DNA of 64,000 nucleotides from Mytilus californianus. Lineage: Eukaryota. Numbering within the stretch: position 1 is the first letter of the stretch; the number at the start of each line of letters is the position of its first letter. Where the stretch lies: assembly GCF_021869535.1 (NCBI RefSeq), contig NW_026262723.1:56668001-56732000 (forward strand), written 5' to 3'. Shown here in pieces: positions 1 through 64,000 of this stretch. Both the position numbers and the translations under genes were made by a program. The notes beneath the pieces are model-generated. The model was not told where the DNA came from, made no database searches, and was given only the letters and a program-made list of their open reading frames with translations.

Positions 1-619
1 ACAATAAATACAAGTAACTAAGTATAATTTGAAATATAAAAAAAAAATGAATTTATACACCAATAGTAAAAAAAGGAAGGTTCACTACCACAAATGCCTT
101 GGAATTTAAAACAGTCGTCTTATTGTTTAACAGTTGGTTTTTTTTATATTTCTTGAAGTTATACTTCAAAGTCGACATATTGTGTTTCGTAAGTTTTCAA
201 TTATGACCATGTAGAAATGCTTTTACCATAATTCTAACTTTACTTCATTTATCATGTTACAATAAATAAATAGATGGTTAAAAAAGTCAAAGAAAATTCA
301 ATTAAAAAACGCTTAATTTTTTACACTCTTAAGGGTCATACTTACATGTATGCAATTTACAGTGAAAGTAACTTTTCATCTTTCCTCGTATCAATTACCT
401 AGAACTTACGCGCATGTAACCTATTATTTCCTCATTTAATATGATATAATGAAATGTTGGTTCCAAAAAAAGTGGAGAATTTGCATAAATTTAATCGATT
501 AAATTTCACAAAATGCTTTGGTTTTAAACGTACAGCGTGTACATTTATCAACTACACTGCTAAGATGTATGTACAAAAAATAACGTCATCAAGTCATTTT
601 CCATAATTGAAAATTCGTA

Positions 620-900
620 ATCGGGCCCGCACACCAAGTGTGATTGTAGTATAGAAATGTGTTCCCTATTGATTTTTTTAGCATGAGATTTGCAAAAGTG
701 GGGAATGTGAGGAATGTTTGACTACACAGCCACGTCGGGTCAAAATGGGGACGTTAAATCCGATGCCTGGGGTTAGAAAACTTTCACCCTCTCTGTACAT
801 TAAGAACCTTGAATGTGGCCTGTTGCGAGATTAAACGCCGGTCCTAATTCAATATTCCCTCTTTCCCAGTGAAAGTCCATCTTGTCCGCCCTTCATGCCG
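620..900 (+). mobile_element. Degenerate mollusc SINE copy (Meta/V-type central domain)
   Basis: Core ggggacgttaaatccgatgcc...tgtacattaagaacc is shared with the copies at 16.3, 38.4 (minus) and 40.0 kb; upstream gtgattgtagtatagaaat matches 39.9 kb. Confidence 0.55.
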
Positions 901-1248
901 GTCTACCACTTTTACATGATCTACCTAATATATGTTTAGTTTATCTATTCTTGTGCGGAACATGCACAAAATAGTTGCCACTGTATATTAAGCACACAAA
1001 AACCAATCAATTATCCGTCTCGACCAAAACGTTTGAATATATACCTATATCTCAAAAGTAAATTCATAAAGGGGGAAGTCCATCCAATATCGCATAATAA
1101 AACGCTCGACTATTCAAACGAACGGAACGGAATAGCATATTATTCAAAAAATGACCTTGTTTAAATTGCTAAATTCAGCATTTTGCTGATAAATTGATTC
1201 AATTTCTACAGTCAGTATTTCAATTTTACACCGCCAGCAGCAATTGTT

Positions 1249-3560
1249 GAAAGCCTTTAACATTTAACAACTCTTAACTTCATGTTTAAAGTAGTAAAAT
1301 TCACAGCACACTTGTCAGTACTTAGATCTGTCTCTTTTAGAGGCTTTGTAAGTGGGTAACGTTTTTCCTTCTATTGATTTATAATGACTGTCTATTACTT
1401 GATTTATTTCAAGTGACTGGACGGGGCTTTACTGCTTTACTAATTATAAACCACGTCCATAGACAGGTGTTTGGGGATAAGTTCATATGAAGTGTCCAGT
1501 TATGGTAATTGATCCGGTACGAATATGTTAAATCTATAATTATGTATGATCGCATAGTGAACAATGAGACACAGTCGTTGATTTTTTTGTATGACTGCAT
1601 TTAAAAACATAAAAAAAAAAAGTGTCATGAGTTATTCAGATGGTCACACTCTCCTTTTTGGGTGGTTTATAATTTGTTTTACCATCTTATTATCTCTTAT
1701 GATTTTTATCGTTTCCCTACCTTTTATAACATTTAGATTAACATATAAAACATATTAGTTGAAACTTTTTTATATTCTACATTTTCTATATATCACAGAC
1801 ATTTGAATTGATACAATTGAAATTAAATCATTGTCACTTTCACTCATCATACATATATTGTCATATGAATCTTATAGGTTATGTGTCCACTTTTCATAAA
1901 ATTGAACATAGCTATATATTTGAGACCCTAGTGCAATGGCCTAACTCCCTTTACAATTATAATTCGAGATTTCTCCACTCTACGAGTCTCTGCACTTCAA
2001 TTGTATATTATGTTTTTTTTATCTCGTTAGTTCATAGAAATTATTTTCATAGTGTTGTATCTCCACTATTTCACATGTACTTTTGCTGTTAATTAACAGT
2101 TCTCAAAATTATCTTAGTATATTATTAAATGGCTTGCATGGTTTACACTCAACCCATGAGCCATTCTTAGCAAATCAAGCAGTACATAATTAGGAATTAC
2201 AAAGTTAAAAACATCCATGGTCTATCTCCAATGGAAATATGAGGATAAATTTCAAAAACTACATTGTTTGTAATGAAATGTTCTATTCCCCAAAACGTGG
2301 ATGCTTTATTTGTCTAATTTGCTTGTCTATTAAAAAAAACAATCGAATTACTCTTCATGTACGTTAATTCTATTCCTATAAAACTTTGTATGTCTCGGTC
2401 AAATATTTAGGGTTATGAGCTATTAAACTTTAGTTTAAATTTTTACCACTATTACCAAATTGGAAATACATCATTATAAGATTCACACGACGATATCATT
2501 TGTATTGCTGTTTTGTGACACTGATAGGTGATTATAATTCAGTCAATCATTTTTATCACACACGTCTTCAAATAAACAGTCCTAATGCAAATTAAACATA
2601 GCTCTTCCCGATCAGTTGAAATGAAATTGATAATATGCAGGAGTAATTGCACTCAAGACACATGATATAGATACTTCTATATTTTATGAAACACATTGAA
2701 TGAGTATTGTCCCACGGTTTTTATGTTGAAGCAACTTATTGTTTACTTAATTTATACAGATATTTTAAGAGTCCAGGATTTGTGATCAGACTTATTTTTA
2801 TTTAAATAATACATTCGTTCACAATATATGTCCAATGAAGTTGTTCAGATCCACATACTCTTGTACATTGTGTTTTTTATTCAAGGTGTAAGTTATAACT
2901 AATTTAGATACAGATAAGTTTGAAGATGATAGCAACTACCTGTTCGAAAATCAGGTACGACCTTTGAATAAAACATTGATTTTTGATACATGAAAATGCA
3001 TAAGAGTATTTTGATTTCATGTACTTGTATTTCATACCTGCGAATTGTCTATATGTTAAATTTCGACATGCCTCAAATGCATTGATAAGGATCATATTTG
3101 ACTCAAAAATTGGCAATCTGAATGTATAAGCAAGCTAATAACAATTTTCAAAATCCACATAATATCCTTTTTTACAATTTAGTACCAAGAGCTGTCATAA
3201 GTAAAAGAAAGCTTTTTATCGGGAATATTTCGCTACTTCTAATAGTATGCATTTTATTATAAAAGGCACAAGAAAACATAAACGTTGTAAATAATAATAC
3301 TAGTAAGCTGGACTTGTAACATTGAACATATCAAACCCAACAAAGTCAGTGTTACGCTATTGCCTCTTTGTTTGTCGCTCCATTTGTCCGTCTAAAACGG
3401 TGTCTTTACATATTACTCAGCTTCTATAATAAATAGGGATGTCAACGAGTATTGAATATATAAACGAAACTCAACTCGACTAATCGGTTTGCTTCCGTCT
3501 TTTAAAAAAAATAATTTTATTTTGTATAAATTTGTTTATATTTTAAGGATGTTTTGAGAA
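1249..3560 (+). pseudogene. Toll-like receptor pseudogene A (LRRs, LRR-CT, TM, TIR remnants)
   Basis: Manual translation across stops and frameshifts. LRRs: ESL*HLTTLNF and HLSVLRSVSFRG (1249-1345). LRR-CT: CKL*LI*IQISLKMIATTCSKI (about 2887-2952; the * in LI*I aligns with W in paralog B). A hydrophobic stretch follows at about 3000-3075. TIR box1-like AF..AQENINVV at about 3245-3280 and LSFYNK*GCQRVLNI (FxxxxxCQxxLN) at 3415-3460. Confidence 0.62.
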
Positions 3561-3699
3561 TTTGTTTATTTTATGCTGCTCTTTTTTTAAGCTCTGATAC
3601 ATTTTTTTATTCACTGATCGAAGCTGATATGATAAGGATTGATACTTATGAAAATATAGGGCCCAACACATTTGTTTTTTCTGGTTTGAAGTCAAAAAC

Positions 3700-4930
3700 C
3701 TTGTTTTTGTACTTGTCTTTAGTGATACCTTAGTTTGGGTATTTAAGGTTGTTAAAAGGTGAGTAAGCAGGTAATCAATACAATTTTCATCTATGAATAT
3801 ACAATGTATAATGGTCAAATCTTTAAACGATTCAGTACAGAGTGGGGTTTCAGTTCCTAAGTCAATTTTAAATTGCAGTTAATTCAGTACTCTTCAGACA
3901 ATTGCCTTGCACTCAATTCAGTTCTATTAAGTAGCTTTTCAGAAAATTAAGTATGTTGTTGAAGTGAACAGGTAACTTGCAACAAACTGAAAATGATTTA
4001 ACAATTTATTGCTAGGTCATTTAAGAGATATTAATATCTAAATTTCCGTTTGATATCTAAATTGGTTTACTAGTGAAGGTGTTAACTTTCCCTTCTTTTT
4101 CATAATAACTTTTCTGTGTTAATTTAAAAATAACACAGATCACCTCGTGTTTATTTTTTTTTCAATTTTAGAAAAAAATATGTAAACAATTTATGATGCT
4201 TAATGTAGATTATATGGCATTGCATTAATCTAAAGATTAGTGATAAAAAATTCTCACATAAGATTAATATTTCTAAGATCAAGGTGGGCAACAATTTTTT
4301 TGTTAGACTGACTATGGTTTGTGTTCCAATGATAACATACATATCTATAGAAAAACTATGGCTTCAGTAAATAGAATACTATCAAAGCCATAATCAGCTA
4401 TGATATTTGTTTCCAATGGGTTAGGTATGTGTCATGGTCTTTGTTAGCAATATTGAGAATCGTATTATTAATTAAAGAAAAGATTTGTATCATTAACTAA
4501 CCTTTAAAATATTGTTAGTTTGGGTCGTTGGCAACTGTACCTATCTTTAATTAGTCAGCATATTTTACAAAAAAATAATCTGCCTGTTTCTAGAAAGTTC
4601 AACATCAAATTCAGTAAAACAATAAATAATTTATCTGATTCGTCCACGACTGGAACTGAAGTTATTCTTAAATTTATCACCCCTCCCCCCCTCCACAAAC
4701 ACACACACACTGTTTCCTGCGTCTCTATTTTCTCAAAATTACTTCTCTGTGGATATCTGTAAGCTGTGGAGCACGTGTTCAATTTTAATTTATAGTTTCA
4801 TGTAATATGCTTAAATGATTTATGTCTGGTTTTTATTCTAAATCAGAAATTTTCTCTACTCTGGATACACATCTTCCTTATGCATCCTTTTATTTCATAT
4901 GATGTAATAAAACCATTGATTGCTAGATAT
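3700..4930 (+). pseudogene. TLR-like N-terminal LRR fragment
   Basis: Homologous to the blocks at 6.8, 8.2, 8.9 and 13.5-16.1 kb; IVSLVVGNCTYL near 4510-4547 after a 1-bp correction. Confidence 0.5.
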
Positions 4931-4999
4931 GTAAGGAACTGGCATATGAATTGGTCTTGAAAAGCTGGATCTTTAAATTATACTAATCAGAGTCGACCC

Positions 5000-5575
5000 A
5001 AAAGGTTAAAAAGGATCATCCATGATCTGCCAGTCAAAATAATGCATACAAGTGGCGCTCGTTTTGATTTATGGGATGTATAAATACAGATCTGTAACTG
5101 CAGAGCTCGATTTGTTTACCATGATTGTTGCTTTACCAGTCCGTGAGTGAACCCGAACTATCTTATCGCAGTGTTAAGTGTCAGTTGATTTGTGCCAGAG
5201 CTTCCTGGTTCAATCCCAAACTGTTACAGAGGAAACTGTTTAAAGGAAACTATTCGCTACTTCATGTTGTAAACATCATAACCGGCCGGAATAAGAATAG
5301 TGAACCCGCGAGTAGAATTACACACTATGGCCACGCCTAGAACACCTCGCAACAACTCTTTGAGGTGTCTGGAAGTAGCTTGTTGCAAGGAAAAATTTCA
5401 GATTCTATCCTTAATACCGTGAATTTCTAATGGCATTCGAAAATCCCGTACTTCAGTACGGTTGGCCTTGTTTGAAGAACCTACCCATGTCATGCGTGTG
5501 AAGTATTGTTAATTTTTTATCGTCACGAACATTTGTAAAATATTTGCAACTGGACGTTAAGCAACCAACACCTAA
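5000..5575 (+). mobile_element. tRNA-derived SINE copy
   Basis: B-box-like ggttcaatccc at about 5207, central caactctttgaggtgt...ttgttgcaag, and 3' tail atatttgcaactggacgttaagcaaccaac. Confidence 0.55.
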
Positions 5576-5623
5576 TCAGTTTTAATCTTTTTTATGTATT
5601 AATGTTATGGGATGATGTTACTA

Positions 5624-6576
5624 TTTGCAGTTCAAGCAAGGCGTCACGTCGCTTGACTTAACAGAGAAAAACATTTATTATGTCTATTACTTGATTAATT
5701 GCAAGCTACTGGGCGAGACTTTTTAATTAGAACACTTCTATCTGTAGACAGGTATTATGGGACAAATTCATCAATGAAGTGTCCAGTTAAGGTCATTGAT
5801 CCGGTTAGAATATGTTAACACTATAATTATGTATAATCGCAAATTAATTAGCAAGACACAGTCGTTGATTTTCTTGTTAAACGGAATTTAAAAACATATC
5901 AAAAGTTGTCACATTTTAAAATTGTGGAAATATGAAAGTATAACTAAATCAACGGCAGTTGCAACATTTGATTATGCTTATGTCATTATTCTATAACGTT
6001 TTTATTTTCGTTTTATATATTGGTACATTAAGGTACTAACCATAATTGAAGAATGTTGCCTTTAAATTTAAATTGTAATCTAATAAAAAATTAAAACTAT
6101 GACGGTTTGATTGAATAGGTATTTATTTCATATTGCAAATCATTGTATGCGGCTGTGTAGTAGTCATGCATCCAAGATTTGAAACTGTTAAGATAACACA
6201 TAGTTTATTACTATCTTCGATGGATTTGCATGTTTTAACATAGACAAAACTCGAGCTTTGTCTATATGTTAAAACTTGAAAATCAATCGATTGGTGACAT
6301 GTTTGATTTTAAAGGCGGTAAATTAAATGAATGGTTACAATTATTTAGCAAACTATAATATCTTTTACAAGACCAATACCGGGTCTGAACATGCGTCAAA
6401 CATTTAAACTTCACTGGACACTTCATTGATGAATTTGTCCCATAATACCTGTTTACAGATAGAAGTGCTCTAATTAAAAAGTCCCGCCCAGTAGCTTGCA
6501 ATAAATCAAGTAATATACATAATTAATGTTTTTCTCTGTTTAGTCAAGCGACGTGACGCCTTGCTTGAACTGCAAA
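5624..6576. repeat. 164-bp inverted repeat (arms 5624-5787 and 6413-6576)
   Basis: Direct comparison gives 7 mismatches in 164 bp, with a 625-bp spacer. The arm sequence is a TLR LRR relic also seen at 1.4 and 53.65 kb. Confidence 0.9.
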
Positions 6577-7990
6577 CAAAAGGGAAGTAGCTTCAAGACA
6601 GACATATTTTAAAAGTATTAACACTATTACACAACATTAAGAAGTTTGACACAAAATATAAAATTATTGGCTTTCAGAGAATCCAAGAAAAGTCTAATGA
6701 ACGTTTTCCCTGTACAATGATTGTTGTAAAATTTCCGATTTCGCCATTAGCGTCGTTGACAACGATGGCTATGTGTTTGTTGAAAAACAGTATTTCGTTT
6801 TTTGCATGTCTTTCGAATACATTTGTATGTTAATCTGCAAGTTTTATAATACGTTTGGAAAATCGGAAGTAGCATGTAAGCAACATAATTGTTATAAATA
6901 CATGTATTTAAATAGGACCTTTTAACGATTCAGTAACAAATGGCCTGTTGAAGCTATTTACATTTTATTATAATTATTGAAATTACATTTTCAATTTTGT
7001 TGATGATATTTAATCTGCATAAGCCTACTGTTTGGTTTTTCAAAGATTAGAAACAAACATTTAAACTATTGTTATCGCTAAATATAGGATTATATGCCAT
7101 GGCATAACACTAAAACATAAGGGTACAATAAATAAAATGCAATGAAAACAATAATCATATATAATATGATATTTGCTGCCTGTAATAAAGGTATGTTTGC
7201 GTGATCTTTCAGAGAAGACATTTCTTCAGACATAATGATTAGAATCATGATATTAACAAAAGAACATATTTGTATCATTAACTACAGTAAAGTTCCAAAT
7301 ATTGTTTGTTTGGTCGTTGGCAACTGTACCTATTTAAAACTAGGTGACATGTTTTCCAAATTGTCATTACTGTTTCCAAAAGTTCGATGGTTGGCAACTA
7401 GATCAAAGTTTTTTTTTCCTACAATTTGTAATGCCTAACTCCTCCGTCTTTCATTTTTTTTTTTTTAAATGACTTATTCTTCACACTCTTATTTGTTCAA
7501 AAATAGGTACAAGTAGTATCGCTACATGCATTTTAAACGATTCTGCATATTTGTTACTATAGTATTGTATTTTGTCGAATGTGACTTGCTTCAGTAAACA
7601 GGCAACAAACAATACGAACAGCAATTGATCATAATTATATAGCACGCAATAATAATTTTTACAAGAACAATACCGGTTCTTATTCTGCGTCAAAGATTTG
7701 AAACTATCGGCCAAAAGGTAGTGGGTACAAGACTGATGTGAAACGTGCAACACTTAACATCTCAAAATGATCAAGATCCACACCAGATATCAAATTAATT
7801 GCTTCCAGAGAAGCCAAGAAAAGTTTGACCAACATTTTCTTTGTACAATGGAGCTTCACAATTTCAAACTATTGACAAACTGGAAGTAGCTTCACGGGCG
7901 ATAGAATATTTCTTACATGCTACACTTTAACATTATCAAGCTGCAGATCTGATATAAAATCATTTCTTTGTATAAAAGCTTAAAACAGGT
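6345..7990 (+). pseudogene. TLR-like N-terminal fragment (possible start ATG 6765, LRR-NT, LRRs)
   Basis: MAMCLLKNSISFFAC from 6765; VACKQHN (LRR-NT-like). ORF 7235-7438 contains VPNIVCLVVGNCTYLKLGDMFSKLSLLFPKVRWL, which fits LxxLxxLxLxxCxxL. Also LNDSAYLLL*Y. Confidence 0.58.
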
Positions 7991-8149
7991 TTACGAAAGT
8001 TGTCTGCCTTTCAAATGGACGTTCGGACAGCACGACAGACAGCGTGGTTGGTTACTGGACCTGTTTTATCCTTTGAATGCGTTGGCAACGCAGGTAAAAG
8101 TAACGTCTGATTACTTTTCTTTTGGAAATTAGTATCCGGAGCTGCCTCG

Positions 8150-8730
8150 TGGTAAAACTTCTATGTGATTGTTCAAAGAGATAACTTCGGTTTCTGAATG
8201 TCTTTAGAAATATACTAATCTGGCTTTTGTGATTAGATTAAAGTATGAGAGGTAGCATGTACGCAGCATAATTTTATAAATACATGTATCGGATTCGAAT
8301 GTTTTAAACGAATTGTTAAGAGTGGTCTCTTTCAGATTATCACATTTTCTTTTAAATTAATTACTTTTTTATTTTTGTTTTCATTATATCTAATTTAGGA
8401 AATATAATCATAGTACTAATCACCTGCATTTTTGTTCTTCCAATGTAAGAATAAAAGGTTTAAACAATTATCTAAATATAGATTATCTGACATAGCATTT
8501 AACAAAATATTAAAAACTAAAATATGGGTAAAGTAAATGAAATACAACCAAAGCGATAATCAGCTATGATATTTGCTTCCAGCAGAAAAGTTATATTTGC
8601 GTGACCTTTCAAGGAAGACATTTCTTTAGACAGAATGATTAGAATTATATTATAAACAAAAGAAATAGTTGTTTCATTAAATACCGTTTTAAGCATTGAT
8701 TGTTAAATCGTTAGCAACTGTACCTATTTA
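8150..8730 (+). pseudogene. TLR-like N-terminal fragment
   Basis: Same module order as 6.8-7.4 kb: EVACTQHN, INTCI, IVSNCTYLK. Confidence 0.52.
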
Positions 8731-8879
8731 AAATCGAACGGACGGAATGTCAGACCGAGTGATTACTAGACCTGCCGTCGAATTGTGGCAGTTGGCAAGC
8801 AGTACAAATTATGTATGCTATACTTTTATTTAGAATTTATTATCCAGTGCTGTCTCAAGTAAAGTGTCTACGTGCTTGC

Positions 8880-9640
8880 TCGAAGCAAGAACCTCTTTTT
8901 GCATGTCTTTGGGTATATCTTTAGCTATGTCTTTAATAATTAGATTAGACAAATTAGGAGACAGAATGTAAGAAACATATTTTTTTTTATAAATACATGT
9001 ACTAGAATCAAAGCTTTAAATAAATCAGTAAAGAATGGTCTGCTTCAGATTATTCAATTTTAATTTAAATAAATGAGGTAACTTGTTTAATTGTTTCTTT
9101 ATATTTTATCTGCGTAATATAAGCATACCAAAAATCCCCTACTATTTGGTTTTTCCAATTTCAGAATATAATGTTTAAACAATTGTCATTGCTAAATATA
9201 GTATAGTATAAATATGTATTGGTACAGTTTTAAAAAATAAAACCTAAGCAATAATTATTCAGCTATGATATTTGCTTTCAGTAGGATAGGTATGTTTGCG
9301 TGATCTTTCAAGAAAGACATTTCTTTTGACAAAAGAAAATACTTGTATCTTAAAGTACATGTGTACCGTTCAGAATTTTGTTTGTTTGGTCGTTGGCAAC
9401 TGTACTTATTTAAAATTAGTTGACACATTTTTCAGAATCATCGGACCTGTTTTCAGGAAGTTCAGCAGACTAGATAGATTTTATTTTCTAAAATGTGTTT
9501 GTCCCTACTCTTTCGTCTCTGTTTTTAAAAATGACTCTTATTTGTTCAAAAATATGTACAAATAGTATCGTTAAATGCATTCTAAACAATTTAGTTTATT
9601 TGTTTCTATAGTATAGTTTATTGATGTGCTTTTAATGGAC
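8880..9640 (+). pseudogene. TLR-like N-terminal fragment
   Basis: ORF 9296-9565 has FVCLVVGNCTYLKLVDTF; downstream LNNLVYLFL*Y is in LRR phase. Confidence 0.55.
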
Positions 9641-9819
9641 AGGTCATTTGTTATTGATATTTATATATGGGTCGTTTTCAATTTCCGTTCATATTTTAGA
9701 TATAAACTGGGAAAATATTTTTATCAAATCAATTCAATTTTAAATTTTCAAATGAACTCTTAATAATTTATATGAACATAATCTAAAATATGCAGTTTTA
9801 ATGAAAACAGAAATTACGG

Positions 9820-10432
9820 AATTTGTCAACTACATAACGATAGCATTTATATTGATATCTCAATGTTAAGTATTAATAAATGATGACCTTTTCCATAAGT
9901 ATAATAAGATAAATTTATTTTTTTCTAATTACTTCAGTTGTTACAGTGTTCAACGTACGATTTTGACTTTTGCTTTTTGTCACCTACATAACAATATTGT
10001 CAACTACATAACAAAAATATCCACTACATAACAAAATTAGGCCAATTGTTATGTAGTTGACCGTTATGTAGTGGACATATTCACACTTTGGGGCATTTTT
10101 TAATACCACTGATACTTCAATATCACAAATACTGTGCTTTTTTCTATAAAACACAGAACATTGATTATAATGATATAGATACGGAAGTGATGTTCCATTG
10201 TTATCTTGAAAAAAAATCCCGATACCAAGTGGACAAGTTAAAAACTACTGGGCTACCTTTACTTCCTTAAATGCCAATAATTGTTGATACCATTTACAGA
10301 GTTATCTTTTAATGCTTCCATTACTATTATGATATGTAGAGTTAGTGCTGAGGCACTTTCTAGATAAAAAAAGTGGTGTCAGAATTTATATCATAGCAAG
10401 CAAAAACGTTTTCGTTATGTAGTTGACAAAAT
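9820..10432. mobile_element. Probable DNA-transposon relic with a repeated 11-bp motif
   Basis: tttgtcaactacataacga (9821) is inverted at about 10412-10430; seven copies of (a/c)(a/c)ctacataac-like motif occur in both orientations. Confidence 0.45.
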
Positions 10433-12159
10433 ATCAAGTACACTATAAAACATTAAGATAAATCTGAAACCATAGCCAACTACTATTTAAAACCTTTAAT
10501 TATAATATCAATCTACATTGTATTTTCTATCTTAAAACAGAAAATTGTAAGATTTGGTTAAATATAAAGATGTCTATTTTGATAGGATGTTTGGCATTTT
10601 TGGAGTTGGGACTTGCAGTTTGGGGTCATTTTAGAGCTTTGAGCACGATTTTCAGGAAAATCACCGAACCTATGCCTTATTTTTCTTCTGCAAGTAGTAG
10701 AACTTACGTTGCACTATGCAGGACACCAAAATTCAAATGATGATAAAGCCGTATTTTCCTCACAGGCCAGTCGTACAAGAATATGGACGGATTTTGAAAA
10801 TGACCCATATAACTAATTGTTCGTCAATTTGAAATTGTATTTCCCCTATACACGAATGAACCCTATATATCTTTTATTATATATATGATATTATCAAATG
10901 GCAAAATCCTAGGTACTTTCTTCATATCATTTGCACCAGGGGACTTTGACCCTTTTGATGAAATTACTTCCATTAGTTGTAGATTAAAAATATAAATTAT
11001 ATAAAATTTGCGGATGTTCCAGTCTTGTCCCCTCTTGGATCTAAAACTAATGTGTTTTTGAAAACTTCCTTTGGCGGATATTACCAAATATGTTGTGCAA
11101 ATCTAAGGTATAATGCAAAAACAATGACTATTTACTATTGAAATCATCATGTTTTAAAGAATTTCGCTGAAAACTCGACCGCAGATGAGATAGAAGAGTA
11201 TAACCTAAAAATGCCAACTGCAAGGTGTTCCTTATATGCGGGAAAATCATGAACAATCTCTGAACTTGTGTAACTGTAACTTTATTTCTATTTTGAATCT
11301 TGTTTTTTTACGATTTTTAGTTATTTTATATAGCAATTATACTACAGTTGCGCTTTAAAGTTTTCAAAGTAGACAATGTTCATTTGAATACGAACCGAAG
11401 GCAAGAAATATGTACAATTCACCTATATGCGACTAAGGAATTAGCATATTTGCATTTTTATTTTAGGGCATGTACAATCCTATTGCAATGGCTGTCGTCA
11501 TGATGAGGCAATATTGCCGCTATGCAAATTAAAAAAGTTCCCCAAATTTTGCCATTTGTGAAATATTTGTTCCAAGATGAGAAAAGAACTAGCAAGAATT
11601 TTATTCATGATTTTTGTTTTAATTCTTTACATAATACTTCTGTTTTAAACATACATTCATTTGCTTGGTATATATATGTATATAAGTACGTCTGAACCAG
11701 TGACGACTCTACAACAGATTTTATCCATCGGATCACCAGCAGTGAAGGTGATACAAGGCTGAAAATACATTCTGTATATATAATGCGTTTATATATATAT
11801 AAGTTCTAACAAATTTAAATAAAAAGAAATAAGTTAATATAAAGCTGAAATTATTTTATATTATTAAGGATTTTGATATTAAAATACTATTAAGTTTTTA
11901 TAACTTCACTCTTATGGATAAGAAATACTGTAAATCGTATCGAATGTAATTCTTAGGTCAAATAATATTGGTAAACTCATCAGGCCCTCAAATCGCCCTC
12001 TTAAATTCCCAAAAGCACCAGGTAAAATGAACCATTCATTAGATTTGGGTAAACCTAAATACGACAAGCTTGATAAGCAATCATGCATGCAGATCACTAT
12101 GCATACAATGTATGAGAATCAATGCTAACATTAACACGTTCAGATATTGATAAATATAA

Positions 12160-13400
12160 AACAATTGTCCATTTTTTTAAAAGCCTGAAACATTTTACGT
12201 CCCAAAACACCATTTATCAGGTAGTAAAATTCTAACCATACTAGTCAGTACTTAGATCTGTCTCTTTTAAAAGCTTTGTCAATTAACGTTGTAAACGTCT
12301 TTCCCTCCAATAGGTTATAATGACCGTCTATGTAAGGGTAAATGAACTCAATATAGATACTGCTATATCGGATAACACATTGCTTATTATCATCGTCCCA
12401 CTGTGGTGTCCCATTGAATTAAACAATTGTTATCTCAATCCATAAAGATATTTTAAGAGTCCAGGATTCATAATAAGACTAAATTATTGACAATAATGCA
12501 TTCGGCACAAGATATATCCAAGGGAGTTTTTCAGACCCTTATATTCTTGTACATTGTGTTTTTTACAATATTGTACAATCTATTTAACCTGTTAGAATCA
12601 ACTTATATGGATAAAGCTAGATTTCAAGACGATAGCAACTACATGTACGAAAATCGATAAGATTTCTTTTTCTTTGACTAAAACATGGCTTTTTGATACA
12701 TTTAGAACATGTAGTATAATCATACATTGTATCGAATTATAAATTTTATTTGTACAAGGCTTACAAACAGGTAGAAAGCGACGCTTTGTTCTGACGTTCT
12801 GACGTTATAATACATTTGTATTTCTTCATATACTGCAAATCCTAAAATTGTTCAAAATGAAATATTTAGGGGAAAAACCATCATTGTTTAATTTGGAACG
12901 AACCACGTAAAAATTCCGCGAACCTGTTGTCTTAATAACGCCATAAATAAAACTCTACGGAAACGCATTGTCAACGTCATAAACATATGTAAATGGAAGT
13001 TTTTTATCAAGAATATTTGCACATAAAGTGTGCATTTTTGGTAATCAAATGCACAAGAAAACATAAACATTGTAAATAATAATAAGCTTGAACTGTCACA
13101 TTTTAAATTGTATACCCAACTTAAAGAACAAGTGGTATACTGTAATCACCTTGTTTGTGAGCTCGTTTGTTCGTCTTAAACTTTTGTTACATATTACTCA
13201 GCTTCTGTATTAAGAAGAGATGTCAACGAGTATTGAATACTTAAATGACTGTACTCGACAAATCGGTATTCTGCTGAAAAACATTGTCCCCTTCTTTTCA
13301 TAAAATCATTGTCTTGCGCATAAATTTGCTAAAATTTTGTAGATATTATTAGATTTAAATGATTTTTAGTTGATTTTTATTTTACACTCTGATATTTAAT
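12160..13400 (+). pseudogene. Toll-like receptor pseudogene B (paralog of A, internally deleted)
   Basis: Collinear with 1249-3560. KSLKHFTSQN and SVLRSVSF (LRR). TC*NQLIWIKLDFKTIATTCTKIDKISFSLTKTWLFDTFRTC (12587-12712, LRR-CT cysteine spacing). AFVSNAQENINIV after small indels (TIR box1, about 13028-13075). LLSFCIKKRCQRVLN at 13195-13238. Confidence 0.65.
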
Positions 13401-13479
13401 TTTCATCTCTTCATTTCACTGATCAAGGTTACTAGGTGAGGGTGCTCATAAGAATGTAGTAAAAATCCATGAGTCCATC

Positions 13480-16100
13480 ATATTGTCTAGGTGTTTGTTC
13501 AAAAGCAGAACATCGTTTTAGTAAGATTTTATTTAGTATATATTAATTAGTATCTGTTAGTGAGTAAATACGAAGGTAGCATGTAGGCAACACAATTATC
13601 ATGAACACACGTATCAGAAACGATTCTTTAAACAGGTCAAGACCACAAACGTTCTGAAGTTATAATACATTTGTATAGTAAATTCCCAAATTCCTTGAAC
13701 ATAAATTGATCAAACGAGACAACGAATCACAATGCTTCGTGGGCGACTACGGGTTTTCTTTTTGTTGAAAAGTTTCATTATGTATTGTATTTCGGAATTT
13801 CATATTTGATTCTGTTCTCGATATAATTTACTACATGTAGTCAATAAAGAGTAATATACAATTTGCATGCTTAGATTTAAAAAAAAAATTTTTTATCTGC
13901 TTTAGCATTCGACAATTTTTTCGTCTTGTAAAAGTAGTAAAGAACAGGTTTTGTCTATTGGTATGCACTGTACCCGTGCATTCATTTCATATGAAATTAA
14001 ATAACGAAGGGCTCATTATCCAGTAAAACTCTTTTGAACTCTTCAGATCAGCTCAAATATTTTAAAGGAATGAGTAACATGATAAAAAGAAGAGAAACCG
14101 TGTTTGTGGTGTTTGGCCTTTTTCAAAACAAAGTTATATATACAGGACTCGAACAAACAACAATTGAGGATGACTGAAAGTATATTATCATAAACTAATT
14201 AAACAATTACAGAGACAATAAGTATTTACTGTACAACAATGGTACTGCAATGTTTAGTGCATGTCGTAATACTAGATAACATTTTCTGATAATTTCTGAG
14301 GTTGTGCAGCACCTTGCTTTAAGGTTTGGGACAATGGCATTTCATTACGTTTAATTGACATCTGCGGTGACGGAAATAGGTTTAATACAAAAAAATAAAG
14401 ATTTGTCGGACGGGTGCATTTTACGAATATTCGACATTATTCTGTCCCTATTTTACGAATAAAACGAAATGTTCAAGAGCCTCCTCCCGTTTGCAAAGTC
14501 TGAATGCAAGTACAACTAGTTATTTTTTAGGATTTTTGGTTGCTGTCTCGATAACGAATGACTTGTGTAATTAATAAAATACAATATTGCTATGGTTCAA
14601 GTATTTTCAACACATTTTTGTTAGGACAGAAGCATTTTCCGTTAATCTGACCATAGAATTAAAACTGTATCTCATGGGTTGTAAATCTAATCACACAACA
14701 AGAAAGATGGAACATTTTTCCTGCAATCAGCTGTGAAAAATTGCATTGTATGTCATTAAAAAACACCTGTTCAAGCAAATTTTAAACACGTAGTAGTCCG
14801 TCATGCATTGCAACTCATTCAACTGATTGGTCAAAGACCCTCAACTGGTGAAACTAAAAAAGGATTATGTTAACAAACAATTATGCTGGCGGGAACATAA
14901 ATCTAGTGTGCTAAATTAAGCAAGTATACCCGACCTATTGACCGGTTCAGTAAAGAGAGGTCTCTTTCATTAAGTAATAATAAAACTATGGGTACTGTAA
15001 ATAAAAATACTATCAAAGCGATAATCAGCTATGATATTTGTTTCGGGTGGGATAGTACGATTTCGTGATCTTTTAAGCAATGATGAGAATCAAGTTATTT
15101 ATAAAAGAAAAGATTTGTATCATTAACTGACGTTTCCAGTATTGTTTGTGTGACCAAGTATTGTGTGTTGGCGTTTTAAAATTAGGCATCATATTTAACA
15201 AAATCTACCGTCCTGTTTCTAAAACGTCAAATTAAGGAAAAAAAACAAATTATCTGTTTCTTCAACGCCTGTAGGTTGGAGGTTTTTTGTAATACAAAAA
15301 TAAGGAGATGTATTAAGATTGCCAATGATACAACTTTCCAACAGAGTTCAAATGAAATTTAAGCACATATAGACTACCGTACGGCCTTCAACAATAAGAC
15401 AATAACTTTATAGCTTCGTCGGCTATAAAAGGCCCCGACATGAAAAATGTACAACAATTCAGACGAGAACCCTAACGGTTTAATGTATTACTAAAGAAGT
15501 TACGAAAAATACATATGACATACATGAACCAACGGGAATCACTGAACTACAATCTCCAGACATAGGAAAGTCACATTAAAAAGATGCTTGTGAGCGCTCA
15601 TTCCTCCCCGAACCTGGAACAATGGTGAAACAGCACAGCATTGGTAAAACTGGAAAAATTAGTTGCAATTGGCCCAAATCAAAAGATCGGCACTTGGAGC
15701 AAAAACAAGTTACATAAAACAATAGACACAAAGTGCAGTTACTGAACTTTAGTTAAAAGACAATTACAACTAATTTATAAATCATGTTCTCTTAGACTAG
15801 AGTATCAAACTAAATTTATTATGCCCTCCTCTTTCATCTCTCTATTTTTGAAATTGTTTTGTCATGGACAAGACATTTGTAAGTTGTGAAACGTTTGTTT
15901 CGTCCAACCGTATATACAGTTTAGTGTTATATGCTTAACTAACTGTCTGTTTTGTTTCTTAACTTGAGATTTTCTTTCCCCTTTATATAAACGTACCTAA
16001 TGAATTCTTTCACTTTATATGATGTAATGAAATATTGAAACTGCAGTTTTAAACGTAGAGCATGTAAATTTATTAATTACACTGCTACAATATATATATA
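13480..16100 (+). pseudogene. Interrupted TLR-like N-terminal fragment
   Basis: KVACRQHN at about 13575; 14980-15240 matches 4350-4620 and 15830-16000 matches 4720-4930; interrupted by a repeat at 15297-15810. Confidence 0.48.
15297..15810 (+). mobile_element. Abundant non-autonomous interspersed repeat (Mytilus-type family A)
   Basis: aaaataaggagatg..attgccaatga..caact start and tacggccttcaacaat/ggctataaaaggccccga core; more than 12 copies in the window; class unassigned. Confidence 0.8.
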
Positions 16101-16189
16101 TATGAAAAGAACGTGTACAAGTCCTTTTACAAATCATAATATTTCAACAAATACCCATAATTGAAAATTCTTTATCAGACCCGTTCCCT

Positions 16190-16700
16190 TAAGGAATGAC
16201 CTGGGAATATAAATATGGTCACTTTTGATCTACCGCCGACCTGCAGTATAAAGCTTGCCAACGGGGGCGTGCGTTTGGTTGTGTGGGATGTATAAATATA
16301 CAGTGACGTACGGTCAGAAATGTGACGTAAAATCCGAAGCCTCGTGTAGGAAAGTTTACGACGCTCTATGTACGATAAGACTACTTGTAAAGATCTTTTA
16401 AGCGGTCCGTGGGTGGCCTCATCCAATATACACTTACTCTCTGGCAAGAGTCCAAATTTCCAGCCCGTCATCCCTTTCAACCTCTATTACAGGATCTACC
16501 TATTGTATTTTATTGTTAATTGTACTCGATAACATACATGAAATATTTGCCACTGAGCGTTTAGCAAACAACAATAAATCATTAATCAGGAACGACAAAA
16601 AGGGTTAAATGTGGTCATCCAGCAGTTACTCCATTATCTTAAGAGTGTGGAACCAGGTGGCTTTGTGCCAGAGCTCCTGTGTTCGACCCGACTAGTAAAG
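16190..16700 (+). mobile_element. SINE copy plus a second SINE head
   Basis: gacgtaaaatccgaagcctcgtgt core and tail gaaatatttgccactgagcgtttagcaaacaacaat; the following head gtggctttgtgccagagctcctgtgttcgaccc is B-box-like. Confidence 0.6.
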
Positions 16701-17395
16701 TAATTATTTTTGAAGAAAACTATAGAATTGTGGACAAATGAGAAGGTGCGATATGGTCACCTCTTTGGTCTCTTGATTCGAAATTTATCTTGCAAAACTT
16801 TAGATTTTCACTGATCGTTATTCTGTCAGACATCAGTAGTAATATATTTAATCTTACTTTACAGATAGACCTTCGCACTTTCTTGTTTATGGAAAAACTA
16901 CTAAATATATATCATATTGATACATTAAAGGAATATGTTATAGCACAAATTGTAATTCAGAAGGATCCAGAATTCTCATTGTACAAACTCGAATTTTCAA
17001 AATCTATTTTTAAAAATTTGGATATATAGATTTGTACTAGGAGGACTCTGGATTGTACTAAATTTCTAGTATGGACCAGGATATTACAAAAAAACAACAA
17101 TAAGTAAGTATGATTATGCATTCTTCTGGTTTTATTATTTTTACTGGTGCATTTGATAAGTAGAAATAAACAAAATAAATGATAATATAATCCACTTTTT
17201 ATATGTTATTTCAAACAAAATATGGTAAAACAAATAAACTTTCGGGAAATTCTTTTTTATGCAAATAGTATTTACTAATATTTTTATTATGATATTTTGA
17301 TAACCAAACAATGTTGACTTTGAAACACGAAAAGAGTTCTGACAGGGAAATAGTTTTTTTGGTAAATTAACAAAATTGTCTTCTGAATATAAACT

Positions 17396-19150
17396 TATGA
17401 TTATGGTGCTGTGATAATTAGTTAAAATTGAAAGACTATTGGAAAAAGGCTCTGCTGTAAAATTAATTATTGGATAATGATCACCGGATAACCCAATTTC
17501 TACCAAATTTATAATTGTAATTCCGATTTGTACTTCCTATTGAATTCCAATTTGTACTGTAACCAACACATAGCTAGATCTTCCTATTGGCAGTAAGATA
17601 GTGGAAACAGCTTTTTCAAAAAGGTTGTTTGCCAGCAATGTTTTAAACAGGTCCGTAAATCTTAATATAAATAATCCAAAATGTGTGACCAAGACTATTG
17701 CTCACTTTAAAACTAAATTATACATGTTATATATGTAAACGAGCTGTTTTTCATTGTATCTATCCAAGCGTTAGCATTCTAGTCACAATAATCTGTATTT
17801 TCAGCTTGGTATGAATATGAATTTTAGTTCTGACAAATTTACAGATCCAAACAAAAGTATAGATGTGTAAATTATTTTATATTATTCAGGCAATTTTAAA
17901 TTATCTTCACTAAAATTTTACGACTTGACTCCAATTCATATGTAGTATGTCGTGTCAAAGTTTAATTCTAAAGTCAATTTCATTGAATGGCGTTTTAAAA
18001 TGAGATTCGATTGATTCTAAAACCCACCCATAAGTTCTAAAAATAAAGCACCTGCTAAAATGAACTATTCATAAAAATAAGTTATAATAGACAAGCCTGA
18101 TAATTATATATTTATTCAAATAACTATGCAAATGAGAATCGCCGCTATCATTTCTTTGACAGGTACATTTGTGAACGTTTTGATAGTAAAAATAAAGAAA
18201 AACAATATCATATTGTAAATTTAACGCTTTTAAATTATAAAGGAAAATTATTTCATCAATATTATGATGCTGTGATGTTTAGTTAAGATTGAAAGACTTT
18301 TGGAAAAAGTATCTGCTGTAAAATTAACTTCGATAATAATCACCGATTAACCCATTTTCTACTTAATTTCTAATTTGAATTCCGATTTGTACTTCCTATT
18401 GAATTCCAGTTTGTACTGTAACCAACACATAGCTAGATCTTCCTATTGGCGGTAAGATAGTGGAAACAGCTTTTTCAAAAAGATTGTTTGCCAGAAACTA
18501 TTTAAACAGGTCAATAAATCTTGATACTAGGTTTAAATAATCCAAAATGTTTGACCAAGGCTATTGCTCATATCAAAAATTACTAAATTATATATGCTAC
18601 CACATCTTCTTATTTATATATATGTAAACGAGCTGTTTTTCATTGTATCTATCCAAGCGTTAGCATTCTTCGTCACAATATTCTGTATTTTTAGCTTGGT
18701 ATGAATATGAATTTTAGTTCTGACAAATTTACAAATCCAAACAAAAATATGAAGATAAAAATAATTTTATATTATTCAGGCAATTTTAAATTATCTTCTC
18801 TAAAATTTTACAACTTGACTCCTATTGGTATGTAGTATGTCGTGTCAAAGTGTAATTCTAAAGTCAATTTCATTGAATAGCGTTTTAAAAGAAGATTCGA
18901 TTGATCCTCATACCTGTCCATAATTTCTGAAATATAAAGCAACTGCTTAAATGAACTATTCATAAAAATAAGGTATAATAGACAAGCTTGATAATTATAT
19001 ATTTATTCAGATAACTATGCAAATGAGAATCACCGATATCATTTCTTTGACAGGTACCTTTTTTGACGTATTAATAGTAAAAAAAAAGAACAACAATGTC
19101 ACATTGTTAATTTAAAGCATTTAAATTATAAAGAAAAACTATTTCATCAA
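17396..19150. repeat. Internal tandem duplication of about 865 bp (17396-18258, 18259-19150)
   Basis: Two diverged units; a single unit is present in copy B at about 24905-25750. Confidence 0.88.
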
Positions 19151-19475
19151 AGTATTATTAATATATATAAAACTATTTAAATGAACTTAAAAAAGTTCTA
19201 ATTATAACTTATAAGTGTACATATCATTACTTACCATTTTTGTAAAACTGCGGTCTAAAAATATCTTTGTAACCCAAAAGCAGTAGAAAATACTTTTTAA
19301 GGGAATGTAATTATTTTTTGGCTGCTATTTAGTTAATGCGCATGCGTATTTGTCAAGAACACAAGTCAGTTTTAATATAGTTAAAAGGCAACCTGGTATA
19401 TCAAAGATCATAAACTAAAGATAAAACGTTTGATAAAAACAAAAAAGCGATACAAACACCAGAATTCAATTTTGC

Positions 19476-19870
19476 TTACTGGTCAAAATCATGTGTATTC
19501 ACTGATTTTAATTTTTCCTTACAGTTTCAATTATTAAGGAACATTGTTTACTAATATACATTAGCGTTTTTTTTTTTTGTATTTAGGTGGGGGTCGGGGG
19601 AGGGGGGGAGGAGGGTATCTTGTATTTGTTTTATTTATAAGCAATTTCTTAACAAAGAATGGGATGTTCCGAATCCTGGTCCTGTGAAATGTTCCATTCT
19701 TCTCACTGGTCAAAGGCATGTGTATTCACTGATTTAAATTTTTCCTTAAAGTATAATTATAAATGAAGATTGTTTGCTAATATACAGTGACGTTTTTGTA
19801 AAAGGGGGGTTTAATCTTGTATTTGTTTTATTTGTAAGCAATTTCTTAACAAGCAAAGAATGGGATGTTA
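19476..19870. repeat. About 225-bp tandem duplication
   Basis: actggtcaaa..catgtgtattcactgatt at 19478 and 19705, and again at 26081 and 26292. Confidence 0.75.
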
Positions 19871-20204
19871 TTTTCTTTTATTTGGGTACTGTTTACATAA
19901 TTGAAAGGTAAAAATAAAGAAAAATTGACAGGTATAAATAAGGAGAAGTTGACAGGTAAAAATTAAGAAAAATTGAAAAGTATAAAAAGGAGAAGTTGAG
20001 AGGTTTAATTAAGGAGAAGTTGGGTCAGGATCAAAGACATTATTTTCCTTTGGAGTACAAATCAAGATAAATGTATTCTATTCATAAATAAATGAACACT
20101 TATACCCTAAAGGGATTGATGAAATAAGCGCAGAACAACTACCACAAATGCAAGACTATACATTTAACAGGACCATACATTGAAAACATAAACACATGTA
20201 TTAG

Positions 20205-20575
20205 ATATAGTCTTTTCATATCTGAGTGGCGTCAGCCACGGAGGTATGAGAGAATTTATATCTACTTTACAAAGAACTGATACTATTGATAAATGATAAC
20301 ACTTGTATGTAAAATTCTGACAATATTAATACTTATATTGAAGTGTTATAATTTATCAGCAAAAAAATCAGGATTTGATAATTAAACCCGAAAAAGACAA
20401 GATAGTACAGCAATTCATATTGCCATACAAAAGCTGTTTTAAGTTACATGTATCAATTTGTTGACAGCAAAACAAGTTGCTCTTTTCAAAATAGAGAAAC
20501 GATTTGATAATTATTCATTACTGCTATGTCTCATATCTTCGTGGCTTACGCATCTGATATATGAGAAGACTTATT
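20205..20575. mobile_element. MITE-like element with about 50-bp imperfect TIRs (also at about 26783-27150)
   Basis: atagtcttttcatatctgagtggcgtcagccacggaggtatgaga pairs with the reverse complement of tctcatatcttcgtggcttacgcatctgatatatgagaagact. Confidence 0.6.
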
Positions 20576-21799
20576 TAATACTTATGCAGGTGTTGAGACC
20601 ACACTCCTAAATGTCAATGATGACGTGTTAACGAATCTAATGACAAGCAGCATAAATGTACGCGATAACAATATTAATGGTCATTTAAAATTTGCACGAT
20701 GACAAAATTAATGGCAATTTAGTTTTTTAAGAAAACTGTGTTGATCCCGGTTAGATAATGTAAATATCCTTTATCGTATCTGTGTTGAAATTAAATTATA
20801 TGAAAATAAAATTTGCAAATGCACTACGTCCGAAATGTTTTTTTTTTTTCTTCTAGATTTACCGTCATCAAGAACACTCCAACCCAATATTTGAAAGTCA
20901 GGGATGTATATATACCTGTATACGTAAGGAGCATGATAAATACAAAGTATACGGTACTCAAAAACTGAATTCAGTTGCTATATCAAAGAAGAAAAAGCAG
21001 CTTTGTGACCAAAAGTAGCTTAAAGAGAATAATCGAATTCATGTCAGGCCAATTTTGCCTTAGGGAGATGGAATTTAATAAAATTATTTTTAAAAATTAT
21101 TTTAGTACCGAAGTAATGACTACTGAACTGATGATACCCCCGCGGGTAACAGTCCACCAGCAAACGACCAAGTGTTTGAAAATGAAAAAATAGATGATTG
21201 CAATAAAGATTCTAGGGTATAATCTCGGTAGAGGTTTATTTTTCTATCAATGTGAAAATTATATTGTTTGCATAGCTGGGTCATTTTCAAAATATGTCAA
21301 ATTTTTAAATTGCAAAATTGAATTCAAGTTACTTATTCAAACAACCCTCTTCATAAGCAAACCAAAACAAACAGTACTTATGGAACAACATATAAAAAGA
21401 CGTAATCTTGATAATTTCACACAAGAATATATTGAAACATTTTTTGATAGGTGGTGCAATATTTTGTCTCTCCTATAGCCATGTTCATGAGAAAATTTCG
21501 GGTTATTTAGAAAATATTTCGATAAAATTTTAAGCTTGTTTTTCATAGCCAATAAGATGGTTTTCAAGAATAAAAACATCTATATATTTTCATTTTGTGT
21601 AATGATAGATTATTTGTCAATGTTCCATGTTGAACTGAAAAATACCTCTAAAGATTGGTTTTCAAAGGTTATAAAAAAAAACACCAGCAACGCAAGTCTA
21701 AGATTGTAATTCAAAATGATCAGCATTTTTTTTCTCTTTCTAATAAACTTAACATCAAGTAATTTCCTCGCATGTTGGTTTACTTTGTCTTTTTTTTTG

Positions 21800-22630
21800 T
21801 AACAGCAATGTACATTAACGACATATCACCATATTAATGTCTATCCTGTAACCCTTTTTTTTGTATATCCTGTTACCGATAGCAGTATTGCATGTGTATA
21901 TGCAAAATTGAGACGATTAAGACGTTGTAACCTTTAAATGAGTACAAACAACCAAACATTTCATGGTGTGTAAAACTATATGTAATTATATACTTTTTAA
22001 AGACGTGTCTGTCAAATATTGTCTATCCTATTACTGTAACCATAGTAACCATAGTAACAGGATAGACAATTTTTTTTCATTTATGAATGCTGTTGTGAAA
22101 TAAATACTCCCTTTGATGAAGTGATAATGTTTTTCTGTTGTGATTTTGGTTGCCAGCACGTAATTTCACTTTTTAAAAGTATAATATTGGTATAATTAAT
22201 AAATATGTTGGTAACAGCACAGACATAACAAAAGGGTACCCACTAATTTTTGTCACTAAATGTTTTGAATTTTTTTTTTCTCTACACTGTTATGCAAGAA
22301 ATGTGTTAACTTTTTAGGATTAAATGTGCTTTTTGAAATCATCACTGAATAATTCCATATTCATAGGGAGAAACGGTTGATTTAATAGCGGTAACAGGAT
22401 AGACATGCATTTCATGTACGCCGATTGAAATCAGTTTGTAGAAAAAATGTTACATAAAATAATAAAGAAGCTGTGATTTTTCGTTAGATTTATTATTAAC
22501 ATTCTAAAATAGTTCCTTTTGCAGATATCAAGGCAATCAGAAAATTAGAAAAAAAAAATTGAAATCGGTTACCCTGACATTGTACGCACATAAATTACGC
22601 AAAAATCTGACTTAAATATATTTTAATCTT
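21800..22630. mobile_element. About 830-bp segment present only in duplication copy A
   Basis: Absent between the matched flanks at about 28250; carries repeated tgtctatcctgttacc / ggtaacaggatagaca motifs in both orientations. Confidence 0.6.
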
Positions 22631-23215
22631 ATCAAAATAAATCTAAGTCGTGTTTATTATTGATGTTCCGACTCATAAATCCTACAAACTTTTATTAAAA
22701 CACAACTGCATTTTCCTTTTAAAATATTTTTTTTAGTATAGGTGTACTGAAAATTCGAAATTGTTTTTAAATGACCAAGCTGTTTAATTTGGGACACAAT
22801 AAGAAAATTTCAAGGTTACAAATAAGACACGCCTTCAAGTTAATGTGAAAATAACCGTTAAAGCGGTGAATAAACAAGAATGGCTGATTGACGTTAATTA
22901 GGTAAATCGGTTAAGAAAAATAGGTAGTCAAATTGTAAATTATAATATGATAGTCCAGGGCCATACAATATTTAGATAATCTAAATAACAATAGAAATGT
23001 TAAGTTTGACTTTATTTGATTTAAATAACACAACTTGTTTTGTTTCCGTCTTGTTGATCTTCGTGAATGATGGACAGGTTGACCATTGATTCATTCAGTC
23101 AAAATAGCCACGAGTTCTCGAAAAGATCAAGTTCGAAGGTCGTTGTACATGTACAAAAATAATATGAATGTATGCGAACAATAAACGATACAATTTTGGG
23201 TTATTATTCAAACGA

Positions 23216-26200
23216 TCAGCTGTGAAAATTGCATTGTATGTCATTAAAAAACACGTGGTCAAGGCAAATTTTAAACACGTAGTAGTTCGTCATGCATTAC
23301 AACTCATTGAACTGATTGGTCAAAGACCCTGGTGAAACTAAAAAAGACTTACGTCAACAAACAATTATGCTGGCGGGAACATAAATCTAGTGTGCTAAAT
23401 TAAGCATACACGTATAAGATAGTATACCCCACCTATTGACCGGTTCAGTAAAGAGAGGTTTCTTTCATTAAGTAATAATAAAACTATGAGTACTGTAAAT
23501 AAAAGATACTATCAAAGCGATAATCAGCTATGATATTAGTTTCGGCTGGGATAGTACGATTTCGTGATCTTTCAAGCAATGATGAGAATCAAGTTATTAA
23601 CAAAAGAAAAGATTTGTATCATTAACTGACGTTTCCAGTATTGTTTGTTTGACCAAGATTAGGTTCAAGGTTTTTTTTCCACCAGAGTTCAATTGAAATT
23701 TAAGCACATATAGACCACCGTACGGCCTTCAACAATAAGACAATAACTTTACAGTTTAGTCGGCTATAAAAGGCCTCGACATGAAAAATGTAAAAGCCCG
23801 TCATCCCTTTCAACCTCTATTACCGGATCTACTTATTGCATTTTATTGTTAATTGTACTCGATAAGATACATGAAATATTTGCCACTGAGCGTTTAGCAA
23901 AAAACAATAAATCATTAATCAGGAACGACAAAAAGGGTTAAATGTGGTCATCCAGCAGTTATTCTATTATCTTAAGAGTGTGGAACCAGGTGGCTTTGTG
24001 CCAGAGCTCCCGTGTTCGACCCCCGACTAGTAAAGTAATAATTGTTAAAGAAAACCATAGAATTGTGGACAAAGAAGAAAGTGCGATATCGTCGCCTCTT
24101 TGGTCTCTTGATACGAAAATTTGTAAAAATTTAGATTTTTAATGATCGTTATTGTGTCAGACATCAGTGATAATATCTTTAATTTTACTTTACAGATAGA
24201 CCTTCGCACTTTCTTGTTTATGGAAAAACTACTAAATATATATTATCTTGATACATTAAAGGAATATGTTATAGTACAAATTGTAATTCAGTAGGATCCA
24301 GAATCCTCCTTGTAAAAACTCGAATTCAAAAATCTATTTTTAGAAATTTGGATATATAGATTTGTACTAGGAGGACTCTGGATTGTACTAAGTTTCTAGT
24401 ATGAACCAGGATATTACTAAAAAAACAACAAGTAAGTATAATTATGCATTCTTCTGGTTTTATTATTTTAACTGGTGCACTTGATAAGCAGAAATAAACA
24501 AAATAAATGATAATATAGTCTACATTTTATGTTATTTCAAACAAAATATTGTAAAACAAATAAACTTTCGGGAAATTCTTTTTTATGAAAATAATATTTA
24601 CTAATACTTTTATTATGATATTTTGATAACCGAACAATTTTGACTTTGAAACATGAAAAGAGTTCTGACAGGAAAAAAGTTTTTCCGTAAATTAACAAAA
24701 TTGCCTTCTGAATATTCATTTTGAGACATTTTTGAAAATCTAACATATTATTGATAAATTTTGTATCAAAGTACATCTTGAACATAAATGTGTATCTGAT
24801 AGACAGGATATAATACACTAAGTATCTATAATTTGATCTAATGTTTACGATAACATATACATTAAAGTGTTATTTTAACATTTTTAAGAACATCATATAA
24901 ACTTATGATTATGGTGCTGTGATGTTAAGTTAAAATTGAAAGATGTTTGCAAAAAGGTTCTGCTGTATAATTAATTCATAGATAATGAACTCCAGATAAC
25001 CTAATTTCTACCAGTAGTACTTCCTATTAAATTACAATTTCTACTGTAACCAACACATAGCTAGATCTTCCTATTGGCAGTAAGATAGTGGAAACAGCTT
25101 TTTCAAAAAGATTGTTTGCCAAAAATGTTTTTAACAGGTCCGTAAATCTTGATATAAATAATAAAGATGTTTGACCAAGGCTATTGCTCACATTAAAATA
25201 ACTAAATTATACATGCTATATTTGTAAACGAGCTGTTTTTCATTGTTTCTACCCCAGCGTTAGCATTCTTAGTCCCAATAATCTGTATTTTCAGCTTGGT
25301 ATGAATATGAATGTTAGTTCTGACAAATTTACAAATCCAAACAAAAATATAAAGATGAAAATTATTTTATATTATTCAGGCAATCTTAAATTATCTTCAC
25401 TAAAATTTTACAACTTTACTGCTATTGGTATGTAGTATGTCGTATCAAAGTGTAATTCTAAAGTCAATTTCATTGAATAGCGTTTTAAAGGGAGATTCGA
25501 TTGATCCACAAACCCGTCCATAATTTCTTAAAAAAAAGCACCTGCTAAAATGAACTATTCATAAAAAAAGGTATAATAGACAAGCTTGATAATTTATATT
25601 TATTCAGATTACTATGCAAATGAGAATCGCCGTTAATATTTCTTTGACAGGTACACTGTTTAACGTTTTAATGGTAAAAATAAAGAACAACAATGTCACA
25701 TTGATAATTTAAAGCATTTAAATTATAAAGGAAAACTATTTCATCTAAGTATTATCAATATATATAAACCTATTTAAATGAACTTAAAAAAGTTCTAATT
25801 ATAATTCATAAATGTACATATCATTACTCACCATTCTTGTCTAATTGCGGTCTAAAAAATCTTTGTAACCCAAAAGCTGCAGAAAATACTGTTAAAGAGG
25901 ATGTAATTATTTTTTTTTGCGGCTATTTATTTAATGTGCATGCGTATTAGTCAAGAACACACGTCAGTTTTGGTATAGTTAAAGGGAACCTGATATATCC
26001 AAGATCATAAACGTAAGATAAAACGTTTGCTTAAAATAAAAAAACAATACAAACACCAGATCTAGAAGTCCTTATTGCTTACTGGTCAAAATCATGTGTA
26101 TTCACTGATTTTAATTTTTCTTTACAGTTTCAATTATAAATGAAAATTGTTTACTAATAAACATTGGCGTTTTTGTATTTGGGTAAAAGGGGGGGGGGTA

Positions 26201-28840
26201 TCTTGTATTTGTTTAATTTATAAGACATTCCTTAACAATCAAAGATAGGGATGGTCCGAACCCTGATCCTCTAAATTGTTCCATTCTTCTTACTGGTCAA
26301 AATCATGTGTATTCACTGATTTTAATTTTTCCTTACAGTTTTGATTATAAAATAAATGAACATTGTTTGCTAATATACATTGACGTTTTTTGAAAAAAAA
26401 GGGGGATGGTAATCTTTTATTTGTTTTATTTGTAAGCAATTTTGAAACAATCAAAGAATGAGATGTTATTTTCCTTTCTTTGGGTACTATGAACATTGTT
26501 TGAAAGGTATAAAGAAAGAAAAATTGACAAGTATAAATAAGGAAAGTTGACAGGTAAAAATAAAGAGAAGTTGAAAAGTATAAAAAGGGGAAGTTGAAAG
26601 GTATAAATAAGGAGAAGTTGGATCAGGATCAACGACATTGTTTTCATTTGGAGAACAAATGAAGGTAAATATATTCTATTCATAGATAAATGAAAGAATA
26701 GGTGAAATGAACGTAGAACAACTACCACAAATTAATGACTTTTAACAGGACTATACACTAAAAATATAATGACATGTATTAGATATAGTCATTTCATATG
26801 TGAGTGGCGTCAGCGACGGAAGTATAAGAGCATTTATATCTGCTTTACAAAGAAGTAATACTAATGATAAATGATAATACTTGTATGTAAAATATCTTAC
26901 AATTATAACTTACATTGAAGTGTTATAATTTATCAGCAAAAAATCAGGATTTAGAGATTAAACCAGAAAAAGACAAGATAGTACAGCGATTCATATTGCC
27001 ATACAAAAGCTGTTTTAAGTTCCATGTATCAATTTGATGACAGCAAAACTAATTGCTCTTTTCAAAATAGAGAAACAATTTAATAATTATTCATTACTTC
27101 TATGTCTCATATCTTCGTGCTTACGCCACTGATATATGATAAGATTTATTTAATACTGATGCAGGTGTTGAGACTACTCTCCCTAATGTCAATGACAACG
27201 TGTTAATGAATCTACCGACAAGCAGTATAAATGTACACGATAACAAAATAAATGGTCATTTAAAATTTGCACGATGACAAAATTAATGGTAATTTATTTT
27301 TTTTTTGAAAAATTTGTTGATCCCGGTTAGATAATGTCAATGTCCTTTATCGTATCTGTGTTGAAATTACATAATATGAAAATACAATTTGCAAATGTAC
27401 TAGGTCCGAAACTTTTTTTGTTTTTGTTTTTAGATTTACCGTCATCAAGAACTCTCCAACCTAAAATTTGAAAGTCAAGGATGTATCAATACCTGTATAC
27501 GTAAGGAGCATGATATTGCCTAAGGGAGATGGCATTAAATTAAATTATTTTCATAAACTATTTCCGTACCGAAACACTGACGACTGAACTGATGATACCC
27601 CCGCGGGTAACAGTCCATCAGCAACCGACCAAGTGTTTGAAAATGAAAATAGATGATTGCAAAAAAGATTCTAGGGTGTAATCTCGGTAGAGGTTTATTT
27701 TTCTATCAATGTGAAAATTATATTGTTTGCATAGCTGGGTCATTTTCAAAATATGTCAAATTTTTAAATTGCAAAATTGAATTCAAGTTACTAATTCAAA
27801 CAACCCTCTTCATACGCAAACCAAAACAAACAGTACTTATGGAACAACATATAAAAAGACGTAATCTTGATAATGTCATACGAGAATATATTGAAACATT
27901 TTTTGATAGGTGGTGCAATATTTTGTCTCTCGTGTTACCATGTTCAAAAGGAAATTTCGGGTTATTTAGAAAAGGTTTCGATAAAATTTTAAGCTTGTTT
28001 TTCATAGCCAATAAGATGGTTTTCAATAGTAAAAATTTCTCTATATTTTCATTTTGTGTAATGACAGATTATTTGTCAATGTTCCGTGTTGTACTGAAAA
28101 ATACCGGTTTTCAAAGGTTTAAAAATAACCGCCTGCAACGCAAGTCTAAGATAGCAATTCATAATGTTCAGCATTTTTTTTTTTTCTCTTTCTAATAAAC
28201 CTAACATCAAGTAATTTCCTCGCATGTTGGTTTACTTTCGTCTTTTTTTTCAAAATAGATCTAAATCGTGTTTATTATTGATGTTCCGACTCTTAAACCC
28301 TACAAACTTTTATTTAAACACAACTGTATTTTCCTTCAAAAATATTGTTTTTTTAGTAAAGGTGTACTGAAAATTCGACATTTTTTGAAAATGGCCCAGC
28401 TGTTTAATTTAGGACACAATAAAAAAAAATTCAAGGTTGAAAATAAGACACACCTTCAAGTCAATGTGGAAATAACCGTTAAAGCGGTGAATACACAAGA
28501 ATGGCGTGTCGACGTTAAATAGGTAAATCGGTTAAGACAGATAGTAAATCAAATTACAAATTATAATAGGATAGTCCAGGGCCATAAAATATATAATAGA
28601 TAATCTAAATAACAATGGAAATGTTAAGATATGACTTTATTTGATTTAAATAACACAACTTGTTTTGTTTCCGTCTTGATGATCTTCGTGAATGTTGGAC
28701 AGGTTGACCATTGATTCATTCAGTCAAAAATACCAAGAGTTCGCGATAAGATCAAGATCAAAGGTCGTTGTACATGTCCAAAAATAATATGAATGTATGC
28801 GAACAATAAACGATACAATTTTGGGTTATTGTTCAAACGA
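23216..28840 (+). repeat. Tandem segmental duplication, copy B (5625 bp)
   Basis: Head-to-tail copy of 14726-23215 lacking about 15450-16460, one 865-bp unit and 21800-22630; carries an extra about 185 bp at 24716-24898. Confidence 0.92.
24025..28440 (-). pseudogene. Toll-like receptor pseudogene C' (duplicate of C)
   Basis: FQKMSNFQY, IAILDLRCRRL, LLKTILLAMKNKLKIL, FKNLTY, LPRLHPRIF (LRRs, 28390-27670); LFSCFKVKIVRL (LRR-CT); SRDQRGDDIALSSLSTILWFSLTIITLL (TIR, about 24115-24030). Confidence 0.72.
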
Positions 28841-30357
28841 ACAACGCGGTCAAAACTATTTAAGGCATTTTTAAACAAAAAAAAATCAGATATAGACAAG
28901 CTTTTAAATACGGATGAAAGATAGTTTGAATGCATTTAATATGGTTTAAGTGTCGCAATATACTACATCATGGGAATAATAAATGATGATATCTTTTAAT
29001 TTTAGTACAGTACAAATGTACTAGATTAAATATTGATCATCCAGATACTCTATATATATTTCGAAATAATTATTTGTGAATACTTCGAAATGGCGTCGAA
29101 TTTTTCATAACTTTTAAGCCTATCAGAATACTTTTGTTTCCGCTATCCCTACCTATTTTTAGTGTCTACCATGAAGAAATTTATGTGATCTTTGAACTAA
29201 CCCTGTTAAAGTCAGACTGTTTCCCATGTTCAAACGGTACTCGGTAAAAGTGGTAACCCGAACCCTAACCCGAACCGGAAATATAGTTTACATATATTAT
29301 GATCTTTGTTTTTCGTATTTTCGACAAACATTTAAGCATTTGATGTATAACTATTTTTGTTATCTCGTGTATAAAAAGGTTTTTGTTCTAACATCACTTA
29401 TAATGATACATTTTAGGTTTATTAATGTCCATTTCGTTAAAAGTGGTAACCCGAACCTGAAAGTTTTTCTTAAACCAAACCTTAATCTGTCCAAGTGTTT
29501 TAATTCGCTTTCTTATTTTATGTCCTGAATGTAATAATCTTTCATATTTTAACCAACATTTTTATTACAACTTTGACGAAAACTTGTTATTGTGGATATT
29601 CCAAAAGAGGGTTAGCCCGAACCGCAGCTGACTAAAGTTGTCGTCAATTTATTTCCGAGGGAAATCATATTAGAAATATTTCCCTGGGAAACTATAATAT
29701 TTCTGGTACAAAATATCGGAAATCCTTACGCGTAAATAGTACCATCTTGCTTTCTATTTCCCTGGGAAACTTTTCATGAATACCAGTTGAATATGTATAG
29801 TTTCCCAGGGAAACATTTTTGTAGTCTGTTTTCTATTCAAATCATTCATTTGCGTTAAAACATATATACTTTTTGGCTATTCTTTTTCATAAAAAATAGT
29901 CCTATGTGAGATATTCCTTTTTGTATCTCTGATTGGTCGTGTAATTCTATGAAATTTAACTTTCAATGTTAAGATGATTTCAATAAGTAATATTGAATCA
30001 TGATCAGAAATCTATGAATTTTTCTTACATTGTATATAGAGAAAAGTAAAATTTCTATTGTTTCCAACACAAAGCACGTTCTCTTTGGATATTATTTATT
30101 TTCTCAACAACAAAAAAAGTAGTTTATGTGTGTATATTTTTCAAATTTAAAGTGTCAATTACCTTTTTCCTGTTCGTTATAATATTATTTTTTTCGTATG
30201 AAGTATTCTAATAGTCAGCCGAATATCAGAAGCAGTGCTAAATCCTGATTTGAACTCTTTGTAGTTTTATACATTTTTTTATTTTAAATAATAATTGTTT
30301 TTTAATTAGACAATTTTTATTGCTATATTTTTTTCCTGGATCATATTCAATTGACTC

Positions 30358-30615
30358 TTACAAACAATTTTTTAAACAAGATACTCTATTGTTTAAAGTC
30401 GTCAGTAGTGATAAGACTATAAAAATCATACTACAAGATAATTCATATGATTCAGACGCAAGTCTCTGCAACTGAATCAACAAACGGGAACGTTTCCGGT
30501 GGTTTCGTGTGTGGTCTATCTTTTTGTTGAGCCTATTTAGCGCTTGGTCAATTTGCATCATCTTCTTTTGTATACGGTGCATCTTCCTCTCATAATCAAC
30601 AGCTCCACTTGCCAT
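30358..30615 (-). CDS. Hypothetical 85-aa basic coiled-coil protein
   Basis: Open frame with context aaaaATGG; heptad-like K/R/Q/L-rich N-terminus, unlike the F/I/Y/N-rich chance ORFs elsewhere; no recognised homology. Confidence 0.35.
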   Translation of the reverse strand: MASGAVDYERKMHRIQKKMMQIDQALNRLNKKIDHTRNHRKRSRLLIQLQRLASESYELSCSMIFIVLSLLTTLNNRVSCLKNCL

Positions 30616-32626
30616 TTTTTCTCAAATAACATTCAATATCTAATATCACTTCTTTTATAGCAAATTTTCTTATCAATTAGTAAATAATTGTGTTATGAAA
30701 ACACATGTCTAAACACCCTCAAGAATAATTTTATCAAAATGAAGAAAGAAAAAGCTTAGGGACTCTTACTTTGATGAAGTTGAACGATTGTATGATTTTA
30801 ATAGTTTTCTTATAAGAAAGTTCACTCACCCTTAGTCTTTCTTGAAATATATTTGAACCATATTTTTTACACAGTCTTTTTGCTTTTAAACCGTCGAAAT
30901 CAAACAAATTTTTTTAATGTCTTTTATGCGCTTTATTATTAAATAGATTTCAATAAAACATTACAAAGACCAAAAACTACCTCATCTACTTCCTGTTTCC
31001 GTGCGATATCTTTAAATTTGCTTCATGTAAAGACTGTATCTTTTCAGACTGAATATTTTCTCAATCATTTCTCTATTTAAATTATCTCTAAAAGGCAAAG
31101 TTTTCTTTTATAATTTGATTAAGATTAATTAAAAATGAAATGGGAAACAAAACCAACAGGAAGTCGAAACGTAAATGATATATAGCACTGTATATTTTAA
31201 AACGAAAAGGCAACAATACTGTAAAAAAAGAGTTTGGTATATATTTAAAAAAATATCGGAAAACAGAAAGTGGCTGCACGGCTGCGTTAAAAATTAATTA
31301 CACACAACAATTCAACATAACGAAGCACTAGAACAAATATAAAATCATTTCCTTTCATAGAAGCCAGCCAAGAAAAGTTTAACGCACGTTTTCTACGCAA
31401 ATGTTTCGAACTAGCGAATGGACGGAGTAACGAATTGACGGACAGAATAAGCGATTACTAGAAATGCTTTAGCCGTTTATGACACAGATAAAATAACTGC
31501 TGATCTGTTGGCCGTTTAGGCAGAAATATTAAACGGAAAAAATATTTTACGTATAACAAGTGTGGACACAGATCAGTGTGGATAGTCTGTTTGGATGTAT
31601 GACAGTGTTTTCTGACAAAAAAGAGTTCTCTGGTTTTTTCCCATAGGGTTCTATGTTGAACTGTTGTGCACAGTGACAGCCAACCTGTACCAAACACTGA
31701 AAATAGCAGTGTCTTATTTAATATTGAGTTTTAATGTTCGACTGTCATGGAGGAGACACTACTTTAAAACATTCATCATTCATCCGACTGTTCATAGATT
31801 TTATTTAGCTAGACATTTAATATCAATTCTACATACTGGCCAACGTACTATGAGTGCTTCGTTTATATAATATTAACATTCCTTAATATTATAAAATTCC
31901 TCCAAAAATTGTGCATGTGCAACGTTTCATTGGAGGATTTCCTTTCAACATTTTTACTTTGAAATAACTTCTATTTGCATATGAATACATTAACATTTTT
32001 AAAAATGATCCAACAAGGGAACACAGCTAGTTGGGTGTACTCCAACGCTGGAGAGATTTACGTAAAGAAGTGGAAGATTGGAGGGATTGCCAAATGATTC
32101 CGATAAAATAAGTTCCAAAATAAAATTTCATTTTGGATAGCAGCAAAACTCAAAATCAAGAGGACCACATTAGGTGCATTTCTGCATAATGTGATTTCAG
32201 TATGCAAGATGGTGTCCGAGAACCTGCATGCATGTAATATTTGTATGGTTTTATTTATGTTCCTTTGAGGTGGTCATTTCTTACTTGGGTTTGTCCTCAT
32301 AAAACTGAAAATTTGTTCCGGATCTTTCCAGTATCATTAGTAAATGATTTTGTTTAAATGTGGAAATTGTTTCTATGAAGACATATTATGGTTTTGAGAA
32401 ACGATAATATATATTAGATCCGGCAGATTCCAATACAGATGCTCATAACTCCTACAAACTGATTTAAATTCTTTTAGATATGAACAGGATTAACGGACAA
32501 TAGGATTAAAAAAAAAAAAAAAAAAATTTGGGGGGGGGGAGGGCTAGGATGAAATTTGCAAAAAAGGACAGGACAGGAGTTTTCAGTAAATAAAAAGTCA
32601 GGATGACATTTTATGTAAATAAATGT

Positions 32627-32815
32627 GGATAGTGTCCACATGTGGACACAGATGATGCCCCCGCTTGCATTTCATATAGTTATAACGGGACATAACTGAA
32701 GAACGGTAAAAGTGATGCTACCCAAATTTGAACTTAATCTGAGTTTGGTGGTAATAAACATTGTGTGTAAGTCTCATAACATTGGTTCAGGCTAACTTAA
32801 GTAGAGAACAGAAAC
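32627..32815 (+). mobile_element. Bivalve interspersed repeat fragment (HINE/Helentron-like)
   Basis: gtggacacagatgatgcccccgcttgc ... tttgaacttaatctg...gtggtaataaacattgtg; family recognised from memory only. Confidence 0.45.
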
Positions 32816-33110
32816 TAAAAATTCAGCAATTTTTACGTATAAATATCATTTATCATACTAAAGTATATATGTCATTCAGAATCAATAGCACGAGGATAAT
32901 TTACTTATATTTCCCATTCCACAATAACTAATCAGTGATACTTTGAAGCGTTGGAATAGGACTGTTAAAAATATTAGAATTTTTTGTTTTTAAATCCACG
33001 GTAAAGTGATGTTTTGTGGAATTATTTTGACTTTCTATGAAATTCTGTAACATTTTTTTTTAGATTGTAATTTCCATTAATTAATAACCATAGAACAATA
33101 CCGACAAAGT

Positions 33111-33357
33111 GGTTGTCGTTGGTTCATTTCTGTCATATTTGTTTTTCGTTAATTGTTTTGTTATAAATTATGCCGTTTGTTTTCTCAATTGAATTGTTTC
33201 ATACTTTTCATGTTGGGGCCTTTTATAGCCGACTATACGATATGGGTTTGTCTTATTGTTGAAGGCCGTATGATTGCCTATAATTGCTTACATCCACCTT
33301 ATTTGAACTTTGGTTGATAGTTGTTTCATTGGCAATCATACCTCATCTTCTTATTTT
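33111..33357 (-). mobile_element. Family A repeat copy
   Basis: Reverse complement of aaaataagaagatgaggtatgattgccaatgaaacaact ... ggctataaaaggcccc. Confidence 0.8.
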
Positions 33358-33517
33358 ATGAAGGAATGAATATCTTTCTTTCTCACTTTACTTATTAATT
33401 TTTGATTAACCCGTGTGCATCCAAGCTGAAGAAACGGCTCATTTTCTTGTATTAACATTTATTCATTTTTTGTATGTATGCATGCATGCATGGTACATAC
33501 ATACAAAACATACATAT

Positions 33518-33545
33518 ACAGACAGACAGACAGACAGACAGACAG
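33518..33545. repeat. (GACA)n microsatellite
   Basis: cagacagacagacagacagacagacag seen directly. Confidence 0.9.
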
Positions 33546-33967
33546 ATTCGGTTTACCACTTATTTCGGTAGAAATGAAATAAATGGTTTTTGATACAGTT
33601 TGAAAACAAATCTTTGTTTATATGAGATGGAAAATGATATTCATCACATGAAATTAGAGATTTCTTTCAAGAAATCAGGTAACAGAGAAAATCAAGAAAA
33701 ATGAGATTCCGAGTTCGGGTTACCACTTTTACCAAGGTGGAAATATAAAAAAAAACATGATTTTTCAAGCTTTGGTAAGTTTAGAACAAAAACATACTCA
33801 TACATAACATAAAGCTTTAAATTCTACACTATGTACATGAATGTTTGTAACAAAAATATGATATAGAAAGATTACAAAATATGTTTAAAGATTTCCGGTT
33901 CGGCGAATTTCCGGTAAACTCCGGTTCGGCGAATTTCCGGCAAATTCTGGTTTTTTAAATAAAAATT

Positions 33968-34592
33968 AAAGAATCTTTGTGAGCACGCTCACATACCCCA
34001 CGCCCTCCACATTGTCACAGGGCAAACAAAATATCACAAGATTCTCAAGTTCAAAGACTCATAACAGCTACAAAAGTCAACTGATCAAAATTTCTTGTGA
34101 ATATGCTCATCTATATAGTATGTCCTAATAATTATCTACAAAGTTTTATGAAATTCTCTTTCGTGGAATCAGATGAGTTGCGATGACAAACTGTTCAAGT
34201 AGTATATTAAGGCCAAAATTCTATCTTCAAATGGGCATAACTTCTAGAAAAAAAAATTGAATCATAATTTCCTGTATATATGCACATCTACATAGATTGC
34301 CTTATTATCTACAAAGTTTCGTGAAATTCTGTTGTGTGGATTTCGAGGAGTTGCGATGACAAACTGTTGCAATAGTACATTCAGGCCAAAATTCTAAGTT
34401 CAAAGAGGCATAACTCCGAGAAAAAATATTGAATCATAATTTCGTGTCGATATGCACATCTACATAGAATGTCCTTGATATCTACAAAGTGAAATTCTGT
34501 TGTGTGGTTTCAGAGGAGTTGAGATGACAAGAAAAGGACTGACGGACTGACGGACGGACTGACGGGCGGACTGACAGGTCATAAACATTATA
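33968..34592 (+). mobile_element. pearl/CvA/MgE-like element (HINE) with internal satellite array
   Basis: 5' aagaatctttgtgagcacgctc, three about 175-bp core repeats (starts near 34041, 34218, 34391), then a GACG/GACT tetranucleotide tract (about 34535-34578): the known architecture of this bivalve family. Confidence 0.78.
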
Positions 34593-34779
34593 TATAAAAA
34601 TTAAAAGAAAATTACCTACCTATTTTAAAAACAGTATATGTACTGTACTTCTTTCATACATCGATTTCGTATCCTGTGTTTTATCATAAAAAGTATCAAA
34701 TTCAGAAAATAATAGTTCAGTCGCCTGCGATAGAAAAAAATACTTGTGTTTTCTCCATAGCCCTTGATGTTTTATTGTT

Positions 34780-35130
34780 GTCGAGTTTTGAGTTGCTAGA
34801 TGAGCAAGTCGAGTTACGAGTTTTGAAAGTCGAGTTGCGTGTTATAAAAGTCGAGTTAAGAGTAACAAAATTTGAATTGCTAGTTTAAACAAAAGACCAG
34901 TTGGGAGTTAAAAAAAAGGTCGAGTTGAGAGGTATAAAATTCGAATTGCGATTTAAAAAATGTGGAAATGCGAGCTGAAAAAGTCGAGTTGCGAGTTAAA
35001 AAAGAGTCGACTTGTGGGTTACAAAAGTAAAGTTGAGAGTTAAGAAAGTCTAGTTGCTAGTTAAAAAAAGTCTAGTTGCGAGTTAAGAAAGTCGAGTTAC
35101 TAGTTGAAAAAATCGAGTTGCAAGTTAAGA
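34780..35130 (+). repeat. 21-bp minisatellite (aaaagtcgagttgcgagttat)
   Basis: Degenerate tandem units; produces the spurious VELRVIK ORF. Confidence 0.85.
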
Positions 35131-35972
35131 AGTCTAAAATCCTTGCAGTTATCTTTGAAAACTAAAGAAGTCTGTGGTTAACGCCACTTTAAACACTGTA
35201 CGTTGAATTATTAGTTTTAGTGATGGAGGAAGTTGGAATACCCGAAAAAAAAATCTGACCTAAGGGGGTGGGAGGGAAACTGGAATTCGAAATTAATTGC
35301 GATTTGAGTCGAATGCACATTCCTACGCTCACAACATAAGAATAGTTATTCCGGCAAGAATAAATGAAATATATTCTGACCCTTGTCTGAGTTGAAACAA
35401 ATAATCTAGCTGCCGTTAAGTGTTATGTACTCTTTTGTCGTTTCAGTGCTAAACATTTAGAAATATTTTAGAAAATTTACAACCTTTCCCCGTGTACTCA
35501 GATATTTGACAATTCTGTACGTAATAGATAGAGAATAAATACATGCAGTGTTAGCAATAATTTCCCTTAAACAACTTTTTTGAATAAAGATATTAATTAA
35601 AACAAGAACAAATATGAACCACTTCAAGTACACCTTCTAGAGTGCGCTCGACTTCTGTTAATAAGCGCGAGGTTATTATTTATTTTGTAAAGGTTATTTA
35701 GGACCTTTTCTGCACAATAAACACTAGCACAATATGGACAAACAATCGAGTAATCTATTTTTCAAATGTTATAACGAAAATCTCTGTAATAAAGCTTGGG
35801 TATTTTTTTCAGGTTTCCCTGTGATCTCTGTAAAAAAATGGAACGTATTTTTATTCAGTATTTTTGCTGTTTTATAATATTGCACTTTTGGAATTTCGTA
35901 ACAAACAGACATACAGAAGGTGTCATAAACCTTAAGCAAAGTAAATTTATACTTTTTTTCCCATATGAATAG

Positions 35973-36057
35973 AAAAATAAGAAGATGTGGTATGAGTGCC
36001 AATGAGACAACTCTCCATCCAAGTCACAATGTGTAAAAAGTAAACAATTATAGGTCA
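35973..36057 (+). mobile_element. Family A repeat, 5' fragment
   Basis: aaaaataagaagatgtggtatgagtgccaatgagacaactctccatccaagtcac. Confidence 0.85.
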
Positions 36058-36834
36058 ATAGTTTTTTTAATTATATTATCAAGGCGTCGCTTAACCTTGC
36101 TTTAAATAAATCAAGACGGATTCTTAGGGTTACGGAAATATGCAAGTGTGAAGTGACTTCTTGGCCAGGGGTCCATGTGGCAAATTGACACAGCCGCATC
36201 ATAAAGCAACCAATCAGAGTCTATATGTGATTAGTAATTATTTCAAGATGGCGTGTATATCAACTGAAACTAATAGCTCCCCACCGTGATGAGAAGCAAT
36301 AACAGTCGTTGGCAAGTTGTTCTGTTTGTCACTGTATATATTGTATAAGACTTTTTAGATAACTTAGGGCTATGCTGGACGTTATTTTATATTTTGAAAG
36401 AGTTCATATTTAGAACGTCACTGTAGATACGTTTGATAACGCAAGCCTGTGTCTGTTTCTCTTTGGGAAAACAGTGGAGTGAGAATCAAACAAAACACTG
36501 CAGATACAAGAGGTAACGTGAGGGTACCCAAATTGCACCTATTTTGACAGTTTTTTTCACCTACGTTTATTTATTATCCAGACAAAAAGTTCCATTTTGT
36601 GTTTATTTTGTAGGTGTATCATTATTTACTATATCAGCAGTTCCACCAATTTAATTTTGAATCCATATTGGATCATAGAAAAATGGGTTTGAACTGACCT
36701 CCAAACGACCAGATAAGGTCCGTAATGAGGAGTACCCAAATGGCATCCGTAAAAATCGAATAACAAATGTTTTGTTTTAGTTTTCAAAAATAATTATAAC
36801 AATACGCTGATATTGTGAGTGTATCAGGATAGCC

Positions 36835-36898
36835 CCGATATTCCGACACCCCATTGGTCCAACACCCCAATAGTCCGACACCTCATTAGTCCGACATC
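36835..36898. repeat. 16-bp tandem repeat (ccgacacccca-tagt)
   Basis: Four degenerate units seen directly. Confidence 0.7.
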
Positions 36899-37762
36899 GA
36901 AATATTTTTTGAAAAGTATTTATTTTTATTTTAGATGCCACGTTTTTTCAATATCAGGCGGATGACATTGTCCTTCGAGGGAACGGATGATGCAAATTAT
37001 CAACATAAGTAAAAGAACGTCATCACCAGCGTAATTAAAAGCACAAACTACCTTGTAAAGTGTTGTTTAATTATTTAGATATCTCTGGATACACTATCTC
37101 TCATATACAGGTTAAAGGGGACGCAGTAAGAAAATAAGGGAACCAATGAAGCGTTGGTGTTTATACGATAATATGTGTGAATATAGCTTGAGTGAATAAG
37201 ACAGACACGTTTGTTTCTAGATTATCTTAAGCAATAAAAAGTAATAATGGTTAACTAAATTTAAAACTCCTAAATAAATTTAATTGATTTTTTTTAAAGG
37301 GGAGCTACAATGTAACAGTAATTCCATTATTTGAAGAAGAACACCGATCTAGTTTGTCTATTTGGGCACCAATATTTTAAACAAATGTTATTAGGACAGT
37401 ACACTTGTCTTGAAGTGTTCTACCGTAATTTTGCTCTTTACAAACAGCGGATAAACTGGTTAAATTATTATCTCCCTTCCAAGTTATAATCTTCAGTGTT
37501 TGACGCGTTTACCATCAGGAATCTACTGACTATGAGTTTACAAAAATATGTTCTGGTAATAGTAATAGGGGAAAATAACAATCCAGTAGGGTTATCATAA
37601 TTTTTTTCGACATGACAAATGATAGGATTATCAGGTTATTGGATTTTTGTATAAAATCAGTATGTTTCTCTGCTATGAACAATTCTTCAGATCTAACGGA
37701 CCAACTACTATTTAATTCGTTAATAGCTGTATATGTCACTGAAACATGCCAATACTACTTAA

Positions 37763-38077
37763 GGATGTTCGCTATTCTGTTTCAGAATAACAAGCTTTTC
37801 AAAAGACTGTTATAAAATGATTGTATATAAATAAAGGAACTAAAAAAGCAGAACAAAGTTAAAGGTCCGTGTGCTTGTTTTCGAGATATATATAAGCCAT
37901 TGAAAATTTGGCGGGAAATGATTCTCTCTAGATTTTTCATACTTTTAACATTGTCCGCTTTTCTCTTTTGAAAACTGTGAAAAAATAACAAGGATTTTAT
38001 AAAATGGCAAAACATGAATAAAACCAGAGGATTCCGAAAGTCTGGCAAAACTTCAAAAACAAGAGGAGCGAACATCC
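37763..38077. mobile_element. Non-autonomous Kolobok-like DNA transposon (315 bp)
   Basis: TTAA at 37759-62 and 38078-81 flank TIRs GGATGTTCGCT / AGCGAACATCC. A TTAA TSD with RR...YY termini is the Kolobok signature. Confidence 0.78.
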
Positions 38078-38124
38078 TTAATAATATATGTTTGAAGCTA
38101 TTAAAATAAGGCATAGAAGTTAAA

Positions 38125-38490
38125 GAAAGAACTACTATTGATTCATTGTTGTTTGCTTTACGTCCAGTGGCAAATATTTCATTCATGTTCAAGATGAAAA
38201 CTAATTGGCAATAAATACAATAGGTTACCGGGTATGTCCTGTATTAGGGGTCAACTGGAATGAAGGGAAGGGAATTTGGAATGCTACTAGAAAATAAGGG
38301 TATATTAAATAGGCTGGGAAAGAGATTTATCCTTCAACAGACAAAAATATAAAGGCCCTTCAGAGAGTTGTTGTAAGGGTTCTTAAAGTGCAAAGAGTGT
38401 GGCTCTCTCATTACACGAGGCATCGGATTTTACGTCCCCACTCTAACTAGTACTGGACGTGGATGCGAATTAAACATCCCGCACAGCAAA
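38125..38490 (-). mobile_element. SINE copy
   Basis: Reverse complement has gtggggacgtaaaatccgatgcctcgtgtaatgagagagccacactctttgcactttaagaaccc and tail gaaatatttgccactggacgtaaagcaaacaacaatgaatcaat. Confidence 0.7.
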
Positions 38491-39879
38491 ACGGATGGCA
38501 AGGTTTGGAAGAAGTTCAAGAGATGACCTTATTTCTATAAACCAGTCACCCTGGGGTCAGAAAAAAACTAAATTAAAATTAGAAAATCAAATGATATCAG
38601 ACAAAGATAAATGATTACTTTGAAATTAAGACACCAATGTAAATTCAGTTGAATGTTTTATAGGACATACACAATGCGAATAAATCATGAAATTCAGGTC
38701 CGGACAGGCTTACTTGCGAACAAAACTAATAATTGACAGAATTGACCGGATAAACTTACTTGCCAAAAACATTTATGAATTTACACAAAGTTGAAGGATA
38801 TGCATAAGTATTACATTTCTTATGTTGAAATAACCACATGCCAAAAAACTTGAGTCTACATCAAAAGATAAAAAAAAGTTCTTAAACATAAAAAAAATCA
38901 AGGAGTGTTAAGTGGTAAACAATATCGTTTTCCATTTCTGAATAGAAGACAAACGTGACTATCTGTTTAGAGTTTATCCAGCTATATTGTCCTATTTACT
39001 GTGTTTGGATTTTGGTCAATCACTCAAGATTATTTCCATATACATGTACAACCAACCGCATCGATCAGTGATGTCGTGCTCGTCGCGCGTAGTACAGGAG
39101 GACATCATGTCAATCTCCGGTCGGTTCAAACAAAAGTCTTTAGTATTTTCTGCTTCTATGCCTAGCAAACGACAGTTAGAAGCAAAAGTAAAGATTGATT
39201 GACTCGGAGTTGGAATAATGTGTCGTTATATGCAGCATGCTACAAATGCCTAAAACTTATTGTGTTTGTTATGTATCTGAACATGTATTCCTGCGTCATT
39301 GTCCTATTGAGTTGGAACAGAATTATTTCCACACATTGTTTGTTTATGCTGTTCAACCAATTAAAATGTTGACCGTTAATTATTTAATTATTTATTCAGC
39401 TGGAAAGAGTAGAACACCGATAACGTATTATTTTGATTTTATGAGTTTGATTTCTAATGAATATGCAATACAAAGTCTAAATGACTGCTTTCAGAGTAAA
39501 TTCAAAGCCATTCTTACACGATTGATAATTTTGTTTGTGTTTGCTGTGTTCCGCAGCCATGTCCAGTTGCAAATGTATAGAAAATATTCACTGTAAGTCC
39601 ATTCTGACGGCAAATGCCATCCTTTTTAACTGAGTTCAACAACCTAAATAAAGTATTCAATACAAAACCAAATATTATCAATTGTACAATTTTGCTATGA
39701 ATAGTTTGATTTTCACTTTTTAAAGGTATTTTATTTTTAAATTCAAGTTCATTGTATATAAATAGAAACCAACATGCTTGGGTAAAATAAGTTTTTTTTC
39801 ATAGTAAATGAAATCTTTTTTCAGATTTGACCGTTTCAGAGAGTATATCGCGGTCTGGACATTTTCCTTTAGGGCGAGA

Positions 39880-40200
39880 GACTGTTCTTCAAATTCTCTT
39901 CACCCCAAAGGTGACTGTGGTATAGAAATCTGTTTACTTTCGGTTGTTTTCTGATCGGTTTTAAAACTTTGCTAAAGTGGGCGTTTGGCTACGCATATAA
40001 ATACGCAGCCATGCCCGGTCAGAATTAAATCTGATGCCTCTACTGAGAGAGTGCCGTGCCGTCCGCACGTTGAGATCCATTACAATAACTCTTTGAGGGG
40101 TTCGTACGTGGCCTGTTGCAAGCTAAATTTCGGTCAATTTCCACTATTCCCTCATTTTACAGTGGCAGTCCAAATAGCGTAATAGCGTGGCGACCACAGC
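39880..40200 (+). mobile_element. SINE copy
   Basis: ttaaatctgatgcctctactgagagagtgccgtgccgtccgcacgttgagatcc; homologous to 620-900. Confidence 0.6.
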
Positions 40201-40344
40201 GTAACAATGTGAAATCGACTCAAATCTTAATTGACTAGAAATGCCAGTTATCCTCCCGAAGATCGGCAGTTCTCATTCAGAATTTAAAAGGCCGTATCTG
40301 CTTATTTACCAGTGATATAAATCATTTATATTTTTAATTATTTA

Positions 40345-40536
40345 AAACTTTCTTAACTCGCAACTCAACTTTTTCAACTCGCATTTCGACTTTTGTAACT
40401 CGCAAATCGACTTTCTTAACTCGCAATTCGACTTTTGTAACCCGCAACTCGACTTTTATAACTCGCAATTCGACTTTTATAACTCGCAACTCGATTTTCA
40501 TAACTCGCAGCTCGACTTTTATAACTCGCAACTCGT
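40345..40536 (-). repeat. 21-bp minisatellite, inverted relative to 34780-35130
   Basis: ataactcgcaactcgactttt tandem units. Confidence 0.88.
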
Positions 40537-41277
40537 TACTCTACATAAAGTAAATATCCTTGCCTTTAAGGGCAAAGGGAGAATAACTCTATTTAAGAAT
40601 TAATTTGTAACCGGTGACAGACAAATTCCGGATGCCATCCTTGTTGATGTGTCGCTGTCTTTGAGGAGTTATGTTAAGTAGCAACAAGGATCACTTATAA
40701 AAATGAAAAGAGCAGTGTTTAAAATCAATGATAATGTGTAAGTATTAAATATATCTAACAAAGTAATGCTTTGTCATTAAAAATAGTGTTTCAAGTTGTC
40801 ATGTTTTAATTTACCTTAGACATTTAACAAAATTTAATTATTGAATTCATGTTATATCGAAATTTGCTTAATTGTAGCTTACATGTCTAGAAAGTTTATG
40901 TGAAACATGAAAATTTCTTAAAAGTAGTTTTTTTCCATATTTTTCATCATAATATGAAGTCGATATCAACAGTTACTTCCCGTACATCAAGTATTTTATA
41001 GCTTTTATTCACCGAATTTCATTTATTTTCTTGACATTGACCTAATATGCTTGACTGTCATAATCAGGATCAGGATTTAAAATCTGCATACTTGATTTAC
41101 AACCAAATTTCCAAGTCTGCATGAACACACATACACACTTATATAGGTGCCTTGACTGTCAACTTTATTGCTTAATTTTCGTTTAAATTAATTAGTTTTC
41201 AGAAAATAATAAATGATCTTTTGATGTTATTTGAAGATTTATAGTGAAATTACTGTTTGATATTATCTTTGAATTTA

Positions 41278-41475
41278 AAAATAAGAAGATGTTGTTTGAT
41301 TGCCAATGAGGTAACAAACTCTCTTCCAGAAACCAAACGACATAGAAGATAACAACTAAAGGTCACCGTACGACCTTTAACAATGAGCAAAACCCATGCA
41401 TACTGCATAGTAAGCTATAAAAGGCCCCGAAATGACAAACGTAAAATTAATTCAAACGAGAAAACTGACGGCCTG
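41278..41475 (+). mobile_element. Family A repeat copy
   Basis: aaaataagaagatgttgtttgattgccaatgag...gctataaaaggccccgaaatgac. Confidence 0.8.
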
Positions 41476-42235
41476 AAAGCATTGTCCAATGCAAAAATAT
41501 GATCCTGGAGATATTTACAAAATTAATTCACATTTTGGCATTTACCAAGGTCATCACGCTTTACTCATACTGCTTATGACGCTTTTCTCTTATACATTGA
41601 ATGTTTACTCATATTTTAGGCTGGTAATACATGATTTATTTATTTGTTAAGCCTCCCAAACAAAGTTTAGACTTATTGGTTTTGCTCAGTTCTTCCTTTT
41701 TTTTTTTTTTTTCCCGCTTCTTTTTCGCAGCTGAACTTGTCAAGAGTGGAACTCGGAAACCGTTAGCTGCAAGTCGACAATACTTTTTCTTTTTCTGCAT
41801 AGTCATAACGGGCGCGTACCCCTATAATTGGCGGGCAAGCCGGGGTCTATTAAACCCTTACTCAAATTTTGTTGAAGGGTGTTCCAAAAGCACATTTAAA
41901 GGCATTTACAGCATTATACTGGTTCTGGGACACAATATTTAAGGGGAGGGAAATTCAATTGCTGTTCGTTTGGAAGTCTTTCGTAACAGCATCCTGTTAC
42001 AATGATATCTTGTTGTAATTAGCTTTGAACTAGATTTCAGTAACTGCGAGTAGTCTTAGATCGGTTCTTTGTGTCTTTTGTCTTTTGGTTACATGTAGTT
42101 GTGTGTTGTTCTTCGTAATGAGTCAAACCCTTTCAACTGATTTTTACAGTTTTGTTCTTATGCTGTGCTGTTACACTAGTACTACTGTCCCAGGTAAACA
42201 TGGTTAAGGGAGAGTGTCAATGGCTTACAATATAA

Positions 42236-42500
42236 AAATAAGGAGATGTAGTATGATTGCCAATGAGACAACTATCCACCAGAGTTCGAATTCAACAATG
42301 AGTAAAACTCATACCGGGTAGTCGGCTATAAAAAGACCCGACATGAAAAATGTGAAACAATTCAAACGAGAAAACTGATGGCTCAAACCTCCCCTACTCT
42401 GGGACAGTGGTGTTGCAGCACAATCTAAGAATAAACTGTACAAAAAAGTAACACTGTGCATACACAGTCTGAGAAACGCATGACCTTGTGCAATGCCAAA
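42236..42500 (+). mobile_element. Family A repeat copy (internally deleted)
   Basis: aaaataaggagatgtagtatgattgccaatgagacaact ... catgaccttgtgcaatgcc tail. Confidence 0.8.
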
Positions 42501-43315
42501 ATATACGTTAACAGTATCGACATGATGTTGGATCATAAGAAATTATAACAGTACATGTTTAGCAATATATATTTAGTTATGTTTAAAATATCAAAAACAA
42601 ATAAATGTTAGGCCGATCAAAACAATATTTTAAGATTGATTACACTACGGTGTTAAATTGGTACCATTTAAGAATTTGTTTATTCAAATGATCAATGAAT
42701 TTACACGGATCGTATCTTAATTTACGAGCTTTATGAACAATATAACCTTAAAATTTAGGGTGTGACATCCCGTTTCTAATAAGAATTCAAACTTCCACAC
42801 CAAATCTTAGTATATATGTATTTTTGAAGTGTGTGGGTTTGAACGTTGTTTTCAATTTAGACTTGTTTATATTTTTTCGTTTGGGCTTGTATTATAGTTG
42901 CCTTCAGGTTTATATGATCCGTTCATCCTATTTCGACTCTTCAAAATTCAAGAGTCTATCCTAAATTGCGGTAAATTATATGGCCTTCCAAAAACCGTTT
43001 CGATTCCTAACATCACTGAAGAGACATTAATTGTCGAAATCCGGATATGGTGTACTAATTTTTGCACCTTTTGTTTGCGGTATATCATCTTTCCCGCAAG
43101 TTTATTGTTTTCTGTTTGGTATTAAATTAATAGTTAAGATCCATGTTGTTACATCTGGTGATCCGTTTATATGGCAATCGCCAATGACATTCAGCAGGGT
43201 TGAAGAACATCCGTTGTTCGACCTGCTAGTCAAATGCGTTTTGTTAAAATATACTTTTTCACTTTTTTGGTCTTTTGGAAAATGTTGTTTGTGCTGTATT
43301 TAGACCCCTCTACCA

Positions 43316-43515
43316 AGAAATTTGTTTTGCATGCACACGTATAAAAACTGCGGTTTTTATCCAACGCAACAATAGGTTTGAACGTTGTTTTCAATTTAGA
43401 CTTGTATGTATATAATTATATATAAACAAGTCTAAATTGAAAACAACGTTCAAACCTATGATTGCGTTGGATAAAAACCGCAATTTTTATACGTGTGCAT
43501 GCAAAACAAATTTCT
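43316..43515. repeat. 200-bp near-perfect palindrome
   Basis: About 90-bp arms agaaatttgttttgcatgcacacgtataaaaa...caatttagacttgt around an AT-only centre; a partial arm is also at 42838-42870. Confidence 0.92.
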
Positions 43516-45675
43516 CCACAACATGTTTAAAACCACCACGTTTTGCACATTGTTGAAGCGTGATCTATAATTGCTAACAACCACGTCCTTTGGGTCTATG
43601 GTGGATAGATCTCATTGCCAATCATACCACATCTCCTTAATTTTATATGATAATATGTGATATCTATTTTGTTTGTAAGATGTTTGAGATTTAATTGATT
43701 TCATTCAAATCTGAGTCAATTAGTAAACCAAAAGAATAGCATTTTGTTACAAGATAGATACATTCTAACTCTACTCAGTACGACAAGAAAAGTGTTGGCT
43801 TTGAGTGGACTGCAATGCAATTTTTGTGCTCACCTTAGAATGATTTATTCATTCTCTTAAATTAAAAAAAGAAGCTAAAAAGAGAAAACATTGGTCATAA
43901 AAGCACTACCTTTATGCTAGAAAAATTAAATACATAATACTGTTTATTTTCTGTTACATTGTACAAAAATGTATTTCACGTGTGCTGAATAGTGATTAGA
44001 TTTACTATTTTCGAAATTCTGAGCTCTAACATTTGTTTTCACTCTTTCATATGTCTAGCACATAGTAAATGCGCAGAAAAAGACTGTATTGTAAAAATAT
44101 AGATGCTCCTGCAAGAATAATGTGACAGCTTTTTAATATCAACCTCGGACAACATGACGAAAAAAAAAAAAAGGATTAATTACATAATTATGTAAACTAG
44201 CATTCGACACTGAATCAAATATTCATTGTCTTATGTATTCAATTATGTCAAGAAACTTTACTTATTGTAAATTCTGTCAAACTAAAATCAGATGTAAATG
44301 TTTCGTATCACACATAAACTATAAACTAAAACTTCATCTTTTGATATTATGGACCTGGTCTCCAAAAATAAGTGTAATTGTAGTCCACACGGTATTAAAA
44401 AGGCCAAATGGTATACATACCACAAATAAATTGAGACAACCATTCTTCTCTCAATCTTTTGTTTATTATTTATTTAAAATCACACTACCAATCTACGATC
44501 CTTTGAACTGTGAAATTTGGAAGTTAAGATATAATCCTTGTTGCCATTTTGTTATCGGAGATCTAAATATTTAATTTGTCATAAAATACAACAAAAGAAA
44601 TAGTTTACTTTGTACACATACTCAGTTCCATCCCGTGTACAAACTCAGTTTCATTCGTCGTATATATATATATATATATGTAATTGTTAACTTTTTACAC
44701 CTTGTGACTTGGATGGAGTGTTGTCTCATTGGCATTCATACCACGTCTTCTTATTTCTAGTTAAATTCTATCATATCAAATTTAACTCAAAGTGTAGGGG
44801 TGGATTCTAAATTTATTTTCCTCATATAGACAGATCAGAAGATAGAAAAAAAAATTCTAAACTTTGATATGCCAACATTGATATAAATAAATTAAAATAT
44901 CCTATGTGACACTTACAAAAGGCTGTTCACATTTTTCATGTCGGGGCCTTTTAAAGCTGATTAAATGGTATGGATTGTTCTCATTGCTTAAAGTCGTACG
45001 GTGGCTTATCATTGCTTACTACCATCTTATTTTAACTCTGGTGGATAGTAGTTTCATTGACAATCATACCTCATTTCCTTATTTGTATATGAACAACTTG
45101 CCACTGGACGTTAAAATTAACATTCTGACGTTTTTATTGAAAACAACAATTCCAATTCCTACTGGAAAACGTCTATTGTCAAAGACCGACAGGTTAAAAC
45201 AATTAAAAGGGACTGAAATTTCAAACACTTCCTAATATAATTCAGTGGTTATAACAGGAATCATTGTCGACCCCTTTTTTTTCTTACTACAATCTAGGTA
45301 AAATCTGATTGATACAATGGATTATTTCTGTTAAACATTCCCATGAATCTCGTTGAATATGGTATTAAACATATCGAAAGTAACTTTATAAAAATCCGTT
45401 CATTCGAACCATATTAAGACTGAAAAACAAGTTAAGTAGTCTCGGAAACTGTTTAACGTATTTGTGATCGTTGAAAAAGTCGAACCAAATTATGTGTTTC
45501 CTGTGTTCTTTCGAATTGATAGCTTTTTAAAAACACATTTTTAAAAAAACCTTTCACCCTTTTTTATCATTATCCGTAAATAATAATTTATTTTAGTTTA
45601 TGCATTTTAATATGTGTATCTTTATAAAACATTTATACACTTGTACATGTATGTGTTTTAAAAACACTTTTTACA

Positions 45676-46108
45676 CAAATGTAACAACGTTTTTGTTACG
45701 GGAAAGTTTGATACAGTGCAACAGGTTCTGTTGCTGAAACTGGCGAAGATGCCGAAATGAAAGACAGTGACTGACGACTGGTCTCTTATCTATAAAACAC
45801 AAACCCACTGGCGGAACTAACTCATAGAATTGTAGAACGAATACAAACGATGAATTTCTGTATGGATTTTTATTTTCTCTTCAAATGAACGGATGATGTC
45901 AGGTCAAACGGCTGACTCCGAATAAAGACTTAACAAATGTGACAACGTTGTTGTTACGGGATGTTTGATACAGTGCAACAGGTTCTGTTTGCTGAAACTG
46001 GCGAAGATGCCGAAACGAAAGACAGTGACCGACGACTGGTCCCCTGTATATAAAACACAAACCCACTGGCGGAACTAACTCACAGACTGGTAGAGCGAAT
46101 ACAAACGA
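45676..46108 (+). repeat. About 175-bp direct repeat (45676-45848, 45933-46108)
   Basis: Two high-identity copies seen directly. Confidence 0.88.
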
Positions 46109-46876
46109 GTTGCCAAAGAATTAAGATTACATAATGACCAAGTTGACAAATTTTACAAACAAAAAAAATTAGCACTTTAAAAGTAACAATTATAGACGAT
46201 GACTGAAAAACGGATTAATGTCATTGTAATCATACATGTACTGAACAAGAACTGATAAACGGATATTGAAAAGAATTATCTAATATTTACCCTGTAAACA
46301 TTAACGGATTAATAAAAGAAATGAAATAGTAGCATAAATAAACATAAGAGTTGTGTGCAATTTTTAGATCAAAAAGTAACACACATGAATAATATTTAAG
46401 AATGCAAATCAAAACACATTTATCTGTTGAATTTAGAATGAAATTGTCTGAAAAGATTAACAAAACTGTAGAAAATATTAGAAATAAGTCCGAATGTCCG
46501 AAATAAGAAAAACACAATTTGGTTCGACTTTTTCCACGATCACATTTATACTAGTTGACAAAACAGGCAACACTGTTTTGTTGTTTGATTTAAAAGTATA
46601 TTATAAAAAGAGAGTACTGTAACACATTCTAGTATGTTCACAACTACTACTAGGTGTTACTCACGAAATGGTCGTAGCGGAGAACTTTTATCAACGGCTG
46701 TACTCAAACACCGTATACCGATCCGAAACCGCGGAAGGATCCGAATCCCGAGGAGCAATTAATGAAATGTTTGTAACGATGGGTAGGTAAAATATCGATC
46801 CGATTCCCACGGAGGAATTATGCTCCGTGGGAATCGGATCCAGAATTTAGCTACCCACCGTTAAAATGTTTTCATT

Positions 46877-47248
46877 AATAGACCATTTTCTTATTACCGA
46901 CTTTTGATTTCGGATTATGTCATTTTCGACAGATTACCTAATTTGTGGTAGGACATCCTTGTACTCGGTCAACTAAGAGCAACCAAAAGAATTAAAATCA
47001 AATATATAATCGGTGCAATTGGGGGAGGGGGGGGGGGGTTTATTGTTTTCTGATGATTTTGTCGTGTATAGAAAACGTAAAACAGTTATTTTTTCCCCAA
47101 AATTGTACCGATTGAAAGCTTATTTTACTTCTTTACGTTGCTCTTACTTGACCGAGTACCAGGATGTCCTACCACAGAAAAGGTAACCTGGCGAAAAATT
47201 ATAAAATCTGGAGTCAAAATTCGGCAATATGAAAAGAGTCTATTGCAC
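46877..47248. mobile_element. MITE/foldback element with about 150-bp imperfect TIRs
   Basis: aatagaccattttcttattaccgac...tgtggtaggacatccttgtactcggtcaa pairs with ttgaccgagtaccaggatgtcctaccaca...ttcggcaatatgaaaagagtctatt. Confidence 0.75.
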
Positions 47249-47592
47249 CTCGGGTTTCGGATCCATCCGCAGATTTCCGATTGGGATACTTGGTGTGGTA
47301 CTTAAAACACAGATTATGTTTCCTAGTAACTAGTGGCGTACAAGAAAACATGTAAATGTCGTTGTATATCTTCACCCAGAAAATGTTTTATTACTAAAAT
47401 TTCTAATCTACGAATTGTTATCAATCAGTATTAGGAAACATACAATAATAGCGGTATTATCTATTTCTCCGATGTTTTAATTTTTTGAAGGCTTGAAAGA
47501 TAAACTGCGTTTCTTTGAGCGTCAGTATACATGTATGTTTGTTGACTATAATGATTGCTCTACTCTGGATTTTTGTTGTTACAGTATATAGG

Positions 47593-48016
47593 TATAAGAA
47601 GATGTGGTATGAGTGCCAATGAGACAACTCTCCATCCAAGTCAAAATTTATAAAAGTAAACCATTATAGGTCAAAGTACGGTCTTCATCACGGAGCCTTG
47701 GCTCACACCGAACAGCAAGCTATAAAGGGCCCCAAAAATTACTAGACTGAGTGTAAAACCATTCAAACGGGAAAACCAACGGTCTAATCTATATAAAAAA
47801 CGAGAAACGAGAAACACTTATGAACCACATCAACAAACGACAACTACTGAACATCAGATTCCTGACTTAGGACAGGTGCAAACAATTGCAGCGGATTTAA
47901 ACGTTTTAAAGGTACCAAATCTTCACCCTTATCTGAAACAATAGTTTAACATCACAACATAGAAAGACACACTATAAAATATCAATTGAAATGGCTTAAC
48001 TCAATCAAATAACATA
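47593..48016 (+). mobile_element. Family A repeat, long well-preserved copy
   Basis: High identity to the reverse complement of 59156-59453. Confidence 0.88.
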
Positions 48017-48522
48017 TTATTATTCCATTATCTCCCTGTTATAGAAATAGTCGAGATTAAAGAAAGGGAGGGATGAGTGTTAACAAGCTAGTTTTACCTT
48101 CCTTAGGCTAACGTGCCTGTCCAAAGTCCTTTTACATATCTTAATGCTTCTGCCATTTAAGTATAAATTAAATGTTGATCGAGTGTACATTTTTCACAAC
48201 ATTTAAAGAGTTGGGTCTATTCAGAATAATTTGGACGTATTGCACATTTAATTCTGTTTTTTATTGAATATTTAACCTCGATTTTTGTTTGGTTGTTGTC
48301 ACTTTAACGTATACCATGAATAATGTAATACATGTATGCATGAGGTTCATAACACATTTACTGCATATCATACTACATGTACATGTACACATCGTTAGGA
48401 AGACGACTGTTTGCACAAAATCATATAGTTTTTTTTACACCTAGTCCTATATTTTATTATGTACATATGTTATGACGACATTTATAATCATATAAATTAT
48501 GTTTTTCAGTTGTACATGTACA

Positions 48523-50100
48523 TCATGCATTTCGTTTCACCAGCTTATGATAGAGTCCATAAAATGCTACAAAGCATTTAAAGCGATAAAATATCACAAT
48601 TGGAAATAAAACGAAATAACATGTGACCCATACTTGCTTTCCATAAAGAAGAGTTGGAGCATCAGATGCAAATACTATTGTTGAAGAGAGAAATGAGTCC
48701 GTTCCCCAAATAATTAAATTATTCATCGACATGAAAAGACATGCGTATTCAATTGACATACAATTGGACACTGACGAATGTATTCTTTCATAGCTTTTCA
48801 TTTGAAAAATAAAGACAGTTTGCAAGTAAACTCCAAAAATCATTATAACATAGCTGAATAACTTTATGCCATTCGCATTATCGCCGTGAAGCAGTTTTAC
48901 ATAGGCTACAAGTCGCATTGTATAATATACCAACGATCCAACGAAACTAACTAAAATCATGTAATCCTTAGCAACAAATTTGTAATTTTTTTCTCTGGGC
49001 ATGCAATCAGTTTGTATCAGGTAAAAACACCTAAAAAGCACTAGTAATAAAACTGTCATTTCAGCGCTGTTGTAAATATTAAATGTCCTATCTACAGATG
49101 GATTTCCTGGTCCATATATTCGAAGTGAAAATAGAATTATACACGGAGTGTTTATCAGAACTGCAGATGCAATAACTATAAAAGCTAATGTTCTGTCACG
49201 TGGTTTATTTGGTACAAAATTAATTGAAATTTGTCGATTCATATGCTCGTTACTCTCGGAAAATATCAAACTCGTAGTTTCATCTTTATTCATACTATCG
49301 TAAACACATGAATATTTCCTTTCATCGTTATATCTCTTTGGCCATAGCTCAGACACAAATAGAATTGCCAGCAAGGAATATTCTAACACGGCTGGATCCA
49401 TGTAGCTTTCCACACTCTGCATGACATGAACAGTAGTTGAATTGGTTAGGCAAATTAAGGATGAATTGGTAGTACTATTAACGCTATAGTCACGGACATC
49501 TTGTAGTTCGTGAACAAACTCAATAACTATTACCGAAATATTCGCAAGAAACAATATGAGTAAGCCATAATATGATCCAAGATTGTTAACGAACGAACGG
49601 CGCGAAAACTGTGTAAGAAATCCAGTTTGAACAAGTCGGAAGATAAAAAGCAAGCAATCACATACTATGCGCTCTCTTACGTTAAGTAAATCGAAATATC
49701 CTCTAAAGCAGTCAATATGATAAGCTAAATAAATGACACTATAGGTCATAGTTGCTAGTGTGAAAAGCCACAGAAATCTTAGCATGATTCTATGACTTAT
49801 ATCCCAGTCTTCCTTCGGGACTGTAACCTCGGGCTTTATAGATGCATAAATACTGAGGGACACACAAATAACAATTCCTAAACACGTGGTAACAGTCATT
49901 GTTGTTGTAAAAAGACTGTATGTACCATCAGAACATATAACTAAAGTCTCACAGAGAATAACTACAATGCCTACCAAGAAAACCAATCCGGATATGCTTC
50001 CATCATGGGAAATAAACCCGCTGATTTGATATTTACGAGGATGTCCTGCTGAAAACGGCAAGATAAATATAGCTCGTAGAAATCTTCTTAGCGTCAACAT
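48523..50100 (-). CDS. OTOP-like: Otopetrin-like proton channel 1 (525 aa, single coding exon)
   Basis: Multi-TM protein with OTOP motifs LVQTGFL, LANIS, DPAVLEYSLL, YLQTVF, NNLIIW, FPIVIFYRF. Start placed at MLTLRR (50100) by alignment with the paralog N-termini and an acceptor tttttatattacAG at 50116-50115. Confidence 0.9.
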   Translation of the reverse strand: MLTLRRFLRAIFILPFSAGHPRKYQISGFISHDGSISGLVFLVGIVVILCETLVICSDGTYSLFTTTMTVTTCLGIVICVSLSIYASIKPEVTVPKEDWDISHRIMLRFLWLFTLATMTYSVIYLAYHIDCFRGYFDLLNVRERIVCDCLLFIFRLVQTGFLTQFSRRSFVNNLGSYYGLLILFLANISVIVIEFVHELQDVRDYSVNSTTNSSLICLTNSTTVHVMQSVESYMDPAVLEYSLLAILFVSELWPKRYNDERKYSCVYDSMNKDETTSLIFSESNEHMNRQISINFVPNKPRDRTLAFIVIASAVLINTPCIILFSLRIYGPGNPSVDRTFNIYNSAEMTVLLLVLFRCFYLIQTDCMPREKNYKFVAKDYMILVSFVGSLVYYTMRLVAYVKLLHGDNANGIKLFSYVIMIFGVYLQTVFIFQMKSYERIHSSVSNCMSIEYACLFMSMNNLIIWGTDSFLSSTIVFASDAPTLLYGKQVWVTCYFVLFPIVIFYRFKCFVAFYGLYHKLVKRNA

Positions 50101-50830
50101 CTTTGTTTTCTTATCTGTAATATAAAAAAAAAAATCAAAAATCACTGTACTTGGCTTTGATACATACAAATTGACCGATAAAATATGTAGAAAACCTGTG
50201 ATGTACTCACAGTTACTGAAAGCTAGTTCAAAGCAACTAACTCGGGTAAATAAATCATGTCCTCCGAGACATAAGTAGCAATCAGTACACACCCAAAGGA
50301 TTTAGTGTAAAGACGCCATAAACATAACACGAAAAGCATGACCTTTTGCAATAATTCCAAAGTATAAGTGCATGAAATCGATCGGATAAAGGACTATAAG
50401 TTTGCATAACTGTTTAGCAATACATGTTTAGTTTGATTAATCAAAAACAAATCAATGTTAGTTCCAATTAAAACAATATTAAAACAATTTAACTATACGG
50501 TGTTAAAATGATTACCTATCAGAATAACTTTTTTCAAAGAATCAATGAGCTAACATGTATCGTATCTATATTTACGGACTCTAAAAACATCGTCACCGTA
50601 AAAATAAGGAGTGTGCAATTCCGTTTAAATAAGATTTCTACAGGTACAAAAATGTACAGTCAAACTTCTAAACCATGTTTTTAGTCTTATGTAATTAGTT
50701 CATCCCCGTCACATACTGTATGTGCCTGTCCCATGTTAGGAACATGTACGTAAGGAGTTATTGTTGGTTGCTGTCTATCATATTTGGATTTCGTTTATGA
50801 TTAAATGTTGAATTTCTATTTTATAACTGA

Positions 50831-50945
50831 TGCCCCTTTCACATACACGGATTTTTCGTACGAGTCCTTACGGATGCTTGCGATTGATTACTAGTTTGCG
50901 ATCCGTAAGGACTCGTAAGAAAAAATCCGTGTATGAGATGGGGCA
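50831..50945. mobile_element. 115-bp hairpin MITE
   Basis: About 45-bp arms tgcccctttcacatacacggatttttcgtacgagtccttacggat and its near-perfect reverse complement. Confidence 0.82.
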
Positions 50946-50976
50946 TCAACGATTAGCAAAACCGCATAGTAAATTA

Positions 50977-51437
50977 TGTCCCCTTCCTCGCATACACGGA
51001 TCTTTCTTACGAGTCCTATAGATACATATACTTTACATGTTCTTACGTATTGTCTACGATTTCGGGAAAGGTATAAAATCTGCAAACTCGTAAGGACTCG
51101 TAAATATTCGTAACAACACGTAAACAGGCCACAACTAACACGTAAAAGTTTCAATGAATAGTTACATTTTTAATACTTATTCTCGTAACAAACCGTTAAA
51201 AGCTCGTAAAATTCCCGTATGTTTCTCGTAGTTATCCGTGACAACTCGTAACAAATCGTTGAATTTTGCCCAAAATACATCGTAATAACTTCTAATAATC
51301 CGTAATAAACCGTAAGTAGTTCGTTATAACTTGTAACAACTCTTAAATCGGTCATAAAAGTGGCTATATCGTAAGGATTCGTGAATTTGTGTGATCCGTC
51401 TGGACTCGTAAGAAAAATCCGTATGTGTGAAGGGACA
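50977..51437. mobile_element. 461-bp MITE of the same family
   Basis: TIRs tgtccccttcctcgcatacacggatctttcttacgagtcc / ggactcgtaagaaaaatccgtatgtgtgaagggaca; internal tcgtaa/ttacga motifs. Confidence 0.8.
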
Positions 51438-52292
51438 TGAAGGCTGTACGATGACCTATAATAGTTGCTTACATCCTTCTTTTGTTTTCTGGTGGATAGT
51501 TGTCTCACGGGCAAGCCTACTTGTACCAACTAATTATCCTTTTTTGTTATACTTTTTACATATTAATAAATTTAGATGGACGTTTAACAGCCATACATTG
51601 GACTAATTGACATTTTATCTCTTATAACGTTATATTTTTTTGGAACTCTTAGAAAAATTAATGATTTTTTTTTGTCAGATTTGATTACTGAATGTTACCG
51701 TCTGCTGGAAGTTTTAATTCTATGTATGAATGTACGATAGAATGTTAGGATAATGATGAAAATCGCATTTTGTAAATAAACATAAATTTAAGTGTATACG
51801 AGTGCAAACATAAGACGAATGATTGTGACTTACAATAAATTGCTAAATAAATTTTATTAAGACCAATATTTTATAATTATTTAATTTCATTTTGAAATCT
51901 CGAACTGAAGACAACTTCGAAATAGCAATCCAATTAGTTGCATATAAATAACCGAGACATAAATTTGTTTTTACTACTTGAATTAACAACTACGTCAAAA
52001 TAAAATAGGGAAATCTGTAAGGTCTTAAAATGTTAATATTTATATCACGTTTGTTTATTTGTTTTGTATGCAATTTGCGTTTAAACAGTTCGTGATAAAT
52101 GACTAAAATTATAATACGGCAACTTATGTGAATTTCGTTAGTTTTTAACTTCATAAAACTTACCGTTTATGTGAAATTATACGAAAAGACAGTCCTTAGC
52201 CCAAAAGCAGATGACATTTACTTTTTATAATGCAATACAGGGTAAGTACAAATCGTGATTTAAAATATAAAAGATAATTTCTTTTAAAAAAG

Positions 52293-52303
52293 AATACTTC
52301 CTG
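52293..52303 (-). promoter_or_regulatory. Conserved ETS-like motif caggaagtatt (otopetrin-like 1)
   Basis: Identical 11-mer at an equivalent position upstream of all three paralogs. Confidence 0.5.
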
Positions 52304-52804
52304 ATTTGAACTTCCTTGATGCATATATTTACTTCAAGTGGTCTACATTGTACATGTATGTTCTAAATATAAGTTTACCTCTTATAAATTTATCACCTGA
52401 CAGCTGTTTAGGAGTATGTTTAAATGTCCACAAAAAGTATTCCAGGTCGAGGTACGCGATTACAAAAACGTTTTTAGTTGGATTAAATTCCGTCGTCGTC
52501 AATTTTACATTTATGAGGAGGTCCCATTTATAAAAGTAGAAAAAAATATAACAATATTAATTAATAAACATTTTCAATTTCACTATACCGCGTTCAATAT
52601 GTCCCAAGACAAGGACTACATTTGTCATATCTATTGTTTCTGTAAGAGATTTGGTATTGATCGTATGATTAATGCAAATTTTTGGTCACTCGTTAAATAC
52701 TTTTGAACATTCAAATTCTTCCATTCGTATCTCATAATCATAATTGTTTCCCAGCATGATTAAGTATGTTAATGTAAAATTATTCGATGAATTAAGAAAG
52801 TATG

Positions 52805-53130
52805 ATTGATTGATTGTAGTTTGCGTACCATCCAGTGGCCAATATTTCATACTTCAATATTCACGACATGCGAACAATTTAACAATTATTACGATAGGTA
52901 CAAATGAATGTTCTGGATCTGTAAAGTGGGTCAAACAGGATGAAAGACAGTATAAAAATTGTTGGATAGGAGTAGAAATTTTGCTACACTATAGGCCATC
53001 GAGAAACCCTCAAATAGGCATTATAATGATTCTGTGACTCACAGAGAGCATGACACTTATCCTACTCGAGGTCTTACTGTCGGACATTAAAGCCCAGGTT
53101 GACAATACTTCTATACCGCAATCCAACCCA
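52805..53130 (-). mobile_element. Degenerate SINE copy
   Basis: Tail reverse complement gaaatattggccactggatggtacgcaaactacaatcaatcaat. Confidence 0.55.
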
Positions 53131-53199
53131 AGGTTCAGTAAGGAACGTATACAAAATAGTAAGATTAAAAATTAAAAAAATATCACTCGCTTGCCCTTA

Positions 53200-53920
53200 T
53201 TTCTACAGAACAACAAAAATGTCAATGTAACAAACACTAAACAGTTTGCTATCACTATGCTAAGAATAAAGGTATAATGAATGAAAGTTTGACACAAAAT
53301 AAAATAGGCACATCATCGTATGTGTACTCATCAAGTCAACGTCAGGCAGATATATAATATGATACACCTTTAAGTGATCAAATACTTTTAGAATACAATA
53401 CAAAGTAAACATGTTTTACAGGATGCACGAATTAATATACTTCTATTTCAGGGAATGGGAGATCTTCATATCAGTGTCTGATTTTGCCAATTAATTGAAT
53501 ACATTTACTCAATGTACAATGTATCATCAAACGCTCAAATACTATTGTAGAAAACTTTAAGTGTGGTTTATAAAATCAATACTAACACTAACTCATGTTT
53601 TAGGCGAAAAACATAATTATAATTTTACAAGCATTGAGACATTTATGTACTTTACTTGATTTATGTCAAGTGATGGGCGGGGCTTAACGGATCCGCTAAT
53701 CATATACCAGTCTATCTATTATAGAACGGTGTTTTGTATAAACCCATCAACGAAGTGTCCTGTTATGGTCGTTAAATGATCGGTTGAAATATGTAAACAC
53801 TATAATTATGTTTAATCGTAAAGTGGATAATGGGACACAGCTGTTGACGTTCTTGTAAAACGGGGTTTTAAAACATGTAAACAAATTGTCAATCTTTGAA
53901 AATTGTGGAATATGATGATA
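53200..53920 (+). pseudogene. TLR-like LRR relic between the divergent otopetrin promoters
   Basis: 53645-53915 aligns with 1385-1625 and 5680-5935 (LKYVNTIIMFNR...LKHVNKLSIFENCGI). SLTQNKIGTSS and LLEYN match the 7500-7570 module. Confidence 0.58.
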
Positions 53921-54657
53921 TCAGTACACATCCTACAATTAAATCAAACCACTAAAGTCGACCATCAACACATAGATCGTTACTGTACTAAATAATACAT
54001 TAGATGTTGTATGTGATCGACGAACAAAACTAATGATGAGTATAACAAAACTAATGATGAGTATAACAAAACTGAATAGAAAAGACGATAAAGACGGCGG
54101 GTCAATTAAAGTATTATAATTATAGTAAGTGTTCACGGGTTGTTGTTGATGTAGTGCCATTCTATGTATCTATGCTAATCAATGTTCTTTTTTCTTATAC
54201 ATGTATTCTCTATATGCCCCTTGTGGGTCCTTAATTGGTAATAAAATATGTTCTTGTTCTTCTTGTTATTGTAAAAGTTGTTCTATAGCAAATTACAAGG
54301 TATCAATTATAACCCATTGTTTAAGACCGTATATTGACCTGTAGATGTTTACATTCCTGTCATTTGACCTTTTGATGGACAGTTATTCTGACTGGCGATC
54401 ACACAACAGAGCCTTATAAAGATACAAGACTAGTTTAAACAAGACATAAAAGGGCAGATACTTTACACGGAGGAAGACATGACATTTATATTAACGACTG
54501 ACAAAAAAAAAGACAGCTGCAGTAGTCTAAAATATGTTTTCTTGCAAACAATCTTGCAATGGACCGCTGAAAAAGTAGGTCATTTACTTTTAGATCTCAG
54601 ACGTCCCATGAGACACATTCTACAATTATTTATATCAGGGATAGTATCTCCCGCGCA

Positions 54658-54660
<3 letters not shown>

Positions 54661-54714
<54 letters not shown>
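54661..54714. repeat. (CA)27 microsatellite
   Basis: Seen directly. Confidence 0.97.
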
Positions 54715-54717
<3 letters not shown>

Positions 54718-55136
54718 GAATGATTTTTATCAACTTGAAAATACGAACATGAAAATCAGGAAGAAATAGGTGATGATAGGTTCCTCACAACATAACATAT
54801 CGCTTTTTTATTTTAATAAACACAAATATGAGATCCAATGTCTTTACATCAATGAATGCTCGAAGTATATTGTTTACATTATGAATTTGGTGTTCAACAA
54901 TTATATGTTAAAAACATATATAAAACTTTCAGTAAACTTATTTGTACTTTTAAAAAATTGCAGACCAGATATAAAATTATTTGAAAAATGAACACTGACA
55001 CTTTCATATCTGCATTTATTTCCTTTTTCTAGGAAGAAAATGATCTAACTAGTCATCAATAGTATCATTAAAGTTTCCATTGAGCATTAAGGAAGACTTT
55101 CACTACAAAACCCATTCAAAAACTGTCATATATTGA

Positions 55137-55147
55137 CAGGAAGTATT
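55137..55147 (+). promoter_or_regulatory. Conserved ETS-like motif caggaagtatt (otopetrin-like 2)
   Basis: Lies in a block (about 54960-55420) conserved with 59760-60300. Confidence 0.5.
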
Positions 55148-55242
55148 TACGAAATCCAAATGTAGTTTAATAACTGATACGATCGATTAAATTACAGTTC
55201 AGTTCTGCACCGACTATGTAACACAATAAATAGAAATAATCT

Positions 55243-55583
55243 GTAAGTAGTCTCTATATTTACCTTTTTTGTATGACATTCTTATCATCACGTCTATTTA
55301 TAACCATATGGAATCTGAGATGGGTATCTATTTTACAATGTAACTCAATTTAAAAATCGTAAAAAGAAGAAAAGAAGATAGATCACTTTATTATGACAGT
55401 CATTATTTGCTGTATCAAGTATTTATATAACATCCAGTTAGAAAGAAACTTTTCCACGATATTTAAGCCTGCTAGGACGATATGAGTTATGGATATTTCT
55501 TTGTATTAGACTGAAACTATTGATGCAGCTTTTTAGCATTCTTGCGAACACATGAATACATTGTAGGAGTAGGAATACTAGTT

Positions 55584-55635
<52 letters not shown>

Positions 55636-55685
55636 ATTAGTATGTTATATGTAAATGATACTATAATTTATTATTTTATTTTTAG
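55243..55685 (+). other. Predicted 5'UTR intron of otopetrin-like 2 (443 bp)
   Basis: GTAAGTagtctctatatttac is conserved with 60074; acceptor ttttatttttAG is 17 nt before the ATG. Confidence 0.62.
55587..55630. repeat. (AG)22 microsatellite
   Basis: Seen directly. Confidence 0.97.
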
Positions 55686-55702
55686 AAGTTATTATATCAG
55701 AA

Positions 55703-57298
55703 ATGACTCCTTTTAAAAAACTGTTCAGAGCAATTTTTGTGCTGCCATTTTCTGCTGGAGACCCAAAGAATCAGTATCTAGGTGGAATAGTCACTCATGA
55801 TGGAAGTATTTCTGGTGTAGTGTTTCTTGTTAGTGTAGTTGTTATTCTTTGTGAAATGTTATTGATTGGATCATTTGGTACTGAGAAAGATTCTACGTTT
55901 CTATTTGTGCTAACCATGGAAGTGACCTCTGGTCTGGCTATATTGATTTGCATAATTCTGTTAATCTATGCATCATTGAAACCAGGTATACTCAAAGAAA
56001 ACGATTGCTGGGATGTTAGTAACAAAATCATGATGAAATTTTTATGGCTATTTACCTTTGCTAGTTTGACATATAGTGGTATTTTCATTGCATACCATGC
56101 TGACTGTCTTATAAACAACTACCCACTCGACCATGTCAAAAATCGTATTCTTTGCGACGTTTTTCTCTTCACCTATAGATCAGTCCAAACAGGATTTTTA
56201 ACATACTTTTCGCAACGAGTGTTTGTGAGTAAACTCAGATTCTATTACGGATTACTTGTCTTATTTTTAATTAACATAACAGTTATTGTCATAGATTTTG
56301 CTCACTCGATCCGTGACGTTAAAGACTTCAGTATAAATGACACACAAATCGCAAAACCAAACACATGTGCTAGCAATTCTTCTATTAGCACAATTTTGCG
56401 TAGTGTAAAGAATTTCCTGGAACCCGCTGAGCTTGAATATTCTTTATTGACTATTCTATTTATTACACAGCTATGGCCAAGGAAGAAAACAATTTCTAAC
56501 AACAGCAATCCACTGTGTATAATTCGCGACAGTGTTACTGATGGGGAATATGAACCCTTAGTCTGTGTAAATGAGGATGTAGCAATTTATGATAACATTC
56601 CATGTAGTGCGAATTCCGAAAAACCTAAACGCATGACTATGATATTCGCAAATATTGCATTTCCCGTGCTTATTTCAATACCAAGCACTATTTTACTTAT
56701 TATCAAAATCTACGCTTCAAAAGATGAATTGGTAGAAAACGCATTAAACATCTTTAACGGATTTCAAGTGACAATACTTCTGTTTGTTTTAGTCAAATGT
56801 TATTACTTACTCCAGTCAGACTGCAAACCGACAAAAGTGGAAAGCCATTTTACCTCTAAAGACTATCTTATTCTTGTCAGTTTTGTTGGATCGTTAAGTT
56901 TATACTTAATGAGATTAATCTCATACATTTTACTCGTACATACAGATAATCAAAATCCAACTAAAACATATACTTATGTTATTACGATTATGGGTATTTA
57001 TTTGCAGATAGTTTTCTTATTCCAAATGAAAAACTATGGAAAGGGAAAAATCCAGTCATCATGTATATCAATAGAGTATACTTGCCTGTTTATGTCCGTA
57101 GTCAACTTTATGATCTGGGCGGAAGATTCTTTTATAGCCGCCAGGTGGGTATTTCGCGATGACGCGCCTACGCTTTTCTATGGTAACAATGTGTGGGTGA
57201 CATATTTTACTCTGCTTTTTCCTTTTGTTATATTTTACCGTTTTAAATGTTTTGTTGCATTTTATGGCTTGTATCACAGACTGTCAAATGAAATTTAA
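55703..57298 (+). CDS. OTOP-like: Otopetrin-like proton channel 2 (531 aa, single coding exon)
   Basis: Motifs SVQTGFL, LINIT, LEPAELEYSLL, YLQIVF, VNFMIW, FPFVIFYRF; Cys in YHADC and NTCAS consistent with the extracellular loop disulfide. Confidence 0.92.
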   Translation: MTPFKKLFRAIFVLPFSAGDPKNQYLGGIVTHDGSISGVVFLVSVVVILCEMLLIGSFGTEKDSTFLFVLTMEVTSGLAILICIILLIYASLKPGILKENDCWDVSNKIMMKFLWLFTFASLTYSGIFIAYHADCLINNYPLDHVKNRILCDVFLFTYRSVQTGFLTYFSQRVFVSKLRFYYGLLVLFLINITVIVIDFAHSIRDVKDFSINDTQIAKPNTCASNSSISTILRSVKNFLEPAELEYSLLTILFITQLWPRKKTISNNSNPLCIIRDSVTDGEYEPLVCVNEDVAIYDNIPCSANSEKPKRMTMIFANIAFPVLISIPSTILLIIKIYASKDELVENALNIFNGFQVTILLFVLVKCYYLLQSDCKPTKVESHFTSKDYLILVSFVGSLSLYLMRLISYILLVHTDNQNPTKTYTYVITIMGIYLQIVFLFQMKNYGKGKIQSSCISIEYTCLFMSVVNFMIWAEDSFIAARWVFRDDAPTLFYGNNVWVTYFTLLFPFVIFYRFKCFVAFYGLYHRLSNEI

Positions 57299-57471
57299 AG
57301 TGAAATGAAAACTTTAAGTTAGTTTTGTTACATATAATTTAATTACAAAGTTTAACATGACATAATGAAATAATACGAAGAGGGATGATCAATTTCTGTA
57401 TAATGATCGTCTGTTTGCTGCTGCCATCACTGTCATTTTATTGAAATACTACTTGAGGGAAACACGATCCA

Positions 57472-57477
57472 AATAAA
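57472..57477 (+). terminator. Putative polyadenylation signal AATAAA
   Basis: 174 nt after the stop codon, in the same acgatcc..aataaa context as 62775. Confidence 0.55.
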
Positions 57478-59155
57478 ACAAATATTCACAAGACATTAGA
57501 TGAAAGGAAGATATACGATGAACGCTAATAATTTCCTCCTAATATAGCAAACATACCCACTGCCATTTAATTATGCAATCCTTTGACAAATGGGTCTATT
57601 TTATTGATAACTCTTTATATTGGTTAGTATATTGCATTTGTTTACGTCACTGTGACATTTTATAATTAATACGCTTATTTGATTAAAATAGTTTCTCAAT
57701 TTCAGAATTTGTTTTGTTAGAATTGTGAGCAACTGGCTTACACTTAAAGATATTTGACTCAAATCACATTTGTACGAATATAAAAATAAGGAAATATGGT
57801 ATGATTATGCTCAACTCTATATAAATGGCAATATTTCCAAATGAGCGATTTCGGAACTTTTGCAGTCTTTTCCCGTTTAGTTGTTCACCCAATTTTGTCA
57901 ATAAAACGGAACTATAAATAAGTGTCATATACAAGTGAGTGGTTTAGCTAGCTATAAAACCAGGTTTAATCCACAATTTTCTTTGGAAAATGCCTAAACC
58001 AAGTCAGGAATATAGCAGATGTTTTTCACTTGTTCCGTTGATTGATAGCGTTTGATTTTGTCAGTTTTTATGGACTCCCCCTTTTTGAAAATGCCTTGGA
58101 GTTTGGTATTTTTGTTATCCTTTTTGGATGCGAAAAGTTTGAAGTCTGTTAAAACATCTTAACCTGTATTTGACAGAATAGTGATTCATGAACATGCAAA
58201 TGCTGCTACTATATATATATATATATTGATTTGTGGTGGGTTTTTTTTATTTCTAATTCAAGGTGCAACAATAAATCCGACCATATCATATCTTCTTCTT
58301 TGGAAGAAAGCCCATAAAACTATCGCTTGAATTTAAAGCAAACAAATTAATTTTGTATTGTTAACGAAAAGAAAAGAAAAATGACCGAACCATAATCTAA
58401 AAAAAAGCAAAGACCATTAAACAGACAGCATAGGAATTTTAATACTAGGATCTGATATAATATCACATGAGACAACTGTCATCTAAAATACAAAAAATGA
58501 TTATGTACATGTACAAGTCAAATGACGACCTTTAAGAATGGAAGAAGTCTGATATCGTAACCTAGGCTAGTATATGGGAGGCCTTGTTTTCTATATACAT
58601 GTACCATCATCACATTTATGTATTTCTATACGTGTCTAGATGCGCGTGGTGTATTTACACACTTGGAAAACAAAATGTTTTTAAGATGCCACCACGACGT
58701 CACTCGTACTCCGGTTTTTTCTAAACGTTTTCTTGCCTAATCTGGCCATTTGAAGTTGGTAATCAAAGTAACTCCGGAGCCCAGTATAGATTGTCGAGAG
58801 AAGAAAATATGTTATTAGGAAAGAGTACATTTTTGTAACATAACGTATGCAATTTTGGCTATCTAGAAAAGAGAAGTTCCAGTCATTAAAAAGTATCTGT
58901 GGTTGGAGGGAATGTTTATACAGCTGAATACATTTTACAGTTAAATAATTCGAGTATCATTCTTTTAATTTGGTAGATTCACAATTCAAACTTCCAAAAA
59001 TATGTCGAATGTTACAAATATGCCATTAGAATATGACTCTGTTTGAAAGATGTTTCTAATTCTACTGTTAACCTTAAATAAATTAAATAAATAAATAAAT
59101 TGTTATCAAAAGTAAGTATCAATTGACTAATATTCTGAATAGTATGGCATCCTGA

Positions 59156-59453
59156 CCCAGCTGCATTTGTTTGCACCTGTCCTAAGTCAGGAACCTGATG
59201 TTCAGTGATTGTCGTTTGTTGTTGTGGTTCATAAGTGTTTCTTGTTTCTCGTTTTTTTATATAGATTAGACCGTTGGTTTTCCTGTTTGAATGGTTTTAC
59301 ACTAGTCATATTTGAGGCCCTTTATAGCTTGCTGTTCGGTGTGAGCCAAGGCTCCGTGTTGAAGGCCGTACTTTGACCTATAATGGTTTACTTTCACAAA
59401 TTGTGACTTGGATGGAGAGTTGTCTCATTGGCACTCATACAACCTCTTCTTAT
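59156..59453 (-). mobile_element. Family A repeat copy
   Basis: Reverse-complement match to 47593-47895. Confidence 0.88.
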
Positions 59454-59937
59454 ATCTACCAACTCCCTCTCAGCGCCAGGAAGATCAGGCGTAATACCGT
59501 CCATGTGACCACTTTTCAATGCTGAACAGGACTGATCTACTGCGCATGTGCGTGTTATATAAACAATGAATATACGAAACGTCAACAAACGTTCCTGTAA
59601 TAAAGGTTCTTCAAGTAGACCAGGTTACATCGAGGTTACCCTAATATTCCTTATATTATAAATCTGGTGTTTTACAGTTATACATGTATGTTAATACATA
59701 TCTGAAAACTGACAGTAAACTTGCTTGTACTTCACATGTATGAAAATTCCAGACGAGATACAAAAAAATATTTGAAAAATGAACATTAATTTGCACTGTT
59801 ATTTCTGTATTAAGTGGAGTTTCCTTTGTTTAGGTAAAAAATAAATTAACCAGCCAACAATGACATGATTAAAGTTTCGATTAAGCATTAAGGAAGAAAT
59901 TCATTATTTAACCCATTCAAAAGTTGTCACATATTAA

Positions 59938-59948
59938 CAGGAAGTATT
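59938..59948 (+). promoter_or_regulatory. Conserved ETS-like motif caggaagtatt (otopetrin-like 3)
   Basis: Same position relative to the predicted first-exon donor. Confidence 0.5.
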
Positions 59949-60383
59949 TACGAATCCAAATATAGTTGAATAATTGATACGATCGTTAATAGTGCATATC
60001 AGTATTAACACTGCCTATATATGTCTATTGGAAAACTGTTTTAAGTCAATACCACCATTTAAAGAAAACATCAGTAAGTAGTCTCTATATTTACTTAATT
60101 TGTATGATAATCTTCACATGAAGTCTGTGTATAGAGTCTGGAATGTGTATCTGATTTTCAATGTAACGAAATTTAAAATCATAAAAGATAAAAGCAGGAA
60201 CTCGTAGATGGGTGGGTGTTTAATACATCACCGGAACATGATCATATTAAAGGTTTCTTTATTATAGAAAACATTCATTTGTTACGGTATCAAACATTTA
60301 TGTAGCGTCTGGTAAGCATGTAATTTTCATTTCTATTAAAACCTGTCAATACGATAATTATGTGACTACTTCGACTACTCGTG

Positions 60384-60855
60384 GCCCCGACATGACAAAA
60401 TGTGAATCAATTCAAACGAGAAAACTAACGGCCTAATTCATACCAAAATAATAGACGAAAAAAAAACATGACAGACATGAACCAAAGATACCCATTGAAT
60501 TACAGGCTCCTTACTTGAGACAAGCACATAAAGAATGTTGCGGGGTTATACATATTTGTGAGTATTCAATCGTCCCCCCTAACCTCGGTAAATGGTGTAA
60601 CAGCACAACAAAAAAACAAAGTATAAAATCAGTTCCAATTGGCTTAACTTAAAAGAACGGAACGAGGATCATAAAAACAATAGACACAAAGCACCGAAAT
60701 AAGAGTATGCGACGTTACTGAAATTAAGTTCAAAGCCAATTAAAACTAATACATATATCATGTTCTCTCAGACTTAGGTATCAATCAGTACACATCCAAC
60801 TGATTTAGTGCAAATACATCATCAACAGTGTGAAAAATGCATGACCTGTATATAA
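60384..60855 (+). mobile_element. Family A repeat (5'-truncated) inside the intron
   Basis: ggccccgacatgacaaaatgtgaatcaattcaaacgagaaaactaacggcct ... aaatgcatgacc; absent from the paralogous intron. Confidence 0.8.
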
Positions 60856-60890
60856 GCGAACACATTACCACTTTGCAGAAATACCTGTCA

Positions 60891-60892
<2 letters not shown>

Positions 60893-60936
<44 letters not shown>
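60893..60936. repeat. (AG)22 microsatellite
   Basis: Seen directly. Confidence 0.97.
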
Positions 60937-60941
<5 letters not shown>

Positions 60942-61010
60942 TTATAAATATTTTAAATGCAAATGATCATGTGGTTTATTTGTTTTTATTTTAAGAAGTT
61001 AATATCAGAA

Positions 61011-62600
61011 ATGACTCCTTTCAAAAGACTGTTCAGAGCTATTTTTGTGCTGCCATTTTCTGCTGGAGACCCAAAGAATCAGTACCTAAATGGAGTAGTC
61101 ACTCATGATGGAAGTGTGTCTGGTGTAGTGTTTCTTGTTAGTGTAGTTGTTATTCTTTGTGAAATATTATTAATTGGATCATTTGGTACAGAGCAGGATT
61201 CTACTTTTCTATTTGTACTAACGATGGAAGTTACCTCTGGCCTTGCTATATTGATTTGCATAATTCTGTTAATTTATGCATCATTGAAACCAGATATACT
61301 AGAGGTAAACGATTGCTGGGATGTTAGTAACAACATTATGATGAGGTTTCTGTGGCTGTTTACTTTAGCTTGTTTGTCATACAGTTGTATTTTCATTGCA
61401 TACCATGTTGACTGTCTTATAAATAACTATCCAATCGACGATATCCAAAATCGTATTCTTTGCGACGTTTTTTTATTCACTTACAGATTAGTCCAAACAG
61501 GATTTTTAACATACTTTTCACAAAGAGTGTTTGTGAGTAAACTCAGATTTTATTACGGATTACTTGTCTTATTTTTAATTAACATAACAGTAATTGTCAT
61601 AGACTTTGCGCACTCGGTCCGTGACGTCAAAGACTTTACCATAAATGCAACACAAATTGCAAAACCAAATACATGTGCAAGCAATTCCTCTATTAGTTCA
61701 ATCTTGCGTAAGGTAGAAGATTTCTTGGAACCCGCTGGACTTGAATATTCTCTATTGACTATTTTATTCATAACACAACTATGGCCGAAGAAGAAAACAA
61801 TTTCTAAAAACAGCAATCCACCGTCTTACATTCGAGATAGTGTAAATGCTGGGGAATATGAACCGTTAGTCTGTAGAAATGAGAACGAATCCATTTATGA
61901 TCAAATTCCAAAAAATACGAATTCCGAAAATCATAAACGGAGGACTTGGATATTTGCAAATATTGCGTTTCCCGTTCTTATTTCAATACCAAGCACTATT
62001 TATCTGATTCTGAAAATCAACGCTTCAAAAGATGAATCAATAGAAAACGGATTAAACATCTTTAACGGATTTCAAGTGACAATACTTTTGTTTGTTTTAG
62101 TCAAATGTTTTTACTTACTCCAGTCGGAATGCAAACCGACCAAAGAGGAAAGCCATTTTACATCTAAAGACTATCTTATTCTTGTCAGTTTTGTTGGATC
62201 GTTAAGTTTATATACAATGAGATTAATTCCATACATATTACTCGTACATACAGATACTCAAAATCCAGCTAAAACATATACTTATGTTATCACGATTATG
62301 GGTATTTATTTTCAAACTGTTTTCCTATTCCAAATGAAAAACTATGGAAAGGGGGAAATCCAGTCATCGTGGATATCAATAGAGTATACTTGCCTGTTTA
62401 TGTCCGTAGTCAACTTTATGATCTGGGCAGAGGATTCATTTATAGCCGCCCAGTGGGTTTTTGCAAATGACGCGCCTACCATTTTCTATGGTAAAATGGT
62501 ATGGGTAACATATTTTACTTTGCTTTTCCCTTTTGTTATTTTTTACCGATTTAAATGTTTCGTGGCATTTTATGGCTTGTATCACAGACTGTCAAACTAA
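61011..62600 (+). CDS. OTOP-like: Otopetrin-like proton channel 3 (529 aa, single coding exon)
   Basis: Close paralog of gene 2 with the same motifs; start placed at MTPFK (61011), matching gene 2 and downstream of the acceptor. Confidence 0.92.
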   Translation: MTPFKRLFRAIFVLPFSAGDPKNQYLNGVVTHDGSVSGVVFLVSVVVILCEILLIGSFGTEQDSTFLFVLTMEVTSGLAILICIILLIYASLKPDILEVNDCWDVSNNIMMRFLWLFTLACLSYSCIFIAYHVDCLINNYPIDDIQNRILCDVFLFTYRLVQTGFLTYFSQRVFVSKLRFYYGLLVLFLINITVIVIDFAHSVRDVKDFTINATQIAKPNTCASNSSISSILRKVEDFLEPAGLEYSLLTILFITQLWPKKKTISKNSNPPSYIRDSVNAGEYEPLVCRNENESIYDQIPKNTNSENHKRRTWIFANIAFPVLISIPSTIYLILKINASKDESIENGLNIFNGFQVTILLFVLVKCFYLLQSECKPTKEESHFTSKDYLILVSFVGSLSLYTMRLIPYILLVHTDTQNPAKTYTYVITIMGIYFQTVFLFQMKNYGKGEIQSSWISIEYTCLFMSVVNFMIWAEDSFIAAQWVFANDAPTIFYGKMVWVTYFTLLFPFVIFYRFKCFVAFYGLYHRLSN

Positions 62601-62774
62601 GAGTTAAAATTAAATTAAAGTACCAAGTGTTATTACATTAAATGTAATTGTTGATATGAATTATTGCAATAATACAAACTGAGGTAATCTTTATCCGCAC
62701 TATGGATATCCGATGGTCGCCGCCAGAACCTCCATTTTATAAAACTTTTAATATACGGATAAACGATCCTAAAA

Positions 62775-62780
62775 AATAAA
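62775..62780 (+). terminator. Putative polyadenylation signal AATAAA
   Basis: 175 nt after the stop codon; position conserved with gene 2. Confidence 0.55.
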
Positions 62781-63759
62781 TATTATTGCACAAAAGTACG
62801 ATGAAAGGTAATATTTTGCTCTTATATTGCAAAACACGCAGTAAGATAAGTCAATCCTTTCAAAGCTGTGCCTATGTGATTGATTACACTTTAGATGAGT
62901 TAACATTAGTGTGGTGCATTTTTGTATGTGACTGTGACTTCATCATCATTTCATAATTAATAAACATATTTGAATGAAACATTTATCGTACGTTTCTTAT
63001 GTTAATTTTGGTAAAATTATGACCACCAGTCTGACAATGTACACTAAAGGATAGTTGACTCAAATCAAATTTGAACGAGACATGATATATTACAATGTAG
63101 TTAGTTTATTTTTTGCTAAAGCGCATCTCTATATAAATGGCAATATCTTAAATACTAGTAAGTGAAATTCGCGAATTTGCGAATCTCGTTAGATGTGAGA
63201 AGTTGAAATCTTACATCATTACTTGTATTTGACAGAATATTGATTCATGAATATGCAAATGCTGCTACTAGATATATTCATAGAGCTTCGTGGTTTATTT
63301 TAACTTCAAGTGGCAAACACAAATGACAGAAGTTAATCTAACGAAAGAAAAAAAACAATTAAACGGAAAACATAGTGATTTCAATATCTTATATGATTGC
63401 AAATGAGATTACTGTCTTCCAAAACACGAAAATGATTATGTAAATGTCATTGAACGACCTTTAAGAATGAAAAAATGAACGAAGTTTTATATCGTAACAC
63501 ACGCTATTGTTGGAAAGGTAACTTCGTTTTACTATATATTACATGCTTGGTATTTATGTATGTATACATGTATGTGTGTTTATGTGCGTATATTAAAAAC
63601 TTTCAACCAAAATGTCTTTATGGTGCAAATATCCTCACAAATACTCCGCTCTTTTCCACGCGTTTTCGTGGCTCATTTGGCCATGTAGAGCTGTATGAGC
63701 TGTCGCTATAACTTGGTGTCCTTTGTCGTCTTATATGAACATTTTCAAATGATTTCGTC

Positions 63760-64000
63760 TGGGTTTTTTTTTTTTTTAAATAATCTGGTTTCTATTTTGA
63801 CAAAAAAAAATAATCTGTCCTATTCAGATGCTAAAAAAAATATTCTGGCTTCATCTTCAGCAAGTATGACATGTATGATGTATTTGATGAAAATATTCTT
63901 GCTTTGGATTGACTGAAAAAAAGTATTCTTGCTCGGTTTGCATGATAATAAAATTCTGGCTTGATATAAAAACCCAGCCCCGTCCCCCCAGAAAGTCAAA
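63760..64000. mobile_element. MITE-like repeat running off the window end
   Basis: Repeated aaaa(t)attct(g/t)gct units and aaaacccagcccc...gtcaaa; resembles bivalve MITE ends recalled from memory. Confidence 0.4.

Follow-up and report, generated by a model that had tools for sequence, protein, structure and literature searches.

Three intronless genes at the end of a 64,000-nucleotide stretch of the Mytilus californianus genome (the window) encode divergent otopetrin-like proteins in which the histidine of transmembrane helix 12 (TM12), the proton acceptor of the canonical otopetrins (OTOPs), is replaced by lysine. We propose that they are functional, tandemly placed genes of an otopetrin-domain group that is divergent, lacks introns and expanded specifically in bivalves, that their TM12 relay has been remodelled, and that they probably do not act as acid-activated inward proton channels of the canonical kind, a reading to which we give a probability of roughly 0.6. 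Homology to the otopetrins, the predicted fold, the positional equivalence of the Lys and the His, the clade-wide absence of the His, purifying selection and, for the one gene examined, transcription are established. The proteins were already known as database predictions, under the NCBI labels "uncharacterized" or "OtopLc-like". Literature searches found no publication about otopetrins of bivalves or about a natural loss of the TM12 His.

The three genes are uninterrupted reading frames with FYRFKC close to each 3' end (Table 1), and all use AAA as the Lys codon. The products of genes 2 and 3 are 87% identical, and that of gene 1 is ~50% identical to either. Close relatives are found in Mytilus galloprovincialis and M. 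edulis at 84-94% identity, including an M. edulis protein 91% identical to the gene 1 product and M. galloprovincialis LOC143045015, 94% identical to the gene 3 product. All three products match the Pfam otopetrin domain (PF03189) at 57-65 bits, for a gathering score of 27.8. Because the match spans only model positions ~141-434, the C-terminal two thirds, we consider the three proteins to be divergent members of the family.

Table 1. Coordinates of the three otopetrin-like genes and their landmark residues in the window
Feature	Position	Strand	Description
Gene 1, intronless otopetrin-like CDS	48523..50100	-	525 aa + stop; PF03189 61.8 bits; start at the conserved Met at 50100 (orthologue alignment); mechanical ORF extends to 50292
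Gene 1, Lys codon at the TM12 His site	48577..48579	-	within FYRFKC 48591-48574
Gene 2 (gene of the finding), intronless otopetrin-like CDS	55703..57298	+	531 aa + stop; PF03189 57 bits
Gene 2, TM6 motif PAELEY	56423..56440	+	kink Pro241, proton-carrying Glu245 (56435-56437), triad Tyr246
Gene 2, TM9 Lys386-Asp387	56858..56863	+	acidic residue 1 past the canonical TM9 Asp column (XtOTOP3 D509); homology of the Asp uncertain by 1 residue
Gene 2, TM12 PFVIFYRFKC	57221..57250	+	kink Pro507, Phe511, FYR box, Lys515 (57245-57247); FYRFKC 57233-57250
Gene 2, 3' UTR	57299..57754	+	AATAAA/ATTAAA-type signal at 57682
Gene 3, intronless otopetrin-like CDS	61011..62600	+	529 aa + stop; mechanical ORF from 60957; PF03189 64.6 bits
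Gene 3, Lys codon at the TM12 His site	62553..62555	+	within FYRFKC 62541-62558

The earlier note had read FYRFKC in all three genes and placed its Lys at the conserved TM12 His, and both observations were borne out. Each stretch translates to FYRFKC, and HMMER sets FYRFK on FYRMH (mouse OTOP2, zebrafish Otop1 with H574, Xenopus OTOP3 and chicken Otop3), without a gap in four independent alignments (phmmer; 20-paralogue profile). Moreover, the spacing Pro507-x3-Phe511-x3-Lys515 of the gene 2 product is that of Pro559, Phe563 and His567 in CeOTOP8, which act as helix kink, gating Phe and proton acceptor, respectively (PMC11343839). At the position where canonical OTOPs carry the TM12 His (zfOtop1 H574, mOTOP2 H551, CeOTOP8 H567, XtOTOP3 H669), all three genes encode Lys. 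FYRFKC is shared through common descent and not by chance.

The surrounding machinery is kept. The TM6 Glu (zfOtop1 E267, mOTOP2 E250, CeOTOP8 E325) is represented by Glu245. Since PAELEY of gene 2 aligns with PFNIEY of OTOP1 and OTOP2, the TM6 kink Pro and the proton-carrying Glu, roles attributed to Pro246 and Glu250 in mOTOP2 (PMC11343839), are retained. As the earlier note had claimed, the TM6 Glu and both Gln/Asn/Tyr sets are retained in all three genes (Q162/N191/Y246 and Q435/N468/Y512, with Q435 on XtOTOP3 Q558), and the FYR box described by Hughes et al. 2008 (PMC2268672) stands as F-Y-R in the last helix of each. In TM9, the D509 column of the alignment holds Lys386, followed by Asp387, with a register ambiguity of one residue.

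An AlphaFold2 model of the gene 2 product, built on the 20-paralogue alignment, contains twelve long helices (mean pLDDT 74.8, pTM 0.75). Its top 12 Foldseek matches in the PDB were all OTOP1, OTOP2, OTOP3 or CeOTOP8 chains (probability 1.00, TM-score 0.62-0.83 by target length, 10-16% identity), and the matches that followed were MFS transporters with TM-scores <0.2. A 12-TM double-barrel OTOP-like fold is therefore predicted for this protein. Compared with vertebrate OTOP1, OTOP2 and OTOP3 and C. elegans OTOP8 (PDB 6nf4, 8ug6, 6nf6, 6o84, 8ug4), the window proteins share the Pfam domain, the predicted 12-TM double-barrel fold, the TM6 Pro-x3-Glu, the TM12 Pro-x3-Phe, the FYR box and both Gln/Asn/Tyr triads, but differ from these solved OTOPs by an identity of only 10-16%, by Lys in place of the TM12 His, by a TM9 acidic residue offset by one and preceded by a Lys, and by belonging to an intronless family of at least 24 copies.

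The TM12 His has been called highly or absolutely conserved and needed for function (Saotome et al., bioRxiv 10.1101/542308; Burendei et al.; PMC11343839; PMC6483595). For CeOTOP8, Gan et al. described Glu325 and His567 as "absolutely conserved" and proposed that the proton hops from Glu to His and that a flip of the His then delivers it to the cytosol (PMC11343839). Structural models centre conduction on this Glu-to-His hop, with both residues absolutely conserved (PMC11343839, PMC12549899). In XtOTOP3, the substitutions His669Ala and His669Gln abolish the currents, and His669 hydrogen-bonds Asp509 on TM9 (Chen et al., PMC6483595); the TM9 Asp salt-bridges the protonated His in canonical OTOPs (XtOTOP3 D509, mOTOP2 D369). 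No His-to-Lys mutant at this site is reported in the OTOP structure and function papers cited here.

Searching the complete assembly (1.65 Gb, 175 contigs) in six frames with the Pfam model returned 41 matches of two classes: (i) canonical OTOP genes, multi-exon and matched exon by exon at 172-260 bits (loci L001, L002, L003 and L005), which read F(F/Y/L)(R/F)FHS and thus keep the His, and (ii) intronless paralogues, which number at least 24 frames without interruption (473-592 aa, 36-86 bits). The latter are distributed over four or more contigs, and C143 and C1 carry several tandem arrays of them. Among the 24 intronless paralogues, the TM12 site is occupied by Lys in 12, Glu in 9, Asn in 2 and Gln in 1, and His is found in 0/24. 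In the 20 that were aligned, the TM6 Glu is present in 18/20, the N-barrel Gln in 20/20 and the two triad Asn in 19/20 and 16/20.

Two Lys-type paralogues of this genome, L008 and L007 (G000:C143:100187723-100188700 and 100193062-100194039), lie ~5.3 kb apart and have identical 567-codon frames, which indicates a very recent tandem duplication. Another locus, L028 (G000:C143:79310749-79311606), has with its relatives P0019 and P0042 a Gln at the TM12 site and an Ala for the TM6 Glu, and several triad residues are lost; if any member of the family is genuinely non-conducting, this small subclade is the strongest candidate.

Word-index protein searches, with one protein or with the 20-paralogue profile, gave 8-9 matches, all mytilid. 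An exhaustive profile search of 1.84 billion representatives gave 1433 hits at E <= 1e-3, 149 of them at E <= 1e-30, and the TM12 site was read by HMM-guided alignment of the best 150 of the 1433 hits and 8 earlier ones, 135 of which had the site aligned. Among these 135 nearest representatives, His occupies the site in 47 (35%), followed by Lys (23), Gln (16), Glu (15), Thr (9), Ser (5), Leu (4), Phe (4), Ala (3), Ile (3), Asn (2) and Arg, Met, Tyr and Asp (1 each); ~90% retain the TM6 Glu. Maximum-likelihood analysis of 128 near-full-length rows placed the 21 intronless paralogues fetched from this genome, without exception, in a 50-row clade (starred support, 99) in which none of the rows has His at the TM12 site (residues K/E/N/Q/R/L). 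Within it, the three window genes nest in a 12-row subfamily (starred support, 100) in which Lys is invariant down to ~48% identity. Related bivalve clades carry T/S/A/Q/I/F/L, and at least 33 changes at the site are needed on the 128-row tree; scored as His versus non-His the figure is 11, and as Lys versus non-Lys it is 7.

Among named sequences, the Lys form is confined to Mytilus (M. californianus, M. coruscus, M. galloprovincialis and M. edulis, "proton channel OtopLc-like"); further Lys-type contigs come from runs SRR29726840 and SRR30826388/9. The nearest named non-mussel relatives are oyster OtopLc-like proteins (Crassostrea virginica LOC111133628, C. gigas LOC109619526 and Saccostrea LOC134253668), which resemble the window proteins in length and in the conserved Glu and triads but have the TM12 His (FFRFHS, FYRFHA, FYRFHV). 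The His is lost, as in the intronless sister paralogues of the same genome, in relatives from scallops, pearl oyster and flat oyster, which fall in the same or neighbouring clades: in place of the Lys, the mussel paralogues have Glu, Asn or Gln, the scallops Argopecten and Ylistrum Thr, Ser or Ala, Pinctada imbricata (pearl oyster) Gln and Ostrea edulis (flat oyster) Ile. A beetle sequence, the Callosobruchus maculatus "Otopetrin" (P0151), groups with canonical His-bearing sequences yet has Gln; the loss of the His therefore reaches beyond bivalves.

This survey corrects what the earlier note had claimed for the motif and widens its frame beyond the three genes. FYR(M/F)H was presented there as the otopetrin hallmark; as the TM12 site varies across the bivalve clades, with His in 47/135 representatives, it is a hallmark of the canonical OTOPs only. 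The family-wide alignment that the earlier note had called for found Lys at the site in 23/135 representatives; the solved OTOPs have His. Its proposal of an undescribed otopetrin subclass is right insofar as the clade is divergent and no published description of it was found, but the group is defined neither by the three genes nor by the Lys, since the other residues of the 50-row clade and of the related bivalve clades argue against a Lys-defined subclass. Read from the alignments and the tree, the Lys is the mark of one mytilid subfamily within a bivalve expansion where the putative proton-acceptor site varies freely.

We propose the following consequences for the mechanism. The step that would be missing here is the canonical one, in which the TM12 His accepts the proton from the TM6 Glu and passes it on to the cytosol. 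Lys515, in a cavity facing the cytosol, would normally remain protonated. It would then be a constant positive charge, with Glu245 and/or the acidic residue of TM9 (Asp387) as its partner, and protons would not be passed on at a pH close to neutral. This is why canonical acid-activated inward proton channels appear unlikely. Selection has maintained the remainder of the conduction apparatus, which argues that OTOP-like conformational changes probably persist; the conformational cycle would be retained with a remodelled relay. The outcome could be a channel that conducts but whose pH dependence is strongly shifted, or a protein that does not conduct and serves in sensing or modulation.

A buried Lys can have a strongly lowered pKa and relay protons in other membrane proteins. 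The window genes could then encode working proton channels in which the Lys replaces the His as acceptor, with conduction set for more alkaline conditions or for protons flowing outward, e.g., at the pH of seawater or calcifying fluid. The strict retention under purifying selection of the TM6 Pro and Glu, the TM12 Pro and Phe, the FYR box, the triads and the TM9 acidic residue would fit such channels, as would the invariance of the Lys over the 12-row subfamily and the alkali activation of OTOP1 described in PMC9810603. On the other hand, XtOTOP3 is killed by changing its His to Ala or Gln (PMC6483595), and the Glu, Asn or Gln of the sister paralogues is hard to square with one relay chemistry; taken at face value, these residues suggest that the clade has no single shared one. 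We regard a Lys acting as relay as possible but rather improbable.

A broader proposal is that the OTOP fold works without the relay His altogether, the Lys, Glu, Asn and Gln forms being active channels or transporters whose relay would be retuned in each subfamily, to alkaline seawater, to the pH of the calcifying fluid or to another ion. We consider this proposal rather improbable. If true, it would overturn the obligatory Glu/His bridge and provide a natural mutational series for the site: the clade keeps the Glu, the kinks and the triads and never has the His, whose place is taken by Lys, Glu, Asn and Gln within a single genome and by Thr, Ser, Ala, Ile and Gln in further bivalves. If any protein of the clade conducts protons, the relay model needs revision. 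If none does, the OTOP fold has a second, unknown function, expanded in bivalves, whose biology centres on calcification and the control of pH. In both cases, natural mutants from this clade can serve as test cases for the OTOP mechanism.

Many members without the TM12 His have a His in TM9, beside the canonical Asp column (LSHY, MKHV, etc.). Examples are L010, L014, L020, L027 and L029, with Lys at the TM12 site, and L011 and L012, with Glu, as well as the representatives P0013, P0017, P0018, P0025 and P0031. In the tree set, a TM9 His occurs in 20/91 non-His rows vs 0/37 His rows. After phylogenetic correction, the covariation between TM12 and TM9 (acidic vs His, His vs acidic) was not significant, with only 4-7 independent pairs. 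The distribution hints that the titratable His may have shifted to TM9.

Selection and transcription bear on whether the genes are functional, as our preferred reading of a remodelled relay holds. Between genes 2 and 3, dN is 0.073 and dS 0.339 (dN/dS 0.22), and five further paralogue pairs of the genome have dN/dS of 0.23-0.36; purifying selection thus acts wherever examined (six paralogue pairs). Gene 2, the one gene examined, is transcribed at a low level in these samples. X21 is the only genuine RNA-Seq run and shares its study with X15 and X16, two DNA-like runs in which most of the stretch is contained. Its reads on gene 2 are found solely in the orientation of a plus-strand transcript, over 56573-57754 with the 5' half of the gene uncovered, at a depth of ~1-2 in 6% of the run. 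Contigs of X1 and X2, two small and putatively RNA runs, span 55747-57674, i.e., the ORF and 3' UTR, and are absent from the unique flanks, which DNA-like X15 covers evenly. Transcript reads and contigs halt at about 57674-57754, near the poly(A)-type signal at 57682, and the message is unspliced across the coding region.

Decaying retrocopies, with the His lost through relaxed constraint, would account for intronless genes next to multi-exon canonical OTOPs in the genome, for a TM12 site highly variable across the clade and for low expression. This view is nevertheless largely refuted and now highly improbable, given the 24 uninterrupted frames of 473-592 aa, dN/dS of 0.22-0.36, Mytilus orthologues 84-94% identical, the Glu, Pro kinks and triads among many invariant residues, and a strand-consistent transcript ending near a poly(A) signal. 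An alignment slip, by which the Lys would not be the structural equivalent of the His, could be suspected in proteins only 10-16% identical to the solved OTOPs and with a one-residue ambiguity in TM9, but it is rejected as very improbable on the four independent ungapped HMMER placements, the i, i+4, i+8 spacing of Pro, Phe and Lys shared with CeOTOP8, and the identical register of F(F/Y/L)(R/F)FHS in the canonical OTOPs of the same genome.

The otopetrin-like cluster fills the last 16 kb of the window; positions 1-44000 contain two ORFs of at least 130 aa and no long open frames, and the G+C content of the ORF-poor window is 29-34%. Upstream of gene 2, at ~54630-54700, lies a (CA)n/(TG)n microsatellite, visible in the ORF translations as THTHTH or CVCVCV. 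Between genes 2 and 3, the segments 57755-58148, 59134-59527 and 60316-60512 reach a summed contig depth of ~2.8e4 to 7.9e5 in a DNA-like run, for ~15-30 in the flanks, and attract RNA reads from both strands, many of them loose-ended; they are high-copy interspersed repeats. An ORF fragment akin to these repeats (…RLDRWFS.LNGFTL…) recurs inverted at 47671-47817.
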